Assembly: GCA_027491415.1 (NCBI GenBank)
Contig: JAOZFH010000013.1
Coordinates: forward strand, 1-61,089
Length of the DNA stretch: 61,089 nucleotides
Origin: Thermoproteota archaeon
GTDB taxonomy: Archaea; Korarchaeota; Korarchaeia; Korarchaeales; Korarchaeaceae
Reading direction: 5' to 3'
Shown here: in pieces, positions 1 through 61,089 of the stretch
Numbering within the stretch: position 1 is the stretch's first letter
How the letters are laid out: each line of letters opens with the position of its first letter
Notes under the pieces: model-generated
The model's database searches: none
Seen by the model: only the letters and a program-made list of their open reading frames with translations
What the model was told of the DNA's origin: nothing
Made by a program: the position numbers and the translations under genes

Positions 1-1684
1 CGGCGAGGACGACGACGGAGATGGCCTGGTGGACGAGGACCCAATCCCGTGGCACGACTACTTCGGTACGGGCCTCCCGTTCTTCACGGGAGACGAGGAC
101 AACGACGGGCTCTTCGACGAGGACCCGGTGAACGGGGCGGACGACGACTTCGACGGGCTGGTGGACGAGGACCCGGCCGGGATAGACAACGACGGGGACG
201 GGCTGGTGGACGAGGACACCGAGATATGGCCGGACTTCGTCGGCAAGGTCAAGGCGCTGATAGACGCCACCGAGTGGTGGGGGTACACCGGAGACGGCTC
301 CGCCGAGGACTTCTGGTTCCACGGCACCCACGTCTCCGAGACGGCTGTCGGCCTCGGCACCAGCATGTGGGGTAAGTACGGAGGCGCGGGGGCAGGGTAC
401 TACTGGCCTCCGATACCGGGCGTCGCCCCTGGGGCGGACCTAGCGATGGTCAGATTCTTCGGCGACCAGGGGTCCTGGGAGGTGAACTACCAGTACGTAG
501 ACGAGTGGTCGGCGTACGCGATGGCCCACAGATCGACCGGCGCGTACATAAACTCCAACTCCTGGGGCTACCCGTCCGGGGGTGAGTACAGCCTCTACGA
601 GGCGTACTGGGACCTGTTCGCCAAGGGAGGCGTCGACTGGGACCTTGACGGCGACCCCGAGCCGCCAATGGTCTGCGTGTTCGCTGCCGGCAACGACGGG
701 CCGGATCCGACCGTGAGCCTAGACGGTCCGGGAATAGCCAAGAACGTCATACAGGTGGGCGCCACGACGAACCCGCCGTTCTTCCCGCCCAACCAGTTCG
801 CCAGCTTCAGCAGCAGGGGCCCGACCGCGGACGGCAGGATAAAGCCGGACGTCGTGGCCCCGGGCTACTACGTTGTGGGGCCCATAACGGGGATGTACAT
901 GTACGGCTGGCTGACCCCTGACCCCGTGCAGGGCCTGCACGCGTGGGCGGCGGGGACCAGCATGGCGACGCCCCAGGTGGCCGGCGCCGCTGCGCTGTGG
1001 GAGGAGACGTTCAGCTTCGCTGGGACACTCTCGCCGTCGGCCGTGAAGGCCCTGATAGTTAACTTCGCAGACTGGATGGGCTACGACCCCACCGCCGACT
1101 CGGACGGAAACGGCAACCCCGACCTCTACGACATGGGCTTTGGCCAGCTCGACTTCTACAATTGGCTCTCATACCCTGGCGTGCTCTTCGTCTGCGACGA
1201 GTGCATGGAGGTCTCTGGAGGGTGGTTCACAACGCTCTACTTCGTAGTTGATGACCCATCAGTGCCACTCAGGGTCACGCTGGCCTGGAGCGATCCGCCG
1301 CAGTGGGCTGCCGGAGTCCCGGCGCTGATCAATGATTTCGACCTGCAGGTGATAGCCCCTGATGGCACCGTTTACAACGGAAACGACCTAACCCCGCCCT
1401 ACGATGACCAGAGGGACAAAGTTAACAACGTCGAGAGGGTCATCATAGACGCCCCCATGGCCGGCAAGTACACCATTAGGGTCTGGGCCCGCAGCACTCC
1501 GATGAGCGACCCGCCGTTCTCGCTGGTCATCTTCGGCGGAGGTATGCCCAAGTTCCCGGGGCCCTTCGGTCCGGGCGTGGGCGGCCTGTACGCCCCGGCC
1601 GCGCTGCCCCTAACGGTGGCCGTGGCCTCCGTGGCCGTGGCCGGCGCGGCCGCGGTCTCCTACCACTGGAGGAGGAGGCACTGA
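1..1684 (+). CDS. Subtilisin-like S8 serine protease, membrane-anchored, 5'-truncated by window edge
   Basis: Catalytic His motif HGTHV, oxyanion AAGNDG, FSSRGPTADGRIKPDVVAPG, catalytic Ser GTSMATPQVAG. C-terminal beta domain (LRVTLAWSDPP...NNVERV). Acidic DxDGLVDED repeats. Ends in a hydrophobic helix + WRRRH. Confidence 0.93.
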   Translation, partial: GEDDDGDGLVDEDPIPWHDYFGTGLPFFTGDEDNDGLFDEDPVNGADDDFDGLVDEDPAGIDNDGDGLVDEDTEIWPDFVGKVKALIDATEWWGYTGDGSAEDFWFHGTHVSETAVGLGTSMWGKYGGAGAGYYWPPIPGVAPGADLAMVRFFGDQGSWEVNYQYVDEWSAYAMAHRSTGAYINSNSWGYPSGGEYSLYEAYWDLFAKGGVDWDLDGDPEPPMVCVFAAGNDGPDPTVSLDGPGIAKNVIQVGATTNPPFFPPNQFASFSSRGPTADGRIKPDVVAPGYYVVGPITGMYMYGWLTPDPVQGLHAWAAGTSMATPQVAGAAALWEETFSFAGTLSPSAVKALIVNFADWMGYDPTADSDGNGNPDLYDMGFGQLDFYNWLSYPGVLFVCDECMEVSGGWFTTLYFVVDDPSVPLRVTLAWSDPPQWAAGVPALINDFDLQVIAPDGTVYNGNDLTPPYDDQRDKVNNVERVIIDAPMAGKYTIRVWARSTPMSDPPFSLVIFGGGMPKFPGPFGPGVGGLYAPAALPLTVAVASVAVAGAAAVSYHWRRRH

Positions 1685-1809
1685 GGTCCCCTTCCCCCTC
1701 TCCCCCTCTTTCTCGAACTCCCTCACCCGATGGGGGCCTTTTTATCCACCGGGCGGCCTGCCCGAGGACGATATGCGGGCCGAGCCCGGGGCCAACCAGA
1801 GGTGAAGGA

Positions 1810-2583
1810 ATGACCTCCTCACGAAAGGCTCTGGCGGTCCTCACGGCAGCTTCCGTCCTGCTGACGCTTGGGGCCCACGCAGCGATTCGGGGGGGCGGCG
1901 AGAACCAGCCGGGGGGGTCGGCGCAGGCGGCGCTCTTGGACTCCTTGGCAATAGAGTTTCCCAATCCCGGCCTCGCCGAAGATCTGAGAGAGGCCCTGAG
2001 CGCGGCCAACATGACTCTGGACGTGTTTACACACTGGAACGTCTCCGTCGACCTGTACCGAAGGCTCCCCACGCTTGGTTACAGGCTGATCATACTCCGG
2101 GTCCACACGGCCGCCTACTACGAGGACGGTAGGCCCGTGCACGTGGCCCTGGGGACTGGCGAGCCATTCGCCTCGCACAGGTACGTGGACCTCCAGCTCT
2201 CCAGGAAGATCGGCGCGCTGGTGCTCCTCACGTCGGACGACAGGTACTTCGCAGTCCCGCCGGAGTTCATCCGGTCCGAGATGGAGGGGAACTTTCACGG
2301 GGCCGTGGTAATCATAGCAGGCTGCAAGGGGCTCGTGACAAACGTGACCGCAGAGGCTCTGGTGAGGGGGGGCGCGTCCGTGGTCATAGGTTGGGACGAG
2401 GACGTCACCGCCACTCACACGGACGCGGCCGTGGTCCTGCTGGTCAGGCTCCTTGCTGAAGGGAAGACCGTCGAAGAGGCGGTAACCAAAGTCATGGAGG
2501 TCCTCGGGCCCGATCCCCTGTACGGGGCGCGGCTCAGGTGGTACCCTCAGGACGCTGGGGGCGTCCGACTCATTTCCGGCTGA
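1810..2583 (+). CDS. Secreted hypothetical protein with caspase/CHAT (clan CD)-like His-Cys motifs
   Basis: N-terminal signal peptide. IILRVH, VVIIAGC and GASVVIGW pattern resembles CHAT/C25 folds. Confidence 0.55.
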   Translation: MTSSRKALAVLTAASVLLTLGAHAAIRGGGENQPGGSAQAALLDSLAIEFPNPGLAEDLREALSAANMTLDVFTHWNVSVDLYRRLPTLGYRLIILRVHTAAYYEDGRPVHVALGTGEPFASHRYVDLQLSRKIGALVLLTSDDRYFAVPPEFIRSEMEGNFHGAVVIIAGCKGLVTNVTAEALVRGGASVVIGWDEDVTATHTDAAVVLLVRLLAEGKTVEEAVTKVMEVLGPDPLYGARLRWYPQDAGGVRLISG

Positions 2584-2647
2584 TCGGCCGCCGTTGGGCT
2601 GTGGGCGAGGGAACCTTAAATCTCCCTTGGGGTCAGGGTCGCCGGTG

Positions 2648-3646
2648 GTGAAGAGGCTCAAGACATCCTCTCTCTACGCGCTGATTCTGACCCTCGTCCT
2701 CGCTGCGCCGATCTCTGGCGTCTCCTCGGTCCTGGCCGCCGAGGGTTCGATCGGGGGAGTTGTCGTGATCGCCAATTCCTACGACGCACAGGCGGCCCAG
2801 GTGATAGTGGAGAGCCTCCAGAGGATCGGCGTTGACGTCGAGGTGCTCTCCCCCGAGCGTGCGGGTGAGGTGGGGGACCGATTCCCCGTGATCCTGGGGG
2901 GGCCCGACGCCTACGAGGGCGCGGGTGAGATCTCGGCCCTGGTACTCAACGACAGCGATGAGGATTGGCTCAGGCAGATGCCCGGGGCCATCCTAGTCTA
3001 CCTAGGATACTGGGGCAACCGGACCGCGGTGGTGATAGCCGGTCAGACCAGGAACGAGACCCTCCTCGCCTCCAAGCTCTACGCGGTCTCCGGCCTCCCA
3101 GGTTCACCTATCTCCGCAATCATGACGAGCCTGGAGGCCAGGGGCGTATCCCCTGGGCAGTACGCGAACTACTCGACCACGATAATCTCGCCCTACGGGG
3201 GCAACGTAACCGGATACATGCTCTACACAGTCTCTTCCGGAAGCCTGGGTGACGTCCCGGCGACCGTCATAGTCCAGAGCGCCGTGAACGTGTACGCTCC
3301 CCAGTCCAACGCCACCAGCGTCGCCTACTACCTCTCCAATGGGACGGTGTGTACCTACGCCTCCATCAGCGGCGCGGGGGTGGGGAGCTTCTCCTCCAAC
3401 CTGTCCTGCCGGCTCTGGGAGCCCCCCAACCTCTCCGAGCAGGAGATCCCGAGGGTCTTGGGGAGGGCCACCGCCGAGTACAGGGAGGTGCCAGCCGGGA
3501 GGTTCCTCTGCGCGAAGTTCGCCCGACAGACCGGAGCCGTGTGGGTGAGCCCCGACGTCCCCATAACGGGAATCGTCGAGGTGATCGACTACCAGCCCGG
3601 AGGGCCCCTCTCAGTCATGTCCCTCGTGAGCTTCTCCTGGGGGTGA
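2648..3646 (+). CDS. Secreted cell-surface glycoprotein
   Basis: Signal peptide. VILGGPDAYEG S-layer/cell-wall-binding-like segment. Many NxS/T sequons. C-terminal VPAGRF..VWVSPDVP motif. Start GTG 2648 inferred. Confidence 0.6.
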   Translation: MKRLKTSSLYALILTLVLAAPISGVSSVLAAEGSIGGVVVIANSYDAQAAQVIVESLQRIGVDVEVLSPERAGEVGDRFPVILGGPDAYEGAGEISALVLNDSDEDWLRQMPGAILVYLGYWGNRTAVVIAGQTRNETLLASKLYAVSGLPGSPISAIMTSLEARGVSPGQYANYSTTIISPYGGNVTGYMLYTVSSGSLGDVPATVIVQSAVNVYAPQSNATSVAYYLSNGTVCTYASISGAGVGSFSSNLSCRLWEPPNLSEQEIPRVLGRATAEYREVPAGRFLCAKFARQTGAVWVSPDVPITGIVEVIDYQPGGPLSVMSLVSFSWG

Positions 3647-3650
3647 GGGC

Positions 3651-3977
3651 GTGTCGGACCCCGAGGAGGGGACGATACGAGAGCGGATCGTGAGGCTTCT
3701 CTCCTCCGCGGAGTATCCCATGTCGGCCGCGGAGATCGCCCGGGAGCTCGGCCTGCCGCCCGGGGAGGTGAGGTCGGTCTACGCCCACCTGGAGCACGTG
3801 GCGAAGACGCTGAACGGGATGTACGGCGGCTCCCTGGTGCTCCTCATGGAACCCCCACACTGCAGGAAGTGCGGCTACGTCTTCAAGAGCCTCAAGAAGC
3901 CCAGAAAACCCAGCAGATGCCCGAAGTGTGGTAGCGAGTGGATCGAGCCCCCGAGGTTTATAATCGGCCAGCCCTGA
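3651..3977 (+). CDS. Archaeal HTH + Zn-ribbon transcriptional regulator (COG3357-like)
   Basis: wHTH (SAAEIARELG) followed by CRKCGYVF...KPSRCPKCGSEWIEPPRF. Confidence 0.88.
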   Translation: MSDPEEGTIRERIVRLLSSAEYPMSAAEIARELGLPPGEVRSVYAHLEHVAKTLNGMYGGSLVLLMEPPHCRKCGYVFKSLKKPRKPSRCPKCGSEWIEPPRFIIGQP

Positions 3978-4527
3978 CGGCCTTGACGGGCCTACCCTCG
4001 ACCGTGAGTCCGAGCAGTGCCCCGACCGCTGCCTCCGCCTTGGGAACTAGGATGGAGAACGCCGCGGCGTTGGTGAGCTCGTGGAGGAGGGCGAACGGTA
4101 TGCCTGCGATAAGGGCCGCCTCTACCGGAAAGCCGAACGTCAGGGCGAAGACCACATTGGTGAGGAGATCATAAGCGAGGGTCGTCGAGAACCCTAAGGC
4201 CGCCAGGATGACCCTCGGGGGCCTCTTACCTGCTGTCAGCGACCTTGAGAGCCAGCCCGCAAGAGCGTACATCCACTCTCCCACAATTGTCGCGATCCAA
4301 ATCGTTGGGATAAAACCGTAGGGATTGAAAAAGCCATAAATGAGCCAGGTGAGGGTCGCCACCGCCACACCATCAATGAGTCCCAAACTGAGACCCGCTA
4401 TGAATACGATCGAATCCATGAGCTTGACGTTCGGTATGCCTATCATAGCGAAGTTGGTGGCGATGGCGAGGGCAGAGAGCAGGCCAACCACGGCTGCCCT
4501 CCTGCTAGCCCCGTTGTGGGCCCTCAC
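3958..4527 (-). CDS. ECF transporter S component, CbrT-like (cobalamin?)
   Basis: About 6 TM helices, LSALAIA motif and IPNVKLMD loop resembling CbrT. Lies downstream of a DUF4430 gene. Start GTG 4527 with GGTGGTGAGG upstream. Confidence 0.72.
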   Translation of the reverse strand: MRAHNGASRRAAVVGLLSALAIATNFAMIGIPNVKLMDSIVFIAGLSLGLIDGVAVATLTWLIYGFFNPYGFIPTIWIATIVGEWMYALAGWLSRSLTAGKRPPRVILAALGFSTTLAYDLLTNVVFALTFGFPVEAALIAGIPFALLHELTNAAAFSILVPKAEAAVGALLGLTVEGRPVKAVRAGRL

Positions 4528-4546
4528 CTGGCCCTCACCACCACAC

Positions 4547-5017
4547 TTACGGCGGGGTCGGCAGAGGGCTCTGAGAAGTATCCTCATAATACCAGAAGAG
4601 AGTCTCCCCGTCCATCACCACGTACCTGTCCGCGGCGATCGGACCCTCCTGCCAGCCTCCCCAGTCGGTCCAAGTCCACCACATCCAGTAATACGGGTTG
4701 CTGTTGGCCACACCATTGATGGACTCAACAAACGCGCCCATGCCCGGGTACTCCGTGTAGTTAACGCTTGCCACGGCCAAGGTCACATCCAGGAGGGTCG
4801 ATCCCTTCTTAACCCGGGTCCCGTTGTGCCAAGTTACCTCTCCGCCCTGGATTCCTATCCCCAAGTTTACAGTAACGTACTCGCCCTCCAGCCCCTGTGT
4901 GAGCTCAGCTATTCTCTGGTTAAGTCTTGTGGCCTCAGATCTGTAGTAGACGGCCAGCATAGAGGCTGAGATGGCCCAAATCAGTAGGAGGACCGACGCG
5001 GCGACCCACTTCTCCAT
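4547..5017 (-). CDS. DUF4430 / transcobalamin-like beta-grasp protein, N-terminally anchored
   Basis: TLLDVT...GAFVESINGVANSNPYYWMWW...ADRYVVMDGETLFWYY motif. N-terminal TM helix + short coiled coil. Confidence 0.82.
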   Translation of the reverse strand: MEKWVAASVLLLIWAISASMLAVYYRSEATRLNQRIAELTQGLEGEYVTVNLGIGIQGGEVTWHNGTRVKKGSTLLDVTLAVASVNYTEYPGMGAFVESINGVANSNPYYWMWWTWTDWGGWQEGPIAADRYVVMDGETLFWYYEDTSQSPLPTPP

Positions 5018-5025
5018 GGGATCAC

Positions 5026-5044
5026 TGGATGGATTATCCGTCCA
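5026..5044. promoter_or_regulatory. Candidate operator palindrome TGGATGGAT-T-ATCCGTCCA
   Basis: 9-bp arms with one mismatch. Lies between the TATA-like TATAATAAG (5049-5057) and the DUF4430 start, in a 70-bp divergent intergenic region. Confidence 0.6.
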
Positions 5045-5087
5045 TACCTATAATAAGTTTCCACCACTAAAACCTATCCCGAGGGAG

Positions 5088-5741
5088 ATGAAGGAGTCCC
5101 CTGCTCTGGCGGATCTTCTCTCGGCGATCGACGCACTGATTCCGCGAAGGATTGGACCAGAGGCCAAGTTTCGGATAGAACACGTAGTGCTCGCTTTGCT
5201 AAAGTTACACCGTGCCGGGAGAATTGGAAGGCGGAAGCTGGCTTCCGAGCTGGGACTTGGAGAGGGCAGCGTCAGAAGCCTGCTCAAGAGACTAGTGTCC
5301 AGTGGCCTAGCGGAGAGCTCGAGGGCTGGGTGGGGACTGGCCCCCTCTGGAGAGGAACTCGTCGAGTCCCTGAAGAGGTTTTTGGTAGGTCCCATTAGAG
5401 TGAGGGCCGGAAATCTCACTGTGAGTTCCAAAGACGCCGCAGTCCTCGTCAGAGGGGGAGAGAGGGGCGTAACCACTGGGCTGGGGATTCGCGACGCAGC
5501 CTTCAGAGCAGGCGCCGATGGGGCAACCGTTCTCGTGTTGAGGCCGGACGCGGTGTACTTTCCCGATGGGGTGAAGTGCCCGGGTGACCTACAGAAGAAG
5601 GCGAGGGAGATAGCAAAATCCTTGAAAGCAAGAACAGGAGACGCGATTATCATCGGCACATCCAAGAACTACGTACTCGCGGAACTCGGAGCGATCTCCG
5701 GCGCCATCAATCTCCTGAGGAGGATATCCTCTATGGAGTGA
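5088..5741 (+). CDS. wHTH transcriptional regulator with C-terminal ligand-binding domain (DUF4443/DUF2111-like)
   Basis: IGRRKLASELGLGEGSVRSLLKRL HTH. GLGIRDAAFRAGADGATVLV C-terminal motif. Confidence 0.78.
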   Translation: MKESPALADLLSAIDALIPRRIGPEAKFRIEHVVLALLKLHRAGRIGRRKLASELGLGEGSVRSLLKRLVSSGLAESSRAGWGLAPSGEELVESLKRFLVGPIRVRAGNLTVSSKDAAVLVRGGERGVTTGLGIRDAAFRAGADGATVLVLRPDAVYFPDGVKCPGDLQKKAREIAKSLKARTGDAIIIGTSKNYVLAELGAISGAINLLRRISSME

Positions 5742-5787
5742 TGAGATATCCAGCGGAGCTGTGGAGGGGTCCAGATGATCCCCAACC

Positions 5788-6474
5788 TCACTTGGACTTG
5801 GCTGTCAAGGCGTCGGCGATGGCCAGCAGGGCGGCCCTCTCCCAGGAGTCTTGAGGCTGCTCCCAGGCCCTCCTCTCGAGGCCGGCGGCCAGCCTCACGG
5901 CGTAATCCCTCGGGGCTCCCTCGGCGAGGGCCTTGAGACCGATCAGAATGGCCTCCAAGGCCTCGCTGCTCGAGGGCATCCTCAGGACGACGTTGGAGAG
6001 CTCCTCGTAGGCCCTGACCACGTCTCCCCCGTGGGCCATCGCCAGGGCCGTCCTGACCCTGCCGAGCGCCCGGGCCTCCGCCTCCAGGTCCTCCAGCTGG
6101 ATGGCCCTCTTGGATATCTCCCTCTCGAGTTCCACTCTCCGCCGCTCGAGCCTAGAGGAGCCCAACCTCAGGATGGTCCACAGGAAAACCGCCCCTCCCA
6201 GGGCGGCCATGGTCAGGGCACGCTGCACCCAAGGGGCCACCCTCCCGGACGGGAGCAGCATCATCGACGCGATCACTATGGCGGCCAGGATCACCGTGCC
6301 CTCGAGAACCCTCCTGACGAGGCGGTCCACCCTATCTGATATCGAGGCCTCTTCGTCCCTCAGCCTAGATATCGTACTTTCCAAGGAGGCCAGCCTAGAT
6401 TCGAGGTCGTCGACCCTCTTATCGAGCACCGCGAGCGTCAGGCTAAGGTCGGGCCCTGTGGAGTCAGGCGACAT
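5788..6474 (-). CDS. Hypothetical membrane protein (coiled coil, 2 TM, coiled coil)
   Basis: Two hydrophobic helices flanked by heptad-rich segments. Confidence 0.6.
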   Translation of the reverse strand: MSPDSTGPDLSLTLAVLDKRVDDLESRLASLESTISRLRDEEASISDRVDRLVRRVLEGTVILAAIVIASMMLLPSGRVAPWVQRALTMAALGGAVFLWTILRLGSSRLERRRVELEREISKRAIQLEDLEAEARALGRVRTALAMAHGGDVVRAYEELSNVVLRMPSSSEALEAILIGLKALAEGAPRDYAVRLAAGLERRAWEQPQDSWERAALLAIADALTAKSK

Positions 6475-6535
6475 TCCCGGTCATCCGCCGCCCGCCACGC
6501 CAAAAAGATATTCCAAGTCCCCCACTTCCCCGGGC

Positions 6536-6931
6536 CTACCTCGACCTCTTGCCCAGGTACCTCTGAAACAGCGCCCTGTGCCTCTGATAAATCTCGGCCC
6601 TGAGCCTGTTGAACTCCTCCTGGGAGATGAGGCCCCCCTCCAGCCGAGACCTCAGGGCCCTCATCTCCTCCATGAACGATATGAACTCGGGGTCGAGCCC
6701 CCTACGGGCGCCTGGCTCCTCGGGCGAGGGGAGGGCGGCCCCCGCGAAGAATGCGGCCGCACCCAAGGCGCCCAGGGCGAGCGGTACCTTGGAGCTCGAC
6801 GCAAGGAACTCCTCAACCAACTCGTTCCGACTCGTCTGAAGGGCTGGGAGAGTTGCTTGCTTGCTTAGGGAGAGCAGGAAAAGGGAAGACACCATTAGGA
6901 TGAGCCCGGCGAGCGCCATGAGAGGACGCAT
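6536..6931 (-). CDS. Membrane protein with SHOCT-like C-terminus
   Basis: Two hydrophobic segments. LRSRLEGGLISQEEFNRLRAEI matches the SHOCT pattern. Confidence 0.6.
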   Translation of the reverse strand: MRPLMALAGLILMVSSLFLLSLSKQATLPALQTSRNELVEEFLASSSKVPLALGALGAAAFFAGAALPSPEEPGARRGLDPEFISFMEEMRALRSRLEGGLISQEEFNRLRAEIYQRHRALFQRYLGKRSR

Positions 6932-7048
6932 TTTCCACCGGAGGCCCCCGGTGGAAACTAAAAAAATCCTTATGCCCCGCCCGGGTTGGTTGGGAGTTCT
7001 ATCAAGCCCGCGCCTTGAGTGACCCCTCCTCCCGGGATAGATCTCCGA

Positions 7049-8008
7049 TCAGGTCCGCCCCAGGAGCTTCCTCAGGAGCCCCACCCAGGCAGACGCTAGG
7101 GCCTCTCTGCTATACCCCCCGCCTCCAACCGCGAGGATTCGGCCTCTCGCGTGCTTTTCGGCGACCTTAACGACCTCTTCGACGAACTTTAGGTAACCCG
7201 ACGCTGTGTAGGACAGATGCGTCAGAGGGTCCGCCGCCAGCCCGTCCGCGCCCGCCTGAAGAACCACGAGCTCGGGCTCCGCCCTGTCGGCGAACTCGGC
7301 CAACTCCTTGGCTGCCTCCGCGAGCTCGTCGTCTCCGGCTCCGGGCGGCAGCGGGACGTTTAGCTTCGTCCCCCTGGCCTCGCCCTCCCCGACCTCGTGC
7401 CTGAACCCCGTGCCGGGGTATAGGTACCTCCCGTCCTCGTGGACGTCGAAGATCCAGACCCTCGGGTCGGCGTAGAACCCGTAGAACACCCCGTCTCCGT
7501 GGTGGGCGTCCACGTCGACGTAGAGGATCCTCTCCACGCCAGCCCGGAGGGCAAACTCGAGGGCGACACCCACGTCGTTGAATACGCAGAAGCCGGCCGC
7601 CCGATTCCTGCGGGCGTGGTGGAGCCCGCCAACGGGGTTGAAGGCCCTCAGGCTCTCTCCACTCAGCACGGCCTCAAGGGCCCTGAGCGTGGCTCCAACG
7701 ACCCAAAGCGAGGCCTCGTACACGCCCGGAAATGCTGGCGTGTCGCCGTAGTCCAGGTAGCCGACCCCGCCCTTGGACACCCGGGCCACGAACTCCACGT
7801 AGTCTGGGTCGTGGAAGAGCTCCACCTCGTCCCTCGACGCCATCCTCGGCCCGCAGACCGTCACCCCCGGGTGGGTGTCCAGGCCCTCCCCCCTGAGGCG
7901 CCTGAGGAAGGCCTCGTACCTGTCCGACCTGAACGGGTGCGGCTCCGGGAAGGAGTACAGCTTCAGTTCGTCCCCCAGGACCAGGCAGAGCCTGCGGGTC
8001 TGGGTCAC
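7049..8008 (-). CDS. Histone deacetylase / AcuC family Zn amidohydrolase
   Basis: GGLHHA, AAGFCVFND, YVDVDAHHGDG, QAGADGLAADPL and GGGGY motifs. Confidence 0.95.
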   Translation of the reverse strand: MTQTRRLCLVLGDELKLYSFPEPHPFRSDRYEAFLRRLRGEGLDTHPGVTVCGPRMASRDEVELFHDPDYVEFVARVSKGGVGYLDYGDTPAFPGVYEASLWVVGATLRALEAVLSGESLRAFNPVGGLHHARRNRAAGFCVFNDVGVALEFALRAGVERILYVDVDAHHGDGVFYGFYADPRVWIFDVHEDGRYLYPGTGFRHEVGEGEARGTKLNVPLPPGAGDDELAEAAKELAEFADRAEPELVVLQAGADGLAADPLTHLSYTASGYLKFVEEVVKVAEKHARGRILAVGGGGYSREALASAWVGLLRKLLGRT

Positions 8009-9126
8009 GCCCGTATCTCATCCCTCCTCACGGTGTACTTCTCCACCTTGTCCTCCAGGACTTCCACCCCAATGCCCGGCCCTCTGGGCACGCTCAGCGT
8101 CCCGTCCCCGTTGAGGGACCAGGGCGGCTCCACCAGGTCCTCCTCGTAGTACCTGTCGCTGGCCGATATGTCAGAGGGCATCGTCACGCCCGGGAGGGAG
8201 GCGGCGGCGACCAAGAACGCCCTGCCTATCCCGGTCTCGAGCAGACCCCCAATCCAGAGGGGTCTCCCGGCGGAGGCAGCCCACAGGTCGTGTATCCTCA
8301 GCGACTCCAGCAGCCCCCCAACCCTGGCGGGCTTGAGGTTCAGTATGAGAGCGGAGTCCAGCTGGAGGGCCTCAACCGCGTCGTCGACGCTCTCCACGCT
8401 CTCGTCAAGGCAGAGGGGGGTCTCGAGGCGCCTTGCCAGCTCGGCGTGAGCCAGCAGGTTCCTGGGTCTCAGGGGCTGCTCGATCATCATGAGGCCCAGG
8501 TCGTCCAGGGCTCTCAGCCTCTCGATGCTGGCGAGCGTGTAGGCGCCGTTCGCATCCACCATTAGCCTCAGTTCGGGATGCGCCTCCCTGACGGCCTGAG
8601 CGGGCTGCCTATCCCACCCAGGCCTTATCTTAAGCTTCACCCGCCTGTAGCCCCTATCGAGGTAGGATTCCACCACCCTGAGGGTCTCCTCTACACCCGG
8701 CTGGATGCCCACGCTGACGCCCACCTGAACCCTCTCCTTGGTACCCCCTATCACATCTCTCAGGGACTTACCTTCTAGCTTGGCCTTCAGATCCCAGAGA
8801 GCGAGCTCCAGACCGGCCCTCGCCATCCTGTGCCCCCTTACCCTAGAGACCCTCTCAAGGAAGTCCTCCGGCCCTTCGATCTCCGAGCCAACGATGGGGG
8901 GGGTCAGGAAGTCCCTCAATACGTGCCACGCCGTGGACACGGTCTCGGGGCTGTACCACGGACCGACGGACACGGGCGCCTCACCCCAGCCCACCTCGCC
9001 GCCCCTCTCCTCCACCCTTATCAGAATCGTGTTCCGCACGTTCTCGACGCCGAAGCTCGTCTCGAAGGGCTCCACTAGTCCCATGGCCACGTGAAATATC
9101 TCAACGCTTCGGACGAGCACGCGCAA
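8005..9126 (-). CDS. menC: o-succinylbenzoate synthase / N-acylamino acid racemase (enolase superfamily)
   Basis: PFETSFG, KLKI, DANGAY, MIEQPL, CLDES, NLKPARVGG, GGLLETGIG, DISASDRYY. These match the NSAR/OSBS subfamily. Confidence 0.9.
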   Translation of the reverse strand: MRVLVRSVEIFHVAMGLVEPFETSFGVENVRNTILIRVEERGGEVGWGEAPVSVGPWYSPETVSTAWHVLRDFLTPPIVGSEIEGPEDFLERVSRVRGHRMARAGLELALWDLKAKLEGKSLRDVIGGTKERVQVGVSVGIQPGVEETLRVVESYLDRGYRRVKLKIRPGWDRQPAQAVREAHPELRLMVDANGAYTLASIERLRALDDLGLMMIEQPLRPRNLLAHAELARRLETPLCLDESVESVDDAVEALQLDSALILNLKPARVGGLLESLRIHDLWAASAGRPLWIGGLLETGIGRAFLVAAASLPGVTMPSDISASDRYYEEDLVEPPWSLNGDGTLSVPRGPGIGVEVLEDKVEKYTVRRDEIRA

Positions 9127-9175
9127 CCGCCGGGGGAGCTACGTAATAACCCGATCGCCCCAGTCGGCTGAGGGC

Positions 9176-11338
9176 TCAGGGGGGAGGCGCCCCGGGCTGG
9201 CGAGGTTCACCGACGAGGGCCCAGCCGACATCCTTCAGGGCCGTGGGGTCGTCCACCTCGATCAGCACAGTGCACCCAGGCATCCTAGCCGAGAGTTCCC
9301 TCAGGAACGCCCACAAAACCCTTGAACGCACGTCGGGCGGGGCGAGGGTCAGGTCCACCTGCACGACTATCCTCCCGCCGCCGGCCTCCCAGGCAAGGGA
9401 GAGGGGCTCAACGACCTCCGGGGTCGGGGGGACGTGGATGACGACGTAGTCGGCCGCCCGAAGGGCCGCTCTGAGGTCGCCCGGGCCGACCCTGCCTATC
9501 AGCCCGAGTCCGAACTCCGCGCCCTCGGATCTCACCTCGCTGGCGACGGACTCAACGTCGATGGACCTCAGCGTAGGGACGGTCCCCGATATCCTCACGG
9601 CCCTCACGACCCCCGCCAGCTCTCTGGAGACCAGCTCGGCCAGCTGTGCGACGGTAGGGTCCCTGGCCACCAAGACCACCTCGATCTCCCTGGCGAACCC
9701 GGAGACCTCCCTCGCGAGCCCCTCGGCCGAATGGACTCCGCCGATGGTGAGAGCTGGAGATATGGACAGCTCACTCGGCCTGATCGCCTCGAGGGCGCTC
9801 ACCCACTCCGCCGGATCGGAGTCCGGACGAAGCCTCACCAGCAGCCCAACCCTCAGGGACTCCAGGAGGCTCACGGCCCCAACCGGTGGGGCCGCGTAGA
9901 ACACGACGAACGGATCGATCTCCGCTAAGACGGTCACGTCTCTGCCCCTCGCCTCTCTCGGGAGGTCCCTGCGCAGGGAGACGAAGATGCCGCTCTTTCT
10001 GCCCTCTGCGACGGCCCGGAGCATCTCCTCCGTCCTGACCTCCCTGTACATCCCACCGTCGGTGAGCCTGCCAGAGAGCAGGGTTATGCAGTCGGCCAGG
10101 GGGCCGATGCCCACGTGGACTATCTCCCCCTCGGGCACGTTCTCCTCTATCCACCTGGCCAGCTCCCGCACGCAGGGGTTGGTCACGCTGTACAGCCTCC
10201 AGTTGGGTGGTATCACCTCCTCCATGCCGCCTGTCAGCTCCCTGACGACGGGCGTTGGCCCCCCGGACATGGGCCCCAGCGCGCCTCGTCCGGCGAGGGC
10301 GGGGGCGAACGCCGAGGACATCAGGGCGAACGCGGCCACCACTCCCAAGAGGGCCCTGCGGTCCAGGCGGGGGCGGACCATGTCCACCAGCCATCCGAAT
10401 CCAGCGGCGGCGATGGCGCAGTTGACGGGCGGAGAGTGGAGGAAGTACCTCATACCGTATGTGGGGAGGATCGCCAGGAAGGCGGCGCCGACCCCCAAGA
10501 GGATCCTGCCCCCCGCTCCGGCCCTGTAGGCAGCGTATATTCCCAGGGGCAGGAGGAAGAGCACGAAGAGGTCAACCGTCAAGAACCCCAGCGGGACCTT
10601 CCCGCCAGCCGACATCTTCCCGGCCTGGATCGCCTCGCTGTTGGACAGGACGTGGAGGGCCCAGGGCGTGAAGAGGAGGAGCGATACCCCACCGACCTTC
10701 AGGGCCTCCCTGACGTAGCCGGAGTCCAGCGGCAGGGACAGCAGCCCCCCGAGGATCAGCGAGAGGAGGACGACGTACGGGAGGCCCAAGTGAGAGTAAA
10801 GGAAGGCCGTCATCAGTAGGACCGCCGGGACCGTTTTCTTCCGCCAGAAGAGGTAGATGAGGGGCATGAGGAGGGCCATGATCATGGCCGTCGGGGCGAC
10901 TGTGAGCTGCCAGGTCCAGAACCTCGGGTCGGCCGACAGGAGGCCAGCATACACTGCGCCAACCTCGGGGCCGAACATCTTCCTGACCGCGACCCAGGAG
11001 AGGAGGAGCGACGCCGGATACTGGACGAGGGCTATGACCCTGCCGACAGAGACGAAGTCCAGCCCGGTAAGCGAGTGGGTCCACCAGATGATGACGTGGA
11101 GGAGGGGCGGGTAGAGCTGGGGCCTGCCCACGGGGGCGTACTCGTAGTAGTCCCAGAGGACCACCCTCCCGAAGTCGGAGTACATCTTCCCGATCAGCAG
11201 GTGATAGGGGGTATCGTAGGAGAAGGGAAGCTTGTTCCTGTTGACGAGCAGAAGGGTTGCGTGGAGCGCCACCAGTCCGAGGGGAACGATGTCGAGCGGG
11301 TGGACCCTGGGCCAGAGTTCGAGCTTTGGACGCCTCAC
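9176..11338 (-). CDS. Polytopic GT-C-type glycosyltransferase-like protein with large soluble C-terminal domain
   Basis: YDTPYH and WDYYEYAPVGRPQLYPPLLH loop resembles STT3/PMT N-termini. About 11-13 TM helices, then about 350 aa of alpha/beta domain. Confidence 0.6.
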   Translation of the reverse strand: MRRPKLELWPRVHPLDIVPLGLVALHATLLLVNRNKLPFSYDTPYHLLIGKMYSDFGRVVLWDYYEYAPVGRPQLYPPLLHVIIWWTHSLTGLDFVSVGRVIALVQYPASLLLSWVAVRKMFGPEVGAVYAGLLSADPRFWTWQLTVAPTAMIMALLMPLIYLFWRKKTVPAVLLMTAFLYSHLGLPYVVLLSLILGGLLSLPLDSGYVREALKVGGVSLLLFTPWALHVLSNSEAIQAGKMSAGGKVPLGFLTVDLFVLFLLPLGIYAAYRAGAGGRILLGVGAAFLAILPTYGMRYFLHSPPVNCAIAAAGFGWLVDMVRPRLDRRALLGVVAAFALMSSAFAPALAGRGALGPMSGGPTPVVRELTGGMEEVIPPNWRLYSVTNPCVRELARWIEENVPEGEIVHVGIGPLADCITLLSGRLTDGGMYREVRTEEMLRAVAEGRKSGIFVSLRRDLPREARGRDVTVLAEIDPFVVFYAAPPVGAVSLLESLRVGLLVRLRPDSDPAEWVSALEAIRPSELSISPALTIGGVHSAEGLAREVSGFAREIEVVLVARDPTVAQLAELVSRELAGVVRAVRISGTVPTLRSIDVESVASEVRSEGAEFGLGLIGRVGPGDLRAALRAADYVVIHVPPTPEVVEPLSLAWEAGGGRIVVQVDLTLAPPDVRSRVLWAFLRELSARMPGCTVLIEVDDPTALKDVGWALVGEPRQPGAPPP

Positions 11339-11602
11339 GGCTGTCCGCCCCAGAGCTTCGCGGGGTGGCGAGGATATAGAGGATCAGCGTGAAACGGGGC
11401 GGAACGGGTCTGAGGATCGTGCCTCCCATCCCGCTGGAGGATTTCCCCTGGGGCAGTCCGCTCTCCGCGCGTCTCGGGCCGGGTGGTGGATTGGGCTCGC
11501 CTCCCGTGCCGTGCCCATGCCGACAAACCGTCAGGGCCCCCGGGCAGGGAGGGCGACCAGCCCAGTCGCCTGCCCACCGAGCCAAACTCAAGCGGTCTCG
11601 GG

Positions 11603-11974
11603 TTACTCCACCCGCCAGAACTTGAGCCCGTACTTCCTGAGCCTGTCGTAGTGGCGGACGTTTCTCGTGAGGAGGGGGACTCCGTTCGCTATGGCCGTGG
11701 CCCCAATGAGTAGGTCTCTGTCGTCCAGAGAGGCGCCCGACCGCCTGAGGTCTCTCCAGATCTCCGTCGCCTTGGACACCACCCTGTTGTCCAGCGGAAC
11801 CACCTCGAATATCTCCTCGAGCAGCCTCTTCGCCAGGGTGGGATCAGCCTTCCCCCTGACGAACTCGTAGAGGGTCACGATGGAGATCTGGCACAGTGCG
11901 TCGGGGAGCTCCTCCCTCCCCCTGTCCACTTCGATCAGGAAGTCTGTGTCTAGAAGGACCCTCTGAGGCCTAAT
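11603..11974 (-). CDS. vapC: VapC PIN-domain toxin
   Basis: VLLDTDFLI (upstream of the annotated GTG 11929), TLYEF, DDRDLLIGATA, LLTRNVRHY. Start inferred at ATT 11974. Confidence 0.9.
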   Translation of the reverse strand: MRPQRVLLDTDFLIEVDRGREELPDALCQISIVTLYEFVRGKADPTLAKRLLEEIFEVVPLDNRVVSKATEIWRDLRRSGASLDDRDLLIGATAIANGVPLLTRNVRHYDRLRKYGLKFWRVE

Positions 11975-12162
11975 CTCAGCCTCACCTCCTCGTACTCAGC
12001 GTCCATCGGGATCTGCCTAAGCTTCTTGAGGGCCTCCTCAAGCCTCCTCCTGCGCAGCTCCTCCGCAAGCTCCAGCAGAAACTCGTCCCAGGACTTGTCA
12101 CCCTTCAGCGAGGCAAGCAGCCTTTTGGTCTCCGGCCTGACGCTTATCGTGGTGACCCCCAC
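11950..12162 (-). CDS. VapB-type antitoxin (RHH-like)
   Basis: TTISVRPETKRLLASLKGDKSWDEFL. Overlaps the vapC 5' end. Confidence 0.85.
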   Translation of the reverse strand: MGVTTISVRPETKRLLASLKGDKSWDEFLLELAEELRRRRLEEALKKLRQIPMDAEYEEVRLRLGLRGSF

Positions 12163-12191
12163 GCGGCCTCCCCCCGTGATTCCGGGCACCC

Positions 12192-12250
12192 GGTTAATTA
12201 AGGATTATCATTATCATTACCAATTTTCGATATATCTATTAATAATCAAC
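12192..12250 (-). promoter_or_regulatory. AT-rich vapBC promoter with tandem TAATGA-like repeats
   Basis: Very AT-rich island in a GC-rich context. Minus strand reads GTAATGATAATGATAATCC then TTAATTAA, about 30 nt before the antitoxin start. Confidence 0.55.
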
Positions 12251-14292
12251 CGACGACCTGGCCGCTCTGAGCGAGTTAGCCTCACCAGGGCCCTGAACGG
12301 CCTGGCCGCCCTGTCGAGCCACGCGAGGTACCTCTCCACCGAGTAGCCCCCGGGGCCCAGGTCGACCGGGTAGGGGGTCCTGGCCTCCACGTACCTGACG
12401 GCCCCCGCCGACCCCGTTTCGGGTCTGAGCCCCCGAGCCGCCACGACGTGGGACGGGGATCTCTCATACCCTCTTGGATCTCTGGACAGCCTCCTCTCCA
12501 CGACGAGGTCGGCGAGGTCCACCTCGCCCCGAGCCAGCCTCTGGGCCCAGGCTCCGAAGACTTCGACGGCCCTGATCGACGCCCCCTCGAGTTCCCCGGG
12601 TGACTCGGCCCGCTCCAGCTCGGACAGGGCCTCCATCGCCGCCTTCCGAACCACCTGCGGCGCGTCCCTCCTGGCGAACTCCAGCCCCTTCACCTTGAAC
12701 GCGCCCCACTCAGTCTCTCCAGACAGAAGCCTCCCCAGGTACTTGGAGGGCACCCCCTCGCCCGTCGTGACGCCCGAGAAGAAGGCGACCCACTCGTACT
12801 CGGCCTCCACCTTCAGACCGTATCCGGTCTCCCGCTCCACGATGCGAACGAGCTCTTCGACGCTGCCGGCCTCGGGGGTGGGCTGGACGAACAGGGAGTC
12901 AACCAACACGTGGAGCACCCTGTAGCCAGCCCCCTCGGCGGCCCTGACGGCCCTCCTGGCGACGTCCCTCGCCAGGGCGGTGACGCACTCGTAGGCCTCT
13001 ATGCTCCCGAACCTGGCGTTCCTGTACCCCAGGTAGCCGAAGCACGCCACGAGCACCCACTTGACCGCAGCCTGGGCGGACTCATACCTCTCGGCGTCCG
13101 CACCCCCGAGCCGGGCCAGCTCCCTCAGCCTGGCCCTCCTATCCACGAGCCTCCCGACGGCCTCTGAGACGAGCCCCCTCCTGTCGAGGCATATCAAGTG
13201 GCCGACCTCCGGGACCTCCCTGCGGGGGCCGGGGCACGAGGGGTCGTTCACCGTCTCGGGGCTCACGTTCTCCCTGGCGATTATGGAGGGGTAGAGTGAG
13301 TTGAAGTCGAGCTGGTAGACGTCCCAGTAGACCCCGGGCCTGGGGGTGAGCACGAGCCCGCCCCTGTCGGCGGCCAGCAGCCGGGAGGGGCTCTTCCAAG
13401 ACTCAACGAACCTCCTCGCCTCCGGTATCAGGTACCTCCTGCGGAGGGCCTCGAAGGCCTCCGCACTGGTGAGCACCTGGCCGATGGTGGCGTCGACCAC
13501 CCGGCTCAGCGGGAGGGCGGAGAGGCGGGACCACTCCACGGCCCCCCAGAGGCCGATCCCCAGGGGAGGGGGCCTGCGCAGGACGACCGCGCCGGCGGCC
13601 TCCGGCCCCCCGGCCACCCCCGGGACCCTCAGGGCCAGCTCGGCCCAGCCCGGCGAGTCGAACGCGACCACGTGTGGGAGGAGCGACTTTATGGCGTCCG
13701 CCAGCTCTCCGGACCTGGCCCTCTCCACCGATAGCTCGATCGGCTCCCCCTGGGGAGGGGAGAGCCTGACCCGATCCACGGTCTCCCAAGAGGGAGCGTT
13801 CGGCGCGCCGGCCCACCCCAGGAAGGACACCCTCACGGCCCTGAGCTCAGGGACCTCGTATGGGACGGAGCCGGGGTCCTCCAGGGGCCTCACCTCCCCG
13901 CCCCTCACCTCGACCCAGGAGCACGCCGTCGCCCCCCTGGCCCGTATCGCCCTCTGGATCAGGGAGGGGAACCTGTTCCACGCCTCCGCCAGGCCCAGCT
14001 CTTGAGCCCTCCTCAGTATCAGGCGGGCCTCCCTCGGCCCGCAGTCCACGACTAGGACGTCGGCCTCCTCCCTGTACCTCGGGGGCAGGAGCCACCGCTC
14101 CACTTCGACCGAGAGGACGCCCTCTAGCTCGGACAGGGAGTCCGCCAGCCTCTCGAGGCCGACGGACCTCGGCGTGAGGTAGAGCCTCTCCCTAGCCGGC
14201 ACCTCCGCCATGGACGGGTCGCCGGACTCGCCCAGGAGGGTCAGCCTCAGCGACTCCCCGTCCACCCGGGCATCCAGGAGCCAGCCCCTCAA
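12217..14292 (-). CDS. polB2: Family B DNA polymerase, PolB2 group
   Basis: Motif A LDFNSLYPSII, motif B KWVLVACFGYLGYRNARFG, degenerate motif C HVLVDSLFV typical of PolB2, eroded exonuclease. N-terminus RGWLLDA. Start TTG 14292 (or 14313). Confidence 0.9.
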   Translation of the reverse strand: MRGWLLDARVDGESLRLTLLGESGDPSMAEVPARERLYLTPRSVGLERLADSLSELEGVLSVEVERWLLPPRYREEADVLVVDCGPREARLILRRAQELGLAEAWNRFPSLIQRAIRARGATACSWVEVRGGEVRPLEDPGSVPYEVPELRAVRVSFLGWAGAPNAPSWETVDRVRLSPPQGEPIELSVERARSGELADAIKSLLPHVVAFDSPGWAELALRVPGVAGGPEAAGAVVLRRPPPLGIGLWGAVEWSRLSALPLSRVVDATIGQVLTSAEAFEALRRRYLIPEARRFVESWKSPSRLLAADRGGLVLTPRPGVYWDVYQLDFNSLYPSIIARENVSPETVNDPSCPGPRREVPEVGHLICLDRRGLVSEAVGRLVDRRARLRELARLGGADAERYESAQAAVKWVLVACFGYLGYRNARFGSIEAYECVTALARDVARRAVRAAEGAGYRVLHVLVDSLFVQPTPEAGSVEELVRIVERETGYGLKVEAEYEWVAFFSGVTTGEGVPSKYLGRLLSGETEWGAFKVKGLEFARRDAPQVVRKAAMEALSELERAESPGELEGASIRAVEVFGAWAQRLARGEVDLADLVVERRLSRDPRGYERSPSHVVAARGLRPETGSAGAVRYVEARTPYPVDLGPGGYSVERYLAWLDRAARPFRALVRLTRSERPGRRLIINRYIENW

Positions 14293-14359
14293 GCCTGGCG
14301 CGACGGCCCCCAAGAGAAGATTAGGAAATCGGGCCCTGAGATCCCGGGCTGGTTCCGGC

Positions 14360-14368
14360 GAAAGTTTC
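14360..14368 (-). promoter_or_regulatory. GAAACTTTC box upstream of polB2 (putative DNA-damage-response element)
   Basis: Reads GAAACTTTC on the minus strand, 68-76 nt upstream of TTG 14292. An identical box lies upstream of the radA paralog. Confidence 0.55.
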
Positions 14369-14506
14369 CGGCGAGGCCGATGGACTCTGGGGGTTCCCTC
14401 TTGACGGACTTCCAGTCGGATAGATCCGAACGCAGGTCAATCTCGACGATGTCGAACACGTCGTCAGGTGTAGGGCTCGAAGGGGGATCTCTTCACACCC
14501 CTCACC

Positions 14507-14943
14507 TCAGACGCGAGATTTACCCTCCCCCGGGGTCTTTCCCGACCCTCCTGCCGCTGGCCAAGAGCTCCACGGTCCTCTCTGCCCAGGAGACGAAGCT
14601 CTTCGCCCGCTCAACGAGCTCAGCCACCTCTTCTCTCGATACGGTGAAGATCGGGGCGTAGCCCCTCCTCCCTCGCCTGCCTGAGCAGGTTCAGGGTTCG
14701 GCCCAGCTCGCGATCCCCGAGCCCCTCGCGTATCACCCTCAGGCCGAACTTGTAGGCCACGCCCTCGTGGGTCCTGACGTGTGAACCCAGCATCAAGAGG
14801 ACCGCCCTCGCCGAGTTGAACGCGGCGTAGTACGCCCTGCTCACCGCGTCCGAGAGAAAGCCAGACCTGAGAAGGTGATCCGCGCTCCTCAGCTTCTCCC
14901 TGGAGAGCTCGAGGAGGATCCTCGCCTCGGTCAGCTGGTCCAT
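14507..14943 (-). pseudogene. HEPN-domain protein, frameshifted
   Basis: SRAYYAAFNSARAVL..THEGV..REE, then a frameshift near 14661. The other frame continues YAPIFTVSREEVAELVERAKSFV to TGA 14507. Confidence 0.8.
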
Positions 14944-15251
14944 ATCACCACGCCCTCCTCCCTGGCCCTCTTGATAACCTCCCAGCGGGCCTCTGAGTAC
15001 TCCCTCTCCAACACCACGAGCACGGTCACCGGCACCCAGGTGTCCGCGTAGACATCCGCCGCCTCGGACGCCTCCACTCGGGCCCTGGGTAGGAGGTCGT
15101 CCTCCACGACCAGCATCAGGTCGAGGTCGCTCTCCGGCCCAGCGTCCCCCCTGGCCGCGCTGCCGAACAGCACGAGCCTCAGCGCCCCCGGAACCCTGGA
15201 GAGCCTTTAGGAGGCCTTCTCTAGTGCCAACCTCCCCCGCAGGAGAAACAT
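14931..15251 (-). pseudogene. Minimal nucleotidyltransferase (MNT) with in-frame stop
   Basis: VLFGSAARGDAGPESDLDLMLV motif. ATG 15251 is followed by an in-frame TAA at 15209-15207. Confidence 0.8.
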
Positions 15252-15321
15252 CCGTCGGCTTGACCCGCCGTCCGGTTAAAAAGTCCCCGCGGGATCGCCG
15301 CGTCGGCGAGGCCCCGGGCCC

Positions 15322-15330
15322 GAAACTTTC
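15322..15330 (+). promoter_or_regulatory. GAAACTTTC box upstream of radA paralog
   Basis: 66-74 nt upstream of ATG 15396. TATA-like TTTACTTTT at 15362-15370. Confidence 0.55.
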
Positions 15331-15395
15331 CCCACAGGATACCGGTGACCCCTGACCCCGGTTTACTTTTCTCGCGTCCCCCGGGAGTTGGGGGG

Positions 15396-16097
15396 ATGCT
15401 CCCCCTCGCCTCAGCCGGCGGGCGCGCCGGGGTGATCGTGAGGACGGGCGTGGAGGGACTCGACAGGCTGCTCGGCGGGGGGATCGAGGAGCGCTCGCTG
15501 ACCGAGTTCTACTCCCCCAGCGTCAGGATCGTCGGCCTGCTCTACCACAGGATAGCGGTGCTGGCCTCGGCCAAGGGGAGGACGCTGGCGGTCCACGTGC
15601 AGGACTTCGGCGGCCTGGACCCCTACATGCTCAGGTCCATGGCCAGGAGGATCGGCGCGGACTGGCGGACGGTGGAGGAGAACCTCATGGTGGCCCGGGC
15701 GTTCAAGCTCGAGGACGCCCTCGACCTGCTCTCAAGGGCGTCCCGAGAGGAGTCGGAGTTCGCCCTGGTCTTCGACCCCTACCTGCACGTGGACTGGCGG
15801 GAGGCCTGGACGGCCACGCGCTTGACCCAGGCGCTCAGGGAGCTGGCCGCGGACAGGACCGTGGTCTCGTTTAACAGGTGCTCCCTCGACGGGCGGGGGT
15901 GGTCGCCCCTGGGCGGAACCTACCACGCCCACTCGATCCACGCCGTCGTGAGGCTGGACCCGCGCCCCAGGGGGCTGGTGAGGGCCACGCTGGTCAAGCA
16001 CCCGTCCAGGCCCCAGGCCTCGGAGTGGCTGACCGTAGGGGAGCTGGGGGGCGCGTCGCCTTGGGAAGGTCTGCCCCGACTCTCAGAGTGGCTGTGA
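15396..16097 (+). CDS. Inactivated RadA/RecA-family protein (PolB2-associated)
   Basis: RTGVEGLDRLLGGGIEERSLTEFY, GGLDPY, VARAF, PLGGTYHAH, RATLVKHPS. Walker A GKT is absent. Confidence 0.85.
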   Translation: MLPLASAGGRAGVIVRTGVEGLDRLLGGGIEERSLTEFYSPSVRIVGLLYHRIAVLASAKGRTLAVHVQDFGGLDPYMLRSMARRIGADWRTVEENLMVARAFKLEDALDLLSRASREESEFALVFDPYLHVDWREAWTATRLTQALRELAADRTVVSFNRCSLDGRGWSPLGGTYHAHSIHAVVRLDPRPRGLVRATLVKHPSRPQASEWLTVGELGGASPWEGLPRLSEWL

Positions 16098-16351
16098 GGA
16101 GGGAGCTGGAGAGGCTCCGGAGGGTTGCGAGGGCGGAGCGCGACCCCAGGATTAGGAGGGAACTCGAGAGGCTGCTGGAGGGTGGGGAGATCCTGCTGGA
16201 CGCCTTCGGCTCGGGCCCCGAGTTCCCCACGGACGCCTGGGAGGTCGCCTTGCTCGGGGTCATCGTGGGCCTGGCCCTGAGGGTGGCCGAGCTGGAGCGG
16301 GCCGCCGAGTGGCGGGGCTCGGAGAGGGCATCGCCGGACTCGGGCGGTTAA
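16061..16351 (+). CDS. Small helical PolB2-operon protein (arCOG07300-like)
   Basis: From TTG 16061: MGRSAPTLR...RELERL...EVALLGVIVGLALRVAELE. Overlaps the radA paralog end. Confidence 0.72.
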   Translation: MGRSAPTLRVAVRRELERLRRVARAERDPRIRRELERLLEGGEILLDAFGSGPEFPTDAWEVALLGVIVGLALRVAELERAAEWRGSERASPDSGG

Positions 16352-16385
16352 TAAGGTTCGGCCATAGGAGGGGGCAGGTGGTGCG

Positions 16386-16692
16386 GTGGGGAAGGCCGCC
16401 GTGTTCATTGACGGGGGCTACATGAGGGCGGTGCTGAGGCACCTCGGGGAGCCCAGGATAGACTACGAGAAGCTCTCCGACAGGGTCTGCGGCAATCTGG
16501 AGAGGTTGAGAACCTACTACTACGACTGCCTTCCTCACCTGGCCGAGCGCCCGGGGGACGAGGACAGGGAGAGGTACGCCAGGATGGAGAGGTTCCTGAA
16601 CACGCTCAGGGGACTCCCCAGGTCGAGGTCAGGCTGGGAAAGCAGGTGGTTCGACAGATGGGTGGGGGGCCGAGAGGTACGAGCAGAAGCAG
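16386..16692 (+). pseudogene. NYN (LabA/DUF88) domain nuclease remnant
   Basis: AVFIDGGY, IDYEKL, RTYYYD. Frameshift near 16622 (EVRLGK in another frame). Ends at YEQK, before the GVD motif, against the tpiA 3' end. Confidence 0.75.
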
Positions 16693-16703
16693 CGCGCGCC
16701 CCG

Positions 16704-17387
16704 TCAGTCCTCTGGCGCCATGGCGCCCCTCGCAAGTTCCAGCAGCTTCTCCCTTGGCCTGGGCGCCCTGGCCACCGCCGAGGCGAGGAGGACGGCGTCC
16801 ACGCCCAGCTCAAAGGCCCTCCTGACGTCTTCCCCCGTGGACACGCCAGCCCCGCAGATCACGGCGACTTCCTCGAACTTCGAGCGTACCGCGTTCACCG
16901 TCCTAGTGACCGCCTCGGGTCTGGCCTTTGACACCGACACCCCGGTTCCTATGAGTTCTGGGGGCTCGAAGGCCACCGCCGTCGGCTTGAGCGCCGCGGC
17001 GGCAAGCGACTCCTCGGGATCCCCGGCGCAGACTATCGAGGCCAGGCCCTCTCCCCTCAGCATCCGGACGGCCGCGCGGACATCGGCCAGCCTCATCCTC
17101 CTCTCGCTGTGGTTGATGAGCGAGCCCTTCAGGCCGTACTCCCTGAGGAGCCTGGGGCTCACGTGCCCGGTCCTGGCTCCCGGCTCCACGGGATCCACGT
17201 GCTGGGCGAAGACGGGTATGTCCACCTCTCTCGCCACCGCCCAGGCGTCCATGAGGGATGGGGCTATGCCAAAGGCCACGCCCGTCTCCCTGCCAACCTC
17301 CTCCGCCAGCCTGGCTATCTGAACGGCCCTCTGACCGATCGCCTCCCTGTAGAGCTTCAGGTTCACGATGATGTCGGGGAGGATCAT
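16704..17387 (-). CDS. tpiA: Triosephosphate isomerase, archaeal type
   Basis: IVNLKLY, AQHVD, GARTGH, LINHSERR, AFEPPELIGTG, CGAGVS, LLASAV. Confidence 0.96.
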   Translation of the reverse strand: MILPDIIVNLKLYREAIGQRAVQIARLAEEVGRETGVAFGIAPSLMDAWAVAREVDIPVFAQHVDPVEPGARTGHVSPRLLREYGLKGSLINHSERRMRLADVRAAVRMLRGEGLASIVCAGDPEESLAAAALKPTAVAFEPPELIGTGVSVSKARPEAVTRTVNAVRSKFEEVAVICGAGVSTGEDVRRAFELGVDAVLLASAVARAPRPREKLLELARGAMAPED

Positions 17388-17506
17388 CGCGTCCCCCTTG
17401 GATGGGAGACAAATAAGCGGCGGTGGTGGGGGTCCCGACGTCCTGAGCCGGGGGGTAGAGGAGGGGGCCAATGGGGCGTGGGTCGGCGCTTAGGGGGTAA
17501 GGTCCT

Positions 17507-19495
17507 TCACCGGGCGGCTTCGGCCTTGGATCTCGACTCCTGAGCCGCCCTCAGCTTTTCAGCCAGCCTTGCCACCATCCGCTCGTAGGCGCCTCGGAAG
17601 CTCCTGTAGAACAGCTTCATGAGGTCGTAGACTATCAGCACGAAGAAGACCAGGAGAACGAGCAGCACGATCCGATCCGCCAGCTCTCCGAGGCCCGGCA
17701 GGCTAGAGACCCTCGGCGGGGCTATCCACATGAGGACGGTCAGGAAGCTCAGGTAGAGGAGGTCCACCAAGGCCCTGTTCACCGCGGCCTCCGTGACGGC
17801 GCCGAGCTTCCTCACCAGCCAGCCCGAGGTCAGGTCAACGAGATACTTGAGGGCCATCAGGATCCTGTACCCGAAGTAGACGACCGCCACCAGCTCGGCG
17901 AAGGCCAGCAGGTCGGCGGGCACTATTTGGAAGGGGCCTATCGTGATAGGCCCAAACCCGGCCAGCAGCCTCTCAACGACCCTGATTATGAACAGGGCTA
18001 AGGTGAGCTTGATTGCGCTGGACAGGAGCGTTCCGAGGGCCCTTTCCGCCCTCCTCAGCCTGCGCCTCCTGCTCACCGGCCTGGCCTCCACCTTCGGGGT
18101 GGGTTCTCTCCTCTCGGGCCTCTCAAAGGGGGCCCTCTTCCCGGGCTCGGGCCTTGTGAAGACCGTCCAAATCATAGCCGCCGAGAAAGCCGGGGGAATC
18201 GCCGCCATGTAAATCAGGAAGAGGTCTAGTCTGCCGGCGATCGCCGTCAGGGCAGCGACCAGGAGCCTGACATCCCTCCCGGCTGGGCTCCACGCCCGCA
18301 TCTCGACGACCCGGGGGTCCTCTCCCCAGCCGGCCAGGTGTGAGACATAGCTCGTGATGAAGACGTTCCCGGCCGCGGCGGCCACCGTGAGAAGGCCAAA
18401 CCTGTCAAGGGGCCACATCACAAGGCCAGAGGCGGCCACCAAGGCCAGGTCGGCGTACCTGTCGAGAAAGGCGTCGAACACCTTCCCGAACTTGCTGGCT
18501 CTCTGGAAGAGCCTGGCTACCTCGCCGTCCACGCCGTCGAGTATTGAAGAGAGCTGGATGAGTATTCCCCCTATCACCGCCCTCCCCAGCGCGATCAGAA
18601 CCGCGCCGCCGACGCACGTCAGGAATGAGACCGCCGAGATCAGGTTTGGGCTTATCGAGATGCCGCGCAGGAACAGCCAGACAGAGACCCTCGTGGAGAG
18701 GGGCCTGTTCATGTATCTGGACACCGGCCCGTCGCCAGGCTTCAGGAGGCTCCTCCTGAGGAGCTTGGGCAGGAGCTTTCGGGCCTCTCCCAGCTCCTCA
18801 GGCGTATCCACGTCCATCCAGAGCAGGCCCGTGACGTCGACGTAGTCTACCTCGCCCTTCCTAATGGCCCTCCTAAGCGCGTCGGCAACGGTGGCCTTCG
18901 GGCCTATCTCTGCTATGGTCTCCTCCACTATCCTCCTGGCGCCGACGGAGCAGTAGAAGAGGCCCGTGTCCACCCCGTAGTAGGGGGGAGCCTTCTTGCC
19001 GACCTGCTCCACCCTGCCCTCCCGGACGACGACCTTCAGGCCCTCCTCGATCTTGTCCCAGGGCGGGTTCCTGTCGAGACAGAGTGTGAACGCGGCGCCC
19101 CCTCCCTTCCTCAAGAGCCTCCTGAGGATGTCCGGTTCGAATATGTGGTCCGACATGAGGAGCAGGAACTCCTCGGAGTTCAGGGCCTCCATGCCAGCCC
19201 TCAGCGAGTAGAGGTTCCCAAAGCCCTCCTCGGCGTCCGTGGCGACTATCTCAACCGAGTCTCCGTATCTCTCGCGGAAGGCTTCCACGAGGCTGGGCCT
19301 CGTGACTATCACGACCCTCTGTATGCCCTCCTCCCTGAGCCACCTCAGAGTCAGGTCCATTATCGCCAGACCCGGGGCCAGCTCGAACAGGGACTTCGGC
19401 ATCTCCCGCGAGTAGGGCTCCATTCGAGTTGCCCTTCCCGCCGCCAGAATCAGAGCTGGGGGGCGCCTCACAGGGCCGCCCGGAAGGCCCCGCAT
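17507..19495 (-). CDS. Bifunctional IPCT/DIPPS-like nucleotidyltransferase + CDP-alcohol phosphotransferase, with extra C-terminal membrane domain
   Basis: ILAAGRATRM, LLMSDH, VDTGLF, WMDVDTPEE. KPGDGPVSRYMNRPLS, PNLIS, DGVDGEVAR, DAFLDRYAD. Confidence 0.88.
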   Translation of the reverse strand: MRGLPGGPVRRPPALILAAGRATRMEPYSREMPKSLFELAPGLAIMDLTLRWLREEGIQRVVIVTRPSLVEAFRERYGDSVEIVATDAEEGFGNLYSLRAGMEALNSEEFLLLMSDHIFEPDILRRLLRKGGGAAFTLCLDRNPPWDKIEEGLKVVVREGRVEQVGKKAPPYYGVDTGLFYCSVGARRIVEETIAEIGPKATVADALRRAIRKGEVDYVDVTGLLWMDVDTPEELGEARKLLPKLLRRSLLKPGDGPVSRYMNRPLSTRVSVWLFLRGISISPNLISAVSFLTCVGGAVLIALGRAVIGGILIQLSSILDGVDGEVARLFQRASKFGKVFDAFLDRYADLALVAASGLVMWPLDRFGLLTVAAAAGNVFITSYVSHLAGWGEDPRVVEMRAWSPAGRDVRLLVAALTAIAGRLDLFLIYMAAIPPAFSAAMIWTVFTRPEPGKRAPFERPERREPTPKVEARPVSRRRRLRRAERALGTLLSSAIKLTLALFIIRVVERLLAGFGPITIGPFQIVPADLLAFAELVAVVYFGYRILMALKYLVDLTSGWLVRKLGAVTEAAVNRALVDLLYLSFLTVLMWIAPPRVSSLPGLGELADRIVLLVLLVFFVLIVYDLMKLFYRSFRGAYERMVARLAEKLRAAQESRSKAEAAR

Positions 19496-19679
19496 TAAAC
19501 CCTTTGCCCACGCTCAATTTACAGACATAAAATAAGCCCTGTGGGCACGAGGGAGCCGCAGATTGTGGAACTGGTCGCCCGCGCGCATCAACCCCCCATA
19601 TTTTCTCGGTGACGTCATCAGCGATAAGAGGTTCCCGTCTTGACCGTTTTCAATCGAGGTCGAGTTGTACCTGCCCCCT

Positions 19680-19912
19680 CGCCCTCTCGGTGATCCCCTC
19701 CTTGACCTCGCACGAGTCAGGGCAGGGGTACGTCTGGATCCCTCCGGGGGTGAGGGGTGGGCCGAGACTCAGAGGGGCTTCAGCGGCTTCCGTCGGGAGT
19801 TCGAGAGGTCTGGAAACGATCCGGCCGGGTAAACTCAGCTGCAGAGTCGGCAAGGTGGCCGGGCCAGAGCTGAGACGGGTCGAGGAGCGTCTGGCGGACT
19901 TCGGCCTTCCGC
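19680..19912 (+). pseudogene. PemK/MazF toxin remnant
   Basis: VIPSLTS...VWIPPG..GG...ETIRPGKLSCRVGKVAGPELRRVEERLADFGL resembles the C-terminal half of MazF. The N-terminal half is missing. Confidence 0.5.
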
Positions 19913-20132
19913 GGAGGCGGCGCTGTCGAACGACTGCGAGTCGGATCTGGCCGCCGTCCGAGAGGCGCTGGGCGAGCCTGAGACCAGTGGAGATCGACTT
20001 TAGAGGCGGGAGTCCCTCCTAAAGGAGGGAAGAGAGTGGCAGGGGCCGTTCGGCGGTACCGACAGGCGGTGTCCGGAGGTTCAGGCTGGGAGGGTGGGGA
20101 GGAGAGAAGGGAGGGGGGAGCGGTCGCCCCAA

Positions 20133-21842
20133 TCACGAGGGCGGGGCGAAGATGGAGAACTTCCTCAGCCTGGCCCTCAGCTCCATCAGGGCGATCACGT
20201 TGATGGCCGATATCGAGCCGACGACCCTGGTCCCCTCCTCGACGACGGGCAGGCAGGCGACGCCGTACTCGTACATCTTGTGAACGGCAGCCTCTACCGG
20301 TTCCTCCGGCTCCACGAATGGGTATCCGAGCCTCGCGACGTCCCCGACCATCGTCTTCTCCCAGAGCTCCGGCGCAAGCCTCTCGACGTCCTCCACCTCG
20401 ATGACGCCGATCACCCTGCCATTCTCGACGACTGGGTAGGTGAGGAACTCCGGGTGCTTGATCAGGATCTCGTCGACGAACTCCTTCAGGGTCGCCCTAG
20501 CGTCGACCGTCGGAGGGGCGGGGCCCATGACCTCCCTCACGGGGATGTCTCCGATGTCCTGGAGGCCGATCCTCTCCATCAGCCTCTGGTTCTTGGGCAG
20601 GGAGGTCGGACCCGAGATGAGGTAGGCCGCGGCCGAGGCGACGATGCTCGGGATCAGGTAGAACTCGGAGCCGGTGGTCTCGGCCACGAAGGCCACGGAG
20701 GTCAGCGGGGTCTTGAAGCCGGCCGACAGCATGGCCGACATGCCCAGGGCCACGAAGAGGTCCTCGTTCCTCCCAAGCGTCTGCCCCCAGACTGCCCCGA
20801 GGGCGGAGCCCATCACGATCGTGGGTATGAAGACGCCCCCCACCCCGGCACCTCCGAGGGTCAGGGCCGTGGTGAGCGCCTTGAGGAGGAGCATTGTCGC
20901 GAAGAACTCGGCGCCCCAGCGGGAAGCCAGGGCGCCCCTCACGAGGTCGTAGCTGGTGCCCAGGGGGTGGGGCCCTCCGAAGAAGGTCACCGAGGTGAGA
21001 CCGATCAGGCCAACCCCGAGCCCGCTGAGGAAACCCCTAAGGGTGTACGGCGTGTCCTCTCCCCAGACCGACTCCACGGCATTGATGAGTTTCACAAATC
21101 CGACCGAGGCCGCCCCGGCGACCAGACCCTCGGCTACGGCGAAGAGCACTATGAAGAGGTCAACCGAGGCGTACACCGAGGGGTAGCGGAATATGGGCTT
21201 CGTGCCGAGTATCGAACACAGGGTCAGGTAAGAGGCCACAGAGGCGACCAGGGCGGGCACGACCGCCTTGTGCTCCAGTCCCTCCTTGTACGGGACCTCC
21301 AAGGCGAAGATCAGGCCGGTCAGCGGGGCCTTGAAGACGGCGCCTATGCCGGCGGCCGCGCCGGTCATCAGGAGGATCCTCCTGTCGGTGCGAACGCCGA
21401 GCCTCCTTATCAGCCGCTCGAGGGCCACCCCAACCCCGCCGCCTATGTGAATGCTCGGCCCTTCCAGGCCGGCGCTTCCCCCCAGCCCTATCGTTGTCGC
21501 GGACGCGACGGCCTTGGGCATGAGGTCCCTTATCTCCAGCCTCCCATTCCTCTCGTGGTAGGCCTCGAGGACCTCCTCAGTGCCGTGCATGTCGGGATCA
21601 ATCGTCAGCCTGTCCCTGATCACCCCGGTAAGGGTCAGTCCCGCCACCGGAGCCATGAGCGCAAGGAGGGGGTACCTGACCATCAGCTCCTGTAGCGCCT
21701 CCCAGGGTCTAGCGACGGCGAAGTCGAGGCCTGCGACGGCGACCCCAGTGGCCACCCCGATCAGGGCGGCCGTTACGAACCACTTGGCGAGGTTGGCCCC
21801 CAGGATCTTGGGACCCCCGGGGAAGGAGCGGAGCGGTATCAT
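20133..21842 (-). CDS. ClC family anion channel/antiporter with CBS pair
   Basis: GGSAGLEGP, GAAAGIGAVFKAPLTG.IFALE, GGVFIP, FKTPLTSV, two C-terminal CBS domains. Confidence 0.93.
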   Translation of the reverse strand: MIPLRSFPGGPKILGANLAKWFVTAALIGVATGVAVAGLDFAVARPWEALQELMVRYPLLALMAPVAGLTLTGVIRDRLTIDPDMHGTEEVLEAYHERNGRLEIRDLMPKAVASATTIGLGGSAGLEGPSIHIGGGVGVALERLIRRLGVRTDRRILLMTGAAAGIGAVFKAPLTGLIFALEVPYKEGLEHKAVVPALVASVASYLTLCSILGTKPIFRYPSVYASVDLFIVLFAVAEGLVAGAASVGFVKLINAVESVWGEDTPYTLRGFLSGLGVGLIGLTSVTFFGGPHPLGTSYDLVRGALASRWGAEFFATMLLLKALTTALTLGGAGVGGVFIPTIVMGSALGAVWGQTLGRNEDLFVALGMSAMLSAGFKTPLTSVAFVAETTGSEFYLIPSIVASAAAYLISGPTSLPKNQRLMERIGLQDIGDIPVREVMGPAPPTVDARATLKEFVDEILIKHPEFLTYPVVENGRVIGVIEVEDVERLAPELWEKTMVGDVARLGYPFVEPEEPVEAAVHKMYEYGVACLPVVEEGTRVVGSISAINVIALMELRARLRKFSIFAPPS

Positions 21843-22752
21843 CCAGCATCACCTCCGTAGGCGTCGGTCGAGTCCCTGCTCTCGGGCCCCTGGCTCGCTG
21901 AGAGTGGGATTGACGTGAGTATAAGGGCTGCCCCTGCCGCCTGCGCGGGGGTTAGCCCCTCGCCGAGCATGGCCCAAGAGAAGGCAGCGGCGAAGACCGG
22001 CTCGGCGAGGAGCCCCAGAGCGGCCGACTCCGGAGGAATCCTGGCCTGAGCCCACGCCTGGAGGAAGAACGCGAGCGCCGTGGCCAGGAGACCCGTGTAG
22101 GCCGCCGAGGCCGCTGCCGGCCATGTGGTCGGGAGTGACCTCTCGCCAAGCAGGGGAGAGAGGAGGGTCGCGAGGACGGGTGTCGGGAGGAACTGGCTCA
22201 GCGCCAGGCTGGCGGGGTCCGTGGACCTCGCCATGCGGTCCACGGCAACGACCTGCGCGGCCCATATGAACGCGCAGACCAGAGTAAGAGCGTCGCCCCT
22301 CGACAGGGGGATACCCCAGATGGCCCCGGTCAGCAGTCCGAGTCCGATTACGCCGAGGGAGACTGCCAGAATCGACCTGAAGGTGGGCCTCCTCCGGAAC
22401 GCGAGGAACTCTATAGCCGGTACCAGCGGGGCGTTGAGGCCGGTTATGAAGGCAGACTTGGTGGCCGAGGTGCCGGCCAGCCCCTCCAGCTGAAAGGCGA
22501 ACCCCAGGAACACCAGCACTCCGGTGGCCACGCCCCACTGAGTCACCTGGGGCCTCCTGCCGGTCAGCCTCATCCCACCCCAGAGGGCCACCGACGCGAG
22601 AGCGAACCTGGCGGCGAGAAAGGGCATCGGATCGGAGGTCTGGAAGGCGTGCTTCATCGCCGGGAATGTGCCCCCCAGAGGGCCGCCACCCCGAGTATCC
22701 CGGCGATGCCCTGAAGCCTCTGACGGCGAAGGCCGCGGAGACCTGTCCTCAA
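21839..22752 (-). CDS. EamA/DMT transporter, 5' frameshift in a G6 tract (pseudogene or sequencing error)
   Basis: FLAARF, GFAFQLEGL, SAFITGL, AFFLQAWAQ, AEPVFAA. From TTG 22752 the frame reads ..VAALWG and needs one more G at 22671-22676 to give GTFPAMK. Confidence 0.85.
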
Positions 22753-22903
22753 CCCGACTCTCGCCAGAGAGCCCCCGGCACGATTAATTCTTTCCCACCG
22801 GTCGTCCCCAGGACGGAAGCCGAACGTCTCCAGAACGCTCAGGTTTGACTACAGGGCCAGATCCCCCCTGATGACGGTGACGGCACCTCCCCCTATCCAG
22901 GCC
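22524..22903. repeat. Diverged direct repeat, copy A (eamA 5' + promoter + phzF 3' remnant)
   Basis: Aligns by eye with 24165-24533, e.g. GCGAACCTGGCGGCGAGA, TCTGGAAGGCGTGCTT, CGATTAAT, CCCCTGATGACGGTGACGGC, CCCCTATCCAGGCC. Confidence 0.85.
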
Positions 22904-23110
22904 GGCACTATCTCCCCCGGGGGCTCCCGGGTGAGGGCGTCAGTGATGCAAAACTTTTCACAGGCCACCCAAGTAAGGGGGACCATTTCTGGTAGCTGCC
23001 GGCGTTCGTCGCCGGGAGGCGGAGGGTCGAGGGTCTCCGGGGAAATACGATCAACGTTTTTACGTCCTGAGTGAATGATACGATGGCGATCCGCGGGGGA
23101 ATCGGGCAGA

Positions 23111-23500
23111 ATGACCAGGATAGACCTCACACGAGTTATGGAGGCTTTGATTCGGAGAGAGGAGATCCTATTCGCCTACATCTTCGGCTCAGCCGCCGAG
23201 CAGAGGGACTCGGAACTCAGCGATGTGGACATCGCAGTCTACCTGGACCCCTCTCTGCCGCGGACTAGGATGCTGGAGATATTGGCTGAGATCGCGAGCG
23301 AGCTCGAGCCTGGGCTCAAGGTGGACCTCGTCCTCCTCAACACGGCGTCGCCGAGCCTGGCCTTCGAGGCGATAAGGGGGAAGCCGGTCGTCGTCAGGGA
23401 CGAGGGCGCGCTGAAGGAGTTCGTCTACAGAACCCTCAAGGTGTATCACGACAGGAGGTACTACGACTTGAGATGGGCGAGGGCGGTCCTAGCGAGGTGA
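23111..23500 (+). CDS. mntA: MntA-type nucleotidyltransferase antitoxin
   Basis: AYIFGSAAE...SDVDIAVY and VDLVLLNTASPSLAFEAI motifs. Confidence 0.9.
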   Translation: MTRIDLTRVMEALIRREEILFAYIFGSAAEQRDSELSDVDIAVYLDPSLPRTRMLEILAEIASELEPGLKVDLVLLNTASPSLAFEAIRGKPVVVRDEGALKEFVYRTLKVYHDRRYYDLRWARAVLAR

Positions 23501-23944
23501 GTGAGGATGTACTTTGCTGAGAAAGTGTCCAGAAAGATAGCCGTCCTTGAGAGAGCGTTGGGCTACCTCAGATCCAGGGCAGACGTGACTCCTGAGCAGA
23601 TCGAGGAAAACTATGAACTGAGGAGCGCCTTGGAGAGGAACTTCCAGGTCGCGATAGAGGCGGCGCTGGACATAGGAGAGATGATAATCGCTGAGGAGGG
23701 ACTCCCCAGGCCAGAGGAGTACAGGGGGGTATTCCTAGAGCTCGGGAGGGCGGGCATACTCCCGAAGGATTTTGCAGAGAGGATAGCGCCCATGGCTGGC
23801 TTCAGGAACGTGCTGGTACACCAGTACGATGTGGTGGAGCCAGAGCGTCTGTGCGAGTTTCTGAGAGATAGGCTCGCCGATCTGGAGGACTTCCTCAAGT
23901 GTGTGAGGGCCTACATGAGGAGGAAGGGCGTCGCCCAGCCCTAA
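23501..23944 (+). CDS. hepT: HepT/DUF86 HEPN RNase toxin
   Basis: ALERNFQVAIEAALDI and GFRNVLVHQY (Rx4HxY). Confidence 0.92.
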   Translation: MRMYFAEKVSRKIAVLERALGYLRSRADVTPEQIEENYELRSALERNFQVAIEAALDIGEMIIAEEGLPRPEEYRGVFLELGRAGILPKDFAERIAPMAGFRNVLVHQYDVVEPERLCEFLRDRLADLEDFLKCVRAYMRRKGVAQP

Positions 23945-24164
23945 TCGCTTTCGGAGACGGTGCTGGAGATGCACCCCTATTGACAGGTCCTGGCTTAAGC
24001 GGCTCCGAGGTGAGCCGATGCCTCCCCGTGCGAGGTCGGGCCAGGGGGATGTAGGTCGAGAGCAGCACAGCGCCAAGCCCGATACCCTACCTTGAGATTT
24101 TCCCCGGGCCCCTCCCACCCCCCGGCGCGGCGCTTCAATTCGGGATGATGACAAGGAGACGCGC

Positions 24165-24533
24165 GTGGCGACCCCCCTGACGTGCTACCCCGAGCCTCCT
24201 GCCTGCCAGCTTGGCCCCGCCCAGATGGCCGCCGACGCGAACGCGAACCTGGCGGCGAGAGGGCGCTGGGTCGGACATCTGGAAGGCGTGCTTTATCGCC
24301 GGAAAAGTCCCGGTCCTGAGCGCGGCGGCGGTAAGTGTTCCCGCGATCCCGGAGGCCGCCCCGGCAGATCGCCCGCCGCCCCTCTAGTTCAACTCCAGGC
24401 CGCGGTCGGCGGGCCGATTAATGCTTTCTCCTCCTCGGCCCCCCACAGGGGTCAGGCAACCCTCCTGGCCTGACCGGGTTCGAGGGCCAGCTCTCCCCTG
24501 ATGACGGTGACGGCCTCTCCCCCTATCCAGGCC
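24165..24533. repeat. Diverged direct repeat, copy B (decayed eamA 5' fragment + promoter + intact phzF 3' end)
   Basis: Homologous to 22524-22903. The eamA portion carries indels. Confidence 0.85.
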
Positions 24534-25324
24534 CGCCCTCCCTCGTCAACCCACGCCCTGACGACGCCGACCCTGCCGAAGGCGTGCCCCTGCCTGACCT
24601 CCACGGCCTCCAGCCTCATGTATGAGCTGGCGTACGCGGCGAGGCAGGCGGCGCCGGTGCCCGTGACCGGATCTTCCTCCACGCCTATGGCCGGGGCGAA
24701 AGCCCTCGCCACGAACTCGCCCGAGCCAGAGAAGGTGTAGATCCCCACGGCGCCTAGATCCACGCTTAGCGCCCTTATGGACTCGAATTTCGGCCTAGCG
24801 GAGAGGATGGCCTCCACAGACTTCAGGGGAACCATCAGCCAAGGGAGGCCGACCGACACCCGGGCGACCGGGATGGCGTGATCCACGTTCGCTGGGTCGA
24901 CCCCGAGCGCCTCAGCAACCCGGGCCCTCTCCACCTCGAGCGGCCTTACTCTGGTCTCGGCCATCCGTATAGCATACGTGGGATCTCCTCCCACGCTGGC
25001 CACCAGCTCGCCAGCATTCGTGGTTACCCTCATCAGCCCCTCTCTGACGAGTCCCACCTCGTGGAGCGCGTGGAGAGCGGCTACGGTGCCGTGCCCACAG
25101 GCGTCCACCTCCACCCCCGTGGGCGTGACGAACCTGAACCGCGGGACCCCTCCTACCGGCCTGTACACAAACACGGTCTCTGAGCTGGCTATCTCGCCGG
25201 GGAGTCTCCTGACAACGCCGTCAGGTAGGGCGTCGGCCCAGTAGACGACGCCTGCCCGGTTCCCACCGAAGGGGTCTCGGGTGAAGGCGTCGATGACGCA
25301 GACCCTGATCAAGGGCCCACCCAC
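24452..25324 (-). CDS. PhzF family isomerase/epimerase
   Basis: IDAFTRDPFGGNRAGVV, SETVF, EVDACGHGT, ARAFAPAIGVEEDPVTGTG, QGHAFGR. Confidence 0.93.
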   Translation of the reverse strand: MGGPLIRVCVIDAFTRDPFGGNRAGVVYWADALPDGVVRRLPGEIASSETVFVYRPVGGVPRFRFVTPTGVEVDACGHGTVAALHALHEVGLVREGLMRVTTNAGELVASVGGDPTYAIRMAETRVRPLEVERARVAEALGVDPANVDHAIPVARVSVGLPWLMVPLKSVEAILSARPKFESIRALSVDLGAVGIYTFSGSGEFVARAFAPAIGVEEDPVTGTGAACLAAYASSYMRLEAVEVRQGHAFGRVGVVRAWVDEGGRAWIGGEAVTVIRGELALEPGQARRVA

Positions 25325-25375
25325 CCGCCGCGCCGCCCCATATCTAATAACTGCGGGCGAGCCAAAAAGGGGCCT

Positions 25376-25600
25376 TTGGTCGCCGGGACTGATCTGCGCA
25401 GGGCCGCCGAGATCCTAGCGTCTTCCTCTCGAGCGGTTGCGTACACGGGAGCTGGCGCGCGCGGCGACCCCCTGAGGCCTTCAGTAGGGACCCAAGGAGG
25501 GTCTGGGAGTGGTACGCCTGGGGGTAAGGAAGGTGCTCTCTACGGTGCCCACGTGGCCCACAGAGTGCACGAGGGGACCTCGAACTTGCCCAACCTACTG
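25376..25600 (+). pseudogene. Sir2/CobB NAD-dependent deacylase remnant
   Basis: AAEILASSSRAVAYTGAG, then after an internal deletion TPEAFSRDPRRVWEWYAW in another frame. Confidence 0.75.
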
Positions 25601-25649
25601 CTCCTGGGAGCGCGGCCCTTTAATTTGGAGTTCGATCCGGGGATTTCAC

Positions 25650-25859
25650 GTGGACCCGTCGATCCTGCACGACATGATGTCCATGCTCATCATCGTGCTC
25701 GGGCTCGTGATAGTCATACTACTACTCAAGGCCGTGCTGATGCTACTCATCCCTGGGGCCGTGGGGGTGGCTGTGTACTGGCTTACGGGGAACCTCAGGT
25801 GGGCGGCGCTGGCTTTCCTAGCCGTAATAATAATCGAGGTACTGAAGGGAAAGAAGTGA
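25650..25859 (+). CDS. Small hydrophobic membrane protein
   Basis: About 69 aa with 2-3 TM helices and a KGKK end. TTTAATTT about 30 nt upstream. Confidence 0.6.
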   Translation: MDPSILHDMMSMLIIVLGLVIVILLLKAVLMLLIPGAVGVAVYWLTGNLRWAALAFLAVIIIEVLKGKK

Positions 25860-25865
25860 GGGGCT

Positions 25866-28800
25866 TCAGACCCCCTCACTCGATACTGCCATCTGGAAGC
25901 CCACCTCTCTCTCGGTGAGGACACCTCTGGAGACCATCTCCTCGACAAACTCCCTCGGGGTCTTCACGTCGAGGGAAACCTCGGCGCCGGCCTCCCTCAG
26001 GGCCTCTCTTGAGGATATCAGCGACCTGGCGTTCATGGCCATGGCCATCGCGAGGGACTCGGCCTCGTCCCGGTCAACGCCAAGGCTCTCGGCCAACTCC
26101 CTGACGATTCTTGCGGTCCCAGCCTCGGCGGTAACATCCTGAACCTTCAGCACGCCTGTGGATAACAGACGCCCAACGCTCGCCCCCACGGTCGGATCAG
26201 AGAGCAGGATTGATGCGGTCCTCCTGGGTGTGTATATCCTCCACGCCCTAGAGACCCCGTCCTCGCCCAGCGATAGAATCAGGCTCTTCAGGGACTCCCT
26301 GTCGACAACCACGGGCCTGCTCCTGATCGGAAGGAACGCCAGGATGATCAACATCCCTGAGAGTGCTGTGGGGATTATAGACGAGCAGCACTCCGCCCCC
26401 TTCCCCCCGACGAGGACTCTGTTGCATCCGGCGTCGTTCACGGTGACGGTGTAGGCTATCCTGACTGTCCCCCCGGGACCCAGGCTCAGGTTGAGGATGA
26501 GCCTCCCCGACTCCACCCTCGCCTCGGCGGGGCCCCCCACCTCGATGCTGTCCGGATTCAGGACCCACCCCTCGGGGAGCAGGTCCACGAGCTCACCTGA
26601 GAAGGTCCCGTTCCCCCTGTTCACAACTGTAACGACTATTCTGGCCGTGTCCCCGCTCTTCACCTCATTGGGGCAGGCCTTGGACACCTCTATGAGCGGG
26701 ACGTAGGTTGGCCTCACGTAGACCAGCGCGGTGGCGTTGGACTCGTCGGCCGCCGCCACGTTGACCATGTCACCCTCCAGCAACGTGACCTTTGCCTCCA
26801 GCGTGAGGTTTACGCACTCCCCGGGGGCCAGAGGACCCACCCTCCAGTCAGTCTGTCCGAGCGGCTGGAGGCCTTCCGGCAGGAGATCGACCACGTGGAC
26901 CTCCTCAGAAGGCGCGTTGCCAACGTTGCAGACGGTTATGCGGAATCTCACAACTTGCCCTCTCCTGGCCACTACCGGGTCGGCGACCTTTCCAACGTAC
27001 ATCAGCGGCCTGGGCTGGGTCTGATTGCCAGGGGAGACCGACGGCGGCTGGGTGGGTGGGGGAGTTGGGGAACTCGGCGGCGGGGGCGGCGGAGTGGTGG
27101 TCGGGGGCTGCTGCGGGGTCGGGGGCGGCACGGCGAGTAACACGTCGGAGTCTCCGACGGGGCCGCAGGAGCATGTCCAGTTCACCTCACCCCTGTTCCT
27201 CATGTATCCGAGCCCGGAGACCTCAACGGCGAACTCCAGGGTGAGATGCTCGCCGGGGTCGAGCGACTGGGTGGTCCTCCAGATGAGCTCCCTACCCACC
27301 CTCACAGGGTCTGGGGCCGAGACCCCCCCGATCCTGGTGGATCCGGGGACGTATCGCACGCTGTCTGGCATCAGGTCCCTGAAGGTCAGGTTCAAGGCCG
27401 TCGCGTTTCCTTGATTGGTCACCATGAGGTACACCCTGACCCTCGAACCCTGGGTCACAACCGAGGATCCGAAGGTCTTCCTGAGTCGAAGCGTCGCGTA
27501 AGATGCGGAGAGCTTCGCGCTGGCCGTGCTCGAGCTCCGTCCCCCGGCCCCGTCCTCGCCATAGCCGGTGACCCAGTTCACGCACCCGCCGGTCCCGCAG
27601 GCCGCCCTAACGGTGAAGTTCACCTTTATGGCCTCGCCGGGGTTCAGCGTCAAGCCCAGATTCCAGATCAGCGTGTTGCCCGAGATGGTTGGATCAGGCG
27701 TGGAGATTACCTCTCCAGTCGAGCCGTTCACCACCACCGTCGTGTTGGGGACGTACTCGAGTCCCTCGGGAAGGTCGTCCACTATCGTGACGTTGTACAT
27801 GTGACCGAGGCCCCTGTTCCAGAAGGTCACGCTCACCGCGACCTCGGAGCACTCCGTCGTCTCGGCAGGAACGAACTCCTTCGCGATCTCTGGGACCGGG
27901 GACCTCACAACTTCGATTCCGCAGGAGTCGCCGTCTAGGTACTCCGCGCCCGTCTCCGGGTTGGCCTCCCTCCCGCATGAATCGAGATACGCGAGGGTCG
28001 CGTTCACATAAGCCCTCGCGCGGTCCGGCGTGAGGGCCCTTATCGTGACGGTGAAGTCCCTCTCCTCCGTCTCACCGGGCTGCATGTCGTCCAGGGTCCA
28101 CGTTATCCTGTGCAGTGCGGGATCGTAGCTCCCTCCCTCCGAGCCAACGTAATCCACGAAATCGGGTAGGTCAACCCAGTAGGTGAGGTTGTGCGCGGTG
28201 CCCCCGTCGGGTAGGCTCTGCAGCCTGACCGTGAAGTTCAGCAGGTCTCCGGGCTCGGGGGAGATCGGGCAGCCCCCGGAGTGTGACACGAGCGAGATAG
28301 AGACGTTCGGGTAGAGGAGCCCCACCTCGGCCGAGTCGGCCACTCGCTCGCACGTGAACCCCCCGCACCCCCAGCTGACCTCTACGTAGTCCCTCATGAC
28401 CTGGCAGCCGGTGGCGTTGGCCCTGATCAGTACCGCGAAGCTCTCGCCCGGGCCGAGGGAGGGAACGCTCCACACCACTCGATTCGGGGAGGAGCTGACC
28501 CTCACGTCGGACCTGTTGTCGTAGGAGTACTCCATGCCCGTGAGTATGTCGGTGACGTTGACGTCCCTGGCCGTCCCGTTTCCGCCGTTCGAGACCACTA
28601 TCGTCCACTCAGCCAGGTCTCCCCAGTCTCTCCTCTGCTGGAGAGGCTCCTTGGAGACGTTTACTGCCGGGATGAGGACCTGCAGGGGGCCAACAGGATC
28701 GGAGTCGGAGAGAAACTCGCCGCAGGCGCCGTACCAGCTGCCTCGGGCCTCGAAGGTCCCGCCGGGCGCGGAGCAGCAGCCGGCGCTCAGGAGGAACTCG

Positions 28801-31800
28801 ACGTTTATGGACTCTCCCGGCTCCACTTTCACACCAGACAGCTCCCACAGCAGCTCGACGGTCCCTCCGGCGGCCGAGACCAAAGGGTCGACGTGGAGGA
28901 CGGTGCCGTTCGGGAGCGTGACGTTTGCGGAGCCATTCACGTAGGAGGCGCAGGACGACTGCGGGAACCTGTACGCAAGCCTGACCGGCATGGAGGAGTT
29001 GAACCCGTAGGCCGCCCCGTCCCCGGTGTTCGTGACGGTGAAGTTCACACTCTCGACCGCGCACCTCTCCAGCCTCCCGTCGAAGCCGTTGGCCACGTCT
29101 ATCCCGGCCACAGCCCTCTCAACGCTCACCCAGGACTGGACCTCGTTTCCTGAGCAGAATACGCCGTCGCAGCCCCACCTGAAGCTGGCGGCGTTGCTAT
29201 ACTGGAGCGGGCAGCCGGTGGCGTTTGCCCTCACGCGAATGTCCAGGCTCTCCCCCGGCTCGAGCGGGTCCGCGACTAGGCTGATGTTCCACGTTATCAC
29301 CCCGTCCGATAAGGAGGTGGGGGTCACGTTGGCTCCAGCGAACTCCAGGCCGCCCCCGAGGGAGTCGGTGATTGTGACGAAGTAGGCCGCCCCGTCCCCC
29401 GTGTTCGTGACGGTCAGGTCCCACACGAGTTCTCCCCACCTGTCGACCCTCCCGGCGGGGGCCACCAGGACCTTCTGGCTATTCGAGAGGTCGGGCCTCA
29501 TGTCCGAAGCGGAGAATACCGTGATGTTGGTGTAGTTTTGGCTGCACGCATCCCAGTAAGTGAAGTTGACAACCTCCCTCGTGGGGGCCAGGCTGCAGTT
29601 GGCGTGCACCCTAAAGCTCAGGGAAACGTCCGCCCCCATCGGGACGGCCACGTCCTTCAGAGTCCATATGATCGTCCTGTGCGACCCGCCCTGCACTCCG
29701 GTGAAGTTGCTGGGAACGTTGGCGTAGGACGGCCCGCCCGATACGGAGATGTTTGCGCTGACGTTGCCGTCTGGCAGCACGTCGATCGGTTCAAGACCGA
29801 ATGGAAGCGTTTCATTGAACGAAATTCCATACATGGTTGCCCCGTTGTTGTGTACTGTGATCGTGATCGTCTTGTTTCCACAGACCTCAAAGCTCCTCGG
29901 ACTCTTGTCTATGGCGGAGGGCAGCCCGCAGGCCAGCACCTCGGCCTCGGCCGACGCCGGTTCGGAGCATGCAGGCCCGCACCCCCAGTAGGCTGCGACC
30001 GTGTCGGTGGCGTTTGGAGGAGGACACTCGACGAGCCTTGCCCTCAGATCAACCGCGAAGGCCTCTCCAGGATCGAGGGAGATGTTCGTCCACGTCAGAT
30101 CGGTGTGGCTCCCCGGCACCACCTCAGTCGCGTTGGGCGGCGGGTCCGCGTCGACGTACTCGAACCTCGAGTTCAGGCGGTCCACCAAGGTCACGTTGGG
30201 GGCGGTGGCGTTCCCCACGTTGGACACCCTGAGGGTCCAGGTCACGGTCTGATTGATGTCGGCGTACTGGCTCTCGGGCTCCTTGGTAACTCGGAGGACT
30301 GGGACGAGCACCTCGTCCCTCCCGGACCTGCTCCCGTCTCTGTCCTCTCCGCAGGAGTTCACGAACCCGTCGGTCTGAATCGTGTGGTCTGCCCTAGCGA
30401 GTGTGCAGTCTGGGGAGGTGACGTTGTAGCTGACCTCGAAGTAATCTCCGGGATCGAGCCTCCACGTGTCGTTGATGACGTACCACCGAATCCCCCCTCC
30501 CGAAGGCTCCTCGACCCACACGTACGCGGTGACGCCCGGGGGCGGGGGATCCATGTACGCGTAGACGGGGAGGTACGTGTCCGTGCCCTCCGAACTGTCG
30601 TGGAACCGGACGACCGTGTTCTCCTCGAGCGGGGTGGCCGCCTGCACCCCCGTGGCCAGCGTTTCGCTGACCACCAGCTGCCCGTCCGGAACGCGCAGGG
30701 GAAGGCAGGGGTCGGGATTCCTGATCCTGAACCTCCAGGTGGCCTGCCCGCAGGCCTCAGCCGTGTCGTCGAGTATTCGGACGCTTATTCGGCTCGGGTT
30801 GCTGCGGAGGTATGAGGTGCCGTTGTACCACTCCTCCTCGTACACGCAGCCCTCGCAGCCGTCCCGCACCCCGACGTGGAGGTAGGCCCTGCTGGCGCAG
30901 TCCACCACATCGGCGGTGATGGAGATGCTCAGGGAGCCCCCGGGTGGGATGTCGTCGAGAGATCCGCCCTCGGAGGTTGGGCGCCACTCCAGCACCCTCC
31001 CCGTGACGGCGTCCGGATCCGGCGTTGCCGAGACGTAGGATGCGGCGGGGGGGAGTTCTACCGTGACGCCCACGTTTCTGGCGTCGGAGTCACCCACGTT
31101 GACCACATCCACGTTCCAGACTATCCGGTCTCCCCTCTCACCGCAAACCCTAGGGTCGGCCTGCACCGTGAGGTCCGGCCTCCTTAGCGCGTAGTCGGCG
31201 GAACCGGACGTCAGGATCTCCGCGGCCTGCTCCGCGCAGGGCTTGTCGTAGGTGACCCTCATGGTCGAGCGCCCTCCCCCGTCGCTGCACGGGCAGCTCG
31301 CGATCGCTCCGAACGTGATGTTGACCTCCTCCTCCCTCTGGAGTGTGGAGAACGCCGTACCGGAGAGGTCCCAGACCACCCACCTCAGTGCCGGGTCCAC
31401 CTGGGCTGGAGACAGGGGAGTCGAGTAGGTGGAGTTGAACGCCCTCGCCGTGGCCGATGAGTTGTAGTAGAAGCAGGGGGGGAGGGTGTAGTTCACCGTG
31501 ACGTTGTAGACGTCGATCGGGCCGACGTTCTTCACCACGGCGGTCACGTTGGCACCGCCGCACAGGTCCACGGGGTTCGGCTCCAGGTCGTCGGTCGCGT
31601 ACAGCTCGCCATCCGGGACGACTACGTCTGAGTCGTCCCACACGACCTGACAGGGCTGGGAGCAGCAGCCCCACGATGCGTTCACCAGGTCGGTCAGGCC
31701 CGAGCAGGCCACCATCTTGGCGCGGAGCGTGATGTTCACCATGTCTCCGGGGTCGAGGGTCCCGTTCGTTAAGGTGACGGTCCTCCCGTCGGCCGAGACC

Positions 31801-34460
31801 GTCGTGAGCCAGCCCGCGGGGGTCGTGCTGGCGCTGTACCTGAGCCCGCCCCCGAGGTGGTCGACCACCGTGACGTTTCTCGCGGTTCCATTGCCAGAGT
31901 TGTAGAGCCAGATCCTCCACTCGACCGTCTGGGAGACCGCGTAGATCCTCTCGGGCTCCTTGTAGATCACCAGGTATGGCCTGAGCGTGGGCTGACCGCC
32001 GCTGGTGTAGACCTCATGCCAGACGCACTGACACTGCGGCTCACACGCGCCCACGGCCTGACACTTGTCCGAGTAATCTAGGGTGGACCTGTAAACGTAT
32101 CCGGACCTTACCGGGCAGCACGGGGTCACGTTGTAGTAGATCGTGAACCCAGTGTCGACCACCGAGAGCTGGGGGACGTTTGTGACGTTCCAGATCAGCA
32201 GGTCCCCCTGGAGGATTGGGTCAACCCCGGTCAGGACAGTCCCGTTGTCGAACTCCACCACGGAGGGGCCCAGGAACTCAAGTCCAGAGGGAACCTCGCT
32301 CGTGACGGTCAGGTTGTACCCGGGCGAGGACGCGGTGGCCCCAGAGACCCTGACCCTCCTCTCCTCAAGCCCGCAGACGTCCGTGTACGGTGGGCGAGAC
32401 TCCGATATCCCCAGGTGGGGCCTCCCGACCTCCACGTATGCGGCCCACCTCTCCTCCCCCCCGCAACCCAGGTTCGTCCCGTCAGAGGCCGTGGCGTTGA
32501 GGGAGAGCCCCATCCTGTCGTGGAGGTACCCGCCAGCCGTGCACCTCACCCTCACCGGGTAGGATATCTCCAGCGTGTCCCCGGGGCTAGTCACGAAGTT
32601 CAGCTCGCTCAGGTTCCAGTAGATGCACGCGCTCGTCTGGAGGTAGGGCTCCAGCGTGACCTCCGTCCCGTTGGGGAGGGTGACCCTGGTTGGCCCAACG
32701 TAGGTCTCCTCGAGGTCGCCCGTCTCCGCGGCGCAGTGGGAGAACGTGACGTTGGAGAGAGTGGAGTTCATGCCGTCCACGTTGAACGTCACGCGGGTCG
32801 TGTACTCCAGCGGGTCGCACGCCTCCACGGAGGAAGAGTTGGCCTCGCCCCTCACGAGGAAGCAGTCCGTCTCGTTCGAGCAGGTGAGCCTGATCGAGTG
32901 GGAGTCGGAGGACGAGGTAGAGCAGCTGGCGCAGCATGTGAGCTCCACATCCGCGGAGTTCGCGCCCCAGTCGCCGCACGACGAGCCCTCGGATCTCTGG
33001 ACGGTGACGTTGATCGTGACGTTCTGAGCCCTCAGGTCCCACGAGATCACTCCACCCGCCGTCGAGTTGGGCTGAGGCTCCGCAGACACGAGGCTCAGGT
33101 GTTCGGGCAGCCTGTCAGTGACCCTGATCCTCGGGGACGGGCATGGGTCCGCCCCGTAGACGTGGACGGTCAGGGTGTAGTTTGACGCCGAGGAGTTGAG
33201 GACCTCGTGGGGGCCGTCCTTCGCGACGGATACTGACGGGGAGGAGGTGGGGATCTGGAAGAAGTCCACGCCCGCCCTCCAGGGCTTGTTGCACTGATCC
33301 TTGTACGTTGGAAGGAACACCACCGTGCCAGACCCGCTCGCGCCGCAGTCGGCCGTGACGTTGAACGAAATGCGCTTGAGGCCGCCGGCAGGGAGGTCTC
33401 CCAGGTGAAAGGTCAGCTCGCTGCCGCGAACATCCGGTTGAGGGGACCCGGTACCCGAGACGTAGTTCAGTCCGCTCGGCAGCCTCAGCGTCACGTTGAG
33501 GGACCTGGCCGCCCCATCCCCCACGTTCTCAACGGCGACCACCACCTCGGACTCCTCGCAGGGTGTGACCGGCGACGGGGCCACCGACTGACCGGCCATC
33601 AAGATCCTCGGAGTCTTGGGTTCGAGTATTATTGAGGCCACGGCCCAGTCGCCGTGGCACTGGCCAGAGCAGGTGACGTAGGCGCTTGCGTTGTCGACCA
33701 GGCCCTCGCACCCGTCCACGGACGCCGCCAGGGTGACCTCGAAGACCTCCCCAACCGCGAGGGAGATGTTGGTCCAGTACATCCTGCCGTCCGTAGTGAA
33801 ACCGTCGGGGTCCGGGACCGCCCCAAGGTACCCAAGGGAGCTGCCGAGCCGGTCCACGAGCGTGACGTTTACCGCCCGGACGAAGCCCACGTTCTTCACT
33901 CGGAGCTTCCACTGGACGACGTCGCCCACCTCCGCCTCCTGGGTGATTGGCGTCTTCTCCACGATTAGCGCGGGTCTGAGGACTTGGAAGGGGTCGGACT
34001 CGTCCGAGGAGGCGTAGGTGTTCCCCTCCTCGTCCTCGTACGTGACCGCCGCCCTGAGGTACGGGCTATCGGGAGAGGAGCAGCTGGATGAGAGGTTGAA
34101 CCCAACTGTGAGATGCTCCCCGGGCTCCAGAGGGTCGAACCCGACGTTGGATAGGTTCCAGATCAGCTCTCCCCCGGAGACCGTCGGATCGACCTGCGTG
34201 CCATTAACGTACCCCGTTCCCCACACGTAGGAGACGCCGACCGGCTGGGTCACCGCGACCACGACGTTCGTGGCGTTTCCATCCCCCGTGTTCGAGAGCC
34301 TCACAGTGAAGTTGGCGGGGATGCACTCGCCCACCTTGTCGGGAGCGAGGGCGGAGATCTCGACGTTGGGCGCAGGCCCCTGGGACTGGATTACCGACAG
34401 GGAGGGCAGCTGAGTCAAGATCAAGGTCAGGGCAGCCAGGGCCCTGAGCCGGTAATCCAA
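25866..34460 (-). CDS. Giant (2864 aa) DUF11/Ig-like repeat surface protein with TM anchor and C-terminal PIN-like domain
   Basis: Signal peptide. Many V.N.G...A.NV.v.D.LP.GL.Y repeats, abundant Cys and NxS/T sequons. Pro/Thr linker at about 27020-27130, TM at about 26325-26385, then VVVDRESL...VDRDEAESLAMA...LISS. Confidence 0.88.
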   Translation of the reverse strand: MDYRLRALAALTLILTQLPSLSVIQSQGPAPNVEISALAPDKVGECIPANFTVRLSNTGDGNATNVVVAVTQPVGVSYVWGTGYVNGTQVDPTVSGGELIWNLSNVGFDPLEPGEHLTVGFNLSSSCSSPDSPYLRAAVTYEDEEGNTYASSDESDPFQVLRPALIVEKTPITQEAEVGDVVQWKLRVKNVGFVRAVNVTLVDRLGSSLGYLGAVPDPDGFTTDGRMYWTNISLAVGEVFEVTLAASVDGCEGLVDNASAYVTCSGQCHGDWAVASIILEPKTPRILMAGQSVAPSPVTPCEESEVVVAVENVGDGAARSLNVTLRLPSGLNYVSGTGSPQPDVRGSELTFHLGDLPAGGLKRISFNVTADCGASGSGTVVFLPTYKDQCNKPWRAGVDFFQIPTSSPSVSVAKDGPHEVLNSSASNYTLTVHVYGADPCPSPRIRVTDRLPEHLSLVSAEPQPNSTAGGVISWDLRAQNVTINVTVQRSEGSSCGDWGANSADVELTCCASCSTSSSDSHSIRLTCSNETDCFLVRGEANSSSVEACDPLEYTTRVTFNVDGMNSTLSNVTFSHCAAETGDLEETYVGPTRVTLPNGTEVTLEPYLQTSACIYWNLSELNFVTSPGDTLEISYPVRVRCTAGGYLHDRMGLSLNATASDGTNLGCGGEERWAAYVEVGRPHLGISESRPPYTDVCGLEERRVRVSGATASSPGYNLTVTSEVPSGLEFLGPSVVEFDNGTVLTGVDPILQGDLLIWNVTNVPQLSVVDTGFTIYYNVTPCCPVRSGYVYRSTLDYSDKCQAVGACEPQCQCVWHEVYTSGGQPTLRPYLVIYKEPERIYAVSQTVEWRIWLYNSGNGTARNVTVVDHLGGGLRYSASTTPAGWLTTVSADGRTVTLTNGTLDPGDMVNITLRAKMVACSGLTDLVNASWGCCSQPCQVVWDDSDVVVPDGELYATDDLEPNPVDLCGGANVTAVVKNVGPIDVYNVTVNYTLPPCFYYNSSATARAFNSTYSTPLSPAQVDPALRWVVWDLSGTAFSTLQREEEVNITFGAIASCPCSDGGGRSTMRVTYDKPCAEQAAEILTSGSADYALRRPDLTVQADPRVCGERGDRIVWNVDVVNVGDSDARNVGVTVELPPAASYVSATPDPDAVTGRVLEWRPTSEGGSLDDIPPGGSLSISITADVVDCASRAYLHVGVRDGCEGCVYEEEWYNGTSYLRSNPSRISVRILDDTAEACGQATWRFRIRNPDPCLPLRVPDGQLVVSETLATGVQAATPLEENTVVRFHDSSEGTDTYLPVYAYMDPPPPGVTAYVWVEEPSGGGIRWYVINDTWRLDPGDYFEVSYNVTSPDCTLARADHTIQTDGFVNSCGEDRDGSRSGRDEVLVPVLRVTKEPESQYADINQTVTWTLRVSNVGNATAPNVTLVDRLNSRFEYVDADPPPNATEVVPGSHTDLTWTNISLDPGEAFAVDLRARLVECPPPNATDTVAAYWGCGPACSEPASAEAEVLACGLPSAIDKSPRSFEVCGNKTITITVHNNGATMYGISFNETLPFGLEPIDVLPDGNVSANISVSGGPSYANVPSNFTGVQGGSHRTIIWTLKDVAVPMGADVSLSFRVHANCSLAPTREVVNFTYWDACSQNYTNITVFSASDMRPDLSNSQKVLVAPAGRVDRWGELVWDLTVTNTGDGAAYFVTITDSLGGGLEFAGANVTPTSLSDGVITWNISLVADPLEPGESLDIRVRANATGCPLQYSNAASFRWGCDGVFCSGNEVQSWVSVERAVAGIDVANGFDGRLERCAVESVNFTVTNTGDGAAYGFNSSMPVRLAYRFPQSSCASYVNGSANVTLPNGTVLHVDPLVSAAGGTVELLWELSGVKVEPGESINVEFLLSAGCCSAPGGTFEARGSWYGACGEFLSDSDPVGPLQVLIPAVNVSKEPLQQRRDWGDLAEWTIVVSNGGNGTARDVNVTDILTGMEYSYDNRSDVRVSSSPNRVVWSVPSLGPGESFAVLIRANATGCQVMRDYVEVSWGCGGFTCERVADSAEVGLLYPNVSISLVSHSGGCPISPEPGDLLNFTVRLQSLPDGGTAHNLTYWVDLPDFVDYVGSEGGSYDPALHRITWTLDDMQPGETEERDFTVTIRALTPDRARAYVNATLAYLDSCGREANPETGAEYLDGDSCGIEVVRSPVPEIAKEFVPAETTECSEVAVSVTFWNRGLGHMYNVTIVDDLPEGLEYVPNTTVVVNGSTGEVISTPDPTISGNTLIWNLGLTLNPGEAIKVNFTVRAACGTGGCVNWVTGYGEDGAGGRSSSTASAKLSASYATLRLRKTFGSSVVTQGSRVRVYLMVTNQGNATALNLTFRDLMPDSVRYVPGSTRIGGVSAPDPVRVGRELIWRTTQSLDPGEHLTLEFAVEVSGLGYMRNRGEVNWTCSCGPVGDSDVLLAVPPPTPQQPPTTTPPPPPPSSPTPPPTQPPSVSPGNQTQPRPLMYVGKVADPVVARRGQVVRFRITVCNVGNAPSEEVHVVDLLPEGLQPLGQTDWRVGPLAPGECVNLTLEAKVTLLEGDMVNVAAADESNATALVYVRPTYVPLIEVSKACPNEVKSGDTARIVVTVVNRGNGTFSGELVDLLPEGWVLNPDSIEVGGPAEARVESGRLILNLSLGPGGTVRIAYTVTVNDAGCNRVLVGGKGAECCSSIIPTALSGMLIILAFLPIRSRPVVVDRESLKSLILSLGEDGVSRAWRIYTPRRTASILLSDPTVGASVGRLLSTGVLKVQDVTAEAGTARIVRELAESLGVDRDEAESLAMAMAMNARSLISSREALREAGAEVSLDVKTPREFVEEMVSRGVLTEREVGFQMAVSSEGV

Positions 34461-34463
34461 GGA

Positions 34464-34946
34464 TCAGACCTCCTGGCCGAGGTACATCCTCAGGACCCCC
34501 TCCAGGTCCCCCCGGAGGTTCGAGTCGCTGGCCCTCGACAGGACCCTCGACAGAGCCTCTCCAAGAACCCTTTCGTCTGGGTGTCTCGCTACGGCCTCCT
34601 CCACGGCGGCGCGGAGTTCGGAGGGAGTCTTGCACGTGGCCAAGGCTTCCTCGACCTCGTCGGCCAACGTGACCCACTCCCCCAGCCGGGGGTCCACCAC
34701 GAGGAGGTACAGCCCCGCGCCCACGAGGGCCGACCCCGCGGCCCCGACGAGGAGGTAGGCCGTCCCGAGACCCAACACTATCCAAGACAAGAGCGTGAGG
34801 AAAACCCCGACGGCGACCAAGGCGGCCCCCATGAAGCGATACCGCCTCGCAGTCTCCCGGATTTCCTCCAACCTCTTAAGGAGGATCCGCTTGCGCTCCG
34901 CCTGGAGGAGCGCGGCCTCCTGCCCCTTAGACGATATCAATATCAC
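34464..34946 (-). CDS. Two-TM membrane protein with helical cytoplasmic tail
   Basis: Two hydrophobic helices. Stop codon 3 nt before the start of the giant gene. Confidence 0.65.
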   Translation of the reverse strand: MILISSKGQEAALLQAERKRILLKRLEEIRETARRYRFMGAALVAVGVFLTLLSWIVLGLGTAYLLVGAAGSALVGAGLYLLVVDPRLGEWVTLADEVEEALATCKTPSELRAAVEEAVARHPDERVLGEALSRVLSRASDSNLRGDLEGVLRMYLGQEV

Positions 34947-35197
34947 CCCAGAGCCGGGTTCGACGACTCTACCTCCTACTTAATAAAACTGATCCACCTC
35001 AGCGCTGATCCGTTAACTCCGCTGACTCAATTGGGGGCTGCCGAGACGGGCCTTCACGTGGCGGGGGATTCTCCTGCAGGTTGCGATTCGCTCTCCGGCC
35101 CACCGAGCCTCCACCCGCTCCGTGAGGTAGGCCGCGGCGAGTGCGGCGGGGGGCTATCCTTATCTCCCCGCAGGGTCTCGAGAGTCGGGTGAGCGGG

Positions 35198-36154
35198 ATG
35201 GGCAGCAGGAGGGGAATCGCGGTCTTTCTCGCAGTTCTGATCCTCGGCGTGACCATCAGCTACGCCCTCCCCAGGTTCATTCCCAGGTTTTCCCTGACCA
35301 AGAGAGTCGCCCTCCTCGAGCTGTCCGGCGTGATCTCATACGGCGACTCAGCCTCGCTCCTAGGGGGAGGGAGAATCACCCCAGATGGCGTCAGGGAGAT
35401 GGTCGACATCGTGAGGGGTGACCCCTCGTTCGCGGCCGTCGTCCTGGTGATAAACAGCCCCGGCGGCAGCGCCGCGGCCTCAGAGGAGATCTACGGGATC
35501 CTCAGTGGGCTCTCCAGAGACCTTCCGGTCGTGGCCTACATAGGGGAGTACGGGGCCTCCGGGGGGTACTACGTGGCCCTGGCCGCGGACGAGATAGTGG
35601 CCTCCCCCGCCGCCCTGACCGGGTCCGTGGGGGCCGTCTCGATACTGCTCAACTACGCCGGCCTGGCGGAGAAGCTCGGCGTCAAGGGGGAGACATTCAA
35701 GAGCGGGGAGCTCAAGGACGTGGGGAACCCCTGGAGGGAGATGACCGCCGAGGAGCGGGCGCTGATGCAGTCCCTCATCGACTCCTCGGCCGAGCTCTTC
35801 AGGCAGAGGGTCTGGGAGATCAGGGGGAGCAAAATCAGAGACTGGGAGGGGGTGATCACGGCCAGGCCGTACACCGGAACCCAGGCGCTCGAGGTCGGCC
35901 TGGTGGACAGGGTCGGAACGCTCGACGACGCCGTCAATCTAGCGAGGCAGATGGCGGGCCTGCCGAAGGACGCCCCGGCCGAGGTGGTTAGGCCGCCGGC
36001 TCCTGGGTTACTCGACCTCCTGCTGGGCGGGACACCCTCGGGGGTGAGGAGGGTGAAACTCAGCTACGAGCTGCTCTGGATGTGGCCGCTGCCTTCCGGG
36101 CTGGAGGAGCTGGCCGTTGGCCCGTCGCGCCTGGCGGCCCCCGTGGGCGGGTAG
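35198..36154 (+). CDS. sppA: Signal peptide peptidase SppA (S49)
   Basis: INSPGGS, GASGGYYVALAADEIVA, TGSVG, FKSGELKD, ALEVGLVD. Confidence 0.93.
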   Translation: MGSRRGIAVFLAVLILGVTISYALPRFIPRFSLTKRVALLELSGVISYGDSASLLGGGRITPDGVREMVDIVRGDPSFAAVVLVINSPGGSAAASEEIYGILSGLSRDLPVVAYIGEYGASGGYYVALAADEIVASPAALTGSVGAVSILLNYAGLAEKLGVKGETFKSGELKDVGNPWREMTAEERALMQSLIDSSAELFRQRVWEIRGSKIRDWEGVITARPYTGTQALEVGLVDRVGTLDDAVNLARQMAGLPKDAPAEVVRPPAPGLLDLLLGGTPSGVRRVKLSYELLWMWPLPSGLEELAVGPSRLAAPVGG

Positions 36155-36194
36155 CGGGGGCAGAGTTTAATTCTCCCCTCCCGCCCACCGGCGC

Positions 36195-36812
36195 GTGCGG
36201 CTTGACGACCTGCCGAGGGAGTTCGTGGAGGCCCTTTTCTGGGCCAGACGTCGCCTCGTGGAGGGGGCGGCGCGGGGGAGGTTCGACCCCGCCGAGCTTC
36301 TCAGGCTCGCCCCCCGGATGGCGCCCATGGTCGCGACCCACGGGCCGGCCGGTCTGAACGTCGCGCCCTTCATGGTCGGGTTCGCCGTCAGGGAGGAGCT
36401 GCTGGACGAGACCATTTCTGAGCTGAGGAGTTTCCTCGAGGCGGGAGGTGAGACCTCAGACGCGGCCAGAATCCTGCTCAGGCTCGTCTACGACCCCGAG
36501 AGGGTGGATCCCCTCACGCTGGTGACCCACCTCATGTCCAAGGGGAGGACGTGGGAGAACGTGAGGGCGACCGGAGAGGCCTCGCTGGGCTTCCTGATCC
36601 CGCCTGACGAGGGGGCCTACGAGGTGAAGGCGTCGGCGGAGATCCACGAGTCGGGTCCGTGGTACGAGTACACGAACCTGCTGCACGACGTCATGCACGC
36701 AAGGCCGGGCGAGGAGAGGACCCACCCGTGGTGCCCCGCCCTCGTCTTCAGGGTGAGGGAGATCTACGACAAGGGGTACAGGGCCCTCGGCAGGAGGATC
36801 TTTCCGCTCTAG
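36195..36812 (+). CDS. Hypothetical protein, pyridoxamine-5'-phosphate oxidase-like split barrel
   Basis: VATHGPAGLNVAP, GRTWENVRATGEASLGF, YEVKA, FRVREIYD pattern. Confidence 0.55.
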   Translation: MRLDDLPREFVEALFWARRRLVEGAARGRFDPAELLRLAPRMAPMVATHGPAGLNVAPFMVGFAVREELLDETISELRSFLEAGGETSDAARILLRLVYDPERVDPLTLVTHLMSKGRTWENVRATGEASLGFLIPPDEGAYEVKASAEIHESGPWYEYTNLLHDVMHARPGEERTHPWCPALVFRVREIYDKGYRALGRRIFPL

Positions 36813-36833
36813 GGCGAGGTGGTCGAGGCCAGG

Positions 36834-37319
36834 TCATATCTCCAGCTCAGGCTCGCGCTCAGGCCCCGGCCGCCTCTCGGCCCGCCTCCCCAGGAACCCG
36901 CCAGCCACGCCGACGACGGACAGGGTGAGCCCCAGCGCCGACGCCGAGGCCAGCAGCAGCACCCTCAGGATGGGGGGGACCCGCCTGAGCCCCACGTACG
37001 CCTCCGTGAAGTTCCCCCTCACCTCCAGCTCGTGGAGCCCGGCCGGGACCTCCACGGTGATCCGGCTCCCGGAGCCGGCGGGCCTGCCGTCCAGGTAGAC
37101 CTGCACCTCGCCGTCAGCCTCGACCCAGGCCATCAGGCCCCGCGGGGACTCCAGCGTCAGGCCCGCCGCCCCTCCCTCCGGGTAGATCCTCTCCCCGCCC
37201 CCGTAGTGAGGCACCATCTGGGGGTAGAGGAACACGTAGTAGATGACCCCCAGCCCTCCCAGCACGAACAGCGCGCCGCCCAGGACCGCCAGGGCGGCCC
37301 TCGCTGACCTGGATGCCAT
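36834..37319 (-). CDS. Membrane protein with small extracellular beta domain
   Basis: TM helices at both ends. EVQVYLDGRPAG...VPAGLHELEV is PEGA-like. Confidence 0.55.
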   Translation of the reverse strand: MASRSARAALAVLGGALFVLGGLGVIYYVFLYPQMVPHYGGGERIYPEGGAAGLTLESPRGLMAWVEADGEVQVYLDGRPAGSGSRITVEVPAGLHELEVRGNFTEAYVGLRRVPPILRVLLLASASALGLTLSVVGVAGGFLGRRAERRPGPEREPELEI

Positions 37320-37411
37320 CCCGGGGGGCGGGCGCCGGCCGAAAATAAGTGAGCCCCACCCGGCCGGATCGCAGTCGGCCCTTTATTGAAGACCCCGAGC
37401 GGAGCCGGGGG

Positions 37412-39193
37412 ATGGCCCTGACTCTCCCGGGGTACGGAGAGATCGTCACGGTGAACCTCTCGACCCGAGAGGTCTCCGTGAGTCCCACTCCAGAGTCCCT
37501 GGCCCTCAGGTACGTTGGTGGAAAGGGGATCGGGCTCAGGATGCTGTACGACATGACGTCGCCGTCGACCGACCCCTTGGGACCGGAGAACCCCCTGATC
37601 CTGGCAATCGGTCCCCTGACGGGAACTGCTGTTCCATTCTCCGGAAAGGCGGCGTTCTCGTTCAAGTCTCCACAGACCGGCGTGCTGGGGGAGTCGATCG
37701 TCGGTGGGACGCTGGGGGCGGCGCTCAGGTGGGTGGGCGTGACCGCCTTGGTCGTCAAGGGAGCCTCACGGGACCCTGTCTACCTTCTCCTGACGCCCGA
37801 GGGGGTCGAAGTCAGGGGCGCCCGGAAGCTGTGGGGCCTCGGCATATACGAGACCACCGACCTCCTCAAGGAGGAGCACGGGAGGATCGCCAGCGTCGCC
37901 GCGATAGGGCCGGCGGGAGAGAGCCTGGTCAGCTTCGCCTGCGTGGGGAACGAGTACTGGAGGCAGGCTGGCAGAACTGGGGCGGGGGCGGTCATGGGCT
38001 CCAAGAAGCTGAAGGCCATAGTCGTGGCGCACGATGGCCCAGACTGGGACGCCCACGATCCCGACGGCGTACGCCAGCTCGCGGCCTCGATGATGCCAAG
38101 GGTGAGGGAGGGCCTGAAGTCCTACTTCGAGCGCGGGACCCCGGGCATAGTGGAGCTGGCCAACCGCATGGGCTTCTTTCCCAGCCTGTACTGGTCCCAG
38201 GGGTCCATCGAGGGGTGGGAGGGCCTCAGCTGGGACGCCCTCCGGGAGATATTCCTGGGCCCCAGGGGGTGCGCCGGGTGCCCGACGCCCTGCGGCAGGC
38301 TGGCCGAGGTCGACGGGGGCAGGCACGCCGGGGCGAGGGCGGAGGTGGAATACGAGACCCTCTTCGCGCTGGGCGGGCTCGTCGGCGTGACGGACGTCAG
38401 GGAGGTGACCTGGCTCAACAGCCTGGCCGACGACCTCGGCCTAGACACCATATCGCTGGGAAACGTGCTGGGGTTCGCTATCGAGGCCCATCGCAGGGGA
38501 AGGCTGGACCCGGGGTTCGGGCTGGATTACGGGGACTCTGAGGCCCTCGGCAGGCTCACGGAGATGATAGCCAGGAGGGAGGGCGTGGGAGACCTGCTGG
38601 CCGGTGGGGTCAGGAGGGCGGCCGAGTCCCTCGGGCTTCAGGATATGGCTGTCCACGTGAAGGGGCTGGAGCCCTCCGGCTATGACCCAAGGACCCTGAA
38701 GGGGATGATCGTCTCCTTCGGGGTCAGCTCCCGCGGCGCCTGCCACCTTCGCCTGATGGGCTACTACGCCGACATCAGAGGGTTCGGGGGAGGGCCAGAC
38801 GAGGTAACAGAGGAGAAAATGGCAGCAATAGCCGACCTGGAGGAGAGGGGAGTCATGATGGACTCTCTCCTGCTCTGCAAGTTCTCCAGGACTGTGATGC
38901 TCTGGGGGGAGATGGCCGAGTTCTACAGGCTGGTCACTGGTGTAGACGTGGGCGAGGATGGACTGAGAGAGGCCGCCAAGAGGATCATCGACCTCTCCAG
39001 GTGGTTCAATGTAAGAGAGGGCGTTAACAGGGGGCACGATAGGCTCCCCAGGAGGCTCGTGGACGAGCCGCTCGCCCTCGACGGGGCTGAGAGGAGGATA
39101 ACCGAAGAAGAGGTCGAGAAGTCGCTCGACCTGTACTACCGCCTGAGTGGGTGGGACGGGCAGGGAGTCCCCACAAGGCCGCCCGAAGACTAG
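37412..39193 (+). CDS. Aldehyde:ferredoxin oxidoreductase family (W-pterin) enzyme
   Basis: YVGGKGIG, KSPQTG, IGPAGE, AGRTGAGAVMGSKKLKAI, CAGCPTPC, EYETL, GLDTISLG, YDPR, RGACH. Confidence 0.95.
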   Translation: MALTLPGYGEIVTVNLSTREVSVSPTPESLALRYVGGKGIGLRMLYDMTSPSTDPLGPENPLILAIGPLTGTAVPFSGKAAFSFKSPQTGVLGESIVGGTLGAALRWVGVTALVVKGASRDPVYLLLTPEGVEVRGARKLWGLGIYETTDLLKEEHGRIASVAAIGPAGESLVSFACVGNEYWRQAGRTGAGAVMGSKKLKAIVVAHDGPDWDAHDPDGVRQLAASMMPRVREGLKSYFERGTPGIVELANRMGFFPSLYWSQGSIEGWEGLSWDALREIFLGPRGCAGCPTPCGRLAEVDGGRHAGARAEVEYETLFALGGLVGVTDVREVTWLNSLADDLGLDTISLGNVLGFAIEAHRRGRLDPGFGLDYGDSEALGRLTEMIARREGVGDLLAGGVRRAAESLGLQDMAVHVKGLEPSGYDPRTLKGMIVSFGVSSRGACHLRLMGYYADIRGFGGGPDEVTEEKMAAIADLEERGVMMDSLLLCKFSRTVMLWGEMAEFYRLVTGVDVGEDGLREAAKRIIDLSRWFNVREGVNRGHDRLPRRLVDEPLALDGAERRITEEEVEKSLDLYYRLSGWDGQGVPTRPPED

Positions 39194-39612
39194 CCGGTCT
39201 CCGGGACTTGGAATTTAAATCTCGACGCCGGCTCGATCAGGCCGGATGGGGCCCCGTGGTTAAACAAGAGCGTGAGAGGGTGTCTGGACTCGCCTTAGCG
39301 GTGGCGATGTTTATCGGGGCCGATGTGGGGCTCATCTTTGGCGAGCCGGACATCGGGAGAGCGGGAGGGGTCCGTCCTGCTGGCGGCCCTCTTCGGGACC
39401 ATCTTCATCGGGTGTAGCCTGAGCATGCCGCTAGAAGTCAGGGCCAGTGGGAGTGGGACCAAGAAGAACCCAGTGATGAGGACGAGCGCAGGGGGCCAGG
39501 TCGTAGAGCACCCGACCAGAGCCGTATCCGCCCGGAGAGGACCCTAGAGGCGGAGTAGCGGACCGCAACCCTTATGGGCCAACAGGCCACGCGCAGGAGG
39601 GGAGGGCGCACC

Positions 39613-40329
39613 TTGGGCCGCCTCGTGCCCTGGAGGCTCGTGGCGGACTGGAGGTGCCTCGCCTGCGGGGCGTGCTGCACCCGCTTCAGGATCCCCCTGA
39701 GGCCTGACGAGGCCGTCTCTATAGCGAGGTCGATCGGGGAGTGGGCCGTGGAGGTCAGGGCTGGGAGGCCCTACCTGGCGAGGGTCGGGGGGAGGTGCGC
39801 CTTCCTCTCCGGAGACGGGAGGTGCCTCCTCCATCCACTCGGGCTTAAGCCCAGGGCGTGCAAGGTCTGGCCCTTCAGCGTGAGCAGGGAGCCAGTGCAC
39901 GGCCTACGGGACCTGGCGAGGTTCGAGCACCTGGGGCGCACCTGGTACGTCTACGCGGACCCCAGGTGCCCGGGGCTGAAGCTGGGAGAGCCAGGGGACA
40001 GGCTGAGAGGGGAGGTTATCCCAGAGGTCGTGGAGATCTGGGCCGGAGTCAGAACGAGGCAGGAGGCGAGCACCTCCGCGCTTCCGGCCGAAGTGGGGAC
40101 GACGGAGATCCCATCAGCCCCGTTGGTCGCCCGGGGTGTGGTCGACCTAATCAGCGGGTCGGGCTCGCACCTCGGTACATCCCTCGCTCGATCCTGGGGC
40201 GGCCGAGAAGCTCGTCGCTCGCTTCGGCCGCCATCGGGAGAGGGGGCCATGGACCTGTCGCCCACCCCGGTCACCCCACCCGGGGGCGCTGCTGGGAGGC
40301 AACGGATGAGATTCCCGCAGCGCCCCTGA
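39613..40329 (+). CDS. YkgJ/CxxCxxCC cysteine-cluster protein
   Basis: CLACGACC...CAFL...CLLH...KPRACKVWPF...CPG. Confidence 0.85.
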   Translation: MGRLVPWRLVADWRCLACGACCTRFRIPLRPDEAVSIARSIGEWAVEVRAGRPYLARVGGRCAFLSGDGRCLLHPLGLKPRACKVWPFSVSREPVHGLRDLARFEHLGRTWYVYADPRCPGLKLGEPGDRLRGEVIPEVVEIWAGVRTRQEASTSALPAEVGTTEIPSAPLVARGVVDLISGSGSHLGTSLARSWGGREARRSLRPPSGEGAMDLSPTPVTPPGGAAGRQRMRFPQRP

Positions 40330-40608
40330 AGATCGCTTTAGTTCATCCGCTGCACTTAGGCGGGAGGGACTCAGGGGAGTCGCCCTCTCTAGGCTCAAGA
40401 AGGCTAAGAGGTTTGCTGAAGTGGCTGTGGAGAAATCTGGAAGGGGGATACAGGGATACTACGAGATGCGCTCAAGGCGCGCGATCGCCGCGGTCCCAGA
40501 GTAGCTCTCAGGGTGCTCTCAGGGTGCTCCGGGCTCAGCGGGAGGGGGGTTGGCAGGGTCCCCGGGGGATGGAAGCTCGGAGAGCCTGAGTAGTGAGCCT
40601 TACTCCTC

Positions 40609-41196
40609 TCAGGGTGTCACCACCTCCCCCAACTCCACTAGCACCGCCCCCGCCTTGAGCATATCCTCCAGGGCCCGCTCGCTGTTCCCCGGCTCGACAT
40701 CCACCCCCTTTACCGCGTCGGTCAGGACGAAGACCTCGAAGCCCAGCCGGAGCCCGTCCAGCACGGTGGCCCTCACGCAGTAGTCGGTGGCAACCCCGCC
40801 CACGAACAGCCTCCTCACCCCGAGGGCCCTCAGCCCCTCAGCCATGTCGGTGCCTTCGAAGCCGGAGTACGCCTCCCTGTCCGGCTCGGTCGCCTTGGAA
40901 ACGATGATGGTCCCCTCCGGGAGCCTGAGGTCGGGGTGGAACTCCGCGCCCTCCGTGCCCCTAACGCAGTGAGGCGGCCAAGGTCCCCTGGGCCTGAAGC
41001 TGATGTGGTTCGGCGGGTGCCAGTCCCTCGTCGCCACCACGGGCCTCCCCAGCCTGTCGAACAGCTCGATGTAGGAGTTGAGCACCGGAACGACCTCGTC
41101 CCCGCTCGGCACGGGGAGCGCGCCGCCGGGCATGAAGTCCCTCTGCACGTCCACTATGACGAGCGCGGACCTCCTCGTGATGGCCACCTTGGCCAT
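40609..41196 (-). CDS. pncA: Nicotinamidase/pyrazinamidase
   Basis: VDVQRDFMPGGALPV, TRDWHPPNH.SF, WPPHCV, KAT..DREAYSGF, GVATDYCV. Confidence 0.95.
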   Translation of the reverse strand: MAKVAITRRSALVIVDVQRDFMPGGALPVPSGDEVVPVLNSYIELFDRLGRPVVATRDWHPPNHISFRPRGPWPPHCVRGTEGAEFHPDLRLPEGTIIVSKATEPDREAYSGFEGTDMAEGLRALGVRRLFVGGVATDYCVRATVLDGLRLGFEVFVLTDAVKGVDVEPGNSERALEDMLKAGAVLVELGEVVTP

Positions 41197-41324
41197 TCTC
41201 GATCCCGCGCCCAAGGCGGTTCGACAAGTAATAACGGGTACAGCCGCGGTCTCGGCCGCTGATCGTCCACCCAAGCTCGCGCGCTTTAAGGCCTTCCGGG
41301 TGGGTACTAACTCAGGTGGGTTGA

Positions 41325-41801
41325 GTGGAGCGAGAGGAGTTCCTGAGGTTCGTCGGGAGGCAGAAGGCCCTGGAGAGGGAGATCGTCTCCCAGGCGAACG
41401 AGTCCGTCGAGCGGGTGAAGAACCCCCTGGTGAAGGAACTCATAAGGGGAATAGCCCTCGACTCGATGAAGCACGAGAACATCCTCTCGGCCATCGAGGC
41501 CAGGATGGCGGGCTCAACGCCCTTCCTCACGGAGGAGGAGCGCGACGCCATCAGGGGGGCCATTGAGAGGCACATCGAGATGGAGAGGGAGGCCATAGAG
41601 AGGTACTCCGAGGTTCTCAAGGGGCTGGAGGACGAGAGGCTCAGGTTCCTTATCGAGTACATCCTCGAGGACGAGCGCCGCCACCACGCCCTCCTTCTGA
41701 GGATCCAGAAGCTGGTGGTGGAGCCGGAGACCCTCACGGATCAGGACCTGGCCTACATAATGTGGTTCGACGCCCTCTTCCACGGAACGCCGGGCGGCTG
41801 A
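41325..41801 (+). CDS. Ferritin-like / rubrerythrin-family protein
   Basis: DSMKH and EDERRHH di-iron-type helices, IEMEREAIERY. Confidence 0.82.
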   Translation: MEREEFLRFVGRQKALEREIVSQANESVERVKNPLVKELIRGIALDSMKHENILSAIEARMAGSTPFLTEEERDAIRGAIERHIEMEREAIERYSEVLKGLEDERLRFLIEYILEDERRHHALLLRIQKLVVEPETLTDQDLAYIMWFDALFHGTPGG

Positions 41802-42122
41802 GCCTATAGCGCCGGGTGGAGGTCGTCCACAGCTCCGAGCGGTTCATAACGGGCCTCAAGCGCCCCTTGAGCATCCGGCTTGGGCGAAGGGGCTCAACCT
41901 CCGCCGCCACCACACCTCGGCGGCAGAGCAGGGGGAGGGTGCCCCTGATAAGCGGTCTTGGAGGGTGCGAGGCGCAGGGCGGTTTGCGGCCGGTATGCTT
42001 CATGGGACGGGGCCCGAGCGGATGTTGGCACCCTGTCAGCCCCGAACCCCCCTCCGCCGCCGGCCGATCAGTCGGAAGCCGTGCGGCCTTTAATTCTTCA
42101 GACCCGCGAGATCGATCTCGAG

Positions 42123-42680
42123 TTGGCCGTGAGGAGGAGGCTCCTGATAAGGGGCTCCAGAGTGCAAGACATAGGATATCGAATGTTCCTGCTCAACCTG
42201 GCGACCGAGCGCGGGTTGACCGGCTTTCGGGCCAGGAACGTGGACGGAAACGCCGTAGAGGTCATCTACGAGGGAGAAGAGGAGGCGGTGCTCGGCTTCG
42301 AGGACGACGTTCGGAGACTCGCCCCCGAGGGAGCCGAGGTCGAGGGTCTCGAGTTCTGGGACTACGACGGCCCCGTCCCAGACATTGAGAGGTTCAGGTC
42401 CCACTTCGCCACCCTGCAGCTGGGCAAGATCATAGAGGTGGGGCTGGCGATGATACGCCGTCAGGACGAGACCATAGCCGAGATAAGGGCCTTCCGGGAG
42501 GAGAGCTCCTCCAACCAGCGCGCGATGCTGGAGAAGCAGGACCTGATGCTCAGGAAGCAGGACGAGACCATAGCCGAGATAAGGGCCCTGAGGGACGCAG
42601 TAACCGAACTCCTGGACGAGAGGCTCAGAAAGCTCGAGGAGGACGTGAGGGAGATAAAGGCAAGGCTAGGCCTGATCTGA
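42123..42680 (+). CDS. Acylphosphatase-like domain fused to coiled coil
   Basis: IRGSRVQDIGYR...ARNVDGNAVEVIYEG, followed by a heptad tail with QDETIAEIRA twice. Confidence 0.8.
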   Translation: MAVRRRLLIRGSRVQDIGYRMFLLNLATERGLTGFRARNVDGNAVEVIYEGEEEAVLGFEDDVRRLAPEGAEVEGLEFWDYDGPVPDIERFRSHFATLQLGKIIEVGLAMIRRQDETIAEIRAFREESSSNQRAMLEKQDLMLRKQDETIAEIRALRDAVTELLDERLRKLEEDVREIKARLGLI

Positions 42681-42699
42681 GGCAGATCGCTGGCCGCAA

Positions 42700-42957
42700 T
42701 GTCCGCCGGCGGCCTTGTCGCGCATTTCCACGCGGAACTCAAAGTCTCCCGCAGCAGAGTCGTATCCCACTGCGTACAGGCGAGACCCAGATGCGCACGC
42801 CGAGAAGGCGCTGTTCGGGCCCGGTCCCATGTCCTCCCTGACGATCCAGTTGATCCCCGGCTGAACAAACCTGGCGACGGCTGGCCCGGGGTCATAGGTG
42901 GGGAGAAGTTAGGAGTAGTGAGATTAGGGCCAATGAGATCGAGGCCTTCTGAGTCAC
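42700..42957 (-). pseudogene. Remnant of a secreted beta-propeller-like protein
   Basis: Signal-peptide-like SISLALISLLL, a frameshift, then INWIVRED...SRLYAVGYDSAAGDFEFRVEMRDK. Confidence 0.4.
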
Positions 42958-43106
42958 CCTGATCGGTACGATCGGGCGCTCCCTCCGTGACAGATTTATC
43001 GTCGAATCCCTCGACCTCTTAGAGATGCCCGCGGGTGGGCCATGATGAGGATGGGCCCGTCGCGGCCGGACCACGGCGTCAGCCGAGAGGTGGAGGGGAG
43101 GTACGA

Positions 43107-44078
43107 ATGAGCGAGAGCGTCGGGCGTCCCATCTCCGAGTTCCCCGTGGCGTTCCGGCCGGTGGCGCCCTTCTCGTTCAGCCCCCACCTGGAGAGGTTCA
43201 CCGCACCCGGTTTGCCCACCCCGTACCTGTATGACCCTGGCGAGCGCAGGCTCTCGCTCCTCGTTCTGGCCGAGGGTAGGCTCCTCCCGGTCAGCCTGAC
43301 CTTGGAGGGAGAGCCCTGGAGTCCCCTGATTCGAGGGCGGATCTGGGCCCCCACCAAGCGGGAGGCGGAGGCGGGCCGGCGCGCCCTTGAGGAAGTGGTC
43401 AGGGCGAGGTTCGACTACGAGAGGTTCGCCAAGGAGGTCTGCGGGCTGGACGCGGGCCTATGCGAACTCGTGAGGAGGTACCCAGGTCTCCGGCCGGGGA
43501 GGTGCCTCAGCCTCTACGCCGCCCTCGTGGACAGCGTCGTCAAGCAGAGGATCGCCCTCCGCGCCGCCCTGAGGGTGTACTCGAGGCTCGTCCAGCGCTA
43601 CGGCGCGAGGGTGGAGGCGGCCGGCGAGACCTTCTACTGGCATCCCCTGCCCGAGAGGCTGGCCGACGAGGATCCGGCCAGGCTGAGGGAGCTGGGCCTT
43701 ACCCGGGTCAAGGCTAGGGCCCTGGTGGAGGTCGCCAGGGCCGAGGTGGAGGGCAGGCTGCCAGGCCTCGAGGAGGCCCTGAGGGACCCCGAGTCGACCG
43801 TCGAGGGCCTGACCAACCTATACGGCGTCGGGGAGTGGACCGCCCAGCTGGCCCTGGCAATGGTCGCCCCTGACTTCCCCCTGGGCCCACTCGGCGATCT
43901 CGCGGTGGCGAGGGGACTGGCCCTAGTCGTTGGGGCTGACAGAGGTCGTGAGCTGGCGCGGAGGGTGGTTGAGGGGCTGCCGGGGCTGGGGGGCCTGGTG
44001 CTGTACCTGGCGGCCTTCGACTACGAGGGGAGGAGGGGCGGACGCGGCTCGCCCCCGCGGGCGTCCCGTGGAACCTAG
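43107..44078 (+). CDS. alkA: AlkA-like HhH-GPD DNA glycosylase
   Basis: YPGLRP, LVDSVVKQRI, LGLTRVKARAL, LYGVGEWTA, PLGDLAVARG. Confidence 0.88.
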   Translation: MSESVGRPISEFPVAFRPVAPFSFSPHLERFTAPGLPTPYLYDPGERRLSLLVLAEGRLLPVSLTLEGEPWSPLIRGRIWAPTKREAEAGRRALEEVVRARFDYERFAKEVCGLDAGLCELVRRYPGLRPGRCLSLYAALVDSVVKQRIALRAALRVYSRLVQRYGARVEAAGETFYWHPLPERLADEDPARLRELGLTRVKARALVEVARAEVEGRLPGLEEALRDPESTVEGLTNLYGVGEWTAQLALAMVAPDFPLGPLGDLAVARGLALVVGADRGRELARRVVEGLPGLGGLVLYLAAFDYEGRRGGRGSPPRASRGT

Positions 44079-44138
44079 TCAGGTCAACGACCCTGATGCC
44101 ACGCGCGGCCCCCGCGCCCCAGCTGGGCTGGGGCTGCC

Positions 44139-44172
44139 TAGAAAAAAGTGGGGGACTGGGACCCACTCACAG
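44139..44172 (-). terminator. Oligo-T terminator after carbamoyltransferase
   Basis: Minus strand GTGGGTCCCAGTCCCCCACTTTTTTCT directly after the stop codon. Confidence 0.5.
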
Positions 44173-44173
44173 A

Positions 44174-45202
44174 TCACACGCCGGGATCTCCGCTCATTGT
44201 GAGCGCCATGACCGCCATCTTCGCGTAGAGGTTGTCCTCCGCCTGCTCGTAGATGACGGAGTTGGGGCCGTCCATGACCTCGTCGGTCGCCTCCTCGCCC
44301 CTGAACACCGGCAACACGTGGGTCACGATGGCCCCGGGCTCCATCAGGTCGTCTACCAGCTCCTGGGTCAGCATCCAGTCCCTGTACTTCCTGTGGATCT
44401 CAAGCTCCCTCTCCAGGCCGAACTGAGACAGCCCAACCTGCCCGAGCTGCCAGGTGTGCCAGCTCCTCGGAAAGACCGCGTGGGCTCCCTTGAGGGCCTC
44501 CTTGTAGTCGTTCACTATCTCGAAGCTCCCCCCGCTCTCTTTGGCGTTCTCCCTCACCCAGCCCATGATCTTGGGGTCGAGCTCGAACCCGGGCGGGTGC
44601 GCCAGCACCACGTCCATCCCGAACCTGCTGGCTATGAGCAGGTCGGCGTGTATGCTGCACGGGCCCCTGATCTTGGAGGCGTAGGCCCACATGACCACGA
44701 ACTTCTTGCCCTGGAGCCTCTTGAGCTTCTCCCGCATTACCATAATGTCGCCGAGGGCCTGGGTCGGGTGGAACATGTCGTCGGCCATGTTTATGACGGG
44801 CTTCTTCGCCACTCGGGCGAACTCCCTTATCACCGGGTTTCCCGTGCCGTACTTGAAGTCGATCACCTTGTCCAGGAGCCTAACGCCGATGCCGTGGGCG
44901 TAGATGTCGTACATCTTGGCGACGTCCTTCACGGCCTCCCCTGCACCGAGCCTGGTGGTGCTCACGTCCACGTAGACCCCGTGCCCGCCCAAGAGGGTGG
45001 CGCCCGCCTCGAAGGCCCCCCTGGTCCTGGTGGAGGGCGCGAAGAACACCATGAAGAAGTTCTTGTTCTTCAGGACTGGCGGAAACTCCCTCCCCGCCCT
45101 ACCGATCTGCTTGTACCTCGCGGCGACCCTCAGGGCCTCCTCGATCTCGTCCATCGTCCACTCCTGGGTCGTGATAAGGTCCTTCATGTAGAGGTCGACC
45201 AT
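44174..45202 (-). CDS. Ornithine carbamoyltransferase-superfamily enzyme (YgeW/AOTCase-like)
   Basis: PSTRTR, HPTQ, HVLPVFRGEE, QAEDNL. No SMG loop. Confidence 0.88.
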   Translation of the reverse strand: MVDLYMKDLITTQEWTMDEIEEALRVAARYKQIGRAGREFPPVLKNKNFFMVFFAPSTRTRGAFEAGATLLGGHGVYVDVSTTRLGAGEAVKDVAKMYDIYAHGIGVRLLDKVIDFKYGTGNPVIREFARVAKKPVINMADDMFHPTQALGDIMVMREKLKRLQGKKFVVMWAYASKIRGPCSIHADLLIASRFGMDVVLAHPPGFELDPKIMGWVRENAKESGGSFEIVNDYKEALKGAHAVFPRSWHTWQLGQVGLSQFGLERELEIHRKYRDWMLTQELVDDLMEPGAIVTHVLPVFRGEEATDEVMDGPNSVIYEQAEDNLYAKMAVMALTMSGDPGV

Positions 45203-45355
45203 GGGGTTTCACCCCGACGACGACCCTGCGACGGCTCAGTATTAAGCCGCCCGGGTGCCGCGTTGACGTGGGTCTCCTCCGTGAGATCGGGCTTCTGGTC
45301 CGCAATAAGAAAGTGTGATGAGGGTGGGGCCCACCAGAGCCCCTCGGCACCGGTC

Positions 45356-46660
45356 TCACAGCCCGAGGACCTGCGCGTATCCCTGGAGGTCCAGGAGACC
45401 GTGGCCGGAGTAGTTGAAGAGTATGACCTCCTCCCTGCCCTCTCTCTTCGCCCTCAGGGCCTCCTCCACCGCGGCCTTGACGGCGTGGGCCGTCTCCGGC
45501 GCGGGTATCAGCCCCTCAGTCATCGCGAAGATCCTTGCCGCCTCAAAGACCTCCTCCTGCGGGTACGCCGCGGCCTCGATCACCCCCTTCCTCTTCAGGA
45601 GCGAGACCGTGGGGGCGGCCCCGTGGTACCTCAGCCCGCCGGCGTGTATCGGCGGAGGGACGAAGTCGTGGCCGAGCGTGTACATCATTATGAGGGGAGT
45701 CGTGCCCGCGGCGTCGCCGAAGTCGTACCTGTACTCCCCCTGCGTGAGCGACGGACACGCCTTCGGCTCCGCGGCTATGACCCTGTAGCTCGCCCTGCCC
45801 TCCAAGATCTCCCTGATGAACGGGAACGTCAGTCCGGCGAAGTTGCTCCCCCCTCCGACGCAGCCTATCAGCACGTCGACATCCTCCCCGGCGAGCTCCA
45901 TCTGCCTCCTAGCCTCCTCGCCTATCACCGTCTGGTGCAGGAGCACGTGGTGGAGGACGCTTCCGAGCGAGTACTTCGCCCGGTCGTCGGCCACGGCCGC
46001 CTCTATGGCCTCGCTTATCGCTATCCCCAGCGAGCCGGGGTGCTCCGGATCCTCCTCCAGGAACCTCCTGCCGGCCTGGGTCCTGTCGCTCGGTGATGGA
46101 ACCACCTCTGCCCCGTAGAGCTTCATGACGTACTTCCTGTAGGGCTTCTGGTCGTAGGAGATCCTGACCATGAACACCAGGGCCCTTATCCCGTTCAGCG
46201 CCGTCGCCAGCGACAGGGCGGAGCCCCACTGCCCCGCGCCCGTCTCGGTGGTGAGGTACTCCAGGCCCTCCCTCGCCGCGTAGAACGCCTGGGCGAGGGC
46301 CGTGTTCAGCTTGTGGCTCCCCGTGGGGCTGAGGTCCTCCCTCTTGTAGTAGATCCTGGCCGGGGTCCTGAGGTACCGCTCCAGCCTCCTTGCCCTGTAG
46401 ATCGGCGTTGGCCTCCCTATCCTCAAGTAGAGCCCCCTGAGCTCCTCGGGTATGTCTATGAACCTCTCCCTGGAGAACTCCTGCCTCACGCACTCTCTTG
46501 GGAAGAGGGGCTCGAAGGCCTCCGGTCCGAGGGGCTCCCTCGTCTCAGGGTGGACGTAGGGCGGCAGGTCCGGGAGGTCCGCCGTTACGTTGTACCACCT
46601 CCTTGGGAGCTCCTCCTGGGGGAGATCTATCCTGTCGGGCGGGGTTCCACCCGCGCTCAT
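45356..46660 (-). CDS. trpB2: Tryptophan synthase beta chain, TrpB2 type
   Basis: [64 protein letters not shown]. Confidence 0.96.
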
Positions 46661-47097
46661 ATCCCATCACGCTCCCTCGGCAGAGATAGGAGGTCGCGGA
46701 GAGGCACGTCCACCTCTGGCAGGTCGATCGGTAAGACGTGCCTAGTGGTCTTCGGTGGGAGCAGCCTCCCAGACGCCGCGGTGACCCTAACGAGTCCCTT
46801 TGAGACCGGTACGTCGAGCCTCCTGGGCCTCACTTCCACTTCCGGCGAGGAGTAGTTCACCAGCGCCGCCGGAACGGCCCTCGCGCCGAGCGACCGGAGC
46901 GCGGCCAGCCTGTGGTGGCCGTCAAGCAGGGCCCCCGTCTGGCGATCCACGAGAACAGGGATCCTGAGGACTCCGTCTTCCAGGATCTCGCGACCGAGGT
47001 GGCGCCTTCTGGCGGGAATGGTCATCTCATGGGGTCTCAGTGAGTAGATGGGAACTAAGGAGACGTCGACGGAAAGGTCCCCGGACGTGAGGGTCAC
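46657..47097 (-). CDS. ParB/Srx-fold protein, SerK/SbnI serine-kinase-like
   Basis: LRPHE, PVLVD...[25 protein letters not shown] overlap with trpB2. Confidence 0.75.
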
Positions 47098-47543
47098 GAG
47101 GGATGAGGGCGTCCTCGACGCCGGGCGGACGGACCTACTCGCGCGACCAAACTAGATCCCCCACATTCCATCCCTCCCTGGTCTGGGGGTGTTGGCCGGG
47201 ACGCAGGGCAGAGACTAAAAAGTGTTTCGGTCGGCCGTCTCGGCCCCGCGTCGGTCGGAGGGCCGGGCATCCACCAGCCCCCTCTTCGACCAGGCAGGTG
47301 CTCTCTCGAGGGTCGCGGCGGAAGGGCGGCGAGACGGGTTCATCAACCCAATGTCGGAGGGTAGTTCTATGAAAAGCATCGCGTGAGGCCAATCCGAGGA
47401 CGGGAGAAGTTCTAACGCGGCTTGTTTTTAGCGTGAGAGCCGGTTGGTCGATCCCTCGAGCGGTCAGCCCGGGCGTTCGCTTCGATCGTCGAAGGTAACC
47501 TTAATTTTATCTCGCATCTGTCGAACTCCACTCCAATCTACCC

Positions 47544-48158
47544 GTGGTGAGAACGATGGCCAAGACCGTGTGGGATAGGGAGCCGGGCGAGATCCGCAGG
47601 CCCGGCACGATTCACATAGCCATCATGGCCCTGTTGATAGGAGTGGGCGCGGTCGCCGGTACCTTCGGTAGCCTATCGGTGCCACTGGGATACGGCGTCA
47701 CCGGATTCTGGCCCGGCGTCGCCGTTCAGGCCGTCGGCGGCATCTGGTTCGGCATGTGGGGTGTGATAGCGGGATTCCTGTTCCCGTTCATCTCCAACTC
47801 CCTCGCCGGCGCCCCGCTGTACGTGAGCTTCGCCTACCTGCCATCCAACCTGATCCAAGGCCTGCTACCCGCCTGGGCCTTCAGGTACTTCAAGGCCGAC
47901 CCCAGCCTCAAGAGCGGGCGCGACTGGATCCTCTTCCTCGTCTTCGGCGTCATCGTCAACAACATCCTCGGCGCGGCCTGGGCCGTGACCGCCCTGCAGT
48001 GGTTCGGCCTCATCACCGTCGAGTCCGTCCCGCTGTTCTTCTCCGGGTGGACCATAGGAAACGGGGTGCCGGCCCTGATATTCGGCGCCATCCTGCTGAA
48101 GGCGCTCTCGCCGCTGGTTGTGAAACACAGGTCCTTCGTCAAGGGCTGGTGGGCCTGA
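47544..48158 (+). CDS. ECF transporter substrate-specific (S) component
   Basis: About 6 TM helices, FWPGVAVQAVGGIWFG. First gene of an S-T-A-A' cluster. Confidence 0.75.
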   Translation: MVRTMAKTVWDREPGEIRRPGTIHIAIMALLIGVGAVAGTFGSLSVPLGYGVTGFWPGVAVQAVGGIWFGMWGVIAGFLFPFISNSLAGAPLYVSFAYLPSNLIQGLLPAWAFRYFKADPSLKSGRDWILFLVFGVIVNNILGAAWAVTALQWFGLITVESVPLFFSGWTIGNGVPALIFGAILLKALSPLVVKHRSFVKGWWA

Positions 48159-48227
48159 GAGCCCCCGCTCCCCAACCTTTTTTGGACCCAACGGCGATCT
48201 GGGAGTCAGTGGAGAGAGTGAGGTGAG

Positions 48228-49079
48228 ATGCCCACCAAGATGAGGAGATCCCTGCTGGGGTATCTCCCCGTGGACTCGCCCATCTTCAGCCTGCACCCGA
48301 TGACCAGGCTCCTGTTCCTCCTGATAGTCAGCGCCTACCCCATGATAGTGAGGCTGCCGGAGCTGAACGTCGCAGGCTCGATCTTCATGCTCGCGCTGTT
48401 CAGGGTCTCGAAGGTGGACCTCAGGGTGATCAAGAACTACAAGATGGCCTTCGTCAACCTGTTCTTCGTCATAGCCATCGCCTACACGTTCTTCGGAGGC
48501 TACAACCCGGACTACAGGGTGCTGATCGAGCTGGGACCGGTGAAGGTGTGCTGGGAGAACCTCAGGTGGGCCATGGTGGTGTACATTCAGCTGATCTTCG
48601 CCATCCTGATCATGATCTTCTTCCTCAGCACCATGAGGGAGAGGGACATAGTGGTGGGGCTCAGGGCCCTCAGGGTGCCCTTCGTGCTGGCCTACATGGC
48701 CGGCCTGGCCCTCAGGTCGATTGGCCTCTCGATAATAGACTTCAACACGATAAGGGAGGCCGAGAAGGCACGAGCCCTCGACCTGCAGGCCCTCCCCTTC
48801 TCCGAGAAGGTGAAGAAGTTCGGCATGTACATAGTCCCTCTGGTCGCGCTCGCCATAAGGAGGTCGGACGAGGTGTCCAACGCCCTCGACTCCAGGGGGT
48901 TCAGGTTCACGGGGCTGAAGTCGGGCAAGAGAACCGACTACATCCTGTCCAAGTACAGGATGACCAAGCTCGACTACGCGGTCCTGGCCGGTATGGGCGT
49001 GTTCCTCGCTGGAATCATCCTGATCAGCATCTACACCGACTGGCTCGCGCTGGAGAGCTCCCTTCTCTACCGGATATGA
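48228..49079 (+). CDS. ecfT: ECF transporter transmembrane T component
   Basis: DSPIFSLHPMTR, EAEKAR and ALDSRGF (two conserved Arg motifs). Confidence 0.9.
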   Translation: MPTKMRRSLLGYLPVDSPIFSLHPMTRLLFLLIVSAYPMIVRLPELNVAGSIFMLALFRVSKVDLRVIKNYKMAFVNLFFVIAIAYTFFGGYNPDYRVLIELGPVKVCWENLRWAMVVYIQLIFAILIMIFFLSTMRERDIVVGLRALRVPFVLAYMAGLALRSIGLSIIDFNTIREAEKARALDLQALPFSEKVKKFGMYIVPLVALAIRRSDEVSNALDSRGFRFTGLKSGKRTDYILSKYRMTKLDYAVLAGMGVFLAGIILISIYTDWLALESSLLYRI

Positions 49080-49080
49080 G

Positions 49081-49950
49081 GTGATGGGGTTGGCGGAACC
49101 GATCATCAGGGTCGAGGGGCTCAAGTGGAAGTACGAGGGCTCTAGGGACTGGGTCCTCAAGGGCGTGGACCTGGAGATCCACCAGGGGGAGTTCGTCGGA
49201 ATAGTGGGCCCCAACGACTCCGGCAAGACGACTCTGGCCATGAGCCTGAACGGACTCGTGCCCAACAACTACCCCGGCGTGATGGAGGGCCGGGTCGTCG
49301 TGGACGGGATGGACACCAGGGAGCACTCCGTCGCCGAGATAGCCGAGAGCGTGGGCTTCGTGTTCCCGGACCCGGAGAGCCAGTTCCTCTCGATGACGGT
49401 CGAGGAGGAGGTCGTCTTCGCCCTAGAGAACCGAGGGCTCCCGAGGGAGGAGATAGAGGAGAGGATGTGGTGGGCCTTAGAACTCACGAACATCCCGGAG
49501 GACTACCTGGAGAAGCCCCCCTACGAGCTCAGCGGCGGGGAGAAGCAGAGGGTGGCCATAGCGAGCGTGCTGGCCATGAGGCCAAAGATAATCGTGCTGG
49601 ACGAGCCGACCTCCATGCTGGACCCGATAGGCAAGACCGAGGTGATAGAGGTCCTGACGGAGATGAAGAGGAGGTACAACGCCACCGTGATCGTCATAGA
49701 GCACAGGCTGGAGGACATCGCCCCGCTGGCGGACAAGATGGTCCTCGTCTACCGCGGGACGATACCGAAGGTCGCTCCGCCGAGGGAGTTCTTCCAGGAC
49801 GTCGACTTCCTGCTTGAGCACGACGTGTTCCCGCCGGACGTGATGGTGCTGGCCAACGAGCTGAGGAGGCGCGGGCTGTACGACGGCCCGGTGCCCATGA
49901 CCGTGGACGAGGCCGAGAGCATAGTGAGGGGGATCCTGGGGAGGAGGTGA
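49081..49950 (+). CDS. ecfA: ECF transporter ATPase A
   Basis: GPNDSGKTT, LSGGEKQR, LDEPTSMLDP, IEH. Confidence 0.93.
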   Translation: MMGLAEPIIRVEGLKWKYEGSRDWVLKGVDLEIHQGEFVGIVGPNDSGKTTLAMSLNGLVPNNYPGVMEGRVVVDGMDTREHSVAEIAESVGFVFPDPESQFLSMTVEEEVVFALENRGLPREEIEERMWWALELTNIPEDYLEKPPYELSGGEKQRVAIASVLAMRPKIIVLDEPTSMLDPIGKTEVIEVLTEMKRRYNATVIVIEHRLEDIAPLADKMVLVYRGTIPKVAPPREFFQDVDFLLEHDVFPPDVMVLANELRRRGLYDGPVPMTVDEAESIVRGILGRR

Positions 49951-50792
49951 CGGGCGTGGGAGAGGCTGTGAGGGTAGATCACATCAGCTACGTGTACCCC
50001 GACGGGACCGTGGGGCTGAAGGAGGCCGCGCTTACGATACAGGAGGGCGAGTTCCTTGCGTTCATAGGCCAGAACGGCTCCGGGAAGACCACGCTGAGCA
50101 AGAACATCTCCGGCCTGCTCAAGCCCACCACCGGTGACGTCTGGGTTTTCGGGAGGAACACCAGGGAGGCGCCGATGTCCGAGCTGGCGACCCTCGTGGG
50201 GTACATCTTCCAGAACCCGGACCACCAGCTGTTCAACCAGACCGTGTACGACGAGATAGCCTACGGCCCGAGGAACCTGAAGCTCCCGGAGGAGGAGGTC
50301 GAAGAGCGCGTGACGGAGGCCATGAGGATCGTCGGATTGGACGAGTCCTACAGGGAGGAGCACCCGTTCTTCCTGAGCAAGGGGCTCAGACAGAGGGTCG
50401 CGATAGCCAGCATACTGGCCATGAGGCCGAAGGTCATCATAGTGGACGAGCCCACCACGGGGCAGGACTTCAAGCAGTCAATAGACATCATGGACTTCCT
50501 GACTATGCTGAACAGGGAGCACGGGCACACGATCATCATAATCACCCACGACATGCCCATCGTGGCCAAGTACGCGGAGAGGACCGTCGCCATGGCCGAC
50601 GGCAGGATTCTGCTGGACGGTCCCACGAGGGAGGTCTTCGCCCAGGCCGAGGCGCTGGCCCAGGCCAACATCAAGCCCCCGCAGATAACGAGGCTGGCCC
50701 AGAGGCTCGGCGACCTGGGGATACCTCCAAACGTGCTGTCCATCGAGGAGATGGCCGACCTGATAGAGTCAGCCCTGAAGGGGAGGGAGTAA
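49947..50792 (+). CDS. ecfA: ECF transporter ATPase A'
   Basis: GQNGSGKTT, FQNPDHQ, LSKGLRQR, VDEPTTGQD, ITHD. Followed by a T-tract near 50805. Confidence 0.93.
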   Translation: MTGVGEAVRVDHISYVYPDGTVGLKEAALTIQEGEFLAFIGQNGSGKTTLSKNISGLLKPTTGDVWVFGRNTREAPMSELATLVGYIFQNPDHQLFNQTVYDEIAYGPRNLKLPEEEVEERVTEAMRIVGLDESYREEHPFFLSKGLRQRVAIASILAMRPKVIIVDEPTTGQDFKQSIDIMDFLTMLNREHGHTIIIITHDMPIVAKYAERTVAMADGRILLDGPTREVFAQAEALAQANIKPPQITRLAQRLGDLGIPPNVLSIEEMADLIESALKGRE

Positions 50793-50933
50793 CCCTCCTG
50801 CCGCCTTTTTTGGATCTCCTCGGAACTAGAGGCCTCGCCCTCCGCCGGCCGCCTAGGGGCCCGACAGGCGACTGAACGCCCGACCTTAGATACGTTAAAA
50901 TTGGCCAGTCACACCTCTGCCTCGGTGGAGCGC

Positions 50934-51221
50934 ATGTACGAGATGAGGAGGTACGCGAGGGCCTTCGTCCTGCTGTCCACGGAGCTCGGCAAGGAGAAGG
51001 AGGTCATCAAGAGGGTCATGGAACTCCCGGAGGTCGAGGAGGCCCACATAGTCCCCGGAGACTACGACGTGCTCGCCGTGCTCAGGGTGAGGCGGGACAT
51101 CGTGGCCCCCTCCGAGGAGGAGGTCATGGACGTCGTGCTGGACAAGATAGCCAGGATACCGGGGGTGAAGGACACCCACACGATCATTCCCACCCACTCC
51201 TTCACGAAGAGACAGGAGTGA
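50934..51221 (+). CDS. Stand-alone Lrp/AsnC ligand-binding (RAM) domain
   Basis: AFVLL...LPEVEEAHIVPGDYDVLAVL...IARIPGVKDTHTII. No HTH. Confidence 0.85.
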   Translation: MYEMRRYARAFVLLSTELGKEKEVIKRVMELPEVEEAHIVPGDYDVLAVLRVRRDIVAPSEEEVMDVVLDKIARIPGVKDTHTIIPTHSFTKRQE

Positions 51222-52153
51222 GGGGGCGGTCAGTTCAAGTGGGATCCGTCATAGAGGTCAGCGGGCTCAACAAGCGGTTCGGCCGCGTCGAGGCCCTCCG
51301 CGAGGCGTCATTTGAGGTCAGAGAGGGGTCGGTGACCGGGCTGCTGGGCCCGAACGGGGCCGGGAAGACCACGACTCTCAAGATTCTCGTGGGGCTCCTG
51401 AGGCCAGACTCCGGCGAGGTGCGCGTCCTGAGGATGGATCCATGGGAGGAGGGACACAGGGTCAGGCAGAGGGTCGGTATACTGCACGAGCGGCCCATCT
51501 ACCCCGGGGATGTGGATGTCTGGAGGCTGCTCCGCTACGCAGCCCGGGTCAGGGGCCTCCACCCCGCCGACGCCCGGAGGGCCGCCAGGCTCGCTGGGCT
51601 AGGCGAGCACCTCGATCGGAGGGTGTCGGCCCTGAGCAGGGGGTACCTACAGAGGCTGGGCCTGGCGCTTGCGGTGATGGGGGAGCCCGACCTACTGCTG
51701 CTGGACGAGCCCACGGCGAACCTTGACCCGGCGGCCAGAATGGAGATACTCGACCTGATAGCCACGCTCAGGAGGGAGCTCGGCGTGACCATGTTGGTCT
51801 CCTCTCACATCATCCCGGAGCTCGAGCTCGTGTGCGATTCGGCGGCCTTCATCTCGGAGGGTCGTATCCTCGACTACGGCCCGCTTGAGGAGCTGGCCGG
51901 GAGGTATGGGACCGAGGCCCGCGTGATCCTCAGGTCCCCGAGGCCAAGGGAGGTGGCCTCCAGGCTCATCTCGCTCGAGTTTGTGGAGGCCGTCGAGGTC
52001 AGGGATCGGACCGTCACGGTCAGGGTGGCGCCCGGTTCCCTGAGCCTCGTTCAGGCCGAGATCTCAGCGCTTGCTGGCGTGGAGGTGGTGTCGTCGGGGA
52101 GGGCTGGGCTAATGGACCTGTACAGGAGGGTGGTGCTCGGTGAGGCTGCTTGA
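51218..52153 (+). CDS. ABC exporter ATP-binding protein
   Basis: GPNGAGKTT, LSRGYLQR, LDEPTANLDP, SSH. Confidence 0.92.
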   Translation: MRGRSVQVGSVIEVSGLNKRFGRVEALREASFEVREGSVTGLLGPNGAGKTTTLKILVGLLRPDSGEVRVLRMDPWEEGHRVRQRVGILHERPIYPGDVDVWRLLRYAARVRGLHPADARRAARLAGLGEHLDRRVSALSRGYLQRLGLALAVMGEPDLLLLDEPTANLDPAARMEILDLIATLRRELGVTMLVSSHIIPELELVCDSAAFISEGRILDYGPLEELAGRYGTEARVILRSPRPREVASRLISLEFVEAVEVRDRTVTVRVAPGSLSLVQAEISALAGVEVVSSGRAGLMDLYRRVVLGEAA

Positions 52154-52892
52154 GGTCCTAGAGGAGTACCTCTCGGTGTCGCTGGGTCGCAACGTATATG
52201 CCATCCCGCTCGGAGCCTTCGCGGCCTCCCTGGGGGCCGGGCTATTCGGGCTGGGGGCCGCTGTGTCTCAGGTCGCCTTGTTCCCGGGTAAGATTCCCAC
52301 AAACGCCCTCAGCGTGAGCCTGATATTCTCCCACCTAATCTTCGGCCTGGTCGCGTTCTCCCTGGCGGGGATACTCGCGGGAGAGCTGAGGTCGGAGGCC
52401 GCGTTTCACCTGAGCCTCCCGATTAGGAGGGAGGAGTACGCTGCCGCCTGGCTGGCTGCCGTTGCCTGGGTCCCCGTGGCTCTGGAGGTCATCTCCCCCC
52501 TGGTGCCTGTCGCCGTTCTGGATCCGAGACTCGTAACGAGCGTCGTCGTGGAGCCTTTGGTGTACAGGGCGGTCGAAGACGCTCTGGTGTTTGGTACGAT
52601 GTTGTGGGTAGCCCTGCTCAAGAGAAAGGGGTTCGTGACGGTCTACGGGCTGGCCGTGATCCTGCTCCTGCCGATGTTGGTGGGCATAGCCCTCGCCACA
52701 ACGGGCGCGTTCACGGGCCAGCCAACCCCGCTTGTCAGGGTCCTCAGGGACGTCCTGCCAGCCTCGGCGTCCGCGGTCGGCGCATGGGCCCCTGGGCCCT
52801 GGTGGGAGCCGATCCTCGTCGCGGGCGCGCTGGCGGCTGTCACGCAGGCTGGGTTCGTCGCCTGGGTGGGACGGAGACTGGAGGTGACGTGA
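52140..52892 (+). CDS. ABC-2 type permease
   Basis: About 6 TM helices, AGELRS...LSLPIRREEY. Confidence 0.7.
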   Translation: MRLLEVLEEYLSVSLGRNVYAIPLGAFAASLGAGLFGLGAAVSQVALFPGKIPTNALSVSLIFSHLIFGLVAFSLAGILAGELRSEAAFHLSLPIRREEYAAAWLAAVAWVPVALEVISPLVPVAVLDPRLVTSVVVEPLVYRAVEDALVFGTMLWVALLKRKGFVTVYGLAVILLLPMLVGIALATTGAFTGQPTPLVRVLRDVLPASASAVGAWAPGPWWEPILVAGALAAVTQAGFVAWVGRRLEVT

Positions 52893-53633
52893 TTGTCCGC
52901 TCTCAGGGCCGCCGGCGCACTCACGATCTGCCTCGCCCTCGGTGGCTTCCTGGCGCTGGTCGCGGCGAACAAGGCGGGGGCCAGCCACCTTTCGCCGGTG
53001 GACGCCAGGGTGGGGTGCTACGCCTCCGGGGACAAGGTCGTCGTGATCGCGTCGAGCGAAGAGGTGGAGGTGGGAGAGGTGGAGGGGATACGCATGCTCG
53101 TGGGGGCCTCAGTCCCGCAGGTGTTCGTGGCCCTTCCACAGCCCACGAACTACACGACCCCGCCCCCGACAGCCCAGGCCGGGCTGATGCCCCCTCCGCC
53201 GCCGACCGTGGGGCCCAGGTACGTGGACGGCGAGGTCGTGCTCGTCGACGCGAGGGAGGGAAGGGCCCTCGGCCTCCCGTGGGCCGTGCTGTCCGACGAT
53301 CCGGTTAGGCTGGCCCAGAGGGTGGAGGAGCTTGCGGCGGCGAGCTCGCAGCTGGAGAGCCCCAGGTGGGCCCCGGGAGACTACCTCAAGGGGGAGGTCG
53401 CGGTTCCCTCACCCGGAAAGTGGTATGCCGTTGTGGTGGCCGTGGCGGAGGCTGATTCACCTATTCCCGCCAACGCAACCGTGGACTGCGGCGTCTTCCT
53501 CGACCTAGAGGCAAAGGTGTACCCCGGGCTCAACCAGGCGCTCAGGTCAGCCTACCTGGCCGTCGCCGGGATCCTGCTGATCCTGCTGGACCGCGTCAGG
53601 TCGGGGAGGGAGGAATGGTCCACCCGGGCCTGA
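52893..53633 (+). CDS. Membrane-anchored hypothetical protein
   Basis: TM at both termini and a Pro-rich linker. Adjacent to the permease. Confidence 0.55.
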   Translation: MSALRAAGALTICLALGGFLALVAANKAGASHLSPVDARVGCYASGDKVVVIASSEEVEVGEVEGIRMLVGASVPQVFVALPQPTNYTTPPPTAQAGLMPPPPPTVGPRYVDGEVVLVDAREGRALGLPWAVLSDDPVRLAQRVEELAAASSQLESPRWAPGDYLKGEVAVPSPGKWYAVVVAVAEADSPIPANATVDCGVFLDLEAKVYPGLNQALRSAYLAVAGILLILLDRVRSGREEWSTRA

Positions 53634-53658
53634 GACCGCGGGGAGCGGGGCGAGTGGG

Positions 53659-54642
53659 TCAGAGCCTAGTTCCCTCCTCACGCTGAGCTAGGGCCCAGTA
53701 GGCCGCGTAGAGGGCCAGCCCTGTGAGAGCCAGCGGCCCTCCCAGGTTGATCTGCGTCCTGACTGGGACCCTCACCGCGGCGCTGAACTCGGCGCTCGCA
53801 ACGGTCTCCGAGATCCGCGACGACAGCTCGGAGAGGGTCTCTACGAGGTCCCCCACAGTCCCCACGGTGTGCTGAGCTCCGCCCGTCTCACTGGCGATGA
53901 GTCGAGTCTCCTCCTCCCCCTCCGACCCGGACTCGCCTATGAAGACCGTGTGAATGGGGACGCTCAGCTCCCTGAAGGATTCGAGGAGGTGCCTGTACTC
54001 GGTTCGATCCGCTGGGAGTCCGTCAGTCAGCATAACCACGGCGCAGGTCGCGTTGAACGCCCTGTACGCTCGCACCCACGACAGGGCCGACATAAGGGGG
54101 TAGGAGTACATGGTCCCGCCGGACGCCCTCAAGTCTCCGATGGCCGCCTCCAGCTCGGACCTGTTTCCCGTTGGGGGGACGGAGAGCTCGACCCTGTCTG
54201 AGAAGGCTATGAGCCCGACGTCCACGCTCTCGGGGAGCCCGCCCACGAACTTCAGCGCGGCCTCCCTGGCGGCGTCAAGCTTGACCCCCCCGGGTATGGG
54301 CTCCCCCATGCTTCCGGAGACGTCCACCACTAGAACGACCGCCGGCCTGGCCACCTTGTAGGCTGCCTCTACCTCCCCGGAGGCCTGAACCGTTACCTCC
54401 CTCTCGACGGTCACGGAGGGGGACAGGAGGCCAATCGTGAGCGCGACCAGGGAAGCGGCCAGGACGGCGTTCCTCGGCCTCCTCTTCCGGCCCTCAGCCG
54501 GGCGGAGTAGTCCCGCAAGAGGGTAGGTGACCGTGAGGGGAGGTGAGCCAGCGAGGCGCCTCCTCAGCGCGAGGCCCGCTATCGGGGCGGCCACTACGAC
54601 CGCCGCGACCCAGACGCTCACCCCCAGCTCCAAGTCACGCAC
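53659..54642 (-). CDS. Membrane VWA-domain protein (BatA-like)
   Basis: MIDAS DVSGSM, GGT, LTDG, with flanking TM helices. Confidence 0.88.
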   Translation of the reverse strand: MRDLELGVSVWVAAVVVAAPIAGLALRRRLAGSPPLTVTYPLAGLLRPAEGRKRRPRNAVLAASLVALTIGLLSPSVTVEREVTVQASGEVEAAYKVARPAVVLVVDVSGSMGEPIPGGVKLDAAREAALKFVGGLPESVDVGLIAFSDRVELSVPPTGNRSELEAAIGDLRASGGTMYSYPLMSALSWVRAYRAFNATCAVVMLTDGLPADRTEYRHLLESFRELSVPIHTVFIGESGSEGEEETRLIASETGGAQHTVGTVGDLVETLSELSSRISETVASAEFSAAVRVPVRTQINLGGPLALTGLALYAAYWALAQREEGTRL

Positions 54643-55576
54643 CCCCCGCGAGCGCCAAGATCAGGAGCAGCGCCGCCGCTGTCGCTAGCGCGCCCCTGGG
54701 CTCACTGGCGTCCACGACCTCGACCTCGACGTAGGCCCTTCCAGCCGCCTTGAGAGCCTCGTACTTGGCCTCCCTGGCAACCTCGGCGGCCAGCGACCCC
54801 AAGGCGGTGGCATCGACCTCGTCGATCCACCTGAACTCCCCTCCCGCCTCTCTCGCCAGTTCGGCGGTCACGGCGGGATCGGCGCTGACCCCCTGGCCAA
54901 CCTGAACGGCCAGAAGCGGAAGTCCCGCCTCGCGAAGGCTCCTGGCCGCCTCGACGGGGTCCGTACCCCCGTTGTTCCCCCCGTCGGATATCAGGACGAC
55001 GGCCGCAGGCCTGCCTGAGGCCCTTGTGGCGGCGAGGGCCGTCACCAGCGCGTCCCCTATCGAGGTGTAGTTCCTGTCGGCCCTCAGCTCCGGGAGAGAT
55101 TGGAGAGCTTCGCCCGCCGGCCCGGAATAGATCACCTCGGCGTCACCCGCGAAGGCCACCAGCGTCACTAGGTCGCCCGGGGATAGGGACTGGAGCACAC
55201 CCCTGACCACCTCCCTTGCCGCCTCGATCCTCGTCCCCGCGCCCATGGGGTAGCTCATGCTCCTGGACAAGTCGACGAGGATCACCAGCTGCGCCTCCGC
55301 CCTCGAGAGCAGGGGGCTGTCGGGGGTGACGGGCACCCTCTCGACCTTGACGACGTACGGTCCCGACACCAGGAGGGCTATCATCACCGCCAGCGCCGCT
55401 CGGGCGGCCAGGGAGGCGATCAGGAGTCTACGACCCCTCGAGGGGGTGGCTGATCCCATGGCGGACTCGACCGACCGCATCAGGTCGAAGGCCCTCCTCG
55501 ACAGGGCGAAGAGCGCGGCCAGAGCCACGGGGGCCGCGATGAGGGCCTCCGGCCTCTCCAGTCCAAGGCTAGTCAT
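54635..55576 (-). CDS. Membrane VWA-domain protein (BatB-like)
   Basis: ERPEAL N-terminus, DLSRSM, TSIGDAL, ISDGGNN. Confidence 0.88.
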   Translation of the reverse strand: MTSLGLERPEALIAAPVALAALFALSRRAFDLMRSVESAMGSATPSRGRRLLIASLAARAALAVMIALLVSGPYVVKVERVPVTPDSPLLSRAEAQLVILVDLSRSMSYPMGAGTRIEAAREVVRGVLQSLSPGDLVTLVAFAGDAEVIYSGPAGEALQSLPELRADRNYTSIGDALVTALAATRASGRPAAVVLISDGGNNGGTDPVEAARSLREAGLPLLAVQVGQGVSADPAVTAELAREAGGEFRWIDEVDATALGSLAAEVAREAKYEALKAAGRAYVEVEVVDASEPRGALATAAALLLILALAGGA

Positions 55577-56522
55577 TGGGCCCCTCCCCCCGCCCCGCCC
55601 CAGGACCCTGGCAGGGTCCCCGCGATTGATCGCCCTGCGCCGCCCTGCTCAGGGCCTCGATCAGGGCCCTGAGCTGCGACACCTGCCCGCCGAACCGGCC
55701 GGCGTCGCGTGGGCTTAGAGAGGAGACGCCCGAGACGAACCGTGCAACGCCCGGAGAAGACAGCACCTCAAGGGCCTCCTGTGGGGACAGCCTGCCGTCC
55801 CTGGCTGCCGCAGCTGCGCTGAGCGCCTTCTGCGCCGCCTCCGGGTTGCTCTCCACCAGGGAGAAGAGGGCCAGGATCACGTCCAGCTCCCTGGCCAGCG
55901 CCTCCAGCCTCCCCCTGGACTCGTTCAGGATCTCGGCGTGCGACGGCGAGAGGAGGGCGGAGTCGTCCACCGATGAGAGGTTCAGCAGGGCCTCTCTCAC
56001 CATCTCCCTGGCGCGCCTCACGTCCGCCGCAACCTCCGACCACTCGGCCAGGGCGGCCTGGACGTCCCCCGACGTCAGGTTGCCCACGGCCCTCCAGACG
56101 CCGGGTCGAACCGCGTCCAAGATAGAGGCGGCCCGGGCGGACGAGTCCGCCGCCACGGCGGCGTGGCGATAGGCCCTGACCGCGGCCAGCACCCTCGAGG
56201 AGAGCCCGGTGCCCCCAGACTCCTCGGCCGCCCTCCCCGCCCTGGCCAGCATCTCTAGGGACCTGGCCGCGGCCCCCCTTACGAGGGCTACGGCGGAGGG
56301 ATCCACCTCCACCCAGAGCGAGTCGTAGGCCAAGGCGGAGGAGTTCTCCAGCGCTCCTGCGGCCAGCTCACCGCCCGGAACGACGAGCGTCATGTCCTCC
56401 GGGTCCACGGCGCCTGAGGGGGCTATGAGGGGCCAGAAGAAGGCCAGGGCGATCAGCGTCAGGGCTAGGGCGACTGGGATCTCGGGCCTGACCCTGCCGA
56501 GGATCGGCGGCGAGGGGCTCAC
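55569..56522 (-). CDS. Membrane-anchored helical protein in VWA cluster
   Basis: One N-terminal TM and an Ala-rich helical body. Overlaps the next gene. Start GTG 56522 inferred. Confidence 0.55.
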   Translation of the reverse strand: MSPSPPILGRVRPEIPVALALTLIALAFFWPLIAPSGAVDPEDMTLVVPGGELAAGALENSSALAYDSLWVEVDPSAVALVRGAAARSLEMLARAGRAAEESGGTGLSSRVLAAVRAYRHAAVAADSSARAASILDAVRPGVWRAVGNLTSGDVQAALAEWSEVAADVRRAREMVREALLNLSSVDDSALLSPSHAEILNESRGRLEALARELDVILALFSLVESNPEAAQKALSAAAAARDGRLSPQEALEVLSSPGVARFVSGVSSLSPRDAGRFGGQVSQLRALIEALSRAAQGDQSRGPCQGPGAGRGEGPND

Positions 56523-56571
56523 CGGGACCTCCCGGCGGCCGGCCGTATTTAGGTTAACCAGCCCGGGGCCA

Positions 56572-57519
56572 TCAGGCGCGAGCCGCCCGGGCCGCCTCCA
56601 CCCTGCCGGCCCCCTCCCTAGCGGAGCGGTAGAGCCAGGCCAGGTCGGTGGCCGCGGATCTGCACCCACCCAGTCCGACGAACTCGACGTGCGGGACGGC
56701 CCACCTCCTCAGGGTCGCGAACACCTCGGCCCTGTGGCGTGACAGCCTCTCCGAGAGGAGCCGCCAGCCATCGACGCCCTCCACGAGGACCGAGCCGTTC
56801 TCCGGGTCCACCAGCTCGGCGGTCCCCCCACGTGGCAGGGAGATCTCCGAGGGGTGCGACGAGATCGCAACGCCAAGTCCCCAGCCGACGGCGGAGAGGG
56901 CCGACGCCAGACCCTCAAACTCCCCCGGGTCGTGGGCCAGGTCGGTGATGAGCACGAGCGAGGCGCGCCTGCGGGAGAGCGAGGCAGCCGCCCGGGCGAC
57001 CCGGCGGAGGTCGACCGCGCCACCCGGCTCCGGCGTCTCGCAGAGTTCCTTAACAGCCGCCAGGGCGAGTTCCGACGGCGGCAGCCTCAGGGCGGTGAGC
57101 CGATCGCCGAGGATCAGGAGGGTCGTGACGTCTCCCAGCCAGCTAGCCAGCGAGGTCAAGAACGAGAGGGCGTAGAGCGCGGCGTGGAGCTTCTCACCGA
57201 AATCCATGGAGGGGGACGCGTCGAGGGCCAGCACAACCTCGAGCTGACGCTCGGCCCGCCTCTCTCGAACGAGGAGCCTCATCCCGCCGTCCGATCCAAT
57301 GGACCGGCTCGAGAGCCTCCAGTCAATCAGCCTGAAGTCGTCACCGGGCTGGTAATCCCTGTAGTCGTCCCACTCGAGGCCGATCCCCCTGGCCCTTATC
57401 GGGGTGACGCCCACAGCGAGCGAGTCGGCGTGGACCCTGGCCATCTCGACGATGGCGACGGCCTCCCGGCAGACCCTCCTGGTCCCTTCCCTCGGCACTT
57501 CCCCTCCCCCCGGGACCAA
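56572..57519 (-). CDS. DUF58 (VWA-like) MoxR-associated protein
   Basis: RGIGLEWDDYRDYQPGDDFRLIDWRLSSR, LDASPSMDFG, ITDL. Confidence 0.9.
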   Translation of the reverse strand: MVPGGGEVPREGTRRVCREAVAIVEMARVHADSLAVGVTPIRARGIGLEWDDYRDYQPGDDFRLIDWRLSSRSIGSDGGMRLLVRERRAERQLEVVLALDASPSMDFGEKLHAALYALSFLTSLASWLGDVTTLLILGDRLTALRLPPSELALAAVKELCETPEPGGAVDLRRVARAAASLSRRRASLVLITDLAHDPGEFEGLASALSAVGWGLGVAISSHPSEISLPRGGTAELVDPENGSVLVEGVDGWRLLSERLSRHRAEVFATLRRWAVPHVEFVGLGGCRSAATDLAWLYRSAREGAGRVEAARAARA

Positions 57520-57582
57520 AAGTTAAGCGGCTCGCGCGGCCGGGGGTCACCTTTTTTTTCGTCGCGATGGGGGGCTCCACCC

Positions 57583-58281
57583 GTGAGATTCTACTCCGGC
57601 CGCGAGCTGTCCGGCGCGCCCGTGGTCGACAGCGAGGGGCTGGTTTACGGGCGGGCCTCGGGGCTTGAGGTCTCTGAGAGCGGGCTGCTCCTCAGGGTGA
57701 CGGAGGTAGTCAGGGACCCTGAGACGGGGAGGGAGATGACCCACGAGAAGGGCCTCGTCCCCGTCGAGGAGATATCCACGATAGCCGAGGGCCCCGGTGG
57801 ACCGATAGTACTCCTCTCCACCCCGCGGGAGGCCTCCTACCGGGGGGTGAGGGTGGGGGAGCCCGCCCCCGCGGACCTGGAGAGGGCCGTCGGCAGGGTG
57901 GCCGTCACGCTGGACGGCAGGGTTCTCGGAACCGTCTCGGAGATCGTGGTCGGTCCGGGGATCCCGGGCCTCAGGGTCAGGGCGTCGGCGGGCGAGGTGG
58001 CGTGGCTGAGGTTCCTCAGGGACCTAAGGTCGAGGCGCCCCGGGCTCGCCGCGAGGCTGGAGGCGAGGGTGGACCCGTACAAGAACCCGAGGGTGCCCGC
58101 CGAGAGGCTGGACGACCTGCTCAGGGCGCTCAGGGAGGAGGGCGCCGGCGAGGAGGAGGTGGAGGCGCTGAGGGGGTACGTGGAGGAGGTCGAGTCCGCC
58201 TCCGTGGACGTCCCCTGGCCGAGGGTCGAGCGGGTGGGCGACGTGGTCCTGGTGGAGGGGGGCGAGTGGGTTGGACCCTGA
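57583..58281 (+). CDS. Tandem PRC-barrel protein
   Basis: ELSGAPVVDSEGLVYG, VGRVAVTLDGRVLGTVSEIVV, VPWPRVERVGDVVLV. Start GTG 57583. Confidence 0.72.
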   Translation: MRFYSGRELSGAPVVDSEGLVYGRASGLEVSESGLLLRVTEVVRDPETGREMTHEKGLVPVEEISTIAEGPGGPIVLLSTPREASYRGVRVGEPAPADLERAVGRVAVTLDGRVLGTVSEIVVGPGIPGLRVRASAGEVAWLRFLRDLRSRRPGLAARLEARVDPYKNPRVPAERLDDLLRALREEGAGEEEVEALRGYVEEVESASVDVPWPRVERVGDVVLVEGGEWVGP

Positions 58282-59326
58282 CGTCGCCGACGTGGCGAGC
58301 CGGATACTGGACAGGCTGGCCAGCGTCCTGATTGGCATGGGGGAGGAGGTCAGGCTCACCTTGGTGGCCCTCCTCGCGAACGGGCACGTCATTCTGGAGG
58401 GCGTCCCCGGCGTCGCCAAGACCACCGCGGTCAGGGGGCTGGCTAGGCTCCTGGGCCTGGACGGCCTGAGGGTCGAGCTGGACGGAGTTCCCTTCCGGGG
58501 CCTCAGCAGGGTCCAGTGCACCCCCGACCTGATGCCCTCCGACGTGACGGGGAGCCTCGTGTTCAACCCGAAGGAGCTGAGGTTCGAGCCCAGGTTTGGG
58601 CCGGTCTTCTCCTACGTGTTGCTGGCCGACGAGATCAATAGGGCCATCCCCAGGACTCAGTCGGCCCTCCTCCAGGCCATGCAGGAGAGGGAGGTCACCA
58701 TAGGCGACAGGACCTACCCCCTAGAGGACAGGGCCAGGGGGAAGTTCTTCTTCGTCCTCGCGACCCAGAACCCGGTCGAGCAGGAGGGAACGTATCCTCT
58801 GCCGGAGGCCCAGCTGGACAGGTTCCTCATGAGGGTGATCGTCGGATACCCGAGGAACCTGGAGGAGGAGAAGGCGGTGCTGAGGCTCCACTCCAAGAGG
58901 CTGACGGAGCCCGTGTTTGATCTCGAGCCGATCGTGGAGCCTGAGTGGGTCGTGAGGGCGCAGGAGGAGATAGCGAGAGGAGTCGAGGCGTCTGAGGAGA
59001 CCCTAGAGTACGTGACCAGGCTGGTCCGCTACACCAGGCCGGAGTCCTTCGAGCCGGTCAGGGGCCTGCTGACCCTTGGGGCCAGCCCTCGGGCTGGGAT
59101 AGCCCTGCTCCGGGCAGCAAAAGCTCACGCTGCCCTCAGGGGGTCGGACACGGCGGATCCTGATGACGTCGACGCGGTGGCCTTCGCTGTCCTGAACCAC
59201 AGGCTGATTCCAGACCCGAGGAGGCTGGTGGAGCTCAGGCTCTCGGGGGAGGGCTACTCCTCCCGGTACGAGCTAGTGAGGGAGGCCATAGGTCTGGCCT
59301 CGAGGGCCGCGAGAGAGGCCCTCTGA
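58271..59326 (+). CDS. moxR: MoxR family AAA+ ATPase
   Basis: GHVILEGVPGVAKT, RVQCTPDLMPSDVTG, LADEINRA.PRTQSALLQAMQE, ATQNPVEQEGTYPLPEAQLDRF, GASPR. Confidence 0.95.
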   Translation: MDPDVADVASRILDRLASVLIGMGEEVRLTLVALLANGHVILEGVPGVAKTTAVRGLARLLGLDGLRVELDGVPFRGLSRVQCTPDLMPSDVTGSLVFNPKELRFEPRFGPVFSYVLLADEINRAIPRTQSALLQAMQEREVTIGDRTYPLEDRARGKFFFVLATQNPVEQEGTYPLPEAQLDRFLMRVIVGYPRNLEEEKAVLRLHSKRLTEPVFDLEPIVEPEWVVRAQEEIARGVEASEETLEYVTRLVRYTRPESFEPVRGLLTLGASPRAGIALLRAAKAHAALRGSDTADPDDVDAVAFAVLNHRLIPDPRRLVELRLSGEGYSSRYELVREAIGLASRAAREAL

Positions 59327-59765
59327 GGTCTCAAAGGCAAAGGCATTTTTAGACGGTCACCTCGCCAGTGAGGCCGGACCGCCTCTAATCGACGTCGGGC
59401 ATATATCTGTCGCGATACAGGGGGCGCGACGCCAGTCGAGTGGGAGTCCACCTACTCCGAGACCGAGGGCGAGGAGCACGCCGAGTCGGTCCTGCAGATC
59501 GTAAAAGAGGCCTCAGACCGCCCGGGAATCCGGGGCGTACACGGGGGGCAAGCGCGGTGACTAATGTGAATTAACGGTGTGGATCCGCTCTTGCCATTGT
59601 CAGCCTAGGGATGTTGTCGGAGAGGGCGGGGCGGTCTCTGAACCTGGCTACACCCCCTGCGTCCATCCACAGCCGTCGAGCCCCTCCTCCGGAGTACGCC
59701 TTACCCAACTTTATTACTCGCCCAGCGAGATCTAACCCAGCGATGGACCTAGCCGGTGATCGATC

Positions 59766-60542
59766 TTGTCTTCAACAGACTCCACGCTGAAGGAGAGGAT
59801 CCTGAACCTCCTCAAGCGGGATGAGGAGTTCAGGTACGCGGTCGCTGGGCTCATAGGCTACGGCGACGTGCTAGATCGGATGAGGGAGCACGACCGGAAG
59901 TTCAACGAGATACTGGAGGAGCTCAGGGCCCACAGGCGCCTGCTGGAAGGACACGAGAGGAGGTTCGAGGGCATAGAGGCCAGGCTGGCGGAGCACGACA
60001 GGAAGTTCAACGAGATACTGGCCCAGATCGCCGAGATCAGGGAGAGACAGGCGGAGCACGACAGGAAGTTCAACGAGATACTGGAGCGGATGGAGGGTCT
60101 GGAGAGGGAGTTGGAGAGGGTACGGATGAGGGTGGAGGTCACCATTGGGAGCATGGGCAGGAGGTGGGGCAGGGACCTGGAGAGGACCACGCTTGAGATA
60201 TTCAGGGAGGCGCTGGAGAGGGAGGGGATAGAGCCGGGGAGGGTCGAGAGGTTCGTCAGGGTGGACGAGGACGGCTCGGTGACCGGGGTCAAGGGCAGGA
60301 GGGTCGAGGCCGACATCGTCGTGAGGGACGGCAGGCTCTACATCCTCGAGGTCAAGTCCCACGCCAGCCTGGACGACGTGGAGTGGTTCCACCAGGTGTC
60401 ACTCTGGGTCGAGAGGTTCATGGGGAGGAAGGCCGACAGGCTCATCCTGGTCGCCGTCAACGTGGACGACGACGCCCTGGAGAGGGCCCGAGAGCTCGGC
60501 ATGGGGGTGATCTTCGGGAACGTGATCAGGCTGACCGACTGA
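59766..60542 (+). CDS. Coiled-coil repeat + PD-(D/E)XK domain protein (DUF3782/paREP-like)
   Basis: LLKRDEEFRYAVAGLIG, EHDRKFNEIL three times, GRRWG..E, EADIVV...ILEVKS. Confidence 0.85.
   Translation: MSSTDSTLKERILNLLKRDEEFRYAVAGLIGYGDVLDRMREHDRKFNEILEELRAHRRLLEGHERRFEGIEARLAEHDRKFNEILAQIAEIRERQAEHDRKFNEILERMEGLERELERVRMRVEVTIGSMGRRWGRDLERTTLEIFREALEREGIEPGRVERFVRVDEDGSVTGVKGRRVEADIVVRDGRLYILEVKSHASLDDVEWFHQVSLWVERFMGRKADRLILVAVNVDDDALERARELGMGVIFGNVIRLTD
59886..60084 (+). repeat. Three 31-bp intragenic repeats GAGCACGAC(A/C)GGAAGTTCAACGAGATACTGG
   Basis: Copies start at 59886, 59991 and 60054. Confidence 0.9.
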
Positions 60543-60740
60543 CCCCAAGCCTCCGCGCCTGGGCCCGCGCGCGAACGCCGCGTCCGCTACGGCTGGGCAT
60601 ACGGGGTGGGACGACCTCGAGCTCGCCCTCCGGGCCCTCAGTCACGCGTCCCGCCACGCCCGCGGCGCGCTCGGCCCGCCGTCCCAGGCCGCGCGGATCC
60701 CGCAAGCCTTAATTCCGTAGGGCGTCGGGCACCTCGGACG

Positions 60741-61089
60741 GTGGAGTTGGGTAAGAGGAGGGTGAGGCTCAGCGACGAGGGCCGCGCCCTGATAATGTGG
60801 TGGCACCTGCTCAGAGGGATGCTCGTCAGGTCGGGCTCGAGCAAGCTCTACCACTTCTCAAAGGCCGCCTACCACGCTCAGAAGCTGGTGAGGAAGAGGA
60901 TGAAGGCCGACGAGGCTGAGAGGCTCGGCCTCACCAAATCAGAGTACGTCATGCTCCTCACCATGGCCAAGGGGAGCGAGTTCACCGTGAGGGAGCTGGC
61001 CGAGGCCACCGGCCTGAGCGAGAGCACCGTGAGGAAGAACCTCAAGACCTTCGTCAGGGCCGGAGTGGCCGAGGAGGACGCCTCCCAGA
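60741..61089 (+). CDS. Winged-helix DNA-binding protein, 3'-truncated by window edge
   Basis: Own translation from GTG 60741: ...LGLTKSEYVMLLTMAKGSEFTVRELAEATGLSESTVRKNLKTFVRAG, open to the edge. Confidence 0.75.
   Translation, partial: MELGKRRVRLSDEGRALIMWWHLLRGMLVRSGSSKLYHFSKAAYHAQKLVRKRMKADEAERLGLTKSEYVMLLTMAKGSEFTVRELAEATGLSESTVRKNLKTFVRAGVAEEDASQ

Follow-up and report, generated by a model that had tools for sequence, protein, structure and literature searches.

Known serine kinases and the substrate of TrpB2

SerK is an ADP-dependent kinase of free L-serine, for which it is reported to be specific (PMC5120207). It is represented by TK0378 of Thermococcus kodakarensis (PDB 5x0b), whose gene is reported to lie outside an operon, and by its Pyrococcus homologue PF0380 (1vk1), formerly reported as a nuclease (PMC5120207). 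SbnI (5ujd, 5uje, 6nr6) phosphorylates free serine for staphyloferrin B synthesis in Staphylococcus and has SbnA and SbnB as partners; this protein of 254 residues is named bifunctional (regulator and kinase) in NCBIfam and PDB titles. The SerK structure described by Nagata in 2017 reportedly consists of two domains, N and C, that hold the active site between them. The serine kinases proposed in a GapMind preprint of 2026, in which TrpB2 is not discussed, belong to another family, DUF1015 ('SerBK').

TrpB2 enzymes are described as depending on O-phospho-L-serine (PMC11917138, citing Busch 2014 by title). The trpB2 genes outside trp operons showed no conserved neighbourhood in an analysis of 2007, and a possible second selective function of orphan trpB2 was left open there (PMC1854888). 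The purpose of stand-alone trpB2 and the origin of its preferred substrate, O-phosphoserine, have been open questions since TrpB2 was described. Here we report on a gene pair in an archaeal DNA stretch of 61,089 nucleotides (the window) in which a small gene, predicted from its sequence and structural model to encode a truncated free L-serine kinase of the SerK/SbnI type, overlaps the start of trpB2. We found no paper on such a pairing; for the term O-phosphoserine this blank is weak, the usual spelling being O-phospho-L-serine.

A small gene overlapping trpB2

The features of the locus are as follows.

46657..47097, minus strand: mini-SerK ORF, 146 aa, GTG start
45356..46660, minus strand: TrpB2 ORF, 434 aa, ATG start
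46657..46660, minus strand: ATGA overlap of the kinase stop and the trpB2 start, read from the sequence
45316..45336, minus strand: terminator-like hairpin with T-rich tail, 20 bases past the trpB2 stop
47098..47543, no strand: intergenic region of 446 bases that separates the pair from a divergent ECF-transporter operon

Positions 46660..46657 carry ATGA on the minus strand, the TGA stop of the small gene and the ATG of trpB2 overlapping within these four bases, and this stop/start overlap implies translational coupling of the two genes. The same 4-base overlap is seen in loci L002 and L004, where the kinase precedes TrpB2, and in L023 and L044, where it follows. The small ORF is a real gene, since it has 36 homologues at E ≤ 0.001 (416 candidates scored) and a confident AlphaFold model (pLDDT 94.1, pTM 0.87). 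Its product, hereafter the mini-kinase, contains the motifs PHE (residues 22–24), DGHHR (59–63) and PPKTTRH (114–120) and, in translation, no cysteine. Both the overlap and the 146-aa reading frame with its three motifs had been claimed in the original prediction and are present in the DNA as described there. The hairpin at 45316..45336 likely marks the end of the two-gene unit, judging from its sequence and position. Taken alone it is weak, because the one terminator-like site found compares with a mean of 1.8 in shuffled sequences. According to the ORF map, the next gene on the same strand begins 153 bases downstream of trpB2. As expected for an archaeon, no sigma-70-like site was found in 47098..47543. 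The ECF transporter was considered as a part of the system and rejected: in a scan of 23 loci from the window's class and 79 loci of the wide scan, its S component was conserved beside the pair only in L087 and L090, two same-genus relatives.

Relationship of the small protein to SerK and SbnI

The best NCBIfam match of the small protein is the SerK model NF053625 (E 1.9e-16), at 60 bits versus a cut-off of 380; the best stretch spans model positions 14–98 of 244, a second stretch answers to SerK 202–241, and the whole-protein cut-off is not reached. The SbnI model NF033589 is matched at positions 7–82 only (E 6e-6, 25.8 bits versus a cut-off of 350), a second stretch against SbnI being insignificant (2.7 bits). 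A phmmer search of the PDB aligned residues 10–89 with SerK 16–99 and residues 106–136 with SerK 211–241, leaving about 95 residues of the second SerK domain (approximately 105–200) without a counterpart. The architecture is that of a mini-SerK, in which the ParB/Srx-fold N-domain is followed by the last 40 or so residues of the SerK C-domain, with 146 residues in total versus 242 in SerK. No full-length SerK was found in any of the 43 genomes of the window's phylum. A profile of the 36 family members gave E 2.6e-25 with SerK 5x0b and E 1.4e-13 with SbnI, whereas ordinary ParB, Noc and Srx appeared at E 0.007 or worse. The structural comparisons show the same order. Foldseek gave a TMq of 0.80 to both 1vk1 and 5x0b, and VIA-align superposed 131 of the 146 residues on 5x0b (Z 14.2, rmsd 2.0, 30% identity), over chain residues 13–242 with most of the C-domain missing in the mini-kinase, and 135 residues on SbnI (Z 13.6). 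The structural overlay on both kinases, suggested in the original prediction, and the NCBIfam and PDB profile matches all favour the proposed SerK/SbnI kinship over a generic ParB assignment. The ParB/Srx fold, also proposed there, is upheld by structure and by the NCBIfam SerK and SbnI models; on the other hand, the protein matches no Pfam family at E ≤ 0.01, ParB_N (PF02195) included, and a precomputed PF02195 match exists for 4 of the 36 homologues.

Sulfiredoxin and the ParB CTPase domain share the core fold with the mini-kinase and have an arginine-containing nucleotide motif in the equivalent position. They match far more weakly than SerK and SbnI, however, with Z at most 8.4 (8.4 for Arabidopsis Srx, 6.6–7.0 for ParB-like proteins), and the mini-kinase has neither a DNA-binding domain nor the cysteine that sulfiredoxin chemistry requires for catalysis.

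E24 of the mini-kinase, in the N-domain that the two proteins share, aligns with SerK Glu30, and D59–R63 with SerK D69–R73; the DGHHR and KTTRH motifs are common to both. Glu30 was mutated in PDB entries 5x0e, 5x0g, 5x0j and 5x0k, with E30A or E30Q named in the titles. E24, which answers to the catalytic Glu named near the N-terminus in the original prediction, is found in 84 of 85 family members, while the positions of H62 and R63 are kept in all 85. The alignment of the family has 11 invariant columns, 10 of them identical in SerK.

Genome neighbourhoods of the mini-kinase family

The 23 mini-kinase loci of the window's class comprise 14 that adjoin TrpB2, eight that adjoin a cysK-like gene and one near a contig end. 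A PALP enzyme is thus adjacent in 22 of 23 loci versus about 1.4% expected by position, the latter figure being simple arithmetic, namely the share of this genome that lies within 1.5 kb of its six PALP genes. Three genomes (G008, G031 and G034) possess both a TrpB2-linked and a cysK-linked paralog. For a wider view, one genome per species was scanned and a PALP-family enzyme was sought within 1.5 kb of each of 63 loci. Such an enzyme was present at 23 loci (6 TrpB2, 9 CysO-type, 2 CysK/M-type, 4 SbnA-type and 2 of the D-cysteine desulfhydrase family) and lacking within this distance at the other 40. Six further loci lie within siderophore clusters, and among those with no PALP gene nearby are seven Bathyarchaeia mini-kinase loci (L018, L022, L025–L028 and L033) that adjoin BacA. 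The link with TrpB2 occurs in Patescibacteria and Micrarchaeota with the opposite gene order. In this way the trpB2 linkage claimed for the present locus extends beyond its genome, and the cysteine synthase neighbourhood, proposed as a second place to look, is represented by the eight cysK-like cases of the class.

The gene orders at some of these loci are informative. L023 has TrpB2, the kinase and a tryptophanyl-tRNA synthetase (268 bits). L041 has the kinase, SbnA (389 bits) and SbnB (388 bits), which mirrors SbnI-SbnA-SbnB, and it is one of the bacterial mini members situated in clusters with SbnA/SbnB and siderophore genes (L041, L039, L059, L038, L045, L046, L048, L054 and L058). The CysO neighbours match PDB 1wkv, an O-phosphoserine sulfhydrylase, at E 1e-75. 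Relatives of the mini-kinase therefore adjoin three kinds of O-phosphoserine-using PLP enzyme, namely TrpB2, CysO-type enzymes and SbnA. The situation recalls SbnI, likewise a ParB-fold serine kinase beside a PLP enzyme that consumes O-phosphoserine, the activity of the mini-kinase being a prediction; it differs in two respects, since the extra domain of SbnI is missing from the mini form and the partner here is TrpB2, not SbnA. It also recalls SerK in the predicted supply of O-phosphoserine to a PLP beta-replacement enzyme (PMC5120207), but the serK gene of T. kodakarensis reportedly forms no operon, whereas the mini-kinase is coupled to TrpB2.

The association with TrpB2 is dispensable rather than obligate, because in the genus labelled g3 TrpB2 stands without the kinase. 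TrpB2 is present in all 21 genomes of this genus, with 72–79% identity to the window's TrpB2 (12 loci fetched). A mini-kinase is present in only 4 of the 21, each copy adjoining a cysK-like gene, and the 12 fetched TrpB2 loci contain no mini-kinase. The second TrpB2 of genome G002 also has no adjacent mini-kinase. A tree of 85 rows and 144 columns needs five changes of the TrpB2 label, of which well-supported branches force only one, and the opposite gene orders are the sole hint of independent origins of the link. A search for fusions to PLP enzymes gave 16 longer proteins (330–917 aa, E ≤ 1e-6) among the 8000 best-matching candidates; a PALP domain was seen in none of the 10 of these that were scanned, a weak negative. 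Structure prediction for a complex of TrpB2 and the mini-kinase gave a score of 0.00 versus a mark of 0.32, which is uninformative on binding either way.

TrpB2 in a genome without the tryptophan pathway

The partner is a typical TrpB2, with 694 bits for NF009057 (cut-off 366) and 669.1 bits for TIGR01415 (cut-off 518.85). Its best PDB relatives are 4qys and 6hte, 'Tryptophan synthase beta chain 2', at E 1e-142. It is 53–96% identical to 24 other aligned TrpB2 proteins, gathered throughout the class and in the wide scan, and K117, the lysine of GSHKLN and PLP lysine, is invariant across the 25 aligned sequences. The assembly (1.78 Mb, 96% complete) contains six PALP genes, among which TrpB2 is the sole TrpB-type. 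The lack of trpA and other trp genes, first remarked for the neighbourhood, is true of the whole assembly: the best trpA score is 15 bits versus a cut-off of 102, and there is no match for IGPS or for the chorismate-binding family (anthranilate synthase). Across the window's class, TrpB2 is present in 35 of 40 genomes and trpA in 1 of 40. No tryptophanase was found in the genome either, the Beta_elim_lyase model yielding only cross-matches of 22–31 bits, the 31-bit ones on aminotransferases.

Phosphoserine could also be produced by the usual route in this organism, as its sequence includes a short PGDH-like dehydrogenase (280 bits versus a cut-off of 454). The absence of serA and serC, raised in the original prediction as something to be verified, is accordingly not borne out. 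A dehydrogenase of the same kind is present in 36 of the 40 genomes of the class, with or without a mini-kinase, and the gene is therefore not discriminating. The class-V aminotransferases of the genome are both NifS/IscS-like.

Proposed function and alternatives

The coupling of the mini-kinase to a stand-alone TrpB2 with no other trp genes suggests a two-enzyme route from serine and indole to tryptophan via phosphoserine. In the mechanism that we propose, the DGHHR motif of the ParB/Srx-fold core would bind a nucleotide, Glu24 would act as general base, and the mini-kinase would transfer phosphate to the hydroxyl group of free L-serine. The resulting O-phospho-L-serine would be consumed by the co-translated TrpB2, which would exchange the phosphate for indole and so give L-tryptophan. 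The pair would form a self-contained module for indole salvage and not for de novo synthesis, because trpA, trpC and trpE are all missing from the genome. Several elements are extrapolated here: that the truncated form is an active kinase, as its sequence and model lead us to predict; that the phosphate donor is ADP, ATP or CTP; that phosphoserine is the preferred substrate of this TrpB2, by analogy with the TrpB2 enzymes that have been assayed; and that indole is available to the pair from some presumed source. As a whole, we regard a minimal serine kinase that feeds phosphoserine to TrpB2 for indole-salvage tryptophan as fairly probable.

The small protein might instead be a nucleotide-binding accessory or regulatory subunit, without kinase activity, that docks on its PLP partner and tunes it according to nucleotide state. 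ParB-fold proteins are described as using CTP, ATP or GTP as switches (PMC12704722), and most of the second SerK domain is missing here. The separate TrpB2- and cysK-dedicated paralogs of three genomes point the same way, since a diffusing product would not obviously need them, and the fused, catalytically dead copy of the domain in CysO-type enzymes (see below) indicates that the fold does occur next to a PLP enzyme in a non-catalytic role. However, the almost complete retention of E24, H62 and R63 in the free copies and their loss from the fused CysO copies is as expected if the free copies are enzymes, and in SbnA/SbnB and siderophore clusters, which need a kinase, the bacterial members take the place of full-length SbnI. 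We therefore think an accessory subunit unlikely. A bolder extension of the kinase reading, to which we give a similarly small chance, is a kinase-synthase machine in which the lid-less mini-kinase docks on TrpB2 or CysK, the partner completes the serine site and phosphoserine is channelled to the PLP site, bypassing the free pool. It would explain the distinct TrpB2 and cysteine-synthase paralogs in single genomes and also the dead kinase domain fused in CysO, which could be the fossil of such a complex or could serve to dock the live kinase of the neighbouring gene.

If the small protein is a kinase, its substrate could still be another hydroxy-amino acid, such as threonine or homoserine, or TrpB2 could combine phosphoserine with a nucleophile other than indole, the product of the pair then being some other beta-substituted amino acid. 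The genome has no recognisable source of indole, neither tryptophanase nor trpA, one kinase family serves three different beta-replacement enzymes, and the second function of orphan trpB2 mentioned above was left open (PMC1854888). Against this stand the scores of the partner with the TrpB2 models (669–694 bits), its identity to 24 TrpB2 proteins, the tryptophanyl-tRNA synthetase that follows the pair in L023, and the reported specificity of SerK for free serine (PMC5120207); we consider such a deviation quite unlikely. The names given to homologues, among them 'ParB N-terminal domain-containing protein' and 'ParB-like chromosome segregation protein Spo0J', would suggest a ParB-like nuclease or DNA-binding protein whose position next to trpB2 is meaningless, as does the earlier nuclease report for PF0380 (PMC5120207). 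This is very improbable in view of the model, which has no helix-turn-helix or dimerisation domain in its 146 residues, of the far poorer matches to ParB, Noc and Srx than to SerK and SbnI, of the PALP enzyme beside nearly every locus of the class, and of the 4-base overlap that recurs in both gene orders.

Should the phosphoserine-feeding kinase be confirmed, the origin of the TrpB2 substrate would be explained by a serine kinase dedicated to it and co-translated with it. Organisms without the rest of the pathway, here a whole class, would have in the pair a two-gene unit that salvages indole as tryptophan. A widespread family of proteins of approximately 130–170 residues, at present unnamed or labelled ParB-like, would receive a function, and the free serine kinases, now two small groups, would become a broad family spanning archaea and bacteria. 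About 145 residues would then be seen to suffice for free serine kinase chemistry.

A degenerate copy of the domain in CysO-type sulfhydrylases

CysO-type sulfhydrylases carry a degenerate copy of the mini-kinase domain as their N-terminal domain. We found no paper that ties the N-terminal domain of the O-phosphoserine sulfhydrylase of Aeropyrum to ParB. The CysO version, joined to the PLP enzyme in one chain, no longer has the Glu or the residues of DGHHR and KTTRH, and for this reason it is presumably not a kinase. The homology was detected by hhalign, with the mini-kinase family compared with the N-termini of nine CysO neighbours (97.0% probability, E 9.9e-11, 72 columns), and in structure by VIA-align, which superposed 74 residues on residues 2–76 of the Aeropyrum pernix enzyme 1wkv (Z 6.7, rmsd 2.5).

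Organization of the gene pair

In agreement with the original prediction, the stop codon of a small kinase-like gene and the start codon of trpB2 share an ATGA. The features of this region are:

44174-45202 (-), carbamoyltransferase-like ORF, 342 aa, next gene on the same strand, starting 153 bases 3' of trpB2
45356..46660 (-), TrpB2 ORF, 434 aa, ATG start
46660..46657 (-), ATGA overlap of the mini-kinase TGA and the trpB2 ATG, seen in the sequence
46657..47097 (-), mini-kinase ORF, 146 aa, GTG start, TGA stop
47544-50792 (+), divergent ECF-type transporter operon with an S-component-like protein, a CbiQ-type T component and two ABC ATPases

The larger ORF is a TrpB2 (NF009057, 694 bits, cut-off 366; TIGR01415, 669 bits, cut-off 518.85). 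The ordinary trpB model gives only 152 bits for a cut-off of 392, and the closest solved relatives, 4qys and 6hte, are named tryptophan synthase beta chain 2 (E 1e-142). A hairpin with a T-rich tail, 20 bases 3' of the trpB2 stop, is weak on its own because shuffled sequences average 1.8 such sites. All NCBIfam models remained under their cut-offs for the carbamoyltransferase-like ORF, the top one being N-acetylornithine carbamoyltransferase (220 bits versus 288). On its upstream side, the pair is separated by a 446-base spacer from the ECF-type operon, whose S-component-like membrane protein (204 aa) matches no family above cut-off. This operon is probably unrelated to the pair, because the S component is kept beside it in just two relatives, both of the same genus.

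The mini-kinase as a truncated relative of SerK

The mini-kinase matches no Pfam family at E <= 0.01. Its top NCBIfam matches are SerK, the ADP-dependent free serine kinase of Thermococcus kodakarensis (E 1.9e-16; 60 bits, cut-off 380), and SbnI, the Staphylococcus free serine kinase of staphyloferrin B synthesis (E 6e-6). A PDB sequence search aligned it with SerK in two pieces (residues 10-89 with SerK 16-99, and 106-136 with SerK 211-241), and a profile of 36 relatives reached SerK with E 2.6e-25 and SbnI with 1.4e-13, ParB, Noc and sulfiredoxin being at E 0.007 or worse. As judged from these sequence matches, the mini-kinase is SerK minus roughly residues 105-200, i.e. most of the second domain of SerK.

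The AlphaFold model, made with the 36-row alignment, is confident (pLDDT 94.1, pTM 0.87). With Foldseek, PF0380 (1vk1) and SerK (5x0b) were the top matches (TMq 0.80), followed by SbnI (0.70-0.73), ParB/Srx proteins being near 0.4. When 48,161 representative chains were searched with VIA-align, SerK (Z 14.2, rmsd 2.0, 131 residues, 30% identity) and SbnI (Z 13.6) were close to the model, whereas sulfiredoxin gave Z 8.4. By alignment, E24 corresponds to Glu30 of SerK, which is replaced in the E30A and E30Q mutant structures of the PDB. D59-G-H-H-R63 is aligned to SerK D69-R73, K116-T-T-R-H120 is identical in SerK, and 10 of the 11 invariant columns of the family are identical in SerK in this alignment. 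E24 and D59 are each kept in 84 of 85 non-redundant family members, and H62 and R63 in all 85; the sole exception is the degenerate copy at locus L104. The translation contains no cysteine. A single mini-kinase copy is found in the genome, and full-length SerK above cut-off is found in 0/43 genomes of the phylum. We file the 146-aa protein as a predicted new truncated variant of the SerK/SbnI-type free serine kinase, outside both curated families.

Gene neighbourhoods in the class and across prokaryotes

Among the 40 species genomes of the class, a family profile search yielded 23 loci in 19 genomes, to which neighbours were assigned by local tblastn and hmmsearch. A wide scan of all prokaryotes, with one genome per species, gave 79 loci, 63 of which hold a clear family member. 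Both sets overlap, L002 and L004 of the wide scan being identical to L088 and L091 of the class set.

Neighbours of the mini-kinase
Class, L086-L097, L099, L104: TrpB2, same strand, 0-64 bases away (14 loci)
Class, L098, L100-L103, L105-L107: cysK-like gene, same strand or divergent (8 loci)
Class, L108: no neighbour found, near contig end (1 locus)
Wide scan, L002, L004, L019, L023, L044, L062: TrpB2 (6)
Wide scan, L005, L007-L011, L013, L035, L061: CysO-type (9)
Wide scan, L029, L036: CysK/M-type (2)
Wide scan, L017, L039, L041, L059: SbnA-type (4)
Wide scan, L003, L006: D-cysteine desulfhydrase family (2)
Wide scan, L038, L045, L046, L048, L054: HpcH aldolase, Orn/DAP decarboxylase, kinase, TonB receptor
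Wide scan, L058: IucA/IucC beside the kinase

The linkage predicted from the window thus recurs in other genomes, TrpB2 lying beside the mini-kinase at 14/23 class loci. As a scale for chance, simple arithmetic for this genome (six genes, 1.78 Mb) puts about 1.4% of its positions within 1.5 kb of a gene of the PALP family, the PLP enzymes that include TrpB2, CysK, CysO and SbnA. The mini-kinases beside a cysK-like cysteine synthase represent a second lineage, and three genomes (G008, G031, G034) carry both TrpB2-linked and cysK-linked paralogs. There are also signs that the module decays: TrpB2 is in two pieces at L099 (G031), and at L104/L121 (G032), where TrpB2 is intact, the adjacent kinase is missing its Glu and the motif's D-G.

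In the wide scan, a PALP-family gene is located within 1.5 kb at 23/63 loci, and siderophore-type clusters hold six more. The CysO neighbours match 1wkv, an O-phosphoserine sulfhydrylase, with E 1e-75. The L041 order is kinase, SbnA (389 bits, cut-off 350) and SbnB (388 bits, cut-off 327). The reverse order, TrpB2 then kinase, is that of L019 and L023, both from Patescibacteria, and of L044, from a Micrarchaeota genome; a 4-base overlap is again seen at L023 and L044. At L023 (2712-5436), TrpB2, mini-kinase and tryptophanyl-tRNA synthetase (268 bits) are consecutive genes, linking the pair to tryptophan supply in an organism with a reduced genome. From this census, therefore, the mini-kinase family adjoins three enzymes each described as O-phosphoserine users: TrpB2 (Busch 2014, as cited in a passage of PMC11917138), CysO (by its PDB title) and SbnA, via SbnI (title of the cited Verstraete 2018).

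In bacterial staphyloferrin-B-like clusters (L038, L039, L041, L045, L046, L048, L054, L058, L059), a mini form of about 135 aa replaces full-length SbnI. The hosts are Nitrosomonadaceae, Collimonas, Burkholderiaceae, Zooshikella and Microvirga, and the cluster genes encode HpcH aldolase, Orn/DAP decarboxylase, SbnA, SbnB, IucA/IucC and a TonB receptor.

Several observations argue against an obligate link. In g3, the largest genus of the class, TrpB2 is present in 21/21 genomes and the mini-kinase in 4/21, all four copies adjoining a cysK-like gene. Near the g3 TrpB2 genes (12/21 loci, flanks of about 2 kb), the profile gave nothing below E 1, and the TrpB2s at those 12 loci are 72-79% identical to that of the window. 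The second TrpB2 of genome G002 has no adjacent mini-kinase, and a PALP gene within 1.5 kb is absent at 40/63 wide-scan loci. The deep branches of a family tree (85 members, 144 columns, quick search) are poorly resolved. On this tree, 5 changes of the TrpB2 label are needed, whereas shuffled labels average 16.5 and 0/500 shuffles are as low; only 1 of the changes is required by well-supported branches. A cysK-linked clade (5/9 cysK-labelled rows) has 97% support and stands apart from the TrpB2-linked clade of the window; the bacterial siderophore group is inside a clade with 83% support.

A mini-kinase clade of Bathyarchaeia (seven loci: L018, L022, L025-L028, L033) is next to BacA, an undecaprenyl-diphosphatase, and a flavodoxin. 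Its members keep all motifs, their flanks of 1.5 kb hold no PALP enzyme, and the reading proposed here leaves this clade unexplained.

An apparent degenerate kinase domain in CysO

The mini-kinase profile also matches the CysO-type neighbours themselves, within their first ~70-135 residues:

L005:1908-2237, L009:4430-4759, L013:3404-3853 and six more neighbours, CysO N-terminal kinase-like domain

The hmmsearch scores were 27.5 bits (L013), 27.0 (L005), 15.3 (L009) and less than that for the other six, E-values being for these nine sequences only. With hhalign, the kinase family and the nine CysO N-termini align over 72 columns (97.0% probability, E 9.9e-11), and the CysO N-terminal profile reaches SbnI with E 0.045. 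The VIA-align match of the kinase model to 1wkv residues 2-76 (Z 6.7, rmsd 2.5, 74 residues) is supportive only with the sequence evidence, because this Z is within the common-fold range. The fused copies have other residues at the Glu, DGHHR and KTTRH positions. The CysO-type sulfhydrylases thus appear to have an inactive version of the kinase domain, and a live one is often encoded by a neighbouring gene.

Physiology and proposed mechanism

The assembly is 96% complete. The absence of trpA and other trp genes, first noticed around the pair, holds assembly-wide: trpA is not found (best 15 bits), nor is IGPS or a chorismate-binding enzyme. A role of the pair in de novo tryptophan synthesis is thus excluded. 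Class-wide, TrpB2 is present in 35/40 genomes and trpA in 1/40. Salvage of external indole is the reading that fits; no tryptophanase was found in the genome, so an extracellular supply of indole would be required. Apart from TrpB2, the six PALP genes are one cysK that passes its cut-off (368 bits), one member of the D-cysteine desulfhydrase family and three genes resembling threonine synthase. A short PGDH-like dehydrogenase is present (280 bits, cut-off 454), as in 36/40 class genomes, so phosphoserine may also be made by the usual route.

A serine kinase working with TrpB2 is the best available reading, homology and context being its basis. The truncated kinase, if active, would bind its presumed donor nucleotide at the DGHHR loop. 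Glu24 would take the proton from the serine hydroxyl, and phosphoryl transfer would give O-phospho-L-serine. This TrpB2, with a presumed preference for that substrate, would eliminate phosphate to form aminoacrylate and then add indole.

Relation to previous work

Our literature search found no paper joining TrpB2 with a serine kinase, or connecting the CysO N-terminal domain with the kinase (ParB/Srx) domain. The words tryptophan, TrpB and PLP are absent from a ParB-fold paper (PMC12704722). A passage of Merkl 2007 (PMC1854888) describes trpB2 as having no conserved neighbourhood outside trp operons, and one of Makino 2016 (PMC5120207) states that only four genera have clear-cut SerK homologues. 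Added here are an archaeal class with the pair as the rule in most genera and missing from g3, single genomes with separate paralogs for TrpB2 and cysK, an orphan TrpB2 with the whole trp pathway lost around it, and the degenerate kinase domain of CysO.

Other observations

A stand-alone Lrp/AsnC ligand-binding-domain protein (106 aa, 50901-51221, +) follows the ECF operon, and an isochorismatase-family hydrolase (40609-41274, -) is located further upstream of the region; no link of either to the pair was seen. In the long metagenomic proteins P0038-P0048 (809-917 aa), a mini-kinase domain at the N-terminus (E 1e-30 to 1e-37) precedes about 730 residues, which match no Pfam family in the six proteins scanned.
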